Shown piece after piece: positions 1-30,953 of a stretch of 30,953 nt of DNA. Below the pieces are notes generated by a model, which was not told the DNA's origin, did not search any database, and saw only the letters and a program-made list of their open reading frames with translations. The position numbers were made by a program, and so were the translations under genes. The DNA comes from an uncultured Bdellovibrionales bacterium (GTDB lineage Bacteria; Patescibacteriota; Minisyncoccia; Moranbacterales; DUUL01). Where the stretch lies: assembly GCA_964599525.1 (NCBI GenBank), contig CAZRER010000001.1, positions 1-30,953 on the forward strand, given 5' to 3'. Each line of letters starts with the position of its first letter. Position 1 is the stretch's first letter.

Positions 1-561
1 TTTTTTTATTTTCTTTATCATCTCATCAATCTGCTTGTAAGTATCCTCCAGACTTCCTCCATTATCAATCACAAAATCAGCTAGTTTTTTTAATCCTGGT
101 ACATCCCTATCAGATTCTTGATTTTGACTAGCTTTTAGTTTCTCTAGGGTTTGCTCTCGATCATCAACTTTCTCCTGACGTTGAGTTATCCTGTTTAGAA
201 TAACTTCCACTGGGGCATCTACAAAAGCAAAAACGAAATTTTCTACCTTATTTTTAAAATAATTCAACTCCGCTTCCTTGCGAATTCCATCAAAAACAAT
301 AATTTCTGCTTCTTCATTTTTAATATCCCCCTCTAGGACTCTCGATAAAATATCCCCTCCAAACATATCTCTTAAACCATTGGCAATTGTATTTAAATTA
401 TCTCGGTCATAATCTAAATAAAGACGTTCTAAAATATCCGCCAATATTTTAGAATAACGCATTTGTTGTGCTTGATATTTTTCCTTTAGATAATCTGTAA
501 CCGTCCCCTTCCCCGCTCCAATATTCCCTGCTATTCCAATAACTATTTTTTTCTCTGACAT
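1..561 (-). CDS. P-loop nucleoside-monophosphate kinase-like protein (dNMP kinase / dephospho-CoA kinase-like fold), paralog A; 3'-truncated by window edge
   Basis: Not in the ORF track. Manual translation from ATG at 561: MSEKKIVIGIAGNIGAGKGTVTDYLKEKY...DGIRKEAE...LADFVIDNGGSLEDTYKQIDEMIKK, open to position 1. Walker A GNIGAGKGT; colinear with the ORFs at 5165 and 6253. Confidence 0.85.
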   Translation of the reverse strand, partial: MSEKKIVIGIAGNIGAGKGTVTDYLKEKYQAQQMRYSKILADILERLYLDYDRDNLNTIANGLRDMFGGDILSRVLEGDIKNEEAEIIVFDGIRKEAELNYFKNKVENFVFAFVDAPVEVILNRITQRQEKVDDREQTLEKLKASQNQESDRDVPGLKKLADFVIDNGGSLEDTYKQIDEMIKKIKK

Positions 562-568
562 AATTTAT

Positions 569-613
569 ATTATTTAAACTTATAAAAATTATTTAAACTT
601 ATAAAAATTATTT
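569..613. repeat. 19-bp tandem duplication (ATTATTTAAACTTATAAAA x2 plus a partial third copy)
   Basis: Identical units at 569-587 and 588-606, then ATTATTT at 607-613. Confidence 0.9.
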
Positions 614-658
614 CCCCGTACTACCAAAACCACTCTACCTTCGATCGATATTTTCTAA
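608..658 (-). pseudogene. dut: dUTPase C-terminal remnant (decayed motif V)
   Basis: Minus-strand frame reads L-E-N-I-D-R-R-*-S-G-F-G-S-T-G-K-*, matching trimeric dUTPase motif V (..RGEGGFGSTG). AGG, TAG and AGT are each one substitution from Gly, Glu and Gly codons. Confidence 0.8.
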
Positions 659-667
659 TAATTTTAA

Positions 668-997
668 TTACCTATCGTCACCATCACCACTCAAAACACC
701 TCTGTCCATTCTACTATATAATTTTTCTATATTTTTTTGGGCAATATCATCCATCTGCAAATCTAATTCTGTGGCTAGTTGAGCAATGTACCATAAAACA
801 TCACCTAACTCTTTTATTATATCATTTTTAAAATTATCATCTACAACACTTCCTTTGTCACGAATTAGTTTTTTCACCTTTTCAGAAACCTCTCCGGCTT
901 CACCTGAGAGCCCTAATGTTGGATAAATAATATTTTTTCCAGCTTCTGGGTAAATAGCTGTTTTTCTTGATTTTTTTTGATATTCATTAAAATTCAT
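668..997 (-). CDS. MazG-like (all-alpha) nucleoside triphosphate pyrophosphohydrolase
   Basis: 109 aa with GLSGEAGEVSEKVKK and KELGDVLWYIAQLA, i.e. the ExxE...ExxD metal-binding pattern of the MazG/all-alpha NTP-PPase superfamily. Confidence 0.88.
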   Translation of the reverse strand: MNFNEYQKKSRKTAIYPEAGKNIIYPTLGLSGEAGEVSEKVKKLIRDKGSVVDDNFKNDIIKELGDVLWYIAQLATELDLQMDDIAQKNIEKLYSRMDRGVLSGDGDDR

Positions 998-1027
998 TGT
1001 TTTTGTTCATTAAATAATTAAATATTT

Positions 1028-1058
1028 ATTGAAAATTTAAAATTGAAAATTGAAAATT
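1028..1058. repeat. Heptamer tandem array (ATTGAAA)n
   Basis: ATTGAAA ATTTAAA ATTGAAA ATTGAAA ATT, between the dut N-terminal remnant and the MazG-like gene. Confidence 0.8.
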
Positions 1059-1140
1059 ACCTTTCCATCCCTGCATCAGTAGTATGAGCATATTCCGGCA
1101 ACCGAGCTTTTTTATCCAATTTTTTAATTTGTATTTTCAT
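1057..1140 (-). pseudogene. dut: dUTPase N-terminal remnant (27 aa)
   Basis: Manual translation MKIQIKKLDKKARLPEYAHTTDAGMER*. This is the typical trimeric dUTPase N-terminus (KL...A.LP.YAH..DAGxDL), broken inside motif I. Confidence 0.85.
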
Positions 1141-1141
1141 C

Positions 1142-1166
1142 TAATTCTTAATTCTTAATTCTTAAT
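1142..1166. repeat. Heptamer tandem array (TAATTCT)x3
   Basis: TAATTCT at 1142, 1149 and 1156, then TAATT overlapping the tmk stop codon. Confidence 0.8.
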
Positions 1167-1866
1167 TATTAACTATCCCCCTCCAAATCATTTCACTAAT
1201 TTCCTCAATACTTAATAATTTTCCATTTTTAGCACACTGAATATCTACCCAGTTATTATTTTCTTTCACTAAATTCAAAGCACTTCGCTTGGCATTTAAT
1301 AAGTGCTGAGGATCATTCTCGTGAGCATCTTTTTTCCCAGCGAGATATTTTTTCTTTTCTAGATTATCTTTATTTTTTAATAATTCCAAGCTTAATTTCA
1401 AAGGTACATTCAAAAAAATAATTTGATCTGGTTTAGGAATTTTGAAAATATCGAATTCCATTTTATCCAACCAATCTAAAAATATTCTTCTTTTCCGAGA
1501 GTCTAAAATTTTTCCGCCCTGATGAATTTGATTAGAATTAGCATAGCGGTCAGCGATAACTATACAACCTTGTTTTAACCATTTTTTAATTTTAGTACTA
1601 GACTCAAATCTATCCGCAGCGTATAAAACCGAAGCAATTTTAGGATCAAGTTTAGCAAAGTCTCCGTGCTCGCCAGCTAAACATTCGCCAATTAATTTTC
1701 CAAAAAAGTTCTTTTCATACTGTGGAAAATCAATTGTTCGTACTTTATAACCCTCCTTTTTTAATCTTTTAATCAACAAATTTGTTTGCGTTTTTTTGCC
1801 ACTACCATCAATCCCCTCCACTACGATAAATCTCCCCCCTCGAACTTTTTTAATTTTATTTTTCAT
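1162..1866 (-). CDS. tmk: Thymidylate kinase
   Basis: FIVVEGIDGSGKKTQ P-loop, LYAADR, IADRY, IPKPD..IFL and D.HE lid motifs. Start moved to the ATG at 1866 (MKNKIKK); the track's 1932 start adds 22 residues with no recognisable motif. Confidence 0.93.
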   Translation of the reverse strand: MKNKIKKVRGGRFIVVEGIDGSGKKTQTNLLIKRLKKEGYKVRTIDFPQYEKNFFGKLIGECLAGEHGDFAKLDPKIASVLYAADRFESSTKIKKWLKQGCIVIADRYANSNQIHQGGKILDSRKRRIFLDWLDKMEFDIFKIPKPDQIIFLNVPLKLSLELLKNKDNLEKKKYLAGKKDAHENDPQHLLNAKRSALNLVKENNNWVDIQCAKNGKLLSIEEISEMIWRGIVNN

Positions 1867-1979
1867 CTGTATTCGCCCCCGAACTTTTAATGAATTAAAA
1901 TCTAATTCTCTCTTATTAACTTTTAGGCTCACTTACTACTATTGAGTTATATGAGCCCAATAATAATTAAATTGACATC

Positions 1980-2216
1980 TTATTTAAAATAACTTTCAAT
2001 AATCCCCTCGATTTCCTCCCAGGAATTAGCAATCCAGTTCGGAGATGCTGTTTCTATTTGTTGCCAGGGTCTTTTGTCTTGGGTGTCTATACTACTATCA
2101 AAACAATCTAAAATATCTGCCTTAGTTACACTTCCATCAAAATCCTGAAAAATTTTTAATAACTCTTGAAAACTATCAATAATTACTCCATCAAAATCTA
2201 AAACTATATTTCCCAT
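1980..2216 (-). pseudogene. HAD-superfamily hydrolase with large in-frame internal deletion
   Basis: 78 aa. Starts with HAD motif I (IVLDFDGVIIDS) and ends with a HAD-like tail (ASPNWIANSWEEIEGII). Motifs II-IV are absent; typical HADs are about 200+ aa. Confidence 0.65.
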
Positions 2217-2407
2217 AATTCATTTTTTTAAATTCCATTTTTTAAAATAAAAATATTTCACTAGCCATACTAAATAACCAAAATCTTAATAACTCACCCA
2301 AATAATACCAATAATCCTATAGATTTTTTAGCTTAAAGAATTTTCTCTCTTACAAATTATAATACTCTGCTAGTTTTACTTTTTTATTTCTACTGATTTA
2401 TATTTTT

Positions 2408-2436
2408 ATCATAGCACAAAAATATTCCCCGCTCAA
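2408..2436 (-). promoter_or_regulatory. Sigma70-type promoter for the HAD-tmk-dut/MazG-kinase A unit
   Basis: Minus strand TTGAGC (2436-2431), 17-bp spacer, TATGAT (2413-2408) preceded by an extended -10 TG. Confidence 0.55.
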
Positions 2437-2576
2437 TACAAGGTTACTTTTACAATATAATTCTTTATATTTCAACTATTCAAAATTATTAACAATTTTA
2501 ATTAGTTTTTTAGGCATAATAAATTCCGTAACTATTGGCGGATAATGTTTTAAATCAAAATATATATTTTAACACT

Positions 2577-2612
2577 TAATGCAAATTAACAGTTTACTGC
2601 TAATTTGCATTA
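2577..2612. repeat. Inverted repeat, 12-bp perfect arms
   Basis: TAATGCAAATTA (2577-2588) / TAATTTGCATTA (2601-2612); inner CAG/CTG can extend the stem. Confidence 0.75.
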
Positions 2613-2663
2613 TATATTAACGGACAAATTACCCAGCATAAAATTATTTTCACAATGTACTAC

Positions 2664-2707
2664 TTTATGTTTCAGTTACCGACGACCGTCGGTAATTGAA
2701 ACATAAA
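2664..2707. repeat. Long palindrome, 21-bp arms, 2-nt loop
   Basis: TTTATGTTTCAGTTACCGACG-AC-CGTCGGTAATTGAAACATAAA; one G:T mismatch. Confidence 0.9.
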
Positions 2708-2798
2708 AAGATATAAATATACAAACAAATACACGGATACACAGATAATTATCAAAACATACAAATCTCACCAACTCCACCTCAACATCGACTTCTCC

Positions 2799-2827
2799 TT
2801 GACATAATAACAATAATAATCCATACT
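2799..2827 (+). promoter_or_regulatory. Sigma70 promoter of the orphan gene
   Basis: TTGACA (2799-2804), 17 bp, CATACT (2822-2827); AGGAG Shine-Dalgarno at 2887-2891 before the ATG at 2898. Confidence 0.7.
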
Positions 2828-2897
2828 AATTTTAGATAGGAGTGGAGCTCATTTCAAAAAAAGCGGGAAACTTCCCGTCAAAAGCTAGGAGAAAACA

Positions 2898-3293
2898 ATG
2901 GAAACAATCAAAACGAGTCGTGAAGAAATACCGTCAGATTGGAAATTTTGTGTGGTTGAGAAAGGGGGTGCAAATACAATTCTAGAAGCAGCAGAGAAGC
3001 TTGATGACTATGCTCAAGCTGAGAGTGTGGTATGTTACAACAATACTGACGGATATCCCGCCAGCATTATTAGTTCTCGCCATTTCCCAATGGGATACAA
3101 ACAGTACACCGGAAATCTTGGAGAATATTTTTTCTTCTCACGGACGAAAGAGGTAGAGGTGCCGGGAGTTGAGATGATTCTTTTAGAAAAAGCAAAGGAC
3201 TGGAAAGGTGATATTCTTCCCAAATTATGGATATGTAAATTTGTATTCGTCTCAGGGAAACATTACAAAGATCTTGTTTTTTATAATTTATAA
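2898..3293 (+). CDS. Hypothetical protein (orphan, 131 aa)
   Basis: Own promoter, SD and terminator; G-rich coding-like composition; no motif recognised. Confidence 0.75.
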   Translation: METIKTSREEIPSDWKFCVVEKGGANTILEAAEKLDDYAQAESVVCYNNTDGYPASIISSRHFPMGYKQYTGNLGEYFFFSRTKEVEVPGVEMILLEKAKDWKGDILPKLWICKFVFVSGKHYKDLVFYNL

Positions 3294-3309
3294 ACTTAAA
3301 ATCCACCAT

Positions 3310-3350
3310 TCATCTAAGGTACAAAGTACCTTAGATGACTTTTTTTATTT
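3310..3350 (+). terminator. Intrinsic terminator
   Basis: TCATCTAAGGTAC-AAA-GTACCTTAGATGA 13-bp perfect stem followed by a T-tract. Confidence 0.8.
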
Positions 3351-3433
3351 TTCAGTTGTTGATCAGAAACCACAAATTACTCTTCTTAAAAAAACTCTAC
3401 TCGTTTTTTAAAAATTATAATTATCATTTTTAA

Positions 3434-3593
3434 TTATTCAAAAAAATTTTGGCTTCGACCATTTTTTAATAGTTCCTGCACCTCTTCTAAAGAAACTTTT
3501 TTGGTCATTCCTACTCCATCACTAGTTCTGAATGTAAACGCCCCCCTCATTACAATCTATAAAAGTACCTGCATATTCTGTATTCCCAAACAT
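3434..3593 (-). pseudogene. Possible frameshifted gene remnant of unknown family
   Basis: Two overlapping short minus-strand frames: MFGNTEYAGTFIDCNEGGVYIQN* (3593-3522) and MRGAFTFRTSDGVGMTKKVSLEEVQELLKNGRSQNFFE* (3550-3434). They overlap at a C6 run, and the segment is more GC-rich than its flanks. Confidence 0.3.
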
Positions 3594-3711
3594 AATAAAA
3601 AATATTTTACCATTAATTTCTTGTTTTAATTCTTCAATAATTTTTTATTTATTTTCTTACCTATTTTTTATTTGCTACATTTTTTAATAAATTTATTTGT
3701 TTTTGATAAAA

Positions 3712-5061
3712 TTATTTCTCCACAATATCCTGTTCACCTCGTTTGATGTCAAATTTGTTGGGGGTGCTGTCAATATGTAAAGTTAGTCCATCTTTCTTGA
3801 AAAGTTTTTCCAAACTAGAAATCATCTTTAACATTTGCTTTACCAATGTTGGATGCACAAAACGAGTAGAACGCAACTCCACCAAATAAGTCAAAGCTTT
3901 TAAATCTCCCACCACCCGACAAGGCACTTGATAACCCATCGGGATATAATATTGCTTAATAAATTTATCAACTTTTAATTTAGCAATTAACCGTTTTTGC
4001 TCTTGTAAAAATTTCTTAGCTTCTTTTCTTAAGTCCTCTGGCAACTGTTCTAAATACCAATCATTAAACCCGTGTCGCATAGTCAATAAAGGCATTCGCT
4101 GAGCTACCGCTCGATGTCGTTGGAGATCGCGAAAAGAACCAAAATCCAACAAAAACTCATACCCAACTACTCCACATTCAGCAATGATATTGGGCAATTC
4201 TGTTTTCGGTGGTCGCTTCTTCATTTCCTGTTGATGATTTTTTAATATTTTTTTATCAATATTATTAAATAATAATTTAAAATCCTCGGCCTTGGCATTT
4301 TCAAAATAATATTTTTTCTGCATTACATACTCATTATATTTTTCTGTTTCCTTATATCTTTTATGTCCAAAAGATTGTGGATAAATTTGTCGCAAAGCTT
4401 TCTCTGTCTTCTCGGCAATATCTCTAACTTCTGCCAAAGGATGATGTCGTAACATCATTAACTCATCAGCAAATTGTCTAAAATTCATTCGCCAAGCAAC
4501 ATTAGTTGTTGCCCCTGCTGACAACCAAGCCCTTGTAATATCAAAAGCTCGCGCCACAATTGCTTTATTATAAACTGTCTCATTTTCTCCCTTTTGTCTG
4601 GGATGTTTTTCTTTTAAAAATTCTTGCACTGGTTTTTGAGCTTGCAAATAAAACTCTCGCCAATTTTCCAAAACTTTCTCTCCTGTTTTTGTCTTTTTAG
4701 GATTAAGAAAAATTTGCTTAGAAAAATCAACATAACGAGTAGATGCTTCTTGTCCGGAGTACAATCGCCAATCTTGGATTGCTTTTGCCGCCAACATAGA
4801 AACCCCTTCCACAAAAACCGTTACACTTCCACAGTCACCGATAGACTTGTGTCCATAACCAACATAAAATTGCTCCATAAAATTTTCCGCTCCTTTTTCT
4901 TTTAATATTCTTAAATGATGTTTAATCCCTCCCGTAGAACGAGAATGTAAAGCTTGTAACATTGCTTCCGCTTGCCCATCAATCTCCGCTCCCGTATCTA
5001 AAACTAAAACAAAGCTCCCTTTGTTTTTTAATGGTTCTACAATGTGTTTTATTTTTTTCAT
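3712..5061 (-). CDS. thyX: FAD-dependent thymidylate synthase, tandem-domain (about double-length) type
   Basis: 449 aa. N-half GYGHKSIGDC and QEASTRY; C-half FRDLQRHR and ELRS...HP, all ThyX/Thy1 motifs. Confidence 0.9.
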   Translation of the reverse strand: MKKIKHIVEPLKNKGSFVLVLDTGAEIDGQAEAMLQALHSRSTGGIKHHLRILKEKGAENFMEQFYVGYGHKSIGDCGSVTVFVEGVSMLAAKAIQDWRLYSGQEASTRYVDFSKQIFLNPKKTKTGEKVLENWREFYLQAQKPVQEFLKEKHPRQKGENETVYNKAIVARAFDITRAWLSAGATTNVAWRMNFRQFADELMMLRHHPLAEVRDIAEKTEKALRQIYPQSFGHKRYKETEKYNEYVMQKKYYFENAKAEDFKLLFNNIDKKILKNHQQEMKKRPPKTELPNIIAECGVVGYEFLLDFGSFRDLQRHRAVAQRMPLLTMRHGFNDWYLEQLPEDLRKEAKKFLQEQKRLIAKLKVDKFIKQYYIPMGYQVPCRVVGDLKALTYLVELRSTRFVHPTLVKQMLKMISSLEKLFKKDGLTLHIDSTPNKFDIKRGEQDIVEK

Positions 5062-5147
5062 TAGTTTATATTATTTTTTATAAAAAAAGCTATCCTCCTT
5101 GGATAACTCTTATAATATCTTTTTTCAAAAATCTCCCACCTGTTTTT

Positions 5148-5176
5148 ATTTTAGCACAGAATGATTATTTAACCAA
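5148..5176 (-). promoter_or_regulatory. Possible internal promoter for thyX
   Basis: Minus strand TGTGC-TAAAAT (extended -10; hexamer at 5153-5148) with TTGGTT 17 bp upstream. Confidence 0.4.
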
Positions 5177-5707
5177 CTCATCTATTTGTCTGTATAAATC
5201 CTCCAATGTTCCATTGTTATCTATTACTACCCCAGCATACTGTTTTAATTCTTTAATTTGTTGCTCCGCTTCGCGCCCCCGATCCTTCTCAAATTCTTTA
5301 TAACTTTTTCCCTGATCATCAATTCTTTCATTCCGCTTAATAATTCTATTATAACTATTTCTGATACTAGTATCTAAATATATTAATTTAAACCCATCAA
5401 GCTTTTTCAAATGTTTAATATCTCCTAATCGTCGAACGCCATCAATAGCCACTATTTTATGCCTATCGTTTTTAACCTTTTTAGCAATCGCTTTTGCTAG
5501 AGCATCTTCTCCATAAGCCCTTCTTAAAATGCTAGACATAGTTTGTAAATTCTCACGATTGTTTTCCTGATAAATTTCATCTAACATATTTTTCAAAATA
5601 TCAGAAAAACGATACTTACCAGCTTGGTATTTTTTTTGCAAATATTCCGCCACAGTAGTTTTACCACTAGCCATTTCTCCAGCAAGACCTATGATGATTC
5701 CTGACAT
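5165..5707 (-). CDS. P-loop nucleoside-monophosphate kinase-like protein, paralog B
   Basis: IIIGLAGEMASGKTTVAEYL Walker A, RFSDIL, IDGVRR, IDNNGTLEDL; NMP-kinase fold pattern. Confidence 0.85.
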   Translation of the reverse strand: MSGIIIGLAGEMASGKTTVAEYLQKKYQAGKYRFSDILKNMLDEIYQENNRENLQTMSSILRRAYGEDALAKAIAKKVKNDRHKIVAIDGVRRLGDIKHLKKLDGFKLIYLDTSIRNSYNRIIKRNERIDDQGKSYKEFEKDRGREAEQQIKELKQYAGVVIDNNGTLEDLYRQIDELVK

Positions 5708-5727
5708 TGAATTATACTATTACTTTT

Positions 5728-6228
5728 TTAAATTTTATTTATAATAAGTTTATGTTTTGGATGATATTGTTTTAATTTTACACCTGCCTCTTTTAACATT
5801 TGACGTGAAGCTTTGAAAATATCAACATCCGCATATTTATCTGAATTATAAACAACCTCTTTAATTCCACTTTGAATTATTAATTTGGCACACTCATTGC
5901 ATGGAAACAAGGTAGCATAAAGACGACAACCATCAACACTACTATTAGAATTTAGAATAGCATTTGCTTCAGCATGCACAACATAGGTATATTTATTGTT
6001 CAGAGTGTCACCCTCGCGACACCAAGGAAATTTATCATCACTACAACCCTTAGGAAAACCATTATACCCTAAACCTACCACAATATTATCTTTATTAACA
6101 ATACAAGCACCAGTTTGAGTATTAGGATCTTTTGATCTCTTAGCAATTAGTTCTGGCATCAACATAAACACCTCATCCCAATCTAACACTTCCTCTCTCT
6201 TATATGTTTTTTTATTTTTACCAGACAT
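5728..6228 (-). CDS. dCMP deaminase (ComEB/DCTD-like)
   Basis: RSKDPNTQTGACIV, GYNGFPKG, HAEANAI and PCNECAKLI zinc-binding motifs. Confidence 0.95.
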   Translation of the reverse strand: MSGKNKKTYKREEVLDWDEVFMLMPELIAKRSKDPNTQTGACIVNKDNIVVGLGYNGFPKGCSDDKFPWCREGDTLNNKYTYVVHAEANAILNSNSSVDGCRLYATLFPCNECAKLIIQSGIKEVVYNSDKYADVDIFKASRQMLKEAGVKLKQYHPKHKLIINKI

Positions 6229-6252
6229 AAATTTTATTAAATAACTATTTAA

Positions 6253-6837
6253 CTACTCCCCTTCCATCACCTCCAACTCCTTTTTCTTTTTTAGAATTTC
6301 TTTCATAGCATCGTCAACTTGCCAAAGTAAATCGTCCATAGTTCCATCATTCTTAATGACAAAGTCTGCCTGTGCGCCAATAGCTGGAATATTTTTTTCA
6401 GTTTCGGCAGTCGCCTCAAATTCTTTAAACTGCTCTAAGGTTTGATTGTCATCAGATTTTTCTCCTCTACCAACTACTCTCTCCCAACGTAATTTTTGAT
6501 CAGCAGTCACATACATAATATAATTATTTTTAAAAGATTTTATAAAATCTAAATCTTTTAACATTCTCATACCATTAACACACATCAAGCCATCATGTTG
6601 TTCTACATATCGTCTTACCCCTTGATGTAAAACGTCTTCACCAAATCTCTCTTTAAATGTTGTATACAACCAAGATTGATCCTCTTTGGATGACTTATTA
6701 AAAAATAAATCTAAGGTTTTTTTTAAGGGCAAACTAAACCTTAAGAGTTGCACGTCATACCTTCTTTTTAAATAATGCGCAACGGTATCTTTACCACTTC
6801 CTGTTTCTCCTACTAACCCAATAATAATTTTTGACAT
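6253..6837 (-). CDS. P-loop nucleoside-monophosphate kinase-like protein, paralog C
   Basis: IIIGLVGETGSGKDTVAHYL (GKDT as in phage dNMP kinases), RFSLPL, NGMR, IKNDGTMDDL. Confidence 0.85.
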   Translation of the reverse strand: MSKIIIGLVGETGSGKDTVAHYLKRRYDVQLLRFSLPLKKTLDLFFNKSSKEDQSWLYTTFKERFGEDVLHQGVRRYVEQHDGLMCVNGMRMLKDLDFIKSFKNNYIMYVTADQKLRWERVVGRGEKSDDNQTLEQFKEFEATAETEKNIPAIGAQADFVIKNDGTMDDLLWQVDDAMKEILKKKKELEVMEGE

Positions 6838-6877
6838 TTTAATAAATTATCTAATTAATTCTAAAAACACAACTTCT

Positions 6878-6906
6878 ATTATAATTCATTCTACTTTTAT
6901 CGTCAA
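6878..6906 (-). promoter_or_regulatory. Strong sigma70 promoter for the kinase C-deaminase-kinase B-thyX unit
   Basis: Minus strand TTGACG (6906-6901), 17 bp, TATAAT (6883-6878). Confidence 0.75.
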
Positions 6907-6990
6907 TTTATTTTATTGTAATCACTCACAGCTTTAAATAATAGTAGGTGTCTTCGATGAATATTTAATGATATTTTACAGTTCCACCTC

Positions 6991-7025
6991 CTACAAATCT
7001 ACAAATCAGCTACAAATCTACAAAT
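6991..7025. repeat. Octamer array (CTACAAAT)x4
   Basis: Copies at 6991, 6999, 7010 and 7018, with a CAG interruption. Confidence 0.85.
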
Positions 7026-7114
7026 ATTAACTTACTTTTGTAAATTTAATATTGAGAGTATTGTTATTTATCGATACTACCTATAGTATCTAATAATTTA
7101 AAATTTTATCATTC

Positions 7115-7142
7115 ATTTCAAATTTCAAATTTCAAATTTAAA
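7115..7142. repeat. Heptamer array (ATTTCAA)x3 plus a degenerate copy
   Basis: Copies at 7115, 7122 and 7129, then ATTTAAA. Confidence 0.85.
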
Positions 7143-7172
7143 ATTAGAAATCCTCCTTCAAACAATAAACAC

Positions 7173-7213
<41 letters not shown>

Positions 7214-7214
7214 T

Positions 7215-8744
7215 TTATCTCGCATATTCCACCGCCTTCGTTTCCCGAAGCAAATTTACTTTAATTTCTCCAGGATAATTCAAGTCAGCTTCAATTTTTT
7301 CCGCAATACTTTTAGCAAGTTTAATTGCTCCCAAATCATCAACCTTTTCTGGATTAACAAAAACTCGAATTTCCCTACCGGCTTGAATAGCATAGCATTT
7401 ATTAACCTCGCTAAAACTATTTGCCGTATCTTCTATCTCCTCCAATCGTTTTAAATAATTTTCCAACGTGTCTTTTCTAGCACCAGGGCGAGAAGCACTT
7501 AAAGCGTCAGCAGCAGCAACAATTAAAGAGTAACTATTTTCAAAAGGATAATCTTCATGATGAGATTTCATAGCATCAATAATATCCTGTGACTGCTTAA
7601 ACTTCTTCAAAATACTTATACCCAATTCTATATGAGTACCTTGCACCTCTGCATCAACAGCCTTACCAATATCGTGTAATAACCCAGCTTTCTTAGCAAG
7701 GTTAGTATCCAAACCAAGCTCCGCTGCTAAATATCCCGAAAGATGCGCCACTTCTAAAGAATGCAACAATACATTCTGTCCAAAACTAGTTCGATATCTT
7801 AATCGTCCTAATAACTGTGTGAGTTTAGGATCAAACCCCGCAATACCCACATCGTAAACCGCTGCTTCCCCAGCCTCCATTGCTCTTTTGGAAACAAGTT
7901 CTTTAGCTTCCTTAACGGCTTCCTCAATTCTTGTTGGGTGTATTCGTCCGTCCTCCAAAAGTTTTTCTAAAGTCAAACGAGCCGTCTCTCGACGAATTGG
8001 ATTAAAAGCAGAAATAACAATAGCTTCTGGTGTATCGTCAACAATAATTTCCGCCCCAGTCAATCTTTCAATAGCTTTTATATTTCGCCCCTCCCGACCA
8101 ATTATCCTTCCCTTTAATTCGTCAGAAGCAATTGAAATAGTTGTAGTTGTTGTATCTGCGCTATGAGAACCAGCATATTTTTGCATCGCCATCACCATAA
8201 TATCCTTTGCTTTTTCCTCTAGGATCTCTTTTCTATCTCTTTCCAAAGAGGCCAATCCTTTTGTAACTTCATCTTTATGTGCCTTTTCGGCAACAGCTAT
8301 TAAAACTTTTTGAGCATCTTCCCTTTTCATTTCAGCAATTTTCTCTAGTCTTTCTATTTGTTGTTCTTTTACTTTCAAAATCTCTTCTCTAATATTTTTT
8401 ATTTCTCCCGCTTTGTGCTCTAATCTTTTTTTATCTTTTTCTATTTTGGAAATTTTTTGATCAATTTTTTGTTCTTTTTGTTCTAATCTGTCTTCTCGTT
8501 GCTGGATAGAACTCCTCCTCTTGGTTTCTTCTTTTTTAACCTCTTCTAAAATTCGAACTCCCTTATCTTTAACATCTAATAACTGCTCTTTTGCTTTCAT
8601 TTTAGCCTCATCCAATAATCTGGCAGCTTTTTCTTCTGCCGTACCAACCTGATTTTTGGCTACCAACTTTCTAATTACATAGCCAACAACTAACCCAGTT
8701 AGCAATGCTCCCGTTGCTATAATTATTGCTGTTGAAATATTCAT
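7215..8744 (-). CDS. rny: Ribonuclease Y
   Basis: N-terminal TM, coiled coil, KH domain (KGRIIGREGRNI), HD domain (LLHSLEV...LLHDIGK), C-terminal AIQAGREIRV. Confidence 0.97.
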   Translation of the reverse strand: MNISTAIIIATGALLTGLVVGYVIRKLVAKNQVGTAEEKAARLLDEAKMKAKEQLLDVKDKGVRILEEVKKEETKRRSSIQQREDRLEQKEQKIDQKISKIEKDKKRLEHKAGEIKNIREEILKVKEQQIERLEKIAEMKREDAQKVLIAVAEKAHKDEVTKGLASLERDRKEILEEKAKDIMVMAMQKYAGSHSADTTTTTISIASDELKGRIIGREGRNIKAIERLTGAEIIVDDTPEAIVISAFNPIRRETARLTLEKLLEDGRIHPTRIEEAVKEAKELVSKRAMEAGEAAVYDVGIAGFDPKLTQLLGRLRYRTSFGQNVLLHSLEVAHLSGYLAAELGLDTNLAKKAGLLHDIGKAVDAEVQGTHIELGISILKKFKQSQDIIDAMKSHHEDYPFENSYSLIVAAADALSASRPGARKDTLENYLKRLEEIEDTANSFSEVNKCYAIQAGREIRVFVNPEKVDDLGAIKLAKSIAEKIEADLNYPGEIKVNLLRETKAVEYAR

Positions 8745-9127
8745 TTTTAATTAATTGTCTAATCACAGTTATTTACACTCTTAATATTCTTTGAAAAATT
8801 ACTTACAAAATTAAATTCGTCAAATAAAATTAAATTTATTTTTAAAATCTTCTATCAAGCATTTTTATTCTAAGTGTGTTGTTCGAAATTTAATTAATTG
8901 TTTTAAATTTAATCTTGTAAAATATTATCTTAACTATAATTATCACAATATATTATTCTTATTAATATCTTCTCTATCCTCCTTTTTAAACTGTTGAAAA
9001 ATTTGATAGAAATCAAGAATAATCTTTATAAAATCCTTCACAAGACTATTCTTAACCTTTCTATAGTATATAATTTCTCAATACGCTTGTCAATCATATT
9101 AATACTATCTTTAATTAACCAAAAAAG

Positions 9128-9173
9128 TTATCCACAGCTACTCCTTGACTTCATTTTACAACTGAACTATACT
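9128..9173 (+). promoter_or_regulatory. Sigma70 promoter with adjacent perfect DnaA-box sequence
   Basis: TTATCCACA at 9128-9136; TTGACT (9145-9150), 17 bp, TATACT (9168-9173). Confidence 0.55.
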
Positions 9174-9311
9174 ACCTTTCGTGACTCAATATTATTGAAT
9201 CACTTTTTTATTTAAATCTTAGATAAAAATTTGGAGGGGCAATTAGCTAATTTTAATTATTCTATAGATAATTATATTCTAACTAATTTGCATAAACACT
9301 AAAAATAATTT

Positions 9312-10070
9312 ATGAAACTTTACTCGCTAATAAAAAGCAAGCGACTCATAAAATCACAAAATCTAAAAATATATTTATTCATAGGGGCAACCGTTATAAT
9401 ACTTGGTGGCTTTTTTTATTCAAGAATTACCCTGGCTAAATCAAGCTCTCAGACAAATAAATCAACTAACGCTCCATCACCTGTAATTACATCTAATGAT
9501 GAAATTACAAAAAAATTGCAACCAATCTCTAGTATCTCCTCTACCACAGTGCAAAGTACATCAATAAGTAAATTTAATTTATCTAAACTAAAAAAAGAAT
9601 TAAGTATAGATTCCTTAACCACTAAAATGAATGCTTCTCAGAAAAATAATAGCTTAAAAAATAATATTGCCAATATTTTAATTGGCACTCCTATGGAGAA
9701 TATGATTGAACCGATTAGTAAACAAGATAAATTAGTCGCTGCTTTCTTAGTAGGAATAGCTCTAAAAGAAAGTGGGTTTGGTAAACACGCTCCAGTTCTA
9801 AATGGTCAAGATTGTTATAATTATTGGGGATATCGCGGCAAAAGAAAAAAAATGGGCACTGGCGGACATACTTGTTTTAACAGTCCCGAAGACGCCGTAG
9901 CAACTGTCGGAAAAAGACTTCACACTTTAGCAATTAAACAAAATAAAAACACCCCTCGTAAAATGTTAGTTTGGAAATGTGGATCTAGCTGTAATAATAC
10001 TGGCGGAATGGCTGCTGCCAACAAATGGGTTAAAGATGTTTCTATTTATTTTGATAAAATTTATTATTAG
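9312..10070 (+). CDS. Membrane-anchored protein with C-terminal lysozyme-like (GH73/glucosaminidase-like) domain, paralog 1
   Basis: N-terminal hydrophobic segment, S/T-rich linker, then AFLVGIALKESGFG...CYNYWGY...FNSPEDAV. The helix-ES-x-x-G plus N-x-W-G pattern resembles the lysozyme-fold hydrolases. Function is inferred. Confidence 0.6.
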   Translation: MKLYSLIKSKRLIKSQNLKIYLFIGATVIILGGFFYSRITLAKSSSQTNKSTNAPSPVITSNDEITKKLQPISSISSTTVQSTSISKFNLSKLKKELSIDSLTTKMNASQKNNSLKNNIANILIGTPMENMIEPISKQDKLVAAFLVGIALKESGFGKHAPVLNGQDCYNYWGYRGKRKKMGTGGHTCFNSPEDAVATVGKRLHTLAIKQNKNTPRKMLVWKCGSSCNNTGGMAAANKWVKDVSIYFDKIYY

Positions 10071-10141
10071 ACAATTATCCAGTTTGTAGTATAATACAAG
10101 TAGGAATGAATATATTTTATTTTTTATCATTTTTATAAAGA

Positions 10142-11593
10142 ATGAAAATAAAAACCAAGTACTATTGCTTAGTTGATAATAATAATAAACCTGATTTTAG
10201 GTTCATTTTTACAAATAGGGCAGACGCTCAAAAAAAATATCACCAAATAAAAAATTCTCTAAATGGAGAAACGCTTTTTGTATCCAAACAAAAAAGAGAT
10301 TTTTTTGTTGACGGTATTAAAAGAAATTTTATAAGCAAAACAAAACCAATTGACATCAAAAAAGGTTGCTGGGCAACAATGACAACTAAAAAAGTTTCCC
10401 TCTTAGATACAATTAAGCCAGAAACTTATTTCGAAAAAATTATTAAAGAGTCCCAACAAATAAAACTATCAAATCCTATTTTAGGTTTTGAAAATACATT
10501 GTCTAAATCATCTTTTCAAAAGGCTAATTTAAAAAAAGAAACTCTCTTCATAAACACTCCTACAGCTATTAATAGTCAAGAAAAAACATTATCTCATACA
10601 CCAACAAAAAAGAACGACTTTGAAAATCAATTTTCTTCAACTTTCTTGCCTAAGCTTGACGAAATCAAAAAAATAACTAAGTTAAAGAAAGTGGACACTA
10701 AAAAACATCATATACAAAACAAAGATTCTAAATACTCTGTATTCAAACAGCTAATCAGTCAATTTACTAAAACAAAGCTCAAAACTTTAACTAATAATTA
10801 TAATACACTTAATAAATATTCATTTATAAGAACAAATTTATTTGCTCTAAACTTTATCACAATAATAATTTTATGTGGTGCAATAATCTTTTATGCCAAT
10901 TTTTCCGCCAACAAAAAAATAGCTAATGCTCTCTCAACAAAACAACAACAACTAAGCTTAAATAAACAAAATTCCACTGAAAATATTGCCGTCCTTGGGA
11001 TTATGGATAAAAAAAACAACTCTTCAGATTTCTCTAATTCAATAAAAGAGTCTGACAATATAGATACCCTGGTTTTTAACACTTTAAAAGAATTCGAAAA
11101 AATTAGATCAGATCAATTAGAAAAATCAATTAAAAAAATGGTTGCTGGAACACCAATGGAAAAAATGGCTCCTTATATTGCCAAAAAAGACAAAATTGTT
11201 GCCGCTTTTTTAATCGGAATCGCCAAAAAAGAAAGCAATTATGGCCGACGTGTTCCCGTCTTAAATGGAAAAGATTGTTATAATTATTGGGGGTATCGCG
11301 GCAAAAGAAAGAGAATGGGAACTGGTGGACACACCTGCTTTGATAGCCCTAAAGATGCTGTCGAAACCGTCGGCGGAAGAATAGAACGACTAGTTAAATC
11401 TGGGGTTGACACCCCAAAAGAAATGGTTTTATGGAAATGTGGTTCAAACTGTAATACTACTGGTGGTTGGCCAGCAGCTCATAAATGGATTAGAGATGTA
11501 AATATGTATTACACCAAACTACTTGACACAGCTAAAAATGATGAACAATCATCTGAAAAAGTAGAAGTTTTAAATGAAATTATATCCTCTTAA
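10142..11593 (+). CDS. Membrane protein with large N-terminal region, central TM and C-terminal lysozyme-like domain, paralog 2
   Basis: TM segment LFALNFITIIILCGAIIFYANF; C-terminal ~130 aa clearly homologous to paralog 1 (GIAKKESNYG, CYNYWGYRGKRK, GHTCF, WKCGSNC). Candidate promoter TAGACA-16-TATAAT at 10068-10095. Confidence 0.6.
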   Translation: MKIKTKYYCLVDNNNKPDFRFIFTNRADAQKKYHQIKNSLNGETLFVSKQKRDFFVDGIKRNFISKTKPIDIKKGCWATMTTKKVSLLDTIKPETYFEKIIKESQQIKLSNPILGFENTLSKSSFQKANLKKETLFINTPTAINSQEKTLSHTPTKKNDFENQFSSTFLPKLDEIKKITKLKKVDTKKHHIQNKDSKYSVFKQLISQFTKTKLKTLTNNYNTLNKYSFIRTNLFALNFITIIILCGAIIFYANFSANKKIANALSTKQQQLSLNKQNSTENIAVLGIMDKKNNSSDFSNSIKESDNIDTLVFNTLKEFEKIRSDQLEKSIKKMVAGTPMEKMAPYIAKKDKIVAAFLIGIAKKESNYGRRVPVLNGKDCYNYWGYRGKRKRMGTGGHTCFDSPKDAVETVGGRIERLVKSGVDTPKEMVLWKCGSNCNTTGGWPAAHKWIRDVNMYYTKLLDTAKNDEQSSEKVEVLNEIISS

Positions 11594-11597
11594 ATTT

Positions 11598-13088
11598 TTA
11601 AACTAACTTAACACCCCCCTTTCTTAAAACATTTTTTATTTTTTCTTTTGCTCCAGCTGTTTTTACAAAATTTAGCCAGTCTCTATTTGGTAATTTAGAA
11701 TTTTTTGTAGTAATAACCTCCACTAAATCACCATTAGCCAATGTTGTGTCTAGTGCAGACATTTTTCCATTAATCTTAACTCCACTAGTTCTATTTCCTA
11801 TCTCACTATGCACTTTATAGGCAAAATCAATTGGAGTTGCTCCTTCAGGCAACTCAATTACATCACCTGCTGGAGTAAACACAAAAATATAGTCTTTAAA
11901 AAAATCAATTTTTAAAGAAGACCAAAACTCATCCGACCCACCACCAGTCTTACTATGCCATTCTTTTAACTGCTTAACCCACTCTATCTCTTCATTTGGT
12001 ACTTTAGGTTTATGTCTATTTCCAAAAATATACCTCTTCCAATCCCCTCCCTTAGTTTGGTCATAGATCCAATGTGCTGCAATTCCATATTCCGCTTCAT
12101 CATGCATTTTTTCAGTTCTAATTTGAATTTCCATAATTTTGCTCTTCGGACCAAAAATTGTAGTATGTATTGACTTATAGCCATTTGGTTTTGGCAACGA
12201 AATATAATCTTTAATTCTTCCAATCAGTGGTTTATAATTTTTATGAACTACCCCTAAGGCTTCATAACAATCCGCCACTTTTGGTACAATAATTCTAATT
12301 CCGACTAAATCGTACACCCTATCAATATCATTATCATATTTTTGTAGTTTCTGATACAAACTAAAATAATGCTTAGCCCGTCCATGAACATCAATAAAGT
12401 CAATACCTTCCTCCTTTAATTTTTTTTTAAGTTTTTTGATAACTTCATTTACATATTTTTTTCGAATTGGGTAAACCTCCCTTTCAATATCTAAAACATA
12501 TTTATAGTTTCTAGGATCAAGATATTTAAAACACAAATCTTCAAGTTGCCCTTTTAACTCCCCAATACCTAATCTATTAGCAATTGGAACAAAAACTTCC
12601 ATGGTTTCCCTAGCAATTCGTTGCTGTTTTTCTCTTGGCAATGAAGAAAGAGTTTTCATATTGTGCAACCGATCTGCTAACTTTATCAATACCACCCTAA
12701 TATCAGCAGCCATCGCCAAAAACATTTTTTGCAAATTATTTAAATAATATGTTTCTTCGCTTCCCTTTAACTGAACTTTACTTAACTTACTAACACCTTT
12801 AACTATAAATGCGATATCTTTTCCAAATTCCTTTTCTATTTCTTCCAATGATACATCCGTATCTTCATAGGTATCATGCAACAAGGCAGCCGACACAGTT
12901 ATTGATCCTAGTCCCATTTTTACTAAAATCCCTGCTGTTTCAGCACAGTGTACAAAGTAATCTTCCCCCGAAGCCCTTTTTTGACCTTGATGCGCTTCAT
13001 GGGCAAAATTATATGCTTTACTGATACGCTCCTTTTGCTCAGTTGTAAAAGGAATTTTTCTAAGTTTTAATAATTGTTCCAATTTCAT
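11598..13088 (-). CDS. rel: RelA/SpoT homolog, bifunctional (p)ppGpp synthetase/hydrolase, ends after the TGS domain
   Basis: HEAHQGQKRASGE, LLHDTYEDT (HD intact), KLADRLHNM, GRIKDY (RxKD), KPNGYKSIHT, TGS domain VFTP..DFAYKVHSEIG. Likely start is the ATG at 13088, which avoids overlap with yidD. Confidence 0.95.
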   Translation of the reverse strand: MKLEQLLKLRKIPFTTEQKERISKAYNFAHEAHQGQKRASGEDYFVHCAETAGILVKMGLGSITVSAALLHDTYEDTDVSLEEIEKEFGKDIAFIVKGVSKLSKVQLKGSEETYYLNNLQKMFLAMAADIRVVLIKLADRLHNMKTLSSLPREKQQRIARETMEVFVPIANRLGIGELKGQLEDLCFKYLDPRNYKYVLDIEREVYPIRKKYVNEVIKKLKKKLKEEGIDFIDVHGRAKHYFSLYQKLQKYDNDIDRVYDLVGIRIIVPKVADCYEALGVVHKNYKPLIGRIKDYISLPKPNGYKSIHTTIFGPKSKIMEIQIRTEKMHDEAEYGIAAHWIYDQTKGGDWKRYIFGNRHKPKVPNEEIEWVKQLKEWHSKTGGGSDEFWSSLKIDFFKDYIFVFTPAGDVIELPEGATPIDFAYKVHSEIGNRTSGVKINGKMSALDTTLANGDLVEVITTKNSKLPNRDWLNFVKTAGAKEKIKNVLRKGGVKLV

Positions 13089-13098
13089 TACTTTAAAA

Positions 13099-13332
13099 TT
13101 AAACTTCATCAACTCCTCCTTCGTTCCAAGGATGACATTTACTAATCCTTTTTATACCTTTACCTGCCCCTTTTATAATTCCATATTTTTCGATAGCCTG
13201 AATTGTATATTCTGAACATCTTGGGTGGAACCTACAAGTAGGCTGATGTGTATATAATTTACCAATCACCCCTGTATCAAGTGATAAAAATTTCTGATAA
13301 AATCTAATAAACACTATAATAATTTTTTTCAT
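13099..13332 (-). CDS. yidD: Membrane protein insertion efficiency factor
   Basis: YQKFLS...CRFHPRCSEY...AIEKYG..KG....RISKCHPW..GG.D pattern. Confidence 0.95.
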   Translation of the reverse strand: MKKIIIVFIRFYQKFLSLDTGVIGKLYTHQPTCRFHPRCSEYTIQAIEKYGIIKGAGKGIKRISKCHPWNEGGVDEV

Positions 13333-13401
13333 TGTTTTCCATAAATTAAATATTCTGCTATAATTAGTATAACTTACAATAATATAAAAATCAAAAAAAT
13401 A

Positions 13402-14322
13402 ATGTTAAAAATAATAGAAAATAACAATTTAGTCTGGAACCACATTCAAAAGCCAACAAAAAAAGATTGGCAATTTATGGAGAAACATCTAGATATGCCT
13501 CCTGAGATTATGTTGGAAATGGTAGATACTATTCAACAACCACGCATTGAGAGATGGAAGGATAATTTATATATCAATCTTAATGTCCCTCTCTTTAATC
13601 GAATTAAACAAACCACCGAAACTGGAGATTTACATATTGTCATCTCTCCAAAGGAAGTAACTACTATTATATTTAAACCCAATCTTCCCGTAAAAAGTAT
13701 TTTCCATCACGCCAACAAAAGCAATCGCTTCCGTAACGAGCTAATGCAGGAAAGCGTTGGTTTATTTCTTATAAATTTTTTAGAAGAGTTAACTAGTTTA
13801 TCTTTTGATAAAATTAAACACATTAATGAAAATATTGATTGGGTAAAAGAAACTATATTTGAAGAAGACGGCTATAATCATGTTCAAGAAATATCCAAGA
13901 TCAAATTAGATATCCTAATATTCCAAAGAATTCTTAAGCCACAAAAAAATATTTTAAACACCATGCTTAGTGAGAAATTTGAACAATTATCCACTTCAGA
14001 AATCAGATCATCTATTAGACACCTAATTCAAACAAACATCAAAGTATGGAATAGTATAGAGAGTGCCCAAGAAATAATTGAATCCCTAGAAATAACAAAT
14101 AATTCGATGGTTTCTTACAAATTAAATAATACTATGAGATTTTTAGCAGCCGTCTCGCTAATTACTTTTGCCATGTCCGTGACCTTGGGAATTTTTAGCA
14201 TAATCCCTTTCGATAGCTTTCCCATAGCCCGCACACCCGGCATGTTTCTTATAGCTATGTTTATGCTTGCTCTCGTTGCTTCCATTTCTATTCTCGTCTT
14301 CCGACAAAAAAAATGGTTGTAA
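13402..14322 (+). CDS. corA: CorA-family divalent cation transporter
   Basis: WNHIQKPT, PRIE, helical coiled region, two C-terminal TM helices after 'KLNNTMRFLA'. The canonical GMN motif is degenerate (GIFS). Confidence 0.8.
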   Translation: MLKIIENNNLVWNHIQKPTKKDWQFMEKHLDMPPEIMLEMVDTIQQPRIERWKDNLYINLNVPLFNRIKQTTETGDLHIVISPKEVTTIIFKPNLPVKSIFHHANKSNRFRNELMQESVGLFLINFLEELTSLSFDKIKHINENIDWVKETIFEEDGYNHVQEISKIKLDILIFQRILKPQKNILNTMLSEKFEQLSTSEIRSSIRHLIQTNIKVWNSIESAQEIIESLEITNNSMVSYKLNNTMRFLAAVSLITFAMSVTLGIFSIIPFDSFPIARTPGMFLIAMFMLALVASISILVFRQKKWL

Positions 14323-14407
14323 TAAAAACACTTTCAGATAATTGAGAGGTTGTATATGGTTAAATAGTTAAGAAAAGCCTACCAAACTCCTTAATTAATT
14401 ATTAGCC

Positions 14408-14447
14408 AATAAAAACTTCGACGATATGTATCGTTGAAGTTTTTATT
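14408..14447. terminator. Long hairpin between convergent corA and DUF167 genes (likely bidirectional terminator)
   Basis: AATAAAAACTTCGACGATA-TG-TATCGTTGAAGTTTTTATT, 19-bp stem with one G:T pair. Confidence 0.75.
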
Positions 14448-14494
14448 TTTCTACATTATATACCATCGGTCTAAACTTGTTCCTAAATAATTTT

Positions 14495-14716
14495 TCATTC
14501 CATAACATCTATGATTTTTGTCTTGGTTGTTTTACCGCCAACTATTTCTATTCTACTTTTAGCAATCTTAAAATATTTAGCCAACAATTTAATTACTGCC
14601 TGATTAGCTTTCCCTTTTTCCGGCACAGCATTTACCCAGACCTTATATTCTGCTTCAGAAATTTTTTCCACTTTATTCTGACTACTTTTCGGCACTACCC
14701 TAACATATATCCGCAT
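14495..14716 (-). CDS. DUF167 (YggU/UPF0235) family protein
   Basis: IYVRVVPKSSQNKV...VWVNAVPEKGKANQAVIKLLAKYF..AKS.IEIV.G.T...K. Confidence 0.9.
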   Translation of the reverse strand: MRIYVRVVPKSSQNKVEKISEAEYKVWVNAVPEKGKANQAVIKLLAKYFKIAKSRIEIVGGKTTKTKIIDVME

Positions 14717-14782
14717 AATTATTTTGAATTTAAATAAATATACTTTACAGCAATTTATGTTCTATTTTTTTTAACAAGTAAC

Positions 14783-15268
14783 CTAAAACAACATCCCCAA
14801 ACTAACTTTACACCTATTCTCATTCCGCTGGTTTAATTTCTGTTTCATTTTTCTAACAGCATAACTATTATGCTTCATTACCATTTTTAAAGCATCTCTA
14901 TCCTGAATACTAAATCTCCCACCAATCTTATTTCGAAAAATACTATTTCTTCTTGCATTACTGTAAATTAAATTTGGCAAAGTTCTTAAATTAAAATCGA
15001 CCCCAACTTCTAATCGATGTTTATTATCATTATATTTAGGTAGTCTATTATCCTTATATTTTTTAATTACCAAATCTCCCAATCGAACTTTTAATGTTCG
15101 AGATAATCTTATTTCTTCCTTTTCCTCATTTGTCTTAGCATATTTACCAGTGCCAGTAAGACCCCCTACTAAATCGAAACCTCCTGATTGTTTACTTTGA
15201 GAATTATCCTCTCTATTCTCTAAAGTTCTATTTTTGTTTGTGCCAAACAAAATACTAAAAAATCCCAT
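14783..15268 (-). CDS. Hypothetical basic protein
   Basis: 161-aa ORF co-oriented with its neighbours, K/R-rich, N-terminus MGFFSILFG. Confidence 0.7.
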   Translation of the reverse strand: MGFFSILFGTNKNRTLENREDNSQSKQSGGFDLVGGLTGTGKYAKTNEEKEEIRLSRTLKVRLGDLVIKKYKDNRLPKYNDNKHRLEVGVDFNLRTLPNLIYSNARRNSIFRNKIGGRFSIQDRDALKMVMKHNSYAVRKMKQKLNQRNENRCKVSLGMLF

Positions 15269-15289
15269 ATTTTTAATAATTAACGGTTC

Positions 15290-15952
15290 TTATTCACTTA
15301 AAAAATCACTCAATGTGCCTTTTGAAAATATCTTACTATTTCTTCTCGCTCTACGTCCAATTTTACTAATTTTCCGCTCGCTAATATTTCTAGCAAGCAC
15401 AGCTTCATCTTTATTTTGTATTCTACCAAATTGTCGTTTAAATTCACCTCTTTGAGATAATGCTTTAATTTTTTTGGCTATCATCTTTCTATTTCTATCA
15501 CCAGCATTATCAACTAAACCACTACTAATCTGCATCTCGCCTCTTCTATATCCTTTTCTCTTATATTTAATATCGTTTGCACCATCATCAACTATTGTAT
15601 ATTTAAGATTTTTTACATTATCTATAAACGATTCCCTCTCTGTCGTTATCTGTTTTTTTGCTAATTGTTGCCGCCGCTGTCCGACCAAGGCATCATAAAA
15701 CCCCCATTTTTTCCTTTGGGGCAAACCAGTTGACGCTCCTCCTCCTGTTTTTTCACTTTGACTAAATACTGGCACACTCGCCACCTGCCCACACGAAGAA
15801 GAATTACTGCTAACTGAATTATTACCAACGGAAGTTTGTCCACCAAAATTTGTCCCATTACCAACACTACCAACGCTAGATTTCCTAACCCCACCACTAA
15901 ATTTGACTCCTCGTGAAAAACCTCCTGCCATTCTACGCGGTCTAAATACCAT
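15290..15952 (-). CDS. Hypothetical basic protein with G/S-rich low-complexity N-terminus
   Basis: 220-aa ORF co-oriented with its neighbours, very K/R-rich. Confidence 0.7.
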   Translation of the reverse strand: MVFRPRRMAGGFSRGVKFSGGVRKSSVGSVGNGTNFGGQTSVGNNSVSSNSSSCGQVASVPVFSQSEKTGGGASTGLPQRKKWGFYDALVGQRRQQLAKKQITTERESFIDNVKNLKYTIVDDGANDIKYKRKGYRRGEMQISSGLVDNAGDRNRKMIAKKIKALSQRGEFKRQFGRIQNKDEAVLARNISERKISKIGRRARRNSKIFSKGTLSDFLSE

Positions 15953-16027
15953 AAAAGCAATTTATTCTTAAGATATAATTCTATTACTTTAAAATAGATA
16001 CTACCTCTTAAAAAAATTAATTAACAT

Positions 16028-16744
16028 TTACCTTCTTATAGAAACATCTTCAATTGTTGTCTCCATTATGTTTTTAATTTTTTCCAAATCAATTTCTTCC
16101 CCCTTAATTCTCCTAGTCAATGTTTCATCTAAAATTTTACCATTATCTTCATACTTTTGCAAAATATATTTTCGACTTCCAGCCAACCACTTAGCCACCT
16201 CTTTAAATTCATCTACAGTATGCAAACCAGGAACTACAGTTGTTCTAAATTCATAATCTACTCCAGAGTTTCTAATTAACTCTACACTTAATTTTATTCG
16301 CTCTAGATCCAGTTTAATATCGCCACAAACTTTTTCATAATTATTCAAACTACTTTTAATATCCATGGCTACATAATCCACCAATTTCTTATCAAACAAC
16401 TCTTTCAACACATCTGGTCTAGTTCCATTAGAGTCTAATTTTACCGTAAAACCCAGATCCTTAATTCTCTTAATAAAATCCGCTAAATCAGCCTGAAGTG
16501 TTGGCTCCCCACCAGTAATACAAACACCATCAAGTTTCCCCTGACGACTTTTCAAAAATTCAAAAAACTCCTCCACCTGCCTCTCGTTTTGTTCACTACT
16601 GTAAACTGTGAACTGTGAACTAAGAACCAATTCTGGGTTATGACAAAACGGACACCGAAAATTACAGCCCACCGTAAAAACAGTCGCCGCCACCTTCCCC
16701 GGATAATCTATCAACGTCATCTTCTGTAAACCACCTAAAAGCAT
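16028..16744 (-). CDS. nrdG: Anaerobic ribonucleoside-triphosphate reductase activating protein (radical SAM, NrdG-type)
   Basis: GGLQKMTLIDYPGKVAATVFTVGCNFRCPFCHNPEL (CxxxCxxC), VCITGGEPTLQ, KLDSNG, YEFRTTVVP. Confidence 0.9.
   Translation of the reverse strand: MLLGGLQKMTLIDYPGKVAATVFTVGCNFRCPFCHNPELVLSSQFTVYSSEQNERQVEEFFEFLKSRQGKLDGVCITGGEPTLQADLADFIKRIKDLGFTVKLDSNGTRPDVLKELFDKKLVDYVAMDIKSSLNNYEKVCGDIKLDLERIKLSVELIRNSGVDYEFRTTVVPGLHTVDEFKEVAKWLAGSRKYILQKYEDNGKILDETLTRRIKGEEIDLEKIKNIMETTIEDVSIRR
16598..16627. repeat. Heptamer array inside the nrdG coding sequence
   Basis: ACTGTAA ACTGTGA ACTGTGA ACTAAGA AC; read in frame as part of VLSSQFTVYSS. Confidence 0.75.
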
Positions 16745-16796
16745 AATTTTAATATTTTAACTATATAAATCAAAACTCCCTTCTATCTCTAGCTTC

Positions 16797-19376
16797 TTAT
16801 TCAGCTAGAGTAGTTTCTATAGAGGGATTATTTTCTTCGTCTGAATTGGGCACCTCATCTACAATCGTTGTATCGTCAGAAATCAAAACTTCTCTCGGTT
16901 TTGAACCATTAGCTGGACCAATAACTCCGTTTTCTTCTAGGGCATCAATTATCTTTGCTGAACGATTATAACCAATACTCAATCTTCTTTGCAAGGAAGA
17001 TATTGATGCCTGCCCTGCAGCGATTACCATCTCTTTCGCTTGACTATATAAAACATCATCACTTGAGTTCTCCCCTTCTCGAACATCTCCCGAAACAACT
17101 GTTTCATCCAATTTTCCTTCCAATGATTCTTTTAAAGCTTCATCCTTTTTAAATTTAACTTTTTTAGCTTGCTTTTTGATATATTCAATTAATTTAGAGG
17201 TTTCTTCCTCAGACACAAACGGTCCTTGGATTCTAGTTGGCTGTGGATAGCCTGGACCCATATAAAGCATATCCCCATTACCCAATAATTTTTCTGCCCC
17301 AGGACGATCCAAAATAGTTCGCGAATCAACATTTCCAGCCACCTTGAAAGCAATTCTAGCTGGAATATTATTCTTAATAGTTCCGGTAATAACGTTAGTA
17401 TCTGGTCTCTGAGTAGATAAAATTAAATGAATACCAACTGCCCGAGCCATTTGCGATAGTCGTACTATCAATGCCTCCACCTCCTTACCATGAGTAGCCA
17501 TTAAATCTGCCAACTCGTCAATAACAATTACAATATACGGCATTTTTGAAAGTTCTTCTTGTCTTATTTCTCCGGATTCCATATCTACTACTTGTCTAGT
17601 TTCTTTATTAGACGCTTTTAAATTATAAGACTCAATATTCTTCGAACCAACTTCTTCTAATAATTTATACCGGGAATCCATTTCATTAGTAGCCCATTTT
17701 AAAGTGTTAACCACCTTATTCATATCAACAATAACCTTTGTTAATAAATGAGGAATACCGTTATAGGCAGAAAGTTCAACTCTTTTTGGATCAACCAAGA
17801 TAAGTTGTAAATCGTCTGGAGAATTTTTAAAAATTAAAGAAGATAAAATAGCATTAATACAAACACTTTTACCAGTGTTTGTTGATCCAGCTACTAATAA
17901 ATGTGGCATTTTTTCTAACCCAGTTATAATCGAATTACCATTAACATCATTACCTAATGCTATGGTTAATTTTGAGGTAGCCTCTCTAAATTCTTCCTCT
18001 TCAAATAATGTTCTCAATCGAATCATTGTTGCCTTGCTATTTGGCACCTCAATTCCAATCAATGAAGTTCCCGGTATAGGCGCCTCAATTCTAATTGCCG
18101 AAGCTGCCAAAGTCATAGCAATATTACTCTGTAAGGCAACAATCTTACTTAACATTACTCCCCTTGGAGGAGAAAAAGTATATTGTGTTACCGTCGGACC
18201 AATATTAAATCCACTAGGCTCCAATTCAATTCCAAATTCTAAAGCAGTTCTTTGGATAATATCAATATTGTTTTCAATATTTTTTTCTCCGCTACCTTTC
18301 TCACTTTTTTCAAAAATTGAAGGCGATGGCTGTTTCCATTTCGATTTGCTGACTATTCGTTTTGTCTCTTTTCTCGGTGTCCTTGTTTTAATGGTTCGAT
18401 GCGATTTAAAAGATAAATTTTTCTCATTTTCATTTTTTACCTTGTCTCTATCCAATTGCCCTGAAATAAGTCGTTCTCCTTCTTTGGTAATTTTTTGAGT
18501 CCTAATTGGTGACATTTCATCAATAAATTTAACTGATTTTATATTGTCTCCAAGCTCCTCTATTTTTTCTTTTTTTCTCTCTTTTTTACTTTTAAATATT
18601 CTCTTAAAAAATCCCTGTTTTTCTTTTTTCTCATCATCTGCTTCTTCATTTATTTTATCTTTATTTTTTTTGTTTTGATTTTGATCTTGTTGGCTCTGTA
18701 AAATATTCTGGGTTGCAGTATTAATTCCGTTGATATTATTGTTTGAGATAGTTAAAGCCTTGCCACTATGAGCCTCTAAGCCACCACTTTCTTCTTCTAG
18801 TTTGTCATTTTTAAATTTAAAAAAATCTTTTAATTTATGTAACCAATTAAAAACTGGAACGTTAAACAAGAGCATAAAACCAATTAAAGCCAAACTAAAC
18901 AAAGCCACAATTCCTGCAAATCTTCCAATTAATTTTATCAAAGAATAGGCAACAATCAAACCAACATATCCTCCACCCGAACCATCTTTAGCAACTTTAG
19001 TCATATTATCAATATCGTAAAAAGAATGTATCAGACCTATTCCTGCCAAGAAAAAAAGCAATACCCCACTGGTTGCCAAATAATATCTCACTGTTTGCAT
19101 CCTCTTAAAATACATCACACCCAGTGATACAAGCAGAATTGGCAAAACATATCGTCCCGCACCAAAAAATAGAGTTAAGATTTTATCAATAAATTTACCA
19201 ACAATTCCTGCTTGCCCAAAAAGACTTAAGGAAAATACTAACGCGAACAACAACAGTATAATTGCCGCAATATGTTTGCGAACTTCCTTTTTTAATATTT
19301 TTTCGCTATTTACTTTTTTATTTCCACTTACCCCGCTTGATGATTTCTTTTTTTTATTTTTTAATTTTCTTCCCAT
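16797..19376 (-). CDS. ftsK: DNA translocase FtsK/SpoIIIE
   Basis: N-terminal 4-TM domain, linker, PHLLVAGSTNTGKS Walker A, VIVIDELADLM, STQRP, GAEKLLGNGDML, gamma domain ASISSLQRRLSIGYNRSA. Confidence 0.97.
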   Translation of the reverse strand: MGRKLKNKKKKSSSGVSGNKKVNSEKILKKEVRKHIAAIILLLFALVFSLSLFGQAGIVGKFIDKILTLFFGAGRYVLPILLVSLGVMYFKRMQTVRYYLATSGVLLFFLAGIGLIHSFYDIDNMTKVAKDGSGGGYVGLIVAYSLIKLIGRFAGIVALFSLALIGFMLLFNVPVFNWLHKLKDFFKFKNDKLEEESGGLEAHSGKALTISNNNINGINTATQNILQSQQDQNQNKKNKDKINEEADDEKKEKQGFFKRIFKSKKERKKEKIEELGDNIKSVKFIDEMSPIRTQKITKEGERLISGQLDRDKVKNENEKNLSFKSHRTIKTRTPRKETKRIVSKSKWKQPSPSIFEKSEKGSGEKNIENNIDIIQRTALEFGIELEPSGFNIGPTVTQYTFSPPRGVMLSKIVALQSNIAMTLAASAIRIEAPIPGTSLIGIEVPNSKATMIRLRTLFEEEEFREATSKLTIALGNDVNGNSIITGLEKMPHLLVAGSTNTGKSVCINAILSSLIFKNSPDDLQLILVDPKRVELSAYNGIPHLLTKVIVDMNKVVNTLKWATNEMDSRYKLLEEVGSKNIESYNLKASNKETRQVVDMESGEIRQEELSKMPYIVIVIDELADLMATHGKEVEALIVRLSQMARAVGIHLILSTQRPDTNVITGTIKNNIPARIAFKVAGNVDSRTILDRPGAEKLLGNGDMLYMGPGYPQPTRIQGPFVSEEETSKLIEYIKKQAKKVKFKKDEALKESLEGKLDETVVSGDVREGENSSDDVLYSQAKEMVIAAGQASISSLQRRLSIGYNRSAKIIDALEENGVIGPANGSKPREVLISDDTTIVDEVPNSDEENNPSIETTLAE

Positions 19377-19522
19377 ATTAATAACTTAATCTATTTAACA
19401 ATTTTGAATAACTTATATTTAGTACATAACCAATATACCACATTTCAATCTTATTCTCAAACTTTTATTTAAAATGATTTATAACTATTCACCCTTCTCT
19501 TAGATAACATAAGAAAAATAAA

Positions 19523-19643
19523 AGCGAGCAAGATCTAGCTGGCATTTATCCGTTCGCAATGAAATGAAAATGAAAAGCGATACGCTTGTCCCGCAGAGCC
19601 GTTTAGACGAAGTGGAAAATGCAGAGAGCCAAAAGGCTGGACC
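19523..19643. other. GC-rich structured intergenic segment (candidate ncRNA or mobile/repeat remnant)
   Basis: About 48% GC by manual count inside very AT-rich flanks. Stem GCATTT-A-TCCG-TTCG (19542-19556) / CGAA-G-TGGA-AAATGC (19608-19622); hairpins AAGCG-ATA-CGCTT and AGCC-AAAA-GGCT. Confidence 0.35.
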
Positions 19644-19700
19644 TTTTTTAGCAAACAGATTATTATTTTAGAGAAAGGTGAATAGTTACTATAATTTTAC

Positions 19701-19776
19701 TTGCATATTTTCAAAAACTAAGGTATTATAAAAATGGCTTTAAAAGGAAATTAAAAATAGCCTTTAAAAGGGAACT
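19701..19776 (+). promoter_or_regulatory. Sigma70 promoter followed by two imperfect ~24-bp direct repeats (operator candidate)
   Basis: TTGCAT (19701-19706), 17 bp, TATTAT (19724-19729); then TAAAAATGGCTTTAAAAGGAAAT and TAAAAATAGCCTTTAAAAGGGAACT. Confidence 0.5.
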
Positions 19777-19862
19777 ATTACCTTTTTCATTATAAAAAAT
19801 AAAAATAAAATTAGCATTATTAAATTAAAAAATTTATAGTTTAATTGTGTTTAAATACAAAA

Positions 19863-20759
19863 ATGACTAGTCTAAATAATGACATCCTTTTAGAAGGAGA
19901 AGAAAAACAAAAAAAAATAACTGAACTTCGCGAAATTATTTCTAATGCTCAAGAAACTATTAGTTCGGCTACCCAACTACTTTCTGCTATTCAAGGAACT
20001 ATTCCTGAGGAAATGCCTATAAATCAAGTAGAGCAAAACGAAGACGATGAAAATGCTATTTATGGATATTTTGATGGACAAATAATGATTGGGGATGACG
20101 GAAAACAATATCCTGTTCCAGCAAATTATGCCTCTAAATCAAAACTTGTCGAAGGAGATAAACTAAAACTAAATATCACTCCTGACAATAAATTTGTATA
20201 TAAACAAATTGGACCAGTACCTAGAAATTATTTAATAGGTGTTGTCAAAAAAGATGCCAAAGGAAATTTCACTATTCAGACCCCAGAAAAAGAATACCAA
20301 GTACTTTTAGCAGCAGCAACCTATTTCAAAATTGAAGTTGGTGATGAGGTCACTTTAATTGTTCCACAAGGAAAAACAACTATTTGGGGTGCAATTGAAA
20401 ATGTTTTACAAAAAAATACGTCTATCAATTCTAATACTAGTATTAATACACTTGATGATTCGAATAATATTACAACAGAGAATAATATTACAAACGAACA
20501 AGACACCTCAACCAATGAAAACACTAAAGAAAATATAAACAATTTAAGCAACTTAAATACTCTTAATTTAGACACTGAAGATGATGAACCTATAAATTTA
20601 AGTGCTCTTGAAAAATTAGAACTAGAATTAGAAAAAGAAAAAAATAACACTTCTAAAACAGAATCAAAAATATCAGCTAAAACAGAAGATGCTCCTAACG
20701 CTTGGGCATCAGATATTGATAAACTAAGAGCGGAAGCTGGTATAGCAGTTAAACAGTGA
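19863..20759 (+). CDS. Conserved hypothetical protein (N-terminal coiled coil, beta-rich core, N/T/E-rich tail)
   Basis: Core GYFDGQIMIGDDGKQYPVPANYASKSKLVEGDKLKL...YKQIGP, which I recall as a recurrent Patescibacteria family (unverified). ATG at 19863 preferred over the GTG at 19845. Confidence 0.8.
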   Translation: MTSLNNDILLEGEEKQKKITELREIISNAQETISSATQLLSAIQGTIPEEMPINQVEQNEDDENAIYGYFDGQIMIGDDGKQYPVPANYASKSKLVEGDKLKLNITPDNKFVYKQIGPVPRNYLIGVVKKDAKGNFTIQTPEKEYQVLLAAATYFKIEVGDEVTLIVPQGKTTIWGAIENVLQKNTSINSNTSINTLDDSNNITTENNITNEQDTSTNENTKENINNLSNLNTLNLDTEDDEPINLSALEKLELELEKEKNNTSKTESKISAKTEDAPNAWASDIDKLRAEAGIAVKQ

Positions 20760-20784
20760 ATTTCACTCTAAAACAAAATACTCC

Positions 20785-21405
20785 ATGAAAAATATCAAAT
20801 TAACTAAAAAAGATTTAATATTTGGTGCTATTAACGGTCTTATTTTTGGTAGTTTATTGCCAGTAGTTTTGAAAAGTTTTAATATTACTGAAATACCTCC
20901 ATATTTAACAATGGTGTTATTTTTTACCATTTTAGCGCCAATTGGAGTTTATATTGGATATCTACTTTCAAAATTTAAATCATTTTTTTTTCAATTAGTT
21001 AAATTTGGAGCAACAGGCGCCGCCAACTTTGCTATAGATATTGGAGTTTTAGCTTTATTAGTATTTTTATTCTATGCTAAGTCCTCAGCAATACCCAATA
21101 CATCATTTATAATTTTTAAAATAACTTCTTTTTCGCTAGCAACTATAAATAGCTATCTCTGGAATAAATTTTGGTCATTCAGTGATAAAGATACTAAAAA
21201 TATAACTGGTGAATTTGGAAAATTTGTTTTAGTAAGTCTTGTAGGAATTATTGTCAATGTTAGCATCGCTGCAATAGTTAATAGTCTTCATAAATACACT
21301 AGTATCAATCCTAAAGCTTGGGCAGCTATCGCCGCCATGACCGGTTCTATTGCCACCCTAACTTGGAACTTTCTTGGTTACAAACTTATTGTTTTTAAAA
21401 AATAA
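20785..21405 (+). CDS. GtrA-like family membrane protein with two extra N-terminal TM helices
   Basis: QLVKFGATGAANFAIDIGVL, SFSLATINSYLWNKFWSF, FVLVSLVGIIVN, WNFLGYKLIVF. Confidence 0.88.
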   Translation: MKNIKLTKKDLIFGAINGLIFGSLLPVVLKSFNITEIPPYLTMVLFFTILAPIGVYIGYLLSKFKSFFFQLVKFGATGAANFAIDIGVLALLVFLFYAKSSAIPNTSFIIFKITSFSLATINSYLWNKFWSFSDKDTKNITGEFGKFVLVSLVGIIVNVSIAAIVNSLHKYTSINPKAWAAIAAMTGSIATLTWNFLGYKLIVFKK

Positions 21406-21537
21406 TTTGCTCATCACAATATTGGAAAAAATATGTTTATCTACTAAAAAAACAACTGTATCAATTCAGTTATTTTTTTTACAAAATATAGAAACGTGAA
21501 ATTTTTAAGAGATTTTACAGTCTTACATATAATTAAT

Positions 21538-22401
21538 CTATCTGAGCTTAACCTTACATTCACTTCTTTCACACTGAATAGTAATTGTACCGAGTTCATC
21601 GGTTCGTAAAATTTTACTATTTATTTTCTTTAATCTATTTATTGTCTCCATGGTTGGATGACCATACTTATTTTCTCCCACAGATATAATTGACCATTTG
21701 GGAGTAACCCTAGCTAGAAAAAAATCAGAACTAGAATATTTTGAACCGTGATGCCCCACTTTCAAAAAATCAACATCAACATCCTCATGATCAAAAACCA
21801 TATCCGCCTCAGCATCAAACCCAGCGTCACCTGTAAATAAAAAACTATTTTTTTTGTAATCCAATCTCGCCACAACAGAGCTATCATTTTTAGCTTTTTT
21901 ATCTTTCTCAATTTTGTCCGGATTAAAAAATTTAATAAATATTTCGTTATCTATCTCCAACTTTGACCCTTCTAAAATACTCTTCGTTTTTATTTTTTTC
22001 TCTTTTATTAACTTATACAATTCTACCCACAATTCATCTTCAGAAATTTGTCCATTATCTAAGACTACGCCAATTTTATATTTTTTAACCACATCCAAAA
22101 GTCCTGAAAAGTGATCTCTATCAGGATGAGTTATAATTACAACTTCTATTTTACTATCCATAAAAGGCATTACCTTCGACAATTCAGTTAAAACCTTTTT
22201 ACCATCAGGACCACCATCGATTAATATCTGATATCTATGTAGATAACTTATCAAAATAGAATCTCCCTGACCAATATCCAAAAAAGATACCTCCAGAGGG
22301 CGCATCTGATCATTTTTATACATACCAAAACTAAACAGTACTTCTACTACCAATAAAAACCCCACTACTCCCAGTTGAATTATCTGCTTGTTTAAAAACA
22401 T
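21538..22401 (-). CDS. ComEC/Rec2-type metallo-beta-lactamase-fold protein (stand-alone)
   Basis: FLDIGQGDSILI, LIDGGP, THPDRDHFSG, NDSSVV, FLFTGDA, LKVGHHGSKYSS, YGHP. Confidence 0.92.
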   Translation of the reverse strand: MFLNKQIIQLGVVGFLLVVEVLFSFGMYKNDQMRPLEVSFLDIGQGDSILISYLHRYQILIDGGPDGKKVLTELSKVMPFMDSKIEVVIITHPDRDHFSGLLDVVKKYKIGVVLDNGQISEDELWVELYKLIKEKKIKTKSILEGSKLEIDNEIFIKFFNPDKIEKDKKAKNDSSVVARLDYKKNSFLFTGDAGFDAEADMVFDHEDVDVDFLKVGHHGSKYSSSDFFLARVTPKWSIISVGENKYGHPTMETINRLKKINSKILRTDELGTITIQCERSECKVKLR

Positions 22402-22432
22402 ATATTTATAATTATAAATTTTATATAAATCT

Positions 22433-24079
22433 TCACACTTCTTTTTGTCTATTTCTAATTACAATTAAAACTATACTTAACGCAATATAATACCCCAAAC
22501 TCCACCAAATATTTACTTTATTAAACTCAATAATTGCCCAAGGTATTTTCGCTAACTGATTAATACTCCCTATTTCCAAATGTAACATCATCCAGGTGGG
22601 CAGAGAAAAAATAAGTCCTAAACTATTTATTAGAAAGCTACTACCAACAGCAATGGCTCCTCCTAACATAATCAATGGCAACGCTGGCAAGATAATTACA
22701 TTCGCCAACAAAGAAATTAAAGAAATACTATTAAAAGTATAAATTAACAAACCTAATACTCCAAGTTGAGCGGATAGAGTTACCAAAACTATAGATTTAA
22801 TTCCCAAAAAATCATTTTCAATTTTAATCTTTTCCGCCAGTGGTCCATATATTAAAATAATTCCCAACGTTGCTAAAAATGATAATTGAAAACCAACATC
22901 ATAAAGAAGAATAAATGGCGAAGTAAAAACCATAATAACTGCCGTCAATATAATTATTCTAACAGAGCTAGCTAGTCGTCCCGACTGTAAAGCGTACAAC
23001 ATAATAACTCCCATCACCCCCGCCCTCACCGCCGACGATGGCGCCCCAATCATAATTATAAACAAAATAATACATCCCGTCACAAACCAAAATGCTTGTT
23101 TTCGCCACAACCCAATTCCAATACCTATCCACATAAACACCGTAGCCAAAATTGTAATATTATACCCGGAAACTGCTACTGTATGAGTTGTTCCTGTTCT
23201 TCTAAAATTTTCTGAAATATTTTCCGGCAATCTATTATCACCACCTAAAAGTAAACCCGCTAAATAAGCACTCTCTGGCATCGGAAATAATTGATTTATT
23301 TTATTTTCCAAAATACTTCTAAAATTATAAACACTTCTGAGTAGATAAATTTTAATGATTGTTATCTTATAAAATAATTTATCCAAATAATTTTTATTCT
23401 TAACTTTAATGACATCATCATTAATTATATTTCTTGATGAAAATTCCTCAGCTCCCACTATAGATTCAATCTTCGCCCCACTGCAAACTTGATAAACTTT
23501 TTTACTAGCCAAAAATCTAATATAATTAAATTTTTGATATTTATTCTCTGGAGTTTTTAACGTACATTCAATATTGTATTTTCTTCCATAATCATAATTG
23601 ATTCCCAGTGATACAAAAAGTAAAACTGTTTCTGATTTCTTAACAAATCTCCCATTATTTTTTTCATCTAGTTTTTTTCCTTCTATTTTAATATAAATTC
23701 GCTGATAGTCATTTTTAGCTTCTGGAAATTTTACCACTGTACCAATCCCCTTGTATCTACCACTCACCCAACCGCTAGATTTATCAATTTCGCCTTCTAC
23801 TCTAATGATACCTAAAATAAATCCTACAAGTAAAGCAATCGTCATTAATACTTTCAAGCTTGTGTGTTTAAAAAAATAAACAATCACACTAATAAGCAAC
23901 AAAACAAATAATCCGACTTCAACTAATTCAGAGATATTTACCAACGATTCAACAATAACCCCAACTAAAAATGCCAACAAAAATACTAAAAAAATATTTG
24001 CTCCACTAAAAATAGACCATCCCAATGATCTCTTTTCGTTTTCATTGTTTCTATCGTTTTTATAATCTTTATTGTTCAC
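22433..24079 (-). CDS. comEC: ComEC/Rec2 competence protein (TM + OB + competence domain, no MBL domain)
   Basis: YLAGLLLG, FRRTGTTHTVAVSGYNI, PSSAVRAGVM, GFQLSFLATLGI, LLANVIILP; GTG start. Confidence 0.92.
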   Translation of the reverse strand: MNNKDYKNDRNNENEKRSLGWSIFSGANIFLVFLLAFLVGVIVESLVNISELVEVGLFVLLLISVIVYFFKHTSLKVLMTIALLVGFILGIIRVEGEIDKSSGWVSGRYKGIGTVVKFPEAKNDYQRIYIKIEGKKLDEKNNGRFVKKSETVLLFVSLGINYDYGRKYNIECTLKTPENKYQKFNYIRFLASKKVYQVCSGAKIESIVGAEEFSSRNIINDDVIKVKNKNYLDKLFYKITIIKIYLLRSVYNFRSILENKINQLFPMPESAYLAGLLLGGDNRLPENISENFRRTGTTHTVAVSGYNITILATVFMWIGIGIGLWRKQAFWFVTGCIILFIIMIGAPSSAVRAGVMGVIMLYALQSGRLASSVRIIILTAVIMVFTSPFILLYDVGFQLSFLATLGIILIYGPLAEKIKIENDFLGIKSIVLVTLSAQLGVLGLLIYTFNSISLISLLANVIILPALPLIMLGGAIAVGSSFLINSLGLIFSLPTWMMLHLEIGSINQLAKIPWAIIEFNKVNIWWSLGYYIALSIVLIVIRNRQKEV

Positions 24080-24126
24080 AATAAAATGTTAATGATAAAT
24101 AAATTAATACTCCTAACAAATCGCTC

Positions 24127-24168
24127 TTATATATTTTTAAGATACGGTCGTATCTTAAAAATATATAA
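24127..24168. repeat. Perfect palindrome, 20-bp arms, 2-nt loop
   Basis: TTATATATTTTTAAGATACG-GT-CGTATCTTAAAAATATATAA. Confidence 0.92.
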
Positions 24169-24229
24169 AATCACATCATACGTTTGTCTATCAAGCTTAT
24201 CTATACAGTCCCTCACCATAACACACTAT

Positions 24230-24267
24230 TAACAAAAAAGAAAGGAATGTTTCAACAACATTCCTTT
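24230..24267 (-). terminator. Intrinsic terminator of the tRNA operon
   Basis: AAAGGAATGTT-TCAAC-AACATTCCTTT 11-bp stem; T-rich tail on the minus strand. Confidence 0.75.
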
Positions 24268-24281
24268 TTAAATATATTGTG

Positions 24282-24355
24282 TACATCTGGCAGGACTCGA
24301 ACCTGCAACCCCTTGATCCGAAGTCAAGTGCTCTATCCAATTGAGCTACAGATGC
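24282..24355 (-). tRNA. tRNA-Arg (TCG)
   Basis: GCATCTG-TAGCTCAATTGGATAGAGCA-CTTGA-CT-TCG-GA-TCAAG-GGGTT-GCAGG-TTCGAGT-CCTGC-CAGATGT-A; CCA not encoded. Confidence 0.96.
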
Positions 24356-24358
24356 ATT

Positions 24359-24442
24359 TGTGCGCCATGAGAGATTTCCAGCTCGTCTGGTCACCCGGTT
24401 AGGGTGAGAACTTCATATCACTCTGTGCGCCATGAGAGATTT
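24359..24442 (-). repeat. 19-bp direct repeat of the tRNA-Lys 3' end (att-like duplication) enclosing 46 bp
   Basis: TGTGCGCCATGAGAGATTT at 24359-24377 and 24424-24442. The second copy is the T-arm/acceptor end of tRNA-Lys plus 2 downstream bases. Confidence 0.9.
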
Positions 24443-24498
24443 GAACTCCCGACCATTCGCTTAAGAGGCGACTGCTCTACCGACTGAGCTAATGGCGC
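24426..24498 (-). tRNA. tRNA-Lys (CTT)
   Basis: GCGCCAT-TAGCTCAGTCGGTAGAGCA-GTCGC-CT-CTT-AA-GCGAA-TGGTC-GGGAG-TTCAAAT-CTCTC-ATGGCGC-A; G:A mismatch at the top of the anticodon stem; CCA not encoded. Confidence 0.95.
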
Positions 24499-24515
24499 AA
24501 ACTAGTACTCCAACT

Positions 24516-24544
24516 ATTCTATACCAGAAAAAACTTCCTGTCAA
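24516..24544 (-). promoter_or_regulatory. tRNA operon promoter
   Basis: Minus strand TTGACA (24544-24539), 17 bp, TAGAAT (24521-24516), just upstream of tRNA-Lys. Confidence 0.75.
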
Positions 24545-25234
24545 TTATTCTTCTTTATAGAATTTCCCATCTTTCAGCCAAACAACCCTATCAACATATT
24601 TTCTATCATCAGGCTCGTGGGTAACCATAATAATTGTTTGTTGGTATCTATCAACTAATTCTCGCATGGTTTTCAAAACAATTTCAGCCGCTTCCGAGTC
24701 AAGGTTAGCCGTAGGTTCATCGGCAAATAAAATTTTTGGTTTATTAATAATTGCCCTAGCAATTGACACCCTCTGTTGTTCTCCTCCCGAAAGATCTGCT
24801 GGTAAATAATTTTCTCGTCCATCTAATCCAACTCGTTTAATAATTTTATTCACCTCTCCGTCATACTTTAATTTTCTTTGTCCTAAGGCCATCAATGGTA
24901 GGGCTATATTTTCATAGACACTCAATTCTGGCAATAAAGCATAATCTTGAAAAATATATCCTATAGTCTCCAATCTAAATCTAGCCTTTTCAATCTCCGA
25001 CAATTTAGAAACATCTTTTCCGTCAATTTCAATATATCCTGAAGTTGGTTTATCTAAAAGGGCTAACTGATGTAAAAATGTTGATTTGCCACTACCACTT
25101 CTACCCATTAAAGCCATAAATTCCCCCTCTTTTAATTGCAAATTAACTCCACACAAAGCCTTAACCGGGCTAGCGCTATTAATATTATAAGTTTTTTTTA
25201 AATTTTTAGTTTTTAAAATATATTTTTCACCCAT
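24545..25234 (-). CDS. ABC transporter ATP-binding protein (MacB/LolD-like)
   Basis: GRSGSGKST, IGYIFQDY, LSGGEQQRVSIARA, LFADEPTANLD, MVTHE. Confidence 0.95.
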   Translation of the reverse strand: MGEKYILKTKNLKKTYNINSASPVKALCGVNLQLKEGEFMALMGRSGSGKSTFLHQLALLDKPTSGYIEIDGKDVSKLSEIEKARFRLETIGYIFQDYALLPELSVYENIALPLMALGQRKLKYDGEVNKIIKRVGLDGRENYLPADLSGGEQQRVSIARAIINKPKILFADEPTANLDSEAAEIVLKTMRELVDRYQQTIIMVTHEPDDRKYVDRVVWLKDGKFYKEE

Positions 25235-25247
25235 AAGCCTATTAAAT

Positions 25248-26480
25248 TTATTTCATTAAAACTAAAATCTTTTTATGGACCTCTTTCAAGGAAGGAACAA
25301 ATGAACCAATCAACCCAGCCAGAACAAATAAAATTACACTCATTTTCAAAGACTCTTTTTTAATAAAGGGGACCATATCTCCCATTGGAAAATTTATAGG
25401 GTGTGACTTGAAAAATCCAATAATTCCAAATTGCATCAAAACATATCCAAAAATAATACCAAGTAAAGTGTAAAACATTCCTTGAATAATATAAGAATAT
25501 CTAATAGTCCGTTCAGAGATACCAATGGCCTTTAAAATGCCAATTTGCTTTCTGCGGTTAACAATGTCCACAAATATAATAATAAATATCACTAACCCAG
25601 CTACCAAAGAACCAATAATTCTCAAAATCATCCCTATCATATCAAAAGATTTATTGATAGATTTTCCAAATGCTAGCTTAGTTTGATAATCACTGATATC
25701 GTACTTTCTTAATAAATTTATTTTAGAAAAATCTGTCAAAGCTTGCTTGGAATACTTTTTTTCCATCAACCGAACAATAATCTCACTAGATTCATTGATT
25801 GTTCCCAAAATAGAATTTAAATCATCACGAGTAACAATTATCTTGGAGTCAGTATCAAAATTTTTAGTTTTATAAATACCTACAATTTCATATTCGCGAC
25901 TAATACCATTATTATATTCTACCATAATTTTATCTCCACTCCGAACCCCCTCCAAATCAGTTGGAAAAACAGAACTGCCATAACCACCCGCAATGTCTGA
26001 TCCCAACATTGCTTTTCCATAATCACCCTTTCGTAAATAACGACCTTCCAATAAATGTGATTTTAAATCAATAGATTGATTTTCAGTTTGAGGATCAATA
26101 CCTATAACTCCTGCCGAAAAACTAGCCACATCACGACCATCTTTATTTTTATCATTAATTAAGATTGCCCCTGTCCGTAAATGAGTAGTTACACTTTTAA
26201 TATAATAAAAATCACGAATCGCCTCAACAATATTATTAGTTTGTTGAATATACTGATCTCCAGTCGCTGGCTCAATAATTACCTCTCCATATTGAAAATT
26301 TATTTTACCATTATCCATTGTTATCGCGATTCCCTTAAAAATAGCATCAATAAATAATAAATTTAAAAAAACAATCAACATAATAAAAACCGTTAAAACC
26401 AACGACCATTTATCACCACGCCAAAGAGTTTTAACGGCTAGAAATAAAGACAACTTAAAATTATTTATCCAAGATTTCAT
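25248..26480 (-). CDS. ABC transporter permease (MacB/LolE/FtsX-like)
   Basis: One N-terminal TM, large extracellular domain, three C-terminal TMs with RRKQIGILKAIG. Confidence 0.9.
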   Translation of the reverse strand: MKSWINNFKLSLFLAVKTLWRGDKWSLVLTVFIMLIVFLNLLFIDAIFKGIAITMDNGKINFQYGEVIIEPATGDQYIQQTNNIVEAIRDFYYIKSVTTHLRTGAILINDKNKDGRDVASFSAGVIGIDPQTENQSIDLKSHLLEGRYLRKGDYGKAMLGSDIAGGYGSSVFPTDLEGVRSGDKIMVEYNNGISREYEIVGIYKTKNFDTDSKIIVTRDDLNSILGTINESSEIIVRLMEKKYSKQALTDFSKINLLRKYDISDYQTKLAFGKSINKSFDMIGMILRIIGSLVAGLVIFIIIFVDIVNRRKQIGILKAIGISERTIRYSYIIQGMFYTLLGIIFGYVLMQFGIIGFFKSHPINFPMGDMVPFIKKESLKMSVILFVLAGLIGSFVPSLKEVHKKILVLMK

Positions 26481-26482
26481 AT

Positions 26483-27469
26483 CTATTTTAACTTAAAAAT
26501 CTGATCGTTTAGTTTTAGTCCAGATAATATTTCGATAAAATTGTCATCTTTCAAACCATCTTTAAAATATTTCTTTTCCAATTTAGTTTTTTGTGCAATA
26601 TCATTATTAACATAAACAAAATAACCCTGCCCATCTTTTTTAGCAAAATCCCTTGGTACCACTAATACATTTTTCTTTTGTTGAATAATAATATCAGCCT
26701 CAGCATTCATACCATCTAGAACTTGAATATCTTGCCAATCATGAACTATCACCTTAGCTTGAAAATAAGTATTATTTTGTTTCTTGGTGCTAGAGATATC
26801 AATAGAATTTATTGTGCCAAAAATTTTCTTATTCGGATAGGCATCTAGAGTAATAATTACTTTATCACCCTTATTCACTTTGGAAATATCAACTTCAGGA
26901 ATTAATAAATTCACTTCTAGACTTTCAGTATTTATAATACGCATCAATATTCCCTGGGCTACCTCACCAATTTTAATATTTTGCTCAATTACAACCCCGT
27001 CGATAGGAGAAACAATGTTCCCTCTACTCGCTTGAGCATAAACTTCATTTAATTTTTGTCTAGCTTGTTCAGTTGCTTTTTTAATACTTTTTTTGTCCTC
27101 CGGTTTTAACAATTTCCAATTATTATGTCTCCTTGCTTTCTTTTCAGTCAATTCCGCTCTTTCCACAGATAACTTGGCATTATTAATCTGGGCCTGAACT
27201 GATTTTTGATCTAATGTTAATAATTTTTGTCCCTTGGTAACTCTATCATTTTTTTCCACAAAAACATCTTTAACCAACACAGGCAATTCCGAAGAAATAT
27301 CTGCATACACAGCTGGTGCTATTTCGGCATCCACATTAATTTTACTCGTAACACTTTCCCGCCTAACTACCGTCTCGTCATAAATTGGTTTATTATTATG
27401 AGATTGAACATAAAAAATAATCCCACCCAAAAAACTTATTCCTAAGATTATAACTATAGCCTTTTTCAT
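26483..27469 (-). CDS. Membrane fusion / periplasmic adaptor protein (MacA/HlyD-like)
   Basis: N-terminal anchor, lipoyl halves (V.KNDRVTKGQKLL, IVSPIDGVV), helical hairpin, IPEVDISKVNKG, GMNAEADI, NVLVVP. Confidence 0.9.
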   Translation of the reverse strand: MKKAIVIILGISFLGGIIFYVQSHNNKPIYDETVVRRESVTSKINVDAEIAPAVYADISSELPVLVKDVFVEKNDRVTKGQKLLTLDQKSVQAQINNAKLSVERAELTEKKARRHNNWKLLKPEDKKSIKKATEQARQKLNEVYAQASRGNIVSPIDGVVIEQNIKIGEVAQGILMRIINTESLEVNLLIPEVDISKVNKGDKVIITLDAYPNKKIFGTINSIDISSTKKQNNTYFQAKVIVHDWQDIQVLDGMNAEADIIIQQKKNVLVVPRDFAKKDGQGYFVYVNNDIAQKTKLEKKYFKDGLKDDNFIEILSGLKLNDQIFKLK

Positions 27470-27470
27470 A

Positions 27471-28856
27471 TTATTTATTACCCCTTTTTTTAATTTGTTC
27501 TTTAATAACCTCCATGGCCTTTTTTAACTGTTTGTCATTCTTTTTCTTAATATCATCCAAAGTAAGCTCTACTTTTATTGTTGGTTCTATACCGATTTTA
27601 TTAATAGACTGTTTAGACGGTGTTAACCATTTGGCAATTGTCATTTTTAAGCTAGATCCTCCCGACAATGGCTCAAAAGACTGTACCGAACCCTTACCAA
27701 AAGTTTTTACCCCAACAAGCTCACTGTGCCGATCGTCACGCAAAGCTCCTGCTAAAATTTCTGAAGCACTAGCACTACCACCATCTACTAAAACTACTAC
27801 TGGAATATTAACAAATTCTTCCCCTCCAATAGCTTCGTAAGCTTTTTCATTCTTATTTCTATCTTGTTCCCAAAGAACCGTTTCTCCTTTTGGTACGAAT
27901 TTAGAAATAATATCTATAGCGACAGCTAAATTTCCACCAGGATTACTGCGCACATCCAAAACCATTCCCCGAGGATTATCTGCCAAAATTTTAGAAGTTA
28001 TTTTATCAAATTCTTCTGCCGTATCATCCATAAATCCCTTAATTCTAACATAGGCAACTCCCCCTTCTTTCTTTTCATACACCACACTTTTAATATCAAT
28101 TTCATCTCTAATAATTTTTATCTCACTAGCCTCTTTAGCCTTGCTATGCAAAACAGTTAGGGTTACTTCAGTACCTTTTTCCCCTCTAATCTTCTTAACT
28201 GCCTGTTCTATGGTCATATCATTGGTTAATTCATCGTTAACTTTAAGAATTTTATCACCAGCTAATATTCCTGCTTTCTGTGCTGGCATATCATCGATAG
28301 GTGCAATCACCGTTAATATTCCATCTTGCACAGTAAGCTCAGCTCCAATACCCGTAAATTTTCCATCCAATTCCGTTTTAAAAGCTTTACTTTCTTCTGG
28401 GTCAAAAAATATTGAATAAGGATCACCCAAAGAATTCACCATCCCCTTAATAGCTCCAAAAACTCTTTTTTGAGTATCCTTTGTGTCACTTTGATTAACA
28501 TAATTATTGTTAATTTTTCTCCAAACATCCCAGAAAATATCAAAATTAACTTTTTCTGGCTTATTTTCTTCAGGATCTTTAGCAAAAATATCCTTTGGGT
28601 TAGATAACCTTTGAATGAAATTTTTAGTACCATTGTCTACGCTCGATGATGGTACGGAAAGATGCTTTCCCCAAGCAACTCCAACATAAAAAACTCCTGT
28701 TAATATCACAATAGCCAAAAAATTATATTGAAAACCTTTTAAAGATTTTTTTAATTTATTACCTCTCCTATTTGGTTTATTGTCAACTAAATCATTCTCG
28801 TAACTTAATTGCTTATTTTCAACTTCTTTATCTATGAATTCTGTTTTATTTTCCAT
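27471..28856 (-). CDS. ctpA: Carboxy-terminal processing protease (S41 family, PDZ domain)
   Basis: LGDPYS, FTGIGAEL (PDZ), LDVRSNPGG, SASASEILAGAL (catalytic Ser), TFGKGSVQ, GIEP. Start moved to the ATG at 28856, 1 nt after the GT2 stop. Confidence 0.93.
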   Translation of the reverse strand: MENKTEFIDKEVENKQLSYENDLVDNKPNRRGNKLKKSLKGFQYNFLAIVILTGVFYVGVAWGKHLSVPSSSVDNGTKNFIQRLSNPKDIFAKDPEENKPEKVNFDIFWDVWRKINNNYVNQSDTKDTQKRVFGAIKGMVNSLGDPYSIFFDPEESKAFKTELDGKFTGIGAELTVQDGILTVIAPIDDMPAQKAGILAGDKILKVNDELTNDMTIEQAVKKIRGEKGTEVTLTVLHSKAKEASEIKIIRDEIDIKSVVYEKKEGGVAYVRIKGFMDDTAEEFDKITSKILADNPRGMVLDVRSNPGGNLAVAIDIISKFVPKGETVLWEQDRNKNEKAYEAIGGEEFVNIPVVVLVDGGSASASEILAGALRDDRHSELVGVKTFGKGSVQSFEPLSGGSSLKMTIAKWLTPSKQSINKIGIEPTIKVELTLDDIKKKNDKQLKKAMEVIKEQIKKRGNK

Positions 28857-28857
28857 T

Positions 28858-29706
28858 CTATTTAATATTAACCTTATTATAATACGCTCGATGTGGATCC
28901 TTTTTTCCAAAATATTTCCAAAAGTATATCATAGCACTCTTTATATGAATTCTTGTATATTTATTTAATAATACTGCTTGTAACACTCCTTTATTTTCAC
29001 TAGCTTTTCCGTGATAATGAGCTATTGTTACGGTGGGATTATAAACCACTCTGTAACCATTTTCCCAAAAACGTCGACACCAATCAACATCTTCAAAATA
29101 CATAAAAAATTTATTATCAAAGACTCCAACTTTATCAATAGATTCCCTAGAAACCATCATAGCCGAACCCATTACCCAATCAACATCAATAACTTTGTTT
29201 TTAAATATTTTATCTTTTAATAAAAATTTATTCAAATATTTTTTGCCAAATGAAGTGTTTTTTAAAAAAGTTCGTCGAAAAAGAATAGTTAAAGGTCTAT
29301 AAAACTTGAAAGCTGACAACTGCACTTTACCATCAAAATTAATTAATCGTGGAGCAACCAACCCAACATCTTTATTATCTTTTAAAAATATGAGAAGTTT
29401 TTGAATAGCCTCATCTTTAATAATAATATCATGATTAATTATAAATAAATATTCACCTTTAGCTCTTGCAATTCCCTGATTAGCCACCCTCCCAAACCCA
29501 ACATTTTTTTTATTAGGAATAAATGTCACATCTGAAAATTTTTCCTTCATTAAATCCATCGTCGACTCATTGGTATCGCTATCAGCCACTATTATCTCAT
29601 AATTAATTTTATTATCAATATTCTTTCTGATAGAATTAATACATAATTCTAATAATTCTACCTTTCTATATGCAGTTATAATAATTGAAAGTTCTTTATT
29701 TATCAT
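28858..29706 (-). CDS. GT2 family glycosyltransferase (WbbL-like)
   Basis: LSIIITAY, IIVADS, NVGFGRVANQG, VDWVMGSAMM, FFMYFEDVDWCRR. Confidence 0.92.
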   Translation of the reverse strand: MINKELSIIITAYRKVELLELCINSIRKNIDNKINYEIIVADSDTNESTMDLMKEKFSDVTFIPNKKNVGFGRVANQGIARAKGEYLFIINHDIIIKDEAIQKLLIFLKDNKDVGLVAPRLINFDGKVQLSAFKFYRPLTILFRRTFLKNTSFGKKYLNKFLLKDKIFKNKVIDVDWVMGSAMMVSRESIDKVGVFDNKFFMYFEDVDWCRRFWENGYRVVYNPTVTIAHYHGKASENKGVLQAVLLNKYTRIHIKSAMIYFWKYFGKKDPHRAYYNKVNIK

Positions 29707-29765
29707 AAAGTCTAGTTTGTTAATTTGAGAAACTTAGACGTTCTACATTTCTTTCATTTTCTCCA

Positions 29766-30953
29766 TTATTTGTCATCTATTGCTGGACTCTGATACTGCT
29801 TAACTGGTTTAATATTACTTTGTGGTGCTATTTCAAAAATATTCTCACAAACATTTTGCATCTCTGAATAATTATCATAGCCAGCCCTAGGAACGAGTAT
29901 AAATCCAACTTGCTTTGGGGCATTTTGTGGCACCATTAACAACCCCTCTGGAGAATTTTCGAATACCCGTTGAACAATTTCTGGATTATCCATTTTAGAA
30001 TATCGTGAATAAAATTTCTTCATTTCCCCAGCCGACATATCTGTTCCGACATTACGACCCAGAGTGTTTAATATGGCATTCACTTTTCCGAAACTGGTTA
30101 AAGTACCCATCGATGCCAACTTATTTTTAAGCAAGCTTAAAACAACTTGCTGTCTTTTGGCTCTTTCATAATCATTAGATGTCATTCTAGAACGTACAAA
30201 ACAAAGAGCTGTTTCACCATTTAAATGATTTTTACCTGCTGGTAAACTAAATACACCACCGCACTCTTCATCATGATTGTAGCAAAGAGGATATTCAGCG
30301 ACAACTTTCCCCCGGTGATCTATTTTTTTCTGAGTTCGACCAGACTTAATTGTAAAAACTTTTGTATCACATACATGCTCCTGATGAAATTGTAATGGTT
30401 CAGAGAATGCTTCTTTTAATTCAATGTCTATCCCACCGACAGCATCTATCAATTGTTCAAATCCAGCAAAATTAATTGTAACTACATAATGTATAGGTTG
30501 CCCAGTTACTTCATGGACAATCTGCTTCATATATTTAATTCCCCCACCTTTTTCTTTCTCTTCCCCTACTGCATAAACTGAATTTATTTTAGAATGATAA
30601 TTTTCTCCGGGAATTTTTACATACAAATCTCTAGGAATAGAAATTAAAGCTACCTTATTCTCATCTTTTTTAAATGAAGCCAACATTATTGTATCCGCCA
30701 ATAAACCGCCCCCTGTTACACCTTCTCCTCTCATGCCCAACAATAAAACATTCGTACGACCATTTTCCGCTACAATATTATCATTACTAACCACTCCCCT
30801 AAGACTATCCAAAATAGAACCATCTTTACCAGATATTTTATTAAGTATTGATCCAGTTTTATATGAAAAGGCTGTCATCCCTAGAACAAGAATTACTACT
30901 ACTATACCCACCCAAAATAATATTCTTTTATAAAACTTCTTTTTTTTATTTGG
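29766..30953 (-). CDS. LytR-CpsA-Psr (LCP) family protein, 5'-truncated by window edge
   Basis: NVLLLG, LADTIML, ISIPRDLYV, KINSVY, INFAGFEQLIDAVGG, ALCFVRSR, DYERAKRQQ. The frame stays open from 30911 to 30953 (PNKKKKFYKRILFWV...). Confidence 0.92.
   Translation of the reverse strand, partial: PNKKKKFYKRILFWVGIVVVILVLGMTAFSYKTGSILNKISGKDGSILDSLRGVVSNDNIVAENGRTNVLLLGMRGEGVTGGGLLADTIMLASFKKDENKVALISIPRDLYVKIPGENYHSKINSVYAVGEEKEKGGGIKYMKQIVHEVTGQPIHYVVTINFAGFEQLIDAVGGIDIELKEAFSEPLQFHQEHVCDTKVFTIKSGRTQKKIDHRGKVVAEYPLCYNHDEECGGVFSLPAGKNHLNGETALCFVRSRMTSNDYERAKRQQVVLSLLKNKLASMGTLTSFGKVNAILNTLGRNVGTDMSAGEMKKFYSRYSKMDNPEIVQRVFENSPEGLLMVPQNAPKQVGFILVPRAGYDNYSEMQNVCENIFEIAPQSNIKPVKQYQSPAIDDK

Follow-up and report, generated by a model that had tools for sequence, protein, structure and literature searches.

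UPF0200-like kinases in a conserved thymidylate operon of Moranbacteria-like Patescibacteria

Why should one small gene cluster hold three related P-loop kinases in addition to its own thymidylate kinase? The question arises in a Moranbacteria-like CPR bacterium with a tiny genome, at the start of the window (the whole stretch of 30,953 nt that was analysed), where a check of the open reading frames gives seven genes, all on the minus strand and at the coordinates given in an earlier, sequence-only reading. That reading described three homologous P-loop proteins, here called kinA, kinB and kinC, co-oriented with tmk, dCMP deaminase, thyX and a pyrophosphatase, and both the reading frames and an alignment agree with it.

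The kinase block and its partner genes

The features of the block are as follows:
1..561, minus strand: kinA, UPF0200-like P-loop kinase, 187 of 189 aa, C-terminus lost at the contig end
668..997, minus strand: MazG-like nucleoside triphosphate pyrophosphohydrolase, 109 aa (PF03819, E 7.8e-11)
1063..1140, minus strand: N-terminal dUTPase remnant (26 aa at 50% identity to the dUTPase of a relative by tblastn, E 0.001)
1162..1932, minus strand: Tmk, thymidylate kinase, 256 aa from GTG, domain from residue 38 (PF02223, E 8e-25)
3712..5061, minus strand: ThyX, long-form flavin-dependent thymidylate synthase, 449 aa (PF02511, E 1.5e-19)
5165..5707, minus strand: kinB, UPF0200-like P-loop kinase, 180 aa, the commonest type across the order
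5728..6228, minus strand: dCMP deaminase (dCD), 166 aa (PF00383, E 1.9e-23, 82.7 bits)
6253..6837, minus strand: kinC, UPF0200-like P-loop kinase, 194 aa, with GSGKDT and NGxR, of a well-defined conserved clade
6878..6906, minus strand: best sigma-70-like site, directly upstream of kinC (TTGACG-17-TATAAT, 11/12; a consensus match only)

The genes for kinC, dCD and kinB are separated by 20-24 nt and kinB from thyX by 103 nt. Tmk, MazG, dCMP deaminase and thyX are present in one copy each in the genome, and tmk, thyX and dCD are found only here. Pfam and NCBIfam agree on the Tmk, Thy1, dCMP_cyt_deam_1 and MazG identities: Tmk passes the TIGR00041 cut-off (91.8 versus 83.25 bits), and both zinc motifs of the deaminase, HAE (H85-A86-E87) and PCxxC (P109-C110...C113), are invariant. 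ThyX scores 71 bits on PF02511 (cut-off 24.8), which covers residues 43-229 only of its 449, and 44.4 versus a cut-off of 87.9 on TIGR02170; homologs of 428-462 aa hold the same slot in relatives, some of which have ThyA and DHFR instead. The MazG-like gene sits in a slot that is occupied by dUTPase in relatives, and the tblastn search that found the dUTPase N-terminus also gave a second trace, a 7-aa match to its C-terminus at 631-611. Only two residues of kinA are missing, judged by an identical full-length database protein of 189 aa. Elsewhere in the genome, contig C7 encodes a 280-aa Tmk-like P-loop protein.

Family and fold of the three kinases

The three kinases belong, as bacterial representatives, to the uncharacterised archaeal family UPF0200/arCOG01045 (SSO1041, PDB 3LW7), with the fold and the arginine set of NMP kinases. 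They are 32-37% identical in pairwise comparison (36-37% for kinA versus kinB) and align over their full length with 38 invariant columns. A profile for the kinB type (A3) matches PDB 3LW7/3H0K over the full length (E 1.6e-20, positions 5-180 on 3-175), as does the A2 profile (E 3.7e-13), and the next full-length profile matches after SSO1041 are AK1 and uridylate kinase. The predicted structures point the same way. The kinB model (pLDDT 90) has TM 0.78-0.83 to 3LW7/3H0K, and its top 30 Swiss-Prot models are all archaeal UPF0200 proteins (TM 0.78-0.87). The kinC model (pLDDT 91.5) also has 3LW7 as its best PDB match, an entry titled 'adenylate kinase-related protein bound to AMP'. The family is large: a kinB-like profile matches 11,123 clusters (50% identity level) at E up to 0.001, and UPF0200 proteins occur in nearly all archaea (PMC6650551).

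With SSO1041, TK1334 and the PRK08356-type TK2192, the window kinases share the fold, a length of ~180-190 aa and the motifs DGvR, R-x3-R-x-x-x-DD and (I/V)xN. They differ from the archaeal proteins in being bacterial (CPR) and 19-28% identical to them, in having expanded to 2-3 paralogs and in being fixed in a thymidylate operon. All three miss the PRK08356 cut-off of 189 bits (kinA 75, kinB 78, kinC 62 bits); judged by sequence, they are distant relatives of PRK08356 and not equivalogs. For kinA, the best NCBIfam matches are PRK08356 and, over the full length, UMP_CMP_kin_fam (E 3.8e-9).

Profile and fold matches to the short-LID NMP kinases (AK1 and the UMP-CMP kinase family TIGR01359) are full-length but weak, with ~20% identity and a LID that is 3 residues shorter in the window kinases. 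The two groups do line up at the P-loop, at the arginine of DGxR, at the arginines of the LID and at the DD pair: in the HMMER alignment to AK1, DGvR stands opposite DGYPR and R-x3-R...DD opposite RLLKRGETSGRVDD. The catalytic set of AK1 3ADK (P-loop Lys, DGxR Arg, LID Arg-x3-Arg, DD) is present and is kept within clades B and C, but kinA, kinB and kinC have Lys or Ala at the equivalent of AK1 Arg44, a position that is not conserved. PF00406 (gathering score 26.8 bits) is missed, with 20.6 bits for kinA and no match for kinB or kinC.

The sequence-only reading's view that these are genuine paralogs, NMP-kinase-like in fold and part of a deoxypyrimidine operon, thus stands, and the alignment shows the motif differences that it listed for kinA/kinB/kinC (P-loop GAGKGT/ASGKTT/GSGKDT; RYS/RFS/RFS; DGIR/DGVR/NGMR). 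Its proposed kinship with phage dNMP kinases does not stand, because the T4 gp1 match is confined to the P-loop region. As candidates for T4-type dNMP kinases (PF21448), kinB and kinC score 31.2 and 32.6 bits on model positions 2-58 of 232, barely passing the Pfam DNMK cut-off, kinA scores 15.3, and the match to PDB 1DEK spans only residues 4-42. While kinC shares its GSGKDT P-loop with T4 gp1, and the block has partner genes similar to those of the T4 dNTP module (cd, td, frd, dCTPase/dUTPase), the rest of each window kinase is UPF0200-like, and the block itself is an inherited part of the chromosome and does not come from a phage.

Conservation of the block and distribution of adk

The genes kinC-dCD-kinB-ThyX-Tmk make up a housekeeping operon that is conserved throughout the order, and since the same block turns up again in dozens of relatives, its arrangement is far beyond chance. 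Genes like kinB are present in 108/151 genomes of the order. The block does vary: the two closest relatives have a dCTP deaminase in place of dCD and kinB, fusions of kinase and dCMP deaminase exist, and relatives carry 1-3 paralogs in varying combinations, the minimal sets being kinC plus one other. A phylogeny was among the checks that the sequence-only reading proposed, with three conserved clades as its expectation. This held for the kinC clade (28 sequences, aLRT 100) but not for kinA, whose small clade (aLRT 100) adds G002 and G003 and so spans 3/41 genomes.

Another proposed check concerned the absence of adk, gmk and cmk. Family searches of the window's genome (86.6% complete) did not find canonical ADK, Cytidylate_kin, Cytidylate_kin2, NDK or dNK, so the expectation was right for canonical adk and cmk, but canonical Gmk is present, along with archaeal-type PyrH (UMP kinase) and Tmk. 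Adenylate kinase is usually counted among the core, essential genes and used as a universal marker; a whole bacterial lineage without the canonical enzyme calls for an explanation. Canonical adk is found in 0/20 genomes of the window's family (f1), 0/20 of f6 and 5/20 of f7; in other families, nearly all genomes have it. In family f11 adk directly follows secY, and in f1 nothing adk-like was found after secY. Searches of f1, f6 and f7 for other routes of AMP recycling found neither PPDK nor PPK2.

Across the order, kinC is present in 55/58 adk-less versus 18/93 adk-positive genomes, and G072, the sole adk-less genome of family f4, carries it. The adk-less families are related, so these counts reflect few independent losses (at least two), and the 18 genomes with both genes indicate that kinC is not simply redundant with Adk. 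A divergent ADK-like protein of 363-403 aa, absent from the window's genome, occurs in seven f1 relatives and in G029, G064 and G072, and it could be the AMP kinase of its carriers.

Proposed roles and their alternatives

On balance, we lean towards reading the locus as a chromosomal, vertically inherited dTTP-supply operon of Moranbacteria-like Patescibacteria, with kinases that supply Adk/Cmk-type activities for which the searches found no canonical gene. Weighing against it are the incomplete genome, the Tmk-like protein on contig C7 and the unconserved Arg44 equivalent. By known steps, dCMP deaminase makes dUMP, ThyX converts this to dTMP and Tmk yields dTDP, with the MazG-like pyrophosphatase standing in for dUTPase. 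We infer that the three kinases are ATP:(d)NMP phosphotransferases that cover Adk, Cmk and possibly Ndk activities, using conserved arginines to bind the phosphate acceptor, and that they would take ribo- and deoxyribonucleotides alike rather than form a dNMP-specific set. Our best guess is that kinC is an AMP/dAMP kinase, kinB a (d)CMP kinase interconverting dCDP/dCMP at the dCMP-deaminase branch point, and kinA a further B-type copy. More tentatively, the near-universal adk may have been lost in three related Moranbacteria-like CPR families and its essential role passed to a UPF0200-type kinase (likeliest kinC); a sister paralog would then phosphorylate (d)CMP, coupled to dCMP deaminase.

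Several other roles are conceivable. The kinases might phosphorylate the 5'-OH of salvaged (deoxy)nucleosides, e.g., deoxycytidine to give dCMP for the adjoining deaminase, whose position suits such a supply; dNK, TK and Udk genes were not detected in the genome, weak P-loop matches aside. We consider this unlikely, as there is no conserved acidic catalytic base after the P-loop region, the conserved residues are the phosphate-binding arginines of NMP kinases, and the closest solved relative (3LW7) was crystallised with a nucleoside monophosphate. Slightly less likely still is that one paralog replaces Ndk (e.g., dTDP to dTTP). The operon ends at dTDP, the family search did not find NDK, and in E. 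coli adenylate kinase can stand in for Ndk, but pyruvate kinase or other enzymes could carry out the NDP to NTP step. We rate just as low the idea that kinB and/or kinC are nucleotide-sensing/activating partners of the deaminase, possibly in defence, like the kinase domain of DcdV or the anti-phage dCTP deaminase. The kinB-dCD (and kinC-dCD) pair does correspond to the fusion's two domains, both of which DcdV requires (10.1101/2021.03.31.437871). Against the kinase domains of NF041025 and PADLOC PDLC02373 the window kinases give E 1e-5 to 1e-7 and E 1e-8 to 1e-13, respectively; dCD hits the deaminase portion of both models, and proteins in which a kinase and a deaminase are fused superpose on kinB with TM 0.87-0.88. 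However, the NF041025 cut-off is 400 bits (kinases 23-31, dCD 73.6), and the window genes are separate, in a block that carries the genome's only tmk, thyX and dCD, shows no sign of a defence island and is conserved and syntenic across the order. Some kinB-like genes also lie apart from any deaminase.

The sequence-only reading itself had favoured a dedicated four-kinase set, one each for dA, dG, dC and dT, that recycles host DNA imported via ComEC. Three paralogs and Tmk do share one deoxynucleotide cluster, adk and cmk were not found in the genome and ComEC is in the window, but we think this very doubtful. One kinase per dNMP fits poorly with a canonical Gmk, an archaeal-type UMP kinase, 1-3 paralogs among relatives and a kinA limited to so few genomes. 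The tie to ComEC is not supported either: the gene lies at 22433-24079, ~15 kb off, with unrelated housekeeping genes (RNase Y, RelA/SpoT, CorA, FtsK) between it and the kinase block, and since the genome encodes NrdD and a fragment of a class I/II RNR, deoxynucleotides need not derive from imported DNA.

Least likely of all, in our view, is that one or more of the three is a dephospho-CoA kinase (CoaE), as automatic annotation has it; 'dephospho-CoA kinase' and 'AAA ATPase' are indeed found on database proteins, as had been predicted. With CoaE the window kinases share a P-loop kinase fold, similarity in sequence at both termini and that automatic name. The N-terminal matches are weak (33 bits for kinA on PF01121), CoaE structures are among the fold matches, and canonical CoaE was not found in the genome. 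All three nevertheless miss the TIGR00152 cut-off of 65.55 bits (kinA 42.7, kinB 31.5, kinC 36.1), and 0/41 genomes reach E 1e-8 for CoaE. They also have Ser where CoaE has Asp: the Asp of NVDRIG in Thermotoga CoaE (2GRJ) aligns with the invariant Ser of RFS, and this conserved Asp after strand 2 is the proposed catalytic base of CoaE. A further argument against the CoaE label is the pathway context: CoaD, which supplies dephospho-CoA, turned up (as TIGR01510) in just 2/41 relatives, and the search of the window's genome did not find it. In archaea, purified TK1334 (UPF0200) and its paralog TK2192 showed no DPCK activity (PMC6650551).

Returning to UPF0200-type kinases in the place of Adk, such a takeover, if true, would be a non-orthologous displacement of Adk and would give UPF0200/arCOG01045, whose role has been open since DPCK activity was excluded, its first biochemical function. 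In the CPR operon this large orphan family has a well-defined gene neighbourhood (dCMP deaminase, thymidylate synthase, Tmk), and the gene swaps among relatives are natural experiments, so the family's function is directly testable. The result would also correct a widespread mis-annotation as 'dephospho-CoA kinase' and would refine metabolic reconstructions of CPR bacteria, in which the kinase steps for AMP, CMP and NDPs now appear as gaps.

Layout and conservation of the operon

The window spans the whole of contig C1 in an 851-kb assembly of 108 contigs that is 86.6% complete. Seven ORFs share one orientation, at the positions which a sequence-only reading had given them:

1-561, minus strand: kinA, P-loop kinase, truncated by the contig end with only its final two codons missing
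668-997, minus strand: MazG-like gene (MazG by Pfam/NCBIfam)
1162-1932, minus strand: Tmk (by Pfam/NCBIfam)
3712-5061, minus strand: ThyX (Thy1 by Pfam/NCBIfam)
5165-5707, minus strand: kinB, P-loop kinase
5728-6228, minus strand: dCMP deaminase (dCMP_cyt_deam_1 by Pfam/NCBIfam)
6253-6837, minus strand: kinC, P-loop kinase

That reading's account of a seven-gene cluster with three homologous P-loop kinases is confirmed by the ORFs, the Pfam/NCBIfam matches and end-to-end alignment of the kinases (32-37% identity, 38 invariant columns), in which the motif differences it listed among the three are also correct. An Rfam scan of window 1-9400 gave no match.

The order kinC-dCMP deaminase-kinB-ThyX-Tmk is repeated across the window's own family (f1), and in families f7 and f8 the deaminase gene is likewise flanked by kinases. 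Natural swaps occur: ThyA plus DHFR can fill the ThyX slot, MazG can replace dUTPase, and the two closest relatives carry a dCTP deaminase instead of dCMP deaminase and kinB. The genes tmk, thyX and those for dCMP deaminase and MazG are each single-copy in the genome, and this is therefore a housekeeping operon, neither a phage insert nor a defence island. A phage insert is ruled out by the uniform composition and by inheritance of the block across 12 families, and a defence island by single-copy housekeeping genes with order-wide synteny. Models of anti-phage dCTP deaminases do resemble the block, their kinase part being matched by the window kinases and their deaminase part by the dCMP deaminase, and kinase-deaminase fusions exist elsewhere as 334-350-aa proteins (TM 0.87-0.88 to kinB). 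DcdV needs both its domains; a predicted complex of dCMP deaminase and kinB scored 0.00, which speaks neither for nor against.

Other features of the window were seen alongside. Two dUTPase remnants flank the MazG-like gene, one N-terminal (window 1140-1063; 26 residues sharing 50% identity with the dUTPase of a relative, E 0.001) and one C-terminal (631-611; 7 residues). The slot of this gene is occupied by an intact dUTPase in relatives; the rest of the genome yielded neither dUTPase nor dCTP deaminase. The tmk-thyX interval (1933-3711, ~1.8 kb) has no conserved gene, and contains a 78-aa ORF (1980-2216) that opens with DFDGV, a HAD-like motif, as well as several hairpin or terminator-like sites and, on the plus strand, a 131-aa ORF without a Pfam match. 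Among related genomes, tmk directly adjoins thyX in G003, and the G002 interval holds a nucleoside 2-deoxyribosyltransferase-like gene. ThyX, at 449 aa, is about twice the usual length, with its Thy1 match confined to residues 43-229; BLASTP revealed no internal duplication and no similarity between the N- and C-terminal halves, and the long form (428-462 aa) is kept in relatives. ComEC is split into a Competence-domain gene (22433-24079) and then a separate metallo-beta-lactamase gene (21538-22401).

Family, fold and residue pattern of the kinases

The window kinases belong to the UPF0200-type family and have its fold. Their nearest database homologs, from Candidatus Moranbacteria or Parcubacteria, are labelled 'dephospho-CoA kinase', 'AAA family ATPase' or 'hypothetical', the first two much as had been anticipated. 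Pfam matches of the single sequences are weak and of several kinds (AAA_17/18, CoaE over an N-terminal stretch, positions 1-58 of the T4 DNMK model), and the top NCBIfam match, the archaeal hypothetical model PRK08356, lies under its cut-off. Profiles built from kinase tree clades B (A3) and C (A2) matched SSO1041, a Sulfolobus UPF0200 protein (PDB 3LW7/3H0K), over its full length (E 1.6e-20 and 3.7e-13, respectively); next came partial matches to CoaE, and matches to AK1 and uridylate kinase over the full length. For the AlphaFold models of both kinB and kinC (pLDDT 90.0 and 91.5) the best structural match is 3LW7, an AMP-bound protein deposited as adenylate kinase-related, and the top 30 Swiss-Prot models for kinB are archaeal UPF0200 throughout (TM 0.78-0.87). 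The family is large: at E up to 0.001, the B profile matches 11,123 clusters (50% identity). Database proteins P0257 (379 aa) and P0280 (395 aa) each contain two tandem UPF0200-like kinase domains.

A tree of 74 family members, taken from 40 related genomes, has four groups, and the idea that the three kinases represent three conserved clades held in part: clade C is tight (28 sequences, aLRT 100), but the B-like group is broad and the kinA clade has only three sequences, from G002, G003 and the window's own genome (G000). In kinC, the residues particular to its clade are P37, D53, W56, W118 and T146-E147. Clade D is distant and not present in G000. An AU test with kinA grouped with clade D gave p 0.507; kinA was placed with the B type by motifs, because clade D is without DGxR and the DD pair. 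Within f1, kinC is in every genome except G001, and at least one of types A, B and D accompanies it in all genomes but G010, G017 and G019; in G010 and G019 a long ADK-like gene takes their place, and the G017 assembly is just 74% complete. In G001 (same genus, 1.3 Mb, 91% complete), neither a UPF0200-like kinase nor adk was detected, which may reflect a binning or assembly gap.

Membership of the T4 gp1 family is ruled out, the match being confined to the P-loop region. In alignment with Thermotoga CoaE, the invariant Ser of the kinases' RFS motif stands opposite the Asp of NVDRIG, the proposed catalytic base of CoaE. CoaD was found in 2 of the 41 relatives searched and canonical CoaE in none. 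The CoaE reading is rejected on account of this Ser, the rarity of CoaD and the inactivity of archaeal homologs: TK1334 (UPF0200) and its paralog TK2192 (arCOG01045) have no dephospho-CoA kinase activity (PMC6650551). The same paper, the only functional study that literature searches yielded on UPF0200, SSO1041, PRK08356, arCOG01045 or Patescibacteria adenylate kinase, places UPF0200/arCOG01045 in nearly all archaea, function unknown. HMMER alignment to porcine AK1 sets DGYPR opposite DGvR, and RLLKRGETSGRVDD opposite R-x3-R-x-E-(R/K)-x-DD with a 3-residue deletion. The AK1- and CoaE-aligned residues are conserved inside clades B and C, and the pattern would fit a phosphate acceptor (NMP), not a hydroxyl acceptor (nucleoside, dephospho-CoA).

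Nucleotide-kinase inventory and adk loss

Canonical adk, cmk and ndk are undetectable in G000: searches of this genome found no ADK, Cytidylate_kin, Cytidylate_kin2, NDK, dNK or canonical CoaE, nor the 363-403-aa ADK-like protein of relatives. Gmk and Tmk are present, as is an archaeal-type PyrH (contig C75:2911-3630, locus L088:1411-2130; TIGR02076 195.6 bits, over the curated cut-off); the bacterial pyrH model exceeds its cut-off in one family of the order only. A whole-genome Walker-A scan for small kinases returned kinA, kinB, kinC and one Tmk-like 280-aa protein, the remaining matches being ABC ATPases and TsaE-, EngB- and SMC-like proteins. The Tmk-like protein (C7:10220-11062, L100:1721-2563) has a hydrophobic N-terminus and the P-loop GIDGSGKST, matches the Tmk model at model positions 1-45 only, and is possibly a further nucleotide kinase.

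The sequence-only reading had proposed one kinase per dNMP, supplied with DNA possibly imported via ComEC. Its check for adk, gmk and cmk detected neither canonical adk nor cmk, but did detect Gmk. The model fails because the genome has both Gmk and PyrH, the number of paralogs varies, ribonucleotide reductases are encoded (NrdD plus a class I/II RNR fragment), and RNase Y, RelA/SpoT, CorA and FtsK lie between ComEC and the block.

We sampled 151 genomes of the order (completeness at least 85%, G000 included), calling canonical adk at E up to 1e-20 and kinC at a calibrated threshold.

Canonical adk and kinC by family (genomes with gene/genomes sampled); kinC was found in no family other than the five with counts.
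f1: adk 0/20; kinC 19/20
f6: adk 0/20; kinC 19/20
f7: adk 5/20; kinC 17/20
f4: adk 18/19; kinC 10/19
f9: adk 20/20; kinC 7/20
f2: adk 21/21; kinC none
f5: adk 20/20; kinC none
f10: adk 4/5; kinC none

Presence of kinC is associated with adk loss, at 55 of 58 adk-less versus 18 of 93 adk-positive genomes. The three adk-less genomes without kinC are G001, with no family member whatever, G029, whose kinC is a fragment lying at the end of a contig, and G064, which has the long ADK-like gene. The sole adk-less f4 genome (G072) has kinC, and all three kinC-less f7 genomes have adk. Searches of the adk-less families for the alternative AMP-recycling routes PPDK and PPK2 found neither. Genes like kinB occur in 108/151 genomes, including adk-positive families without canonical Cmk.

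The usual place of adk and map is downstream of secY; adk follows secY in f11 and does not in f1. In G000, the 705 nt from secY to the contig end (C43:1-705, L006) contain no ORF of at least 50 aa. Some adk-less relatives, among them G013 (L084:718-1812), G010 (L085:666-1802), G072, G064 and G029, encode a divergent protein of 363-403 aa that resembles adenylate kinase (TIGR01351 72 bits), is extended at the N-terminus and contains an insert; the f1 relatives that have it all lack kinB.

Predicted roles of the kinases

We infer that the kinases are (d)NMP kinases which would fill the adk/cmk/ndk gaps. Caveats on this role are the incomplete assembly, the long ADK-like gene in some relatives, the extra Tmk-like P-loop protein in G000 and the 18 genomes in which kinC and Adk occur together; in addition, independent losses are few, because the adk-less families are related to one another. 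Among the predicted (d)NMP kinases, kinC is the likeliest putative AMP kinase, and kinB would be a putative (d)CMP kinase at the dCMP deaminase branch.

Follow-up and report, generated by a model that had tools for sequence, protein, structure and literature searches.

Non-orthologous gene displacement is mostly inferred from phyletic patterns. The locus described here raises the question of whether such an event can be read from the DNA itself: whether the gene for the trimeric dUTPase (dut) in a thymidylate operon was replaced in situ by a MazG-family gene, and whether the newcomer took over the role of Dut. In surveys, none of the known dUTPases could be found in many prokaryotes, and the MazG family has only been guessed to supply the missing activity (PMC5122711; PMC12524310). 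The locus lies in a 30,953-nt stretch, termed the window, of contig CAZRER010000001.1 (GCA_964599525.1) from an uncultured Moranbacteria-like bacterium (genome label G000), represented by an 851-kb genome assembly with a completeness of 86.6%.

On the minus strand, directly after tmk, the start of a dut gene is followed by an intact MazG gene and then by the end of dut (Table 1). This layout had been proposed in a sequence-only reading, whose coordinates and translations for both dut fragments and the MazG open reading frame agree with a re-reading of the sequence. The claimed dut N-terminus is borne out. In the tblastn search called for by that reading, residues 6-31 of the Dut from a relative of the same genus (G002) align significantly to 1140-1063 (61.5% identity, E 1.6e-8). 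A hidden Markov model (HMM) built from the Duts of relatives and run on 56,049 six-frame fragments has a single significant match in the whole genome, at 1060-1140 (E 1.5e-6, HMM positions 6-31). The N-terminal strand and the motif I region of trimeric dUTPase (PF00692) are present, and the fragment scores 29.5 bits versus 31-36 for intact Dut N-termini, which are themselves members of the HMM training set.

Table 1. Features of the scar and of the surrounding thymidylate operon (positions in the window)
Feature	Position	Strand	Remarks
P-loop (d)NMP-kinase-like gene	1..561	-	AAA_18, AAA_17 and CoaE matches; reaches contig end; downstream of scar
dut C-terminal remnant	608..658	-	motif V GFGSTG; one in-frame TAG, two conserved Gly replaced
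Right copy of AGGTAATT	666..673	-	last Arg codon, stop and 2 nt of MazG; dut C remnant directly after
Intact MazG-family (all-alpha NTP pyrophosphatase) gene, 109 aa	668..997	-	PF03819, phrog_229
Spacer upstream of MazG, taken as incoming	998..1062	-	opens with left AGGTAATT copy, then heptamer array
TTTTCAA-like heptamer array	1055-1028	-	within spacer
Left copy of AGGTAATT	1062-1055	-	start of spacer
dut N-terminal remnant	1057..1140	-	27 codons and stop; N-terminal strand and start of motif I (DAGM-); ATG start
tmk (thymidylate kinase)	1162..1932	-	PF02223, E 8e-25; 78% identical to G002 Tmk; real start probably ATG at 1866
HAD-like ORF, 78 aa	1980..2216	-	two ends of a HAD hydrolase, core gone
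ThyX, 449 aa, long two-domain type	3712..5061	-	PF02511, E 1.5e-19; 82% identical to L167 ThyX
P-loop kinase	5165-5707	-	upstream part of thymidylate operon
dCMP deaminase	5728-6228	-	upstream part of thymidylate operon
P-loop kinase	6253-6837	-	upstream part of thymidylate operon

The downstream fragment, read as a decayed motif V on the same strand as MazG, also stands. The pattern GFGS[TS]G occurs twice in the 1,701,576 six-frame codons of the genome, and one copy is found here, at 611-634, on the same strand and about 400 nt downstream of the N remnant. It sits one codon ahead of the stop, as in real Duts, and its S-T-G codons (AGT ACG GGG) are those of the G002 dut. Motif V (RG..GFGSTG) is recognizable though degraded: there are three G-to-A/T changes, and the score is 10.3 bits versus 16-22 for intact Dut C-termini. 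Since the N remnant scores near intact termini and the C remnant clearly below them, only the C-terminal fragment shows visible decay. Motifs II-IV (HMM positions 32-137) have no match between or around the remnants, as expected if the dut core is missing and the MazG frame stands in its place. Both fragments are thus confirmed, on sequence grounds, as real dut remnants, and the dut locus is a gene remnant that no longer counts as a functional trimeric dUTPase gene. A search for an intact dut elsewhere found no intact PF00692, PF08761, or PF22769 gene in the assembly, although a copy may lie in the unassembled part, given the completeness of 86.6%. A weak PF00692 match at 7998-8165 was rejected as Dut, being the KH domain of RNase Y.

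In relatives, the position after Tmk is held by either gene. Their thymidylate operons are collinear and consist of a deaminase, kinases, ThyX or ThyA-DHFR, Tmk, a variable gene, and GatB. Intact Dut directly follows Tmk in relatives of the same order and family, and this MazG is found there in others, which places MazG in the dut slot as proposed. The order kinase-dCMP deaminase-kinase-ThyX-Tmk-Dut in a genome of the same family (G014) matches that of the window, and DCD-ThyA-DHFR-kinase-Tmk-Dut-GatB-MiaA (L063, G036; DCD, dCTP deaminase) is collinear with a Tmk-MazG-GatB-MiaA version (L083, L092). The slot between Tmk and GatB holds MazG in 18 cases, Dut in 11, and both in one and is empty in three, and there are at least seven switches between Dut and MazG on the Tmk tree. 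Mutual exclusivity of tmk-dut and tmk-mazG, also predicted, therefore stands for the 11 Dut and 18 MazG loci and fails in one genome (L148), where the genes lie side by side as Tmk-Dut-MazG-GatB. The sequence-only reading had named such a side-by-side arrangement as counting against functional replacement; it fits a transitional redundant state, but exclusivity is not absolute. Collinearity on the downstream side is loose because the kinase found there in G014 is only 22% identical to that of the window and was rejected as its orthologue; the true orthologue lies after tmk in G002 and after MazG in L166 (58% identity). A 197-aa frame after Tmk in G018 and G012 was considered as a Nudix enzyme and dropped, as Pfam gave no match.

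The two genes also avoid each other across whole genomes. MazG-bearing genomes comprise 8 relatives, 10 more in a sample of the class (11 with this genome), 5 from outside the CPR, and 50 in a wider set. In the two samples of kin, the predicted anticorrelation is observed, with trimeric Dut in 0/18 genomes with MazG versus 64/170 without it (Fisher p 3.5e-4, a value that overstates the case because the sampled genomes are related). Overall, full-length trimeric Dut is present in 3/73 MazG genomes (0/5 outside the CPR, 3/50 in the wider set), and besides L148 two genomes carry Dut and MazG somewhere. The pattern falls short of strict complementarity, since both genes are missing from some 75 of the 151 genomes sampled from the class. 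With roughly half of the class lacking the pair, loss of Dut is possibly just tolerated, especially as no uracil-DNA glycosylase (UDG) was found here. Displacement in situ, with the genome retaining the scar, is well supported, since Dut and MazG share a slot in collinear operons and anticorrelate across genomes. The fuller reading, a recent non-orthologous displacement within a conserved thymidylate operon in which MazG took over the role of Dut, is given a probability of roughly 0.6.

The 109-aa protein matches the PF03819 MazG profile at 42.5 bits (cut-off 22, E 7.8e-11) and phrog_229 at E 1e-37. Its AF2 model (pLDDT 92.4) consists of four helices, 3-11, 24-48, 54-77, and 82-99, and a Foldseek search with it returns YpjD, DCTPP1, BcMazG, DR2231, and EcMazG at probability 1.0. 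The nearest solved structures by fold share 13-23% identity and include both dCTPases (DCTPP1) and the dUTP-hydrolysing DR2231. All of 40 homologues (49-76% identity) keep the metal-site residues of the EXXE...EXXD motif, E33, E36, E63, and D66, and R109 and the stop are conserved as well. Hallmarks of the subfamily are YP..GL.GE.GE, ELGDVLWY, and a C-terminal RG..G.GDNR tail. The dimeric dUTPase profile PF08761 matches neither this protein nor, up to E 10, anything else in the genome; the NCBIfam library holds no specific model for the family, and literature searches did not turn up any account in which the family is a dUTPase. Loci of Prochlorococcus and Cyanobium are 60-62% identical across all 109 residues and for that reason most likely belong to the same subfamily, as most likely does the "small MazG" of Prochlorococcus-type cyanobacteria (e.g. 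Syn_WH7803_01219). The host small MazG of marine picocyanobacteria was explicitly left uncharacterised in published work (PMC6850273). Phages of Roseobacter, Streptomyces, Gordonia, and Mycobacterium carry full-length homologues (44-52% identity), and in Gordonia phages MazG adjoins ThyX.

The substrates of the 109-aa enzyme are most likely pyrimidine dNTPs (dUTP, perhaps dCTP too), which it would cleave to the monophosphate and PPi, and a predicted role as a pyrophosphatase of dCTP, or of dCTP and dUTP alike, is nearly as good a fit. dUTP is the product of DCD. MazG adjoins DCD or shares its operon in genomes with no Dut, for example G004, G037, G003, L083, L092, L131, and L154, and DCD occurs elsewhere in MazG-bearing genomes of Prochlorococcus, Cyanobium, and Solirubrobacterales. 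In the present assembly neither DCD nor UDG was found; the genome encodes an NTP-reducing class III ribonucleotide reductase (NrdD), which would yield dUTP directly. Beside nrdR-nrdD lies a second, PRA-PH-like all-alpha pyrophosphatase, which could do the job of Dut and to that extent counts against the role given to MazG.

A different account keeps the scar and changes the function: MazG would not substitute for Dut but act as a pyrophosphatase on dCTP, or as a house-cleaning enzyme on dNTPs in general, and dut would have been lost as dispensable in a UDG-less lineage. As a dCTPase, it would act in the route from dCTP to dCMP and, through dCMP deaminase, to dUMP, as with T4 gp56 and Cd or in Xp12-type phage modules. 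The fold is nearest to the mouse and human DCTPP1 dCTPases (TM about 0.7), and dCMP deaminase belongs to this operon and to at least 13 MazG operons. However, the deaminase does not discriminate because Dut-type operons have it just as often (9/12); a pairing of MazG with dCMP deaminase and of Dut with DCD, which would have spoken for a dCTPase, was likewise rejected, both operon types having both deaminases. The MazG of cyanophage S-PM2, a distant homologue, is promiscuous, has millimolar Km values, and prefers dGTP and dCTP (PMC6850273), which also suits this account. Cyanomyovirus MazGs share 33-41% identity with the 109-aa protein over residues ~21-100 only, and the S-PM2 kinetics were set aside as direct evidence for the subfamily on account of this partial, distant match. 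The absence of both genes from half of the class, the lack of a detected UDG, and the coexistence of Dut and MazG in L148 point the same way. Against it, the DCD-type MazG operons of L083, L092, and G003 make dUTP with no dCMP deaminase in the operon, and those genomes have no detected Dut to clear it; so strong an anticorrelation with Dut is also unexpected for an unrelated house-cleaning enzyme. Loss of dut without functional replacement is judged unlikely, though it is the strongest competitor, and it merges with replacement of Dut by MazG if the enzyme is a dual dCTP/dUTPase.

The junctions suggest how replacement may have occurred. The inserted unit is bounded by AGGTAATT, a direct repeat of 8 bp that is identical to the end of the MazG gene itself and in which no dut sequence is recognisable. 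It occurs three times in the window on both strands, two of these being the junctions, and among 94 MazG loci this is the only one in which the gene's last 8 nt are repeated upstream of its start. Around the insert there are no promoter or terminator signals above background, no long inverted repeats, and no signs of a recombinase. The ancestral operon would have been kinase-dCMP deaminase-kinase-ThyX-Tmk-Dut. About 397 bp of foreign or relocated DNA, comprising one MazG-family gene and its upstream spacer and carrying AGGTAATT at both ends, was probably joined into dut by illegitimate recombination, with loss of about 100 dut codons (motifs II-IV) and retention of 27 N-terminal and 17 C-terminal codons as the scar. 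We infer a single event that both inserted MazG and deleted the dut core. MazG would then be expressed from the Dut position, feeding dUMP to ThyX and keeping dUTP low, like Dut in sister operons. Since the N remnant has no detectable decay and the C remnant three changes, the event is probably far more recent than the splits between genera, for which protein identities of 73-78% suggest that synonymous sites are largely saturated. In G003 and L167, the MazG-bearing genomes nearest by Tmk, MazG has diverged to an extent similar to Tmk and ThyX, so the donor is unsampled. Neither the 94 other MazG loci nor any other fetched locus has dut remnants; only this lineage bears the scar, and MazG is therefore no dut-targeting mobile element.

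Two separate events could leave the same structure, if dut had died by internal deletion and a circular or tandem MazG cassette had later entered at the 8-bp site, in which case the co-location of MazG and dut says nothing on function. A precedent lies 400 nt away, upstream of tmk, where the HAD-like frame is by alignment an internally deleted HAD hydrolase with its ends kept, its core gone, and no insert; in tblastn with the 235-aa HAD of L166, residues 3-29 match 2216-2136 and residues 211-232 match 2063-1998. Exactly the observed terminal repeat would also result if a 389-bp circle had recombined by one crossover at AGGTAATT. Such a history nevertheless requires a chance landing in the slot that MazG fills in 18 other operons, and the repeat is the native MazG end rather than a dut sequence. 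The undecayed N remnant leaves little time between two events, and this course is improbable.

The structure is not peculiar to one assembly. A metagenome contig of independent origin (L049) has the same structure and matches window 1-1907 at 99.5% identity, and its differences all fall at 1567-1892 (seven inside tmk, the remainder just 5' of the tmk ATG), so the dut remnants and MazG are identical in the two. Between 63% and 94% of sampled 31-mers from 520-1260 are present in five public runs, of hydrothermal-vent samples, from three studies. Chance similarity in AT-rich spacer, or an assembly chimera, is effectively refuted, short as the fragments are, by the genome-wide significance of the N fragment, the rarity of GFGSTG and its correct order, strand, distance, and following stop, the same-genus Dut as nearest relative down to common codons, and the recurrence in independent data.

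Alternation of unrelated dUTPases at one site has a parallel in Staphylococcus aureus phages, in which trimeric and dimeric dUTPases occupy the same genomic position (PMC5608427). There, too, an all-beta trimeric Dut and an all-alpha enzyme of the NTP pyrophosphatase superfamily alternate at one slot. The phage enzymes, however, are both proven dUTPases and no scar of a displaced gene is described, whereas this locus lies in a cellular thymidylate operon, involves an uncharacterised single-domain MazG, and preserves the ends of the displaced gene. Phage T4 gp56 is a dual dCTPase/dUTPase that supplies monophosphates alongside Cd, Td, Frd, and gp1. The likeness is one of logic in the enzyme set (pyrophosphatase, dCMP deaminase, thymidylate synthase, DHFR, and dNMP kinases), and the T4 pathway is tied to cytosine replacement. 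Deinococcus radiodurans DR2231 is a MazG-like protein with dUTPase activity, and demonstrates that MazG-like enzymes can hydrolyse dUTP. It shares the all-alpha four-helix fold (PDB 2yf3, 5hva; probability 1.0, TM 0.6-0.7) but only 13-17% identity, has 130-150 residues, and lacks the C-terminal tail of the 109-aa family. DCTPP1/RS21-C6 (PDB 2oig, 6sqw, 7mu5) is among the best fold matches, yet is eukaryotic, 18-23% identical, and prefers dCTP and 5-modified dCTP; it is described as a pyrimidine dNTP pyrophosphatase influencing dCTP, dTTP, and dUTP pools (PMC7162842). Profile comparison places the integron-cassette iMazG (2q73) and Bacillus YpjD/BcMazG (2gta, 5ie9), likewise single-domain, nearest in sequence among proteins of solved structure (E 2e-4 to 5e-4), but they are very distant, with different or unknown physiological substrates. 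Full-length homologues are found in the small MazG group and the phrog_229 phage MazG-like pyrophosphatases, while the assayed cyanomyovirus MazG represents a more distant branch.

With both ends of the displaced gene flanking the newcomer, together with an insertion-junction signature, the locus is a rare direct record of a swap. It also makes the guess about MazG specific, in that one well-conserved 109-aa subfamily becomes the candidate missing dUTPase through three pointers: the Dut slot, the anticorrelation with Dut, and the physical overwriting of dut here. This family is carried by hundreds of cultured phages and extends to Prochlorococcus-type cyanobacteria, which are ecologically dominant. 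That the subfamily is a specific dUTPase or dual dUTP/dCTPase, and the "missing dUTPase" of many dut-less bacteria, is a tentative proposal held at somewhat less than even odds. If true, the hosts concerned would include many CPR/Patescibacteria, Prochlorococcus, marine Synechococcus, Solirubrobacterales, and Micavibrio, and MazG would be the dUMP supplier of many actinophages and roseophages, some with an adjoining ThyX. The scar would then mark a single-step swap, viable only because the incoming gene assumed the job of Dut at once.

The MazG-family gene downstream of tmk is flanked by the two ends of a trimeric dUTPase (Dut) gene, and this dut scar is confirmed. With a same-genus Dut (from relative G002) as tblastn query, positions 1140-1063 align with residues 6-31 at 61.5% identity, and the same search recovers a C-terminal stretch ending in GFGSTG. 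A Dut HMM, built from 12 relatives and run on the six-frame translation of the source genome (G000; 56,049 fragments in all), gives a single significant match genome-wide, at 1060-1140 (E 1.5e-6). The motif GFGS[TS]G occurs twice in the genome's 1.70 million six-frame codons; one copy (611-634) lies 400 nt downstream of the N-terminal remnant on the same strand, and a stop follows it after one further codon, the arrangement of genuine Duts. For the N-terminal remnant the bit score is 29.5, compared with 31-36 when that segment comes from intact Duts (training members, slightly inflated), and the C-terminal remnant reaches 10.3 bits where intact ends reach 16-22. In the latter, G-to-A or G-to-T substitutions, each at a first codon position, account for one TAG and for the loss of two conserved glycines. 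The Dut nearest to the remnant is that of G002 (YAH.TDAGM), and the codons AGT ACG GGG are common to both. Both the 27-codon dut N-terminus and the decayed motif V claimed by the sequence-only reading are thus borne out.

Features of the tmk-MazG locus and of the nrd genes of the same genome
Feature	Coordinates	Strand	Remark
P-loop kinase	6837-6253	-	
dCMP deaminase	6228-5728	-	
P-loop kinase	5707-5165	-	
long ThyX	5061-3712	-	
78-aa HAD-like ORF	2216-1980	-	
tmk	1932-1162	-	ATG at 1866
27-codon ORF (dut N remnant)	1140-1057	-	
MazG-family ORF, 109 aa	997-668	-	
17-codon stretch with one TAG (dut C remnant)	658-608	-	
further P-loop kinase	561-1	-	
nrdR	2413-2853		L003, contig C5, genome G000
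nrdD	C5:4365-6448		genome G000

The scar is neither chance nor an assembly artefact. An independent metagenome contig is 99.5% identical to window 1-1907, with all differences in 1567-1892 (seven inside tmk, the others immediately 5' of the tmk ATG); the two contigs thus do not differ in the remnants or in MazG. The region's 31-mers are 63-94% present in five runs from three studies. The metagenomes that supplied the reads are from hydrothermal vents, and homologues of window proteins carry the names Candidatus Moranbacteria or Moraniibacteriota (CPR/Patescibacteria). The window is made up of bases 1-30,953 of contig C1 (44,088 bp) in an 86.6%-complete assembly of 851 kb and 108 contigs. In this assembly neither an intact Dut, trimeric or dimeric, nor a dCTP deaminase (DCD) was found; the KH domain of RNase Y accounts for a weak PF00692 match at 7998-8165. 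The scar is confined to the G000 lineage, with no dut fragments found at 94 other MazG loci or any other fetched locus.

The junctions of the insert are sharply defined. The dut frame match ends after ...GGG ATG GA and is followed by AGGTAATT, a spacer with a heptamer array, and MazG, which ends ...GAT AGG TAA TT; the dut C-terminal sequence restarts directly after. The 8-bp direct repeat AGGTAATT, composed of the last MazG codon, the stop and 2 nt, lies at 1055-1062 and 666-673 (minus strand), exactly at both junctions. Counting both strands, the window has three copies of it against about three expected, two of them being the junctions, and among 94 MazG loci only this one repeats MazG's own terminal 8-mer 5' of its start. 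As R109 and the stop belong to the MazG family itself, the left copy, too, must come from the 3' end of a MazG gene. The repeat suggests that the incoming DNA was a tandem or circular MazG cassette, of which one unit and a little more (389 + 8 bp) would have entered; a donor with tandem MazG copies would be an alternative source, and two-domain fused homologues exist. Signs of a mobile element, such as a recombinase or long inverted repeats, were looked for at the insert and not found.

The insertion appears young, given the little decay of the remnants (none in the N-terminal one, about three changes in 51 nt in the C-terminal one) against the 18-27% protein divergence of the closest sampled relatives (identities of 73-78% for Tmk, 82% for ThyX and 76% for MazG). 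Since the best MazG match is 76%, the donor is unsampled. The MazG tail SGDG and the Dut-remnant tail SGFG are alike at 11 of 13 nt (GAGTGGTGATGGT, GAGTGGTTTTGGT; 623-635 versus 680-692, 57 nt apart), which is probably a coincidence but could act as microhomology. Heptamer tandem arrays lie on either side of the dut N remnant, at 1142-1169 (tmk-dut spacer) and 1028-1055 (incoming MazG spacer), and the spacer 5' of MazG resembles the tmk-MazG spacer of another locus, L167 (ATTTTAAATTTT).

The HAD-like ORF 5' of tmk is a HAD hydrolase with an internal deletion, keeping residues ~3-29 and 211-232 of a 235-aa homologue (locus L166), still in one frame; it is a second case beside tmk of ends kept and core gone. 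As this neighbour was itself cut down to two ends, a two-step history, in which dut died first and MazG was inserted later, may apply, although it is less likely.

Displacement of dut by MazG in situ is also supported by comparison with relatives. Loci with tmk and MazG were taken from relatives, metagenomes and one-genome-per-species contigs, and annotated with local HMMs verified against Pfam. The conserved operon is (DCD or dCMP deaminase)-(kinases)-(ThyX or ThyA-DHFR)-Tmk-X-GatB, with MiaA convergent, and slot X holds MazG in 18 loci, Dut in 11, both in one and nothing in three. DCD-ThyA-DHFR-kinase-Tmk-Dut-GatB-MiaA (L063, G036) is matched gene for gene by the same order with MazG (L083, L092), and kinase-dCMP deaminase-kinase-ThyX-Tmk-Dut in the same-family G014 matches the window order. 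The Dut/MazG state changes at least 7 times on the Tmk tree, so the swap is recurrent. As predicted, some relatives have Dut after tmk and others MazG; the predicted mutual exclusivity fails in one Parcubacteria locus (GW2011_GWC1_36_108, L148:2447-3830), the sole operon seen with both adjacent: intact Tmk-Dut (141 aa)-MazG (112 aa)-GatB. This locus shows that the two can coexist, and may be a transitional, redundant stage of displacement. The neighbourhood is unstable among close relatives, as shown by tmk-161 aa-kinase with dut elsewhere (G002), tmk-158 aa-gyrB (L051), tmk-flavoprotein (L050), tmk-TrpR-like-MazG (G003) and DHFR-BroN-MazG-kinase (L166). Two relatives with neither gene, G018 (L029:2220-2813) and G012 (L030), have a 197-aa ORF after Tmk with no Pfam match and, by eye only, a putative Nudix-like GX5EX7REUXEE-type stretch. 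Scar and collinear operons together make in situ non-orthologous displacement, as originally claimed, well supported (probability about 0.9). Staphylococcal phages, in which trimeric and dimeric Duts alternate at one locus (PMC5608427), offer a parallel to the Dut/MazG alternation at one slot.

Across genomes the two genes tend to avoid each other. Among 41 relatives, MazG (orthologues at ≥48% identity) is present in 8 and full-length Dut in 20, with no overlap; across 151 evenly sampled genomes of the class the counts are 11 and 47, again with none, and about half of the class lacks both. Dut is absent from all five non-CPR MazG genomes (Prochlorococcus, Cyanobium, Micavibrio, a Solirubrobacterales MAG and a 0.8-Mb MAG), four of which have DCD, and 3 of another 50 MazG genomes have a Dut-type protein. 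By Fisher test, p is 0.002, 0.014 and 3.5e-4 (union), and 4e-9 for Dut in 3/73 MazG genomes versus 64/170 others, values that overstate independence as the genomes are related; within-family contrasts (families f1, f3, f6 and f62) all point the same way.

MazG matches PF03819 above threshold and phrog_229 (E 1e-37), NCBIfam has no model specific for the 109-aa subfamily, and the family comprises 14,576 clusters (50% identity) at E up to 0.001 and 5,944 at E up to 1e-10. Forty homologues keep E33, E36, E63, D66, several Lys/Arg, Y6, Y25, W69-Y70 and the C-terminal RG..G.GDNR tail. The AF2 model is a four-helix bundle (pLDDT 92.4), which Foldseek matches to YpjD, mouse and human DCTPP1, Bacillus MazG, DR2231 (solved with dUMPNPP) and E. 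coli MazG with probability ~1.0, yet at E ~0.01-0.1 and 13-23% identity; a PDB-sequence profile search gives iMazG, BcMazG and YpjD at E ~1e-4. From the modelled fold one can say only that MazG would be a single-domain NTP pyrophosphatase whose nearest counterparts are pyrimidine-dNTP enzymes.

Many prokaryotes, including cyanobacteria, are without all known dUTPases, and MazG-family proteins have been suggested as a possible source of the activity, none being named ("Life without dUTPase", PMC5122711; a 2025 review, PMC12524310). The sole assayed relative in the broad family, cyanophage S-PM2 MazG, is promiscuous, has Km values in the mM range (3.2 mM for dUTP) and favours dGTP and dCTP (PMC6850273); cyanomyovirus MazGs are 33-41% identical to the window MazG over residues ~21-100 only. 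The host "small MazG", left untested in that study (PMC6850273), most likely belongs to the window subfamily by sequence. Full-text literature searches turned up neither an account of this subfamily as a dUTPase nor one of a dut scar.

Several contexts point to dUTP. Besides holding the Dut slot of collinear operons and being anticorrelated with Dut, MazG adjoins or shares an operon with DCD, whose product is dUTP, in Dut-less G004, G037, G003, L083, L092, L131 and L154; the Prochlorococcus, Cyanobium and Solirubrobacterales genomes have a DCD at another site. In the annotated records of Gordonia phages Looper, Strosahl and Rosalind (H57-H59), a full-length homologue (~44% identity) is the immediate neighbour of a ThyX-like thymidylate synthase. 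G000, in which no DCD was found, has NrdD, which reduces NTPs and so makes dUTP directly. A 100-aa ORF carries the C-terminal part of this NrdD, which appears to be split or extended; a second all-alpha pyrophosphatase, PRA-PH-like (115 aa, L003:1396-1743 on contig C5), lies just 5' of nrdR-nrdD. The window's 238-aa radical-SAM gene (16028-16744), earlier called nrdG, is on a different contig from NrdD, and the 859-aa gene at 16797-19376 is FtsK and not a ribonucleotide reductase. Small all-alpha pyrophosphatases of other subfamilies coexist with Dut, as a marginal MazG-like gene (105 aa, L174:8191-8508) directly follows intact Dut in G014.

The main rival is that MazG is a dCTPase supplying the operon's dCMP deaminase. 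Across operons, however, deaminase type does not track X: dCMP deaminase is present in 9 of 12 Dut operons, and MazG operons carry either type. A dual dCTP/dUTP pyrophosphatase, such as T4 gp56, would satisfy all observations. That dUTP is a main physiological substrate of this MazG is plausible on genomic context, and somewhat favoured.
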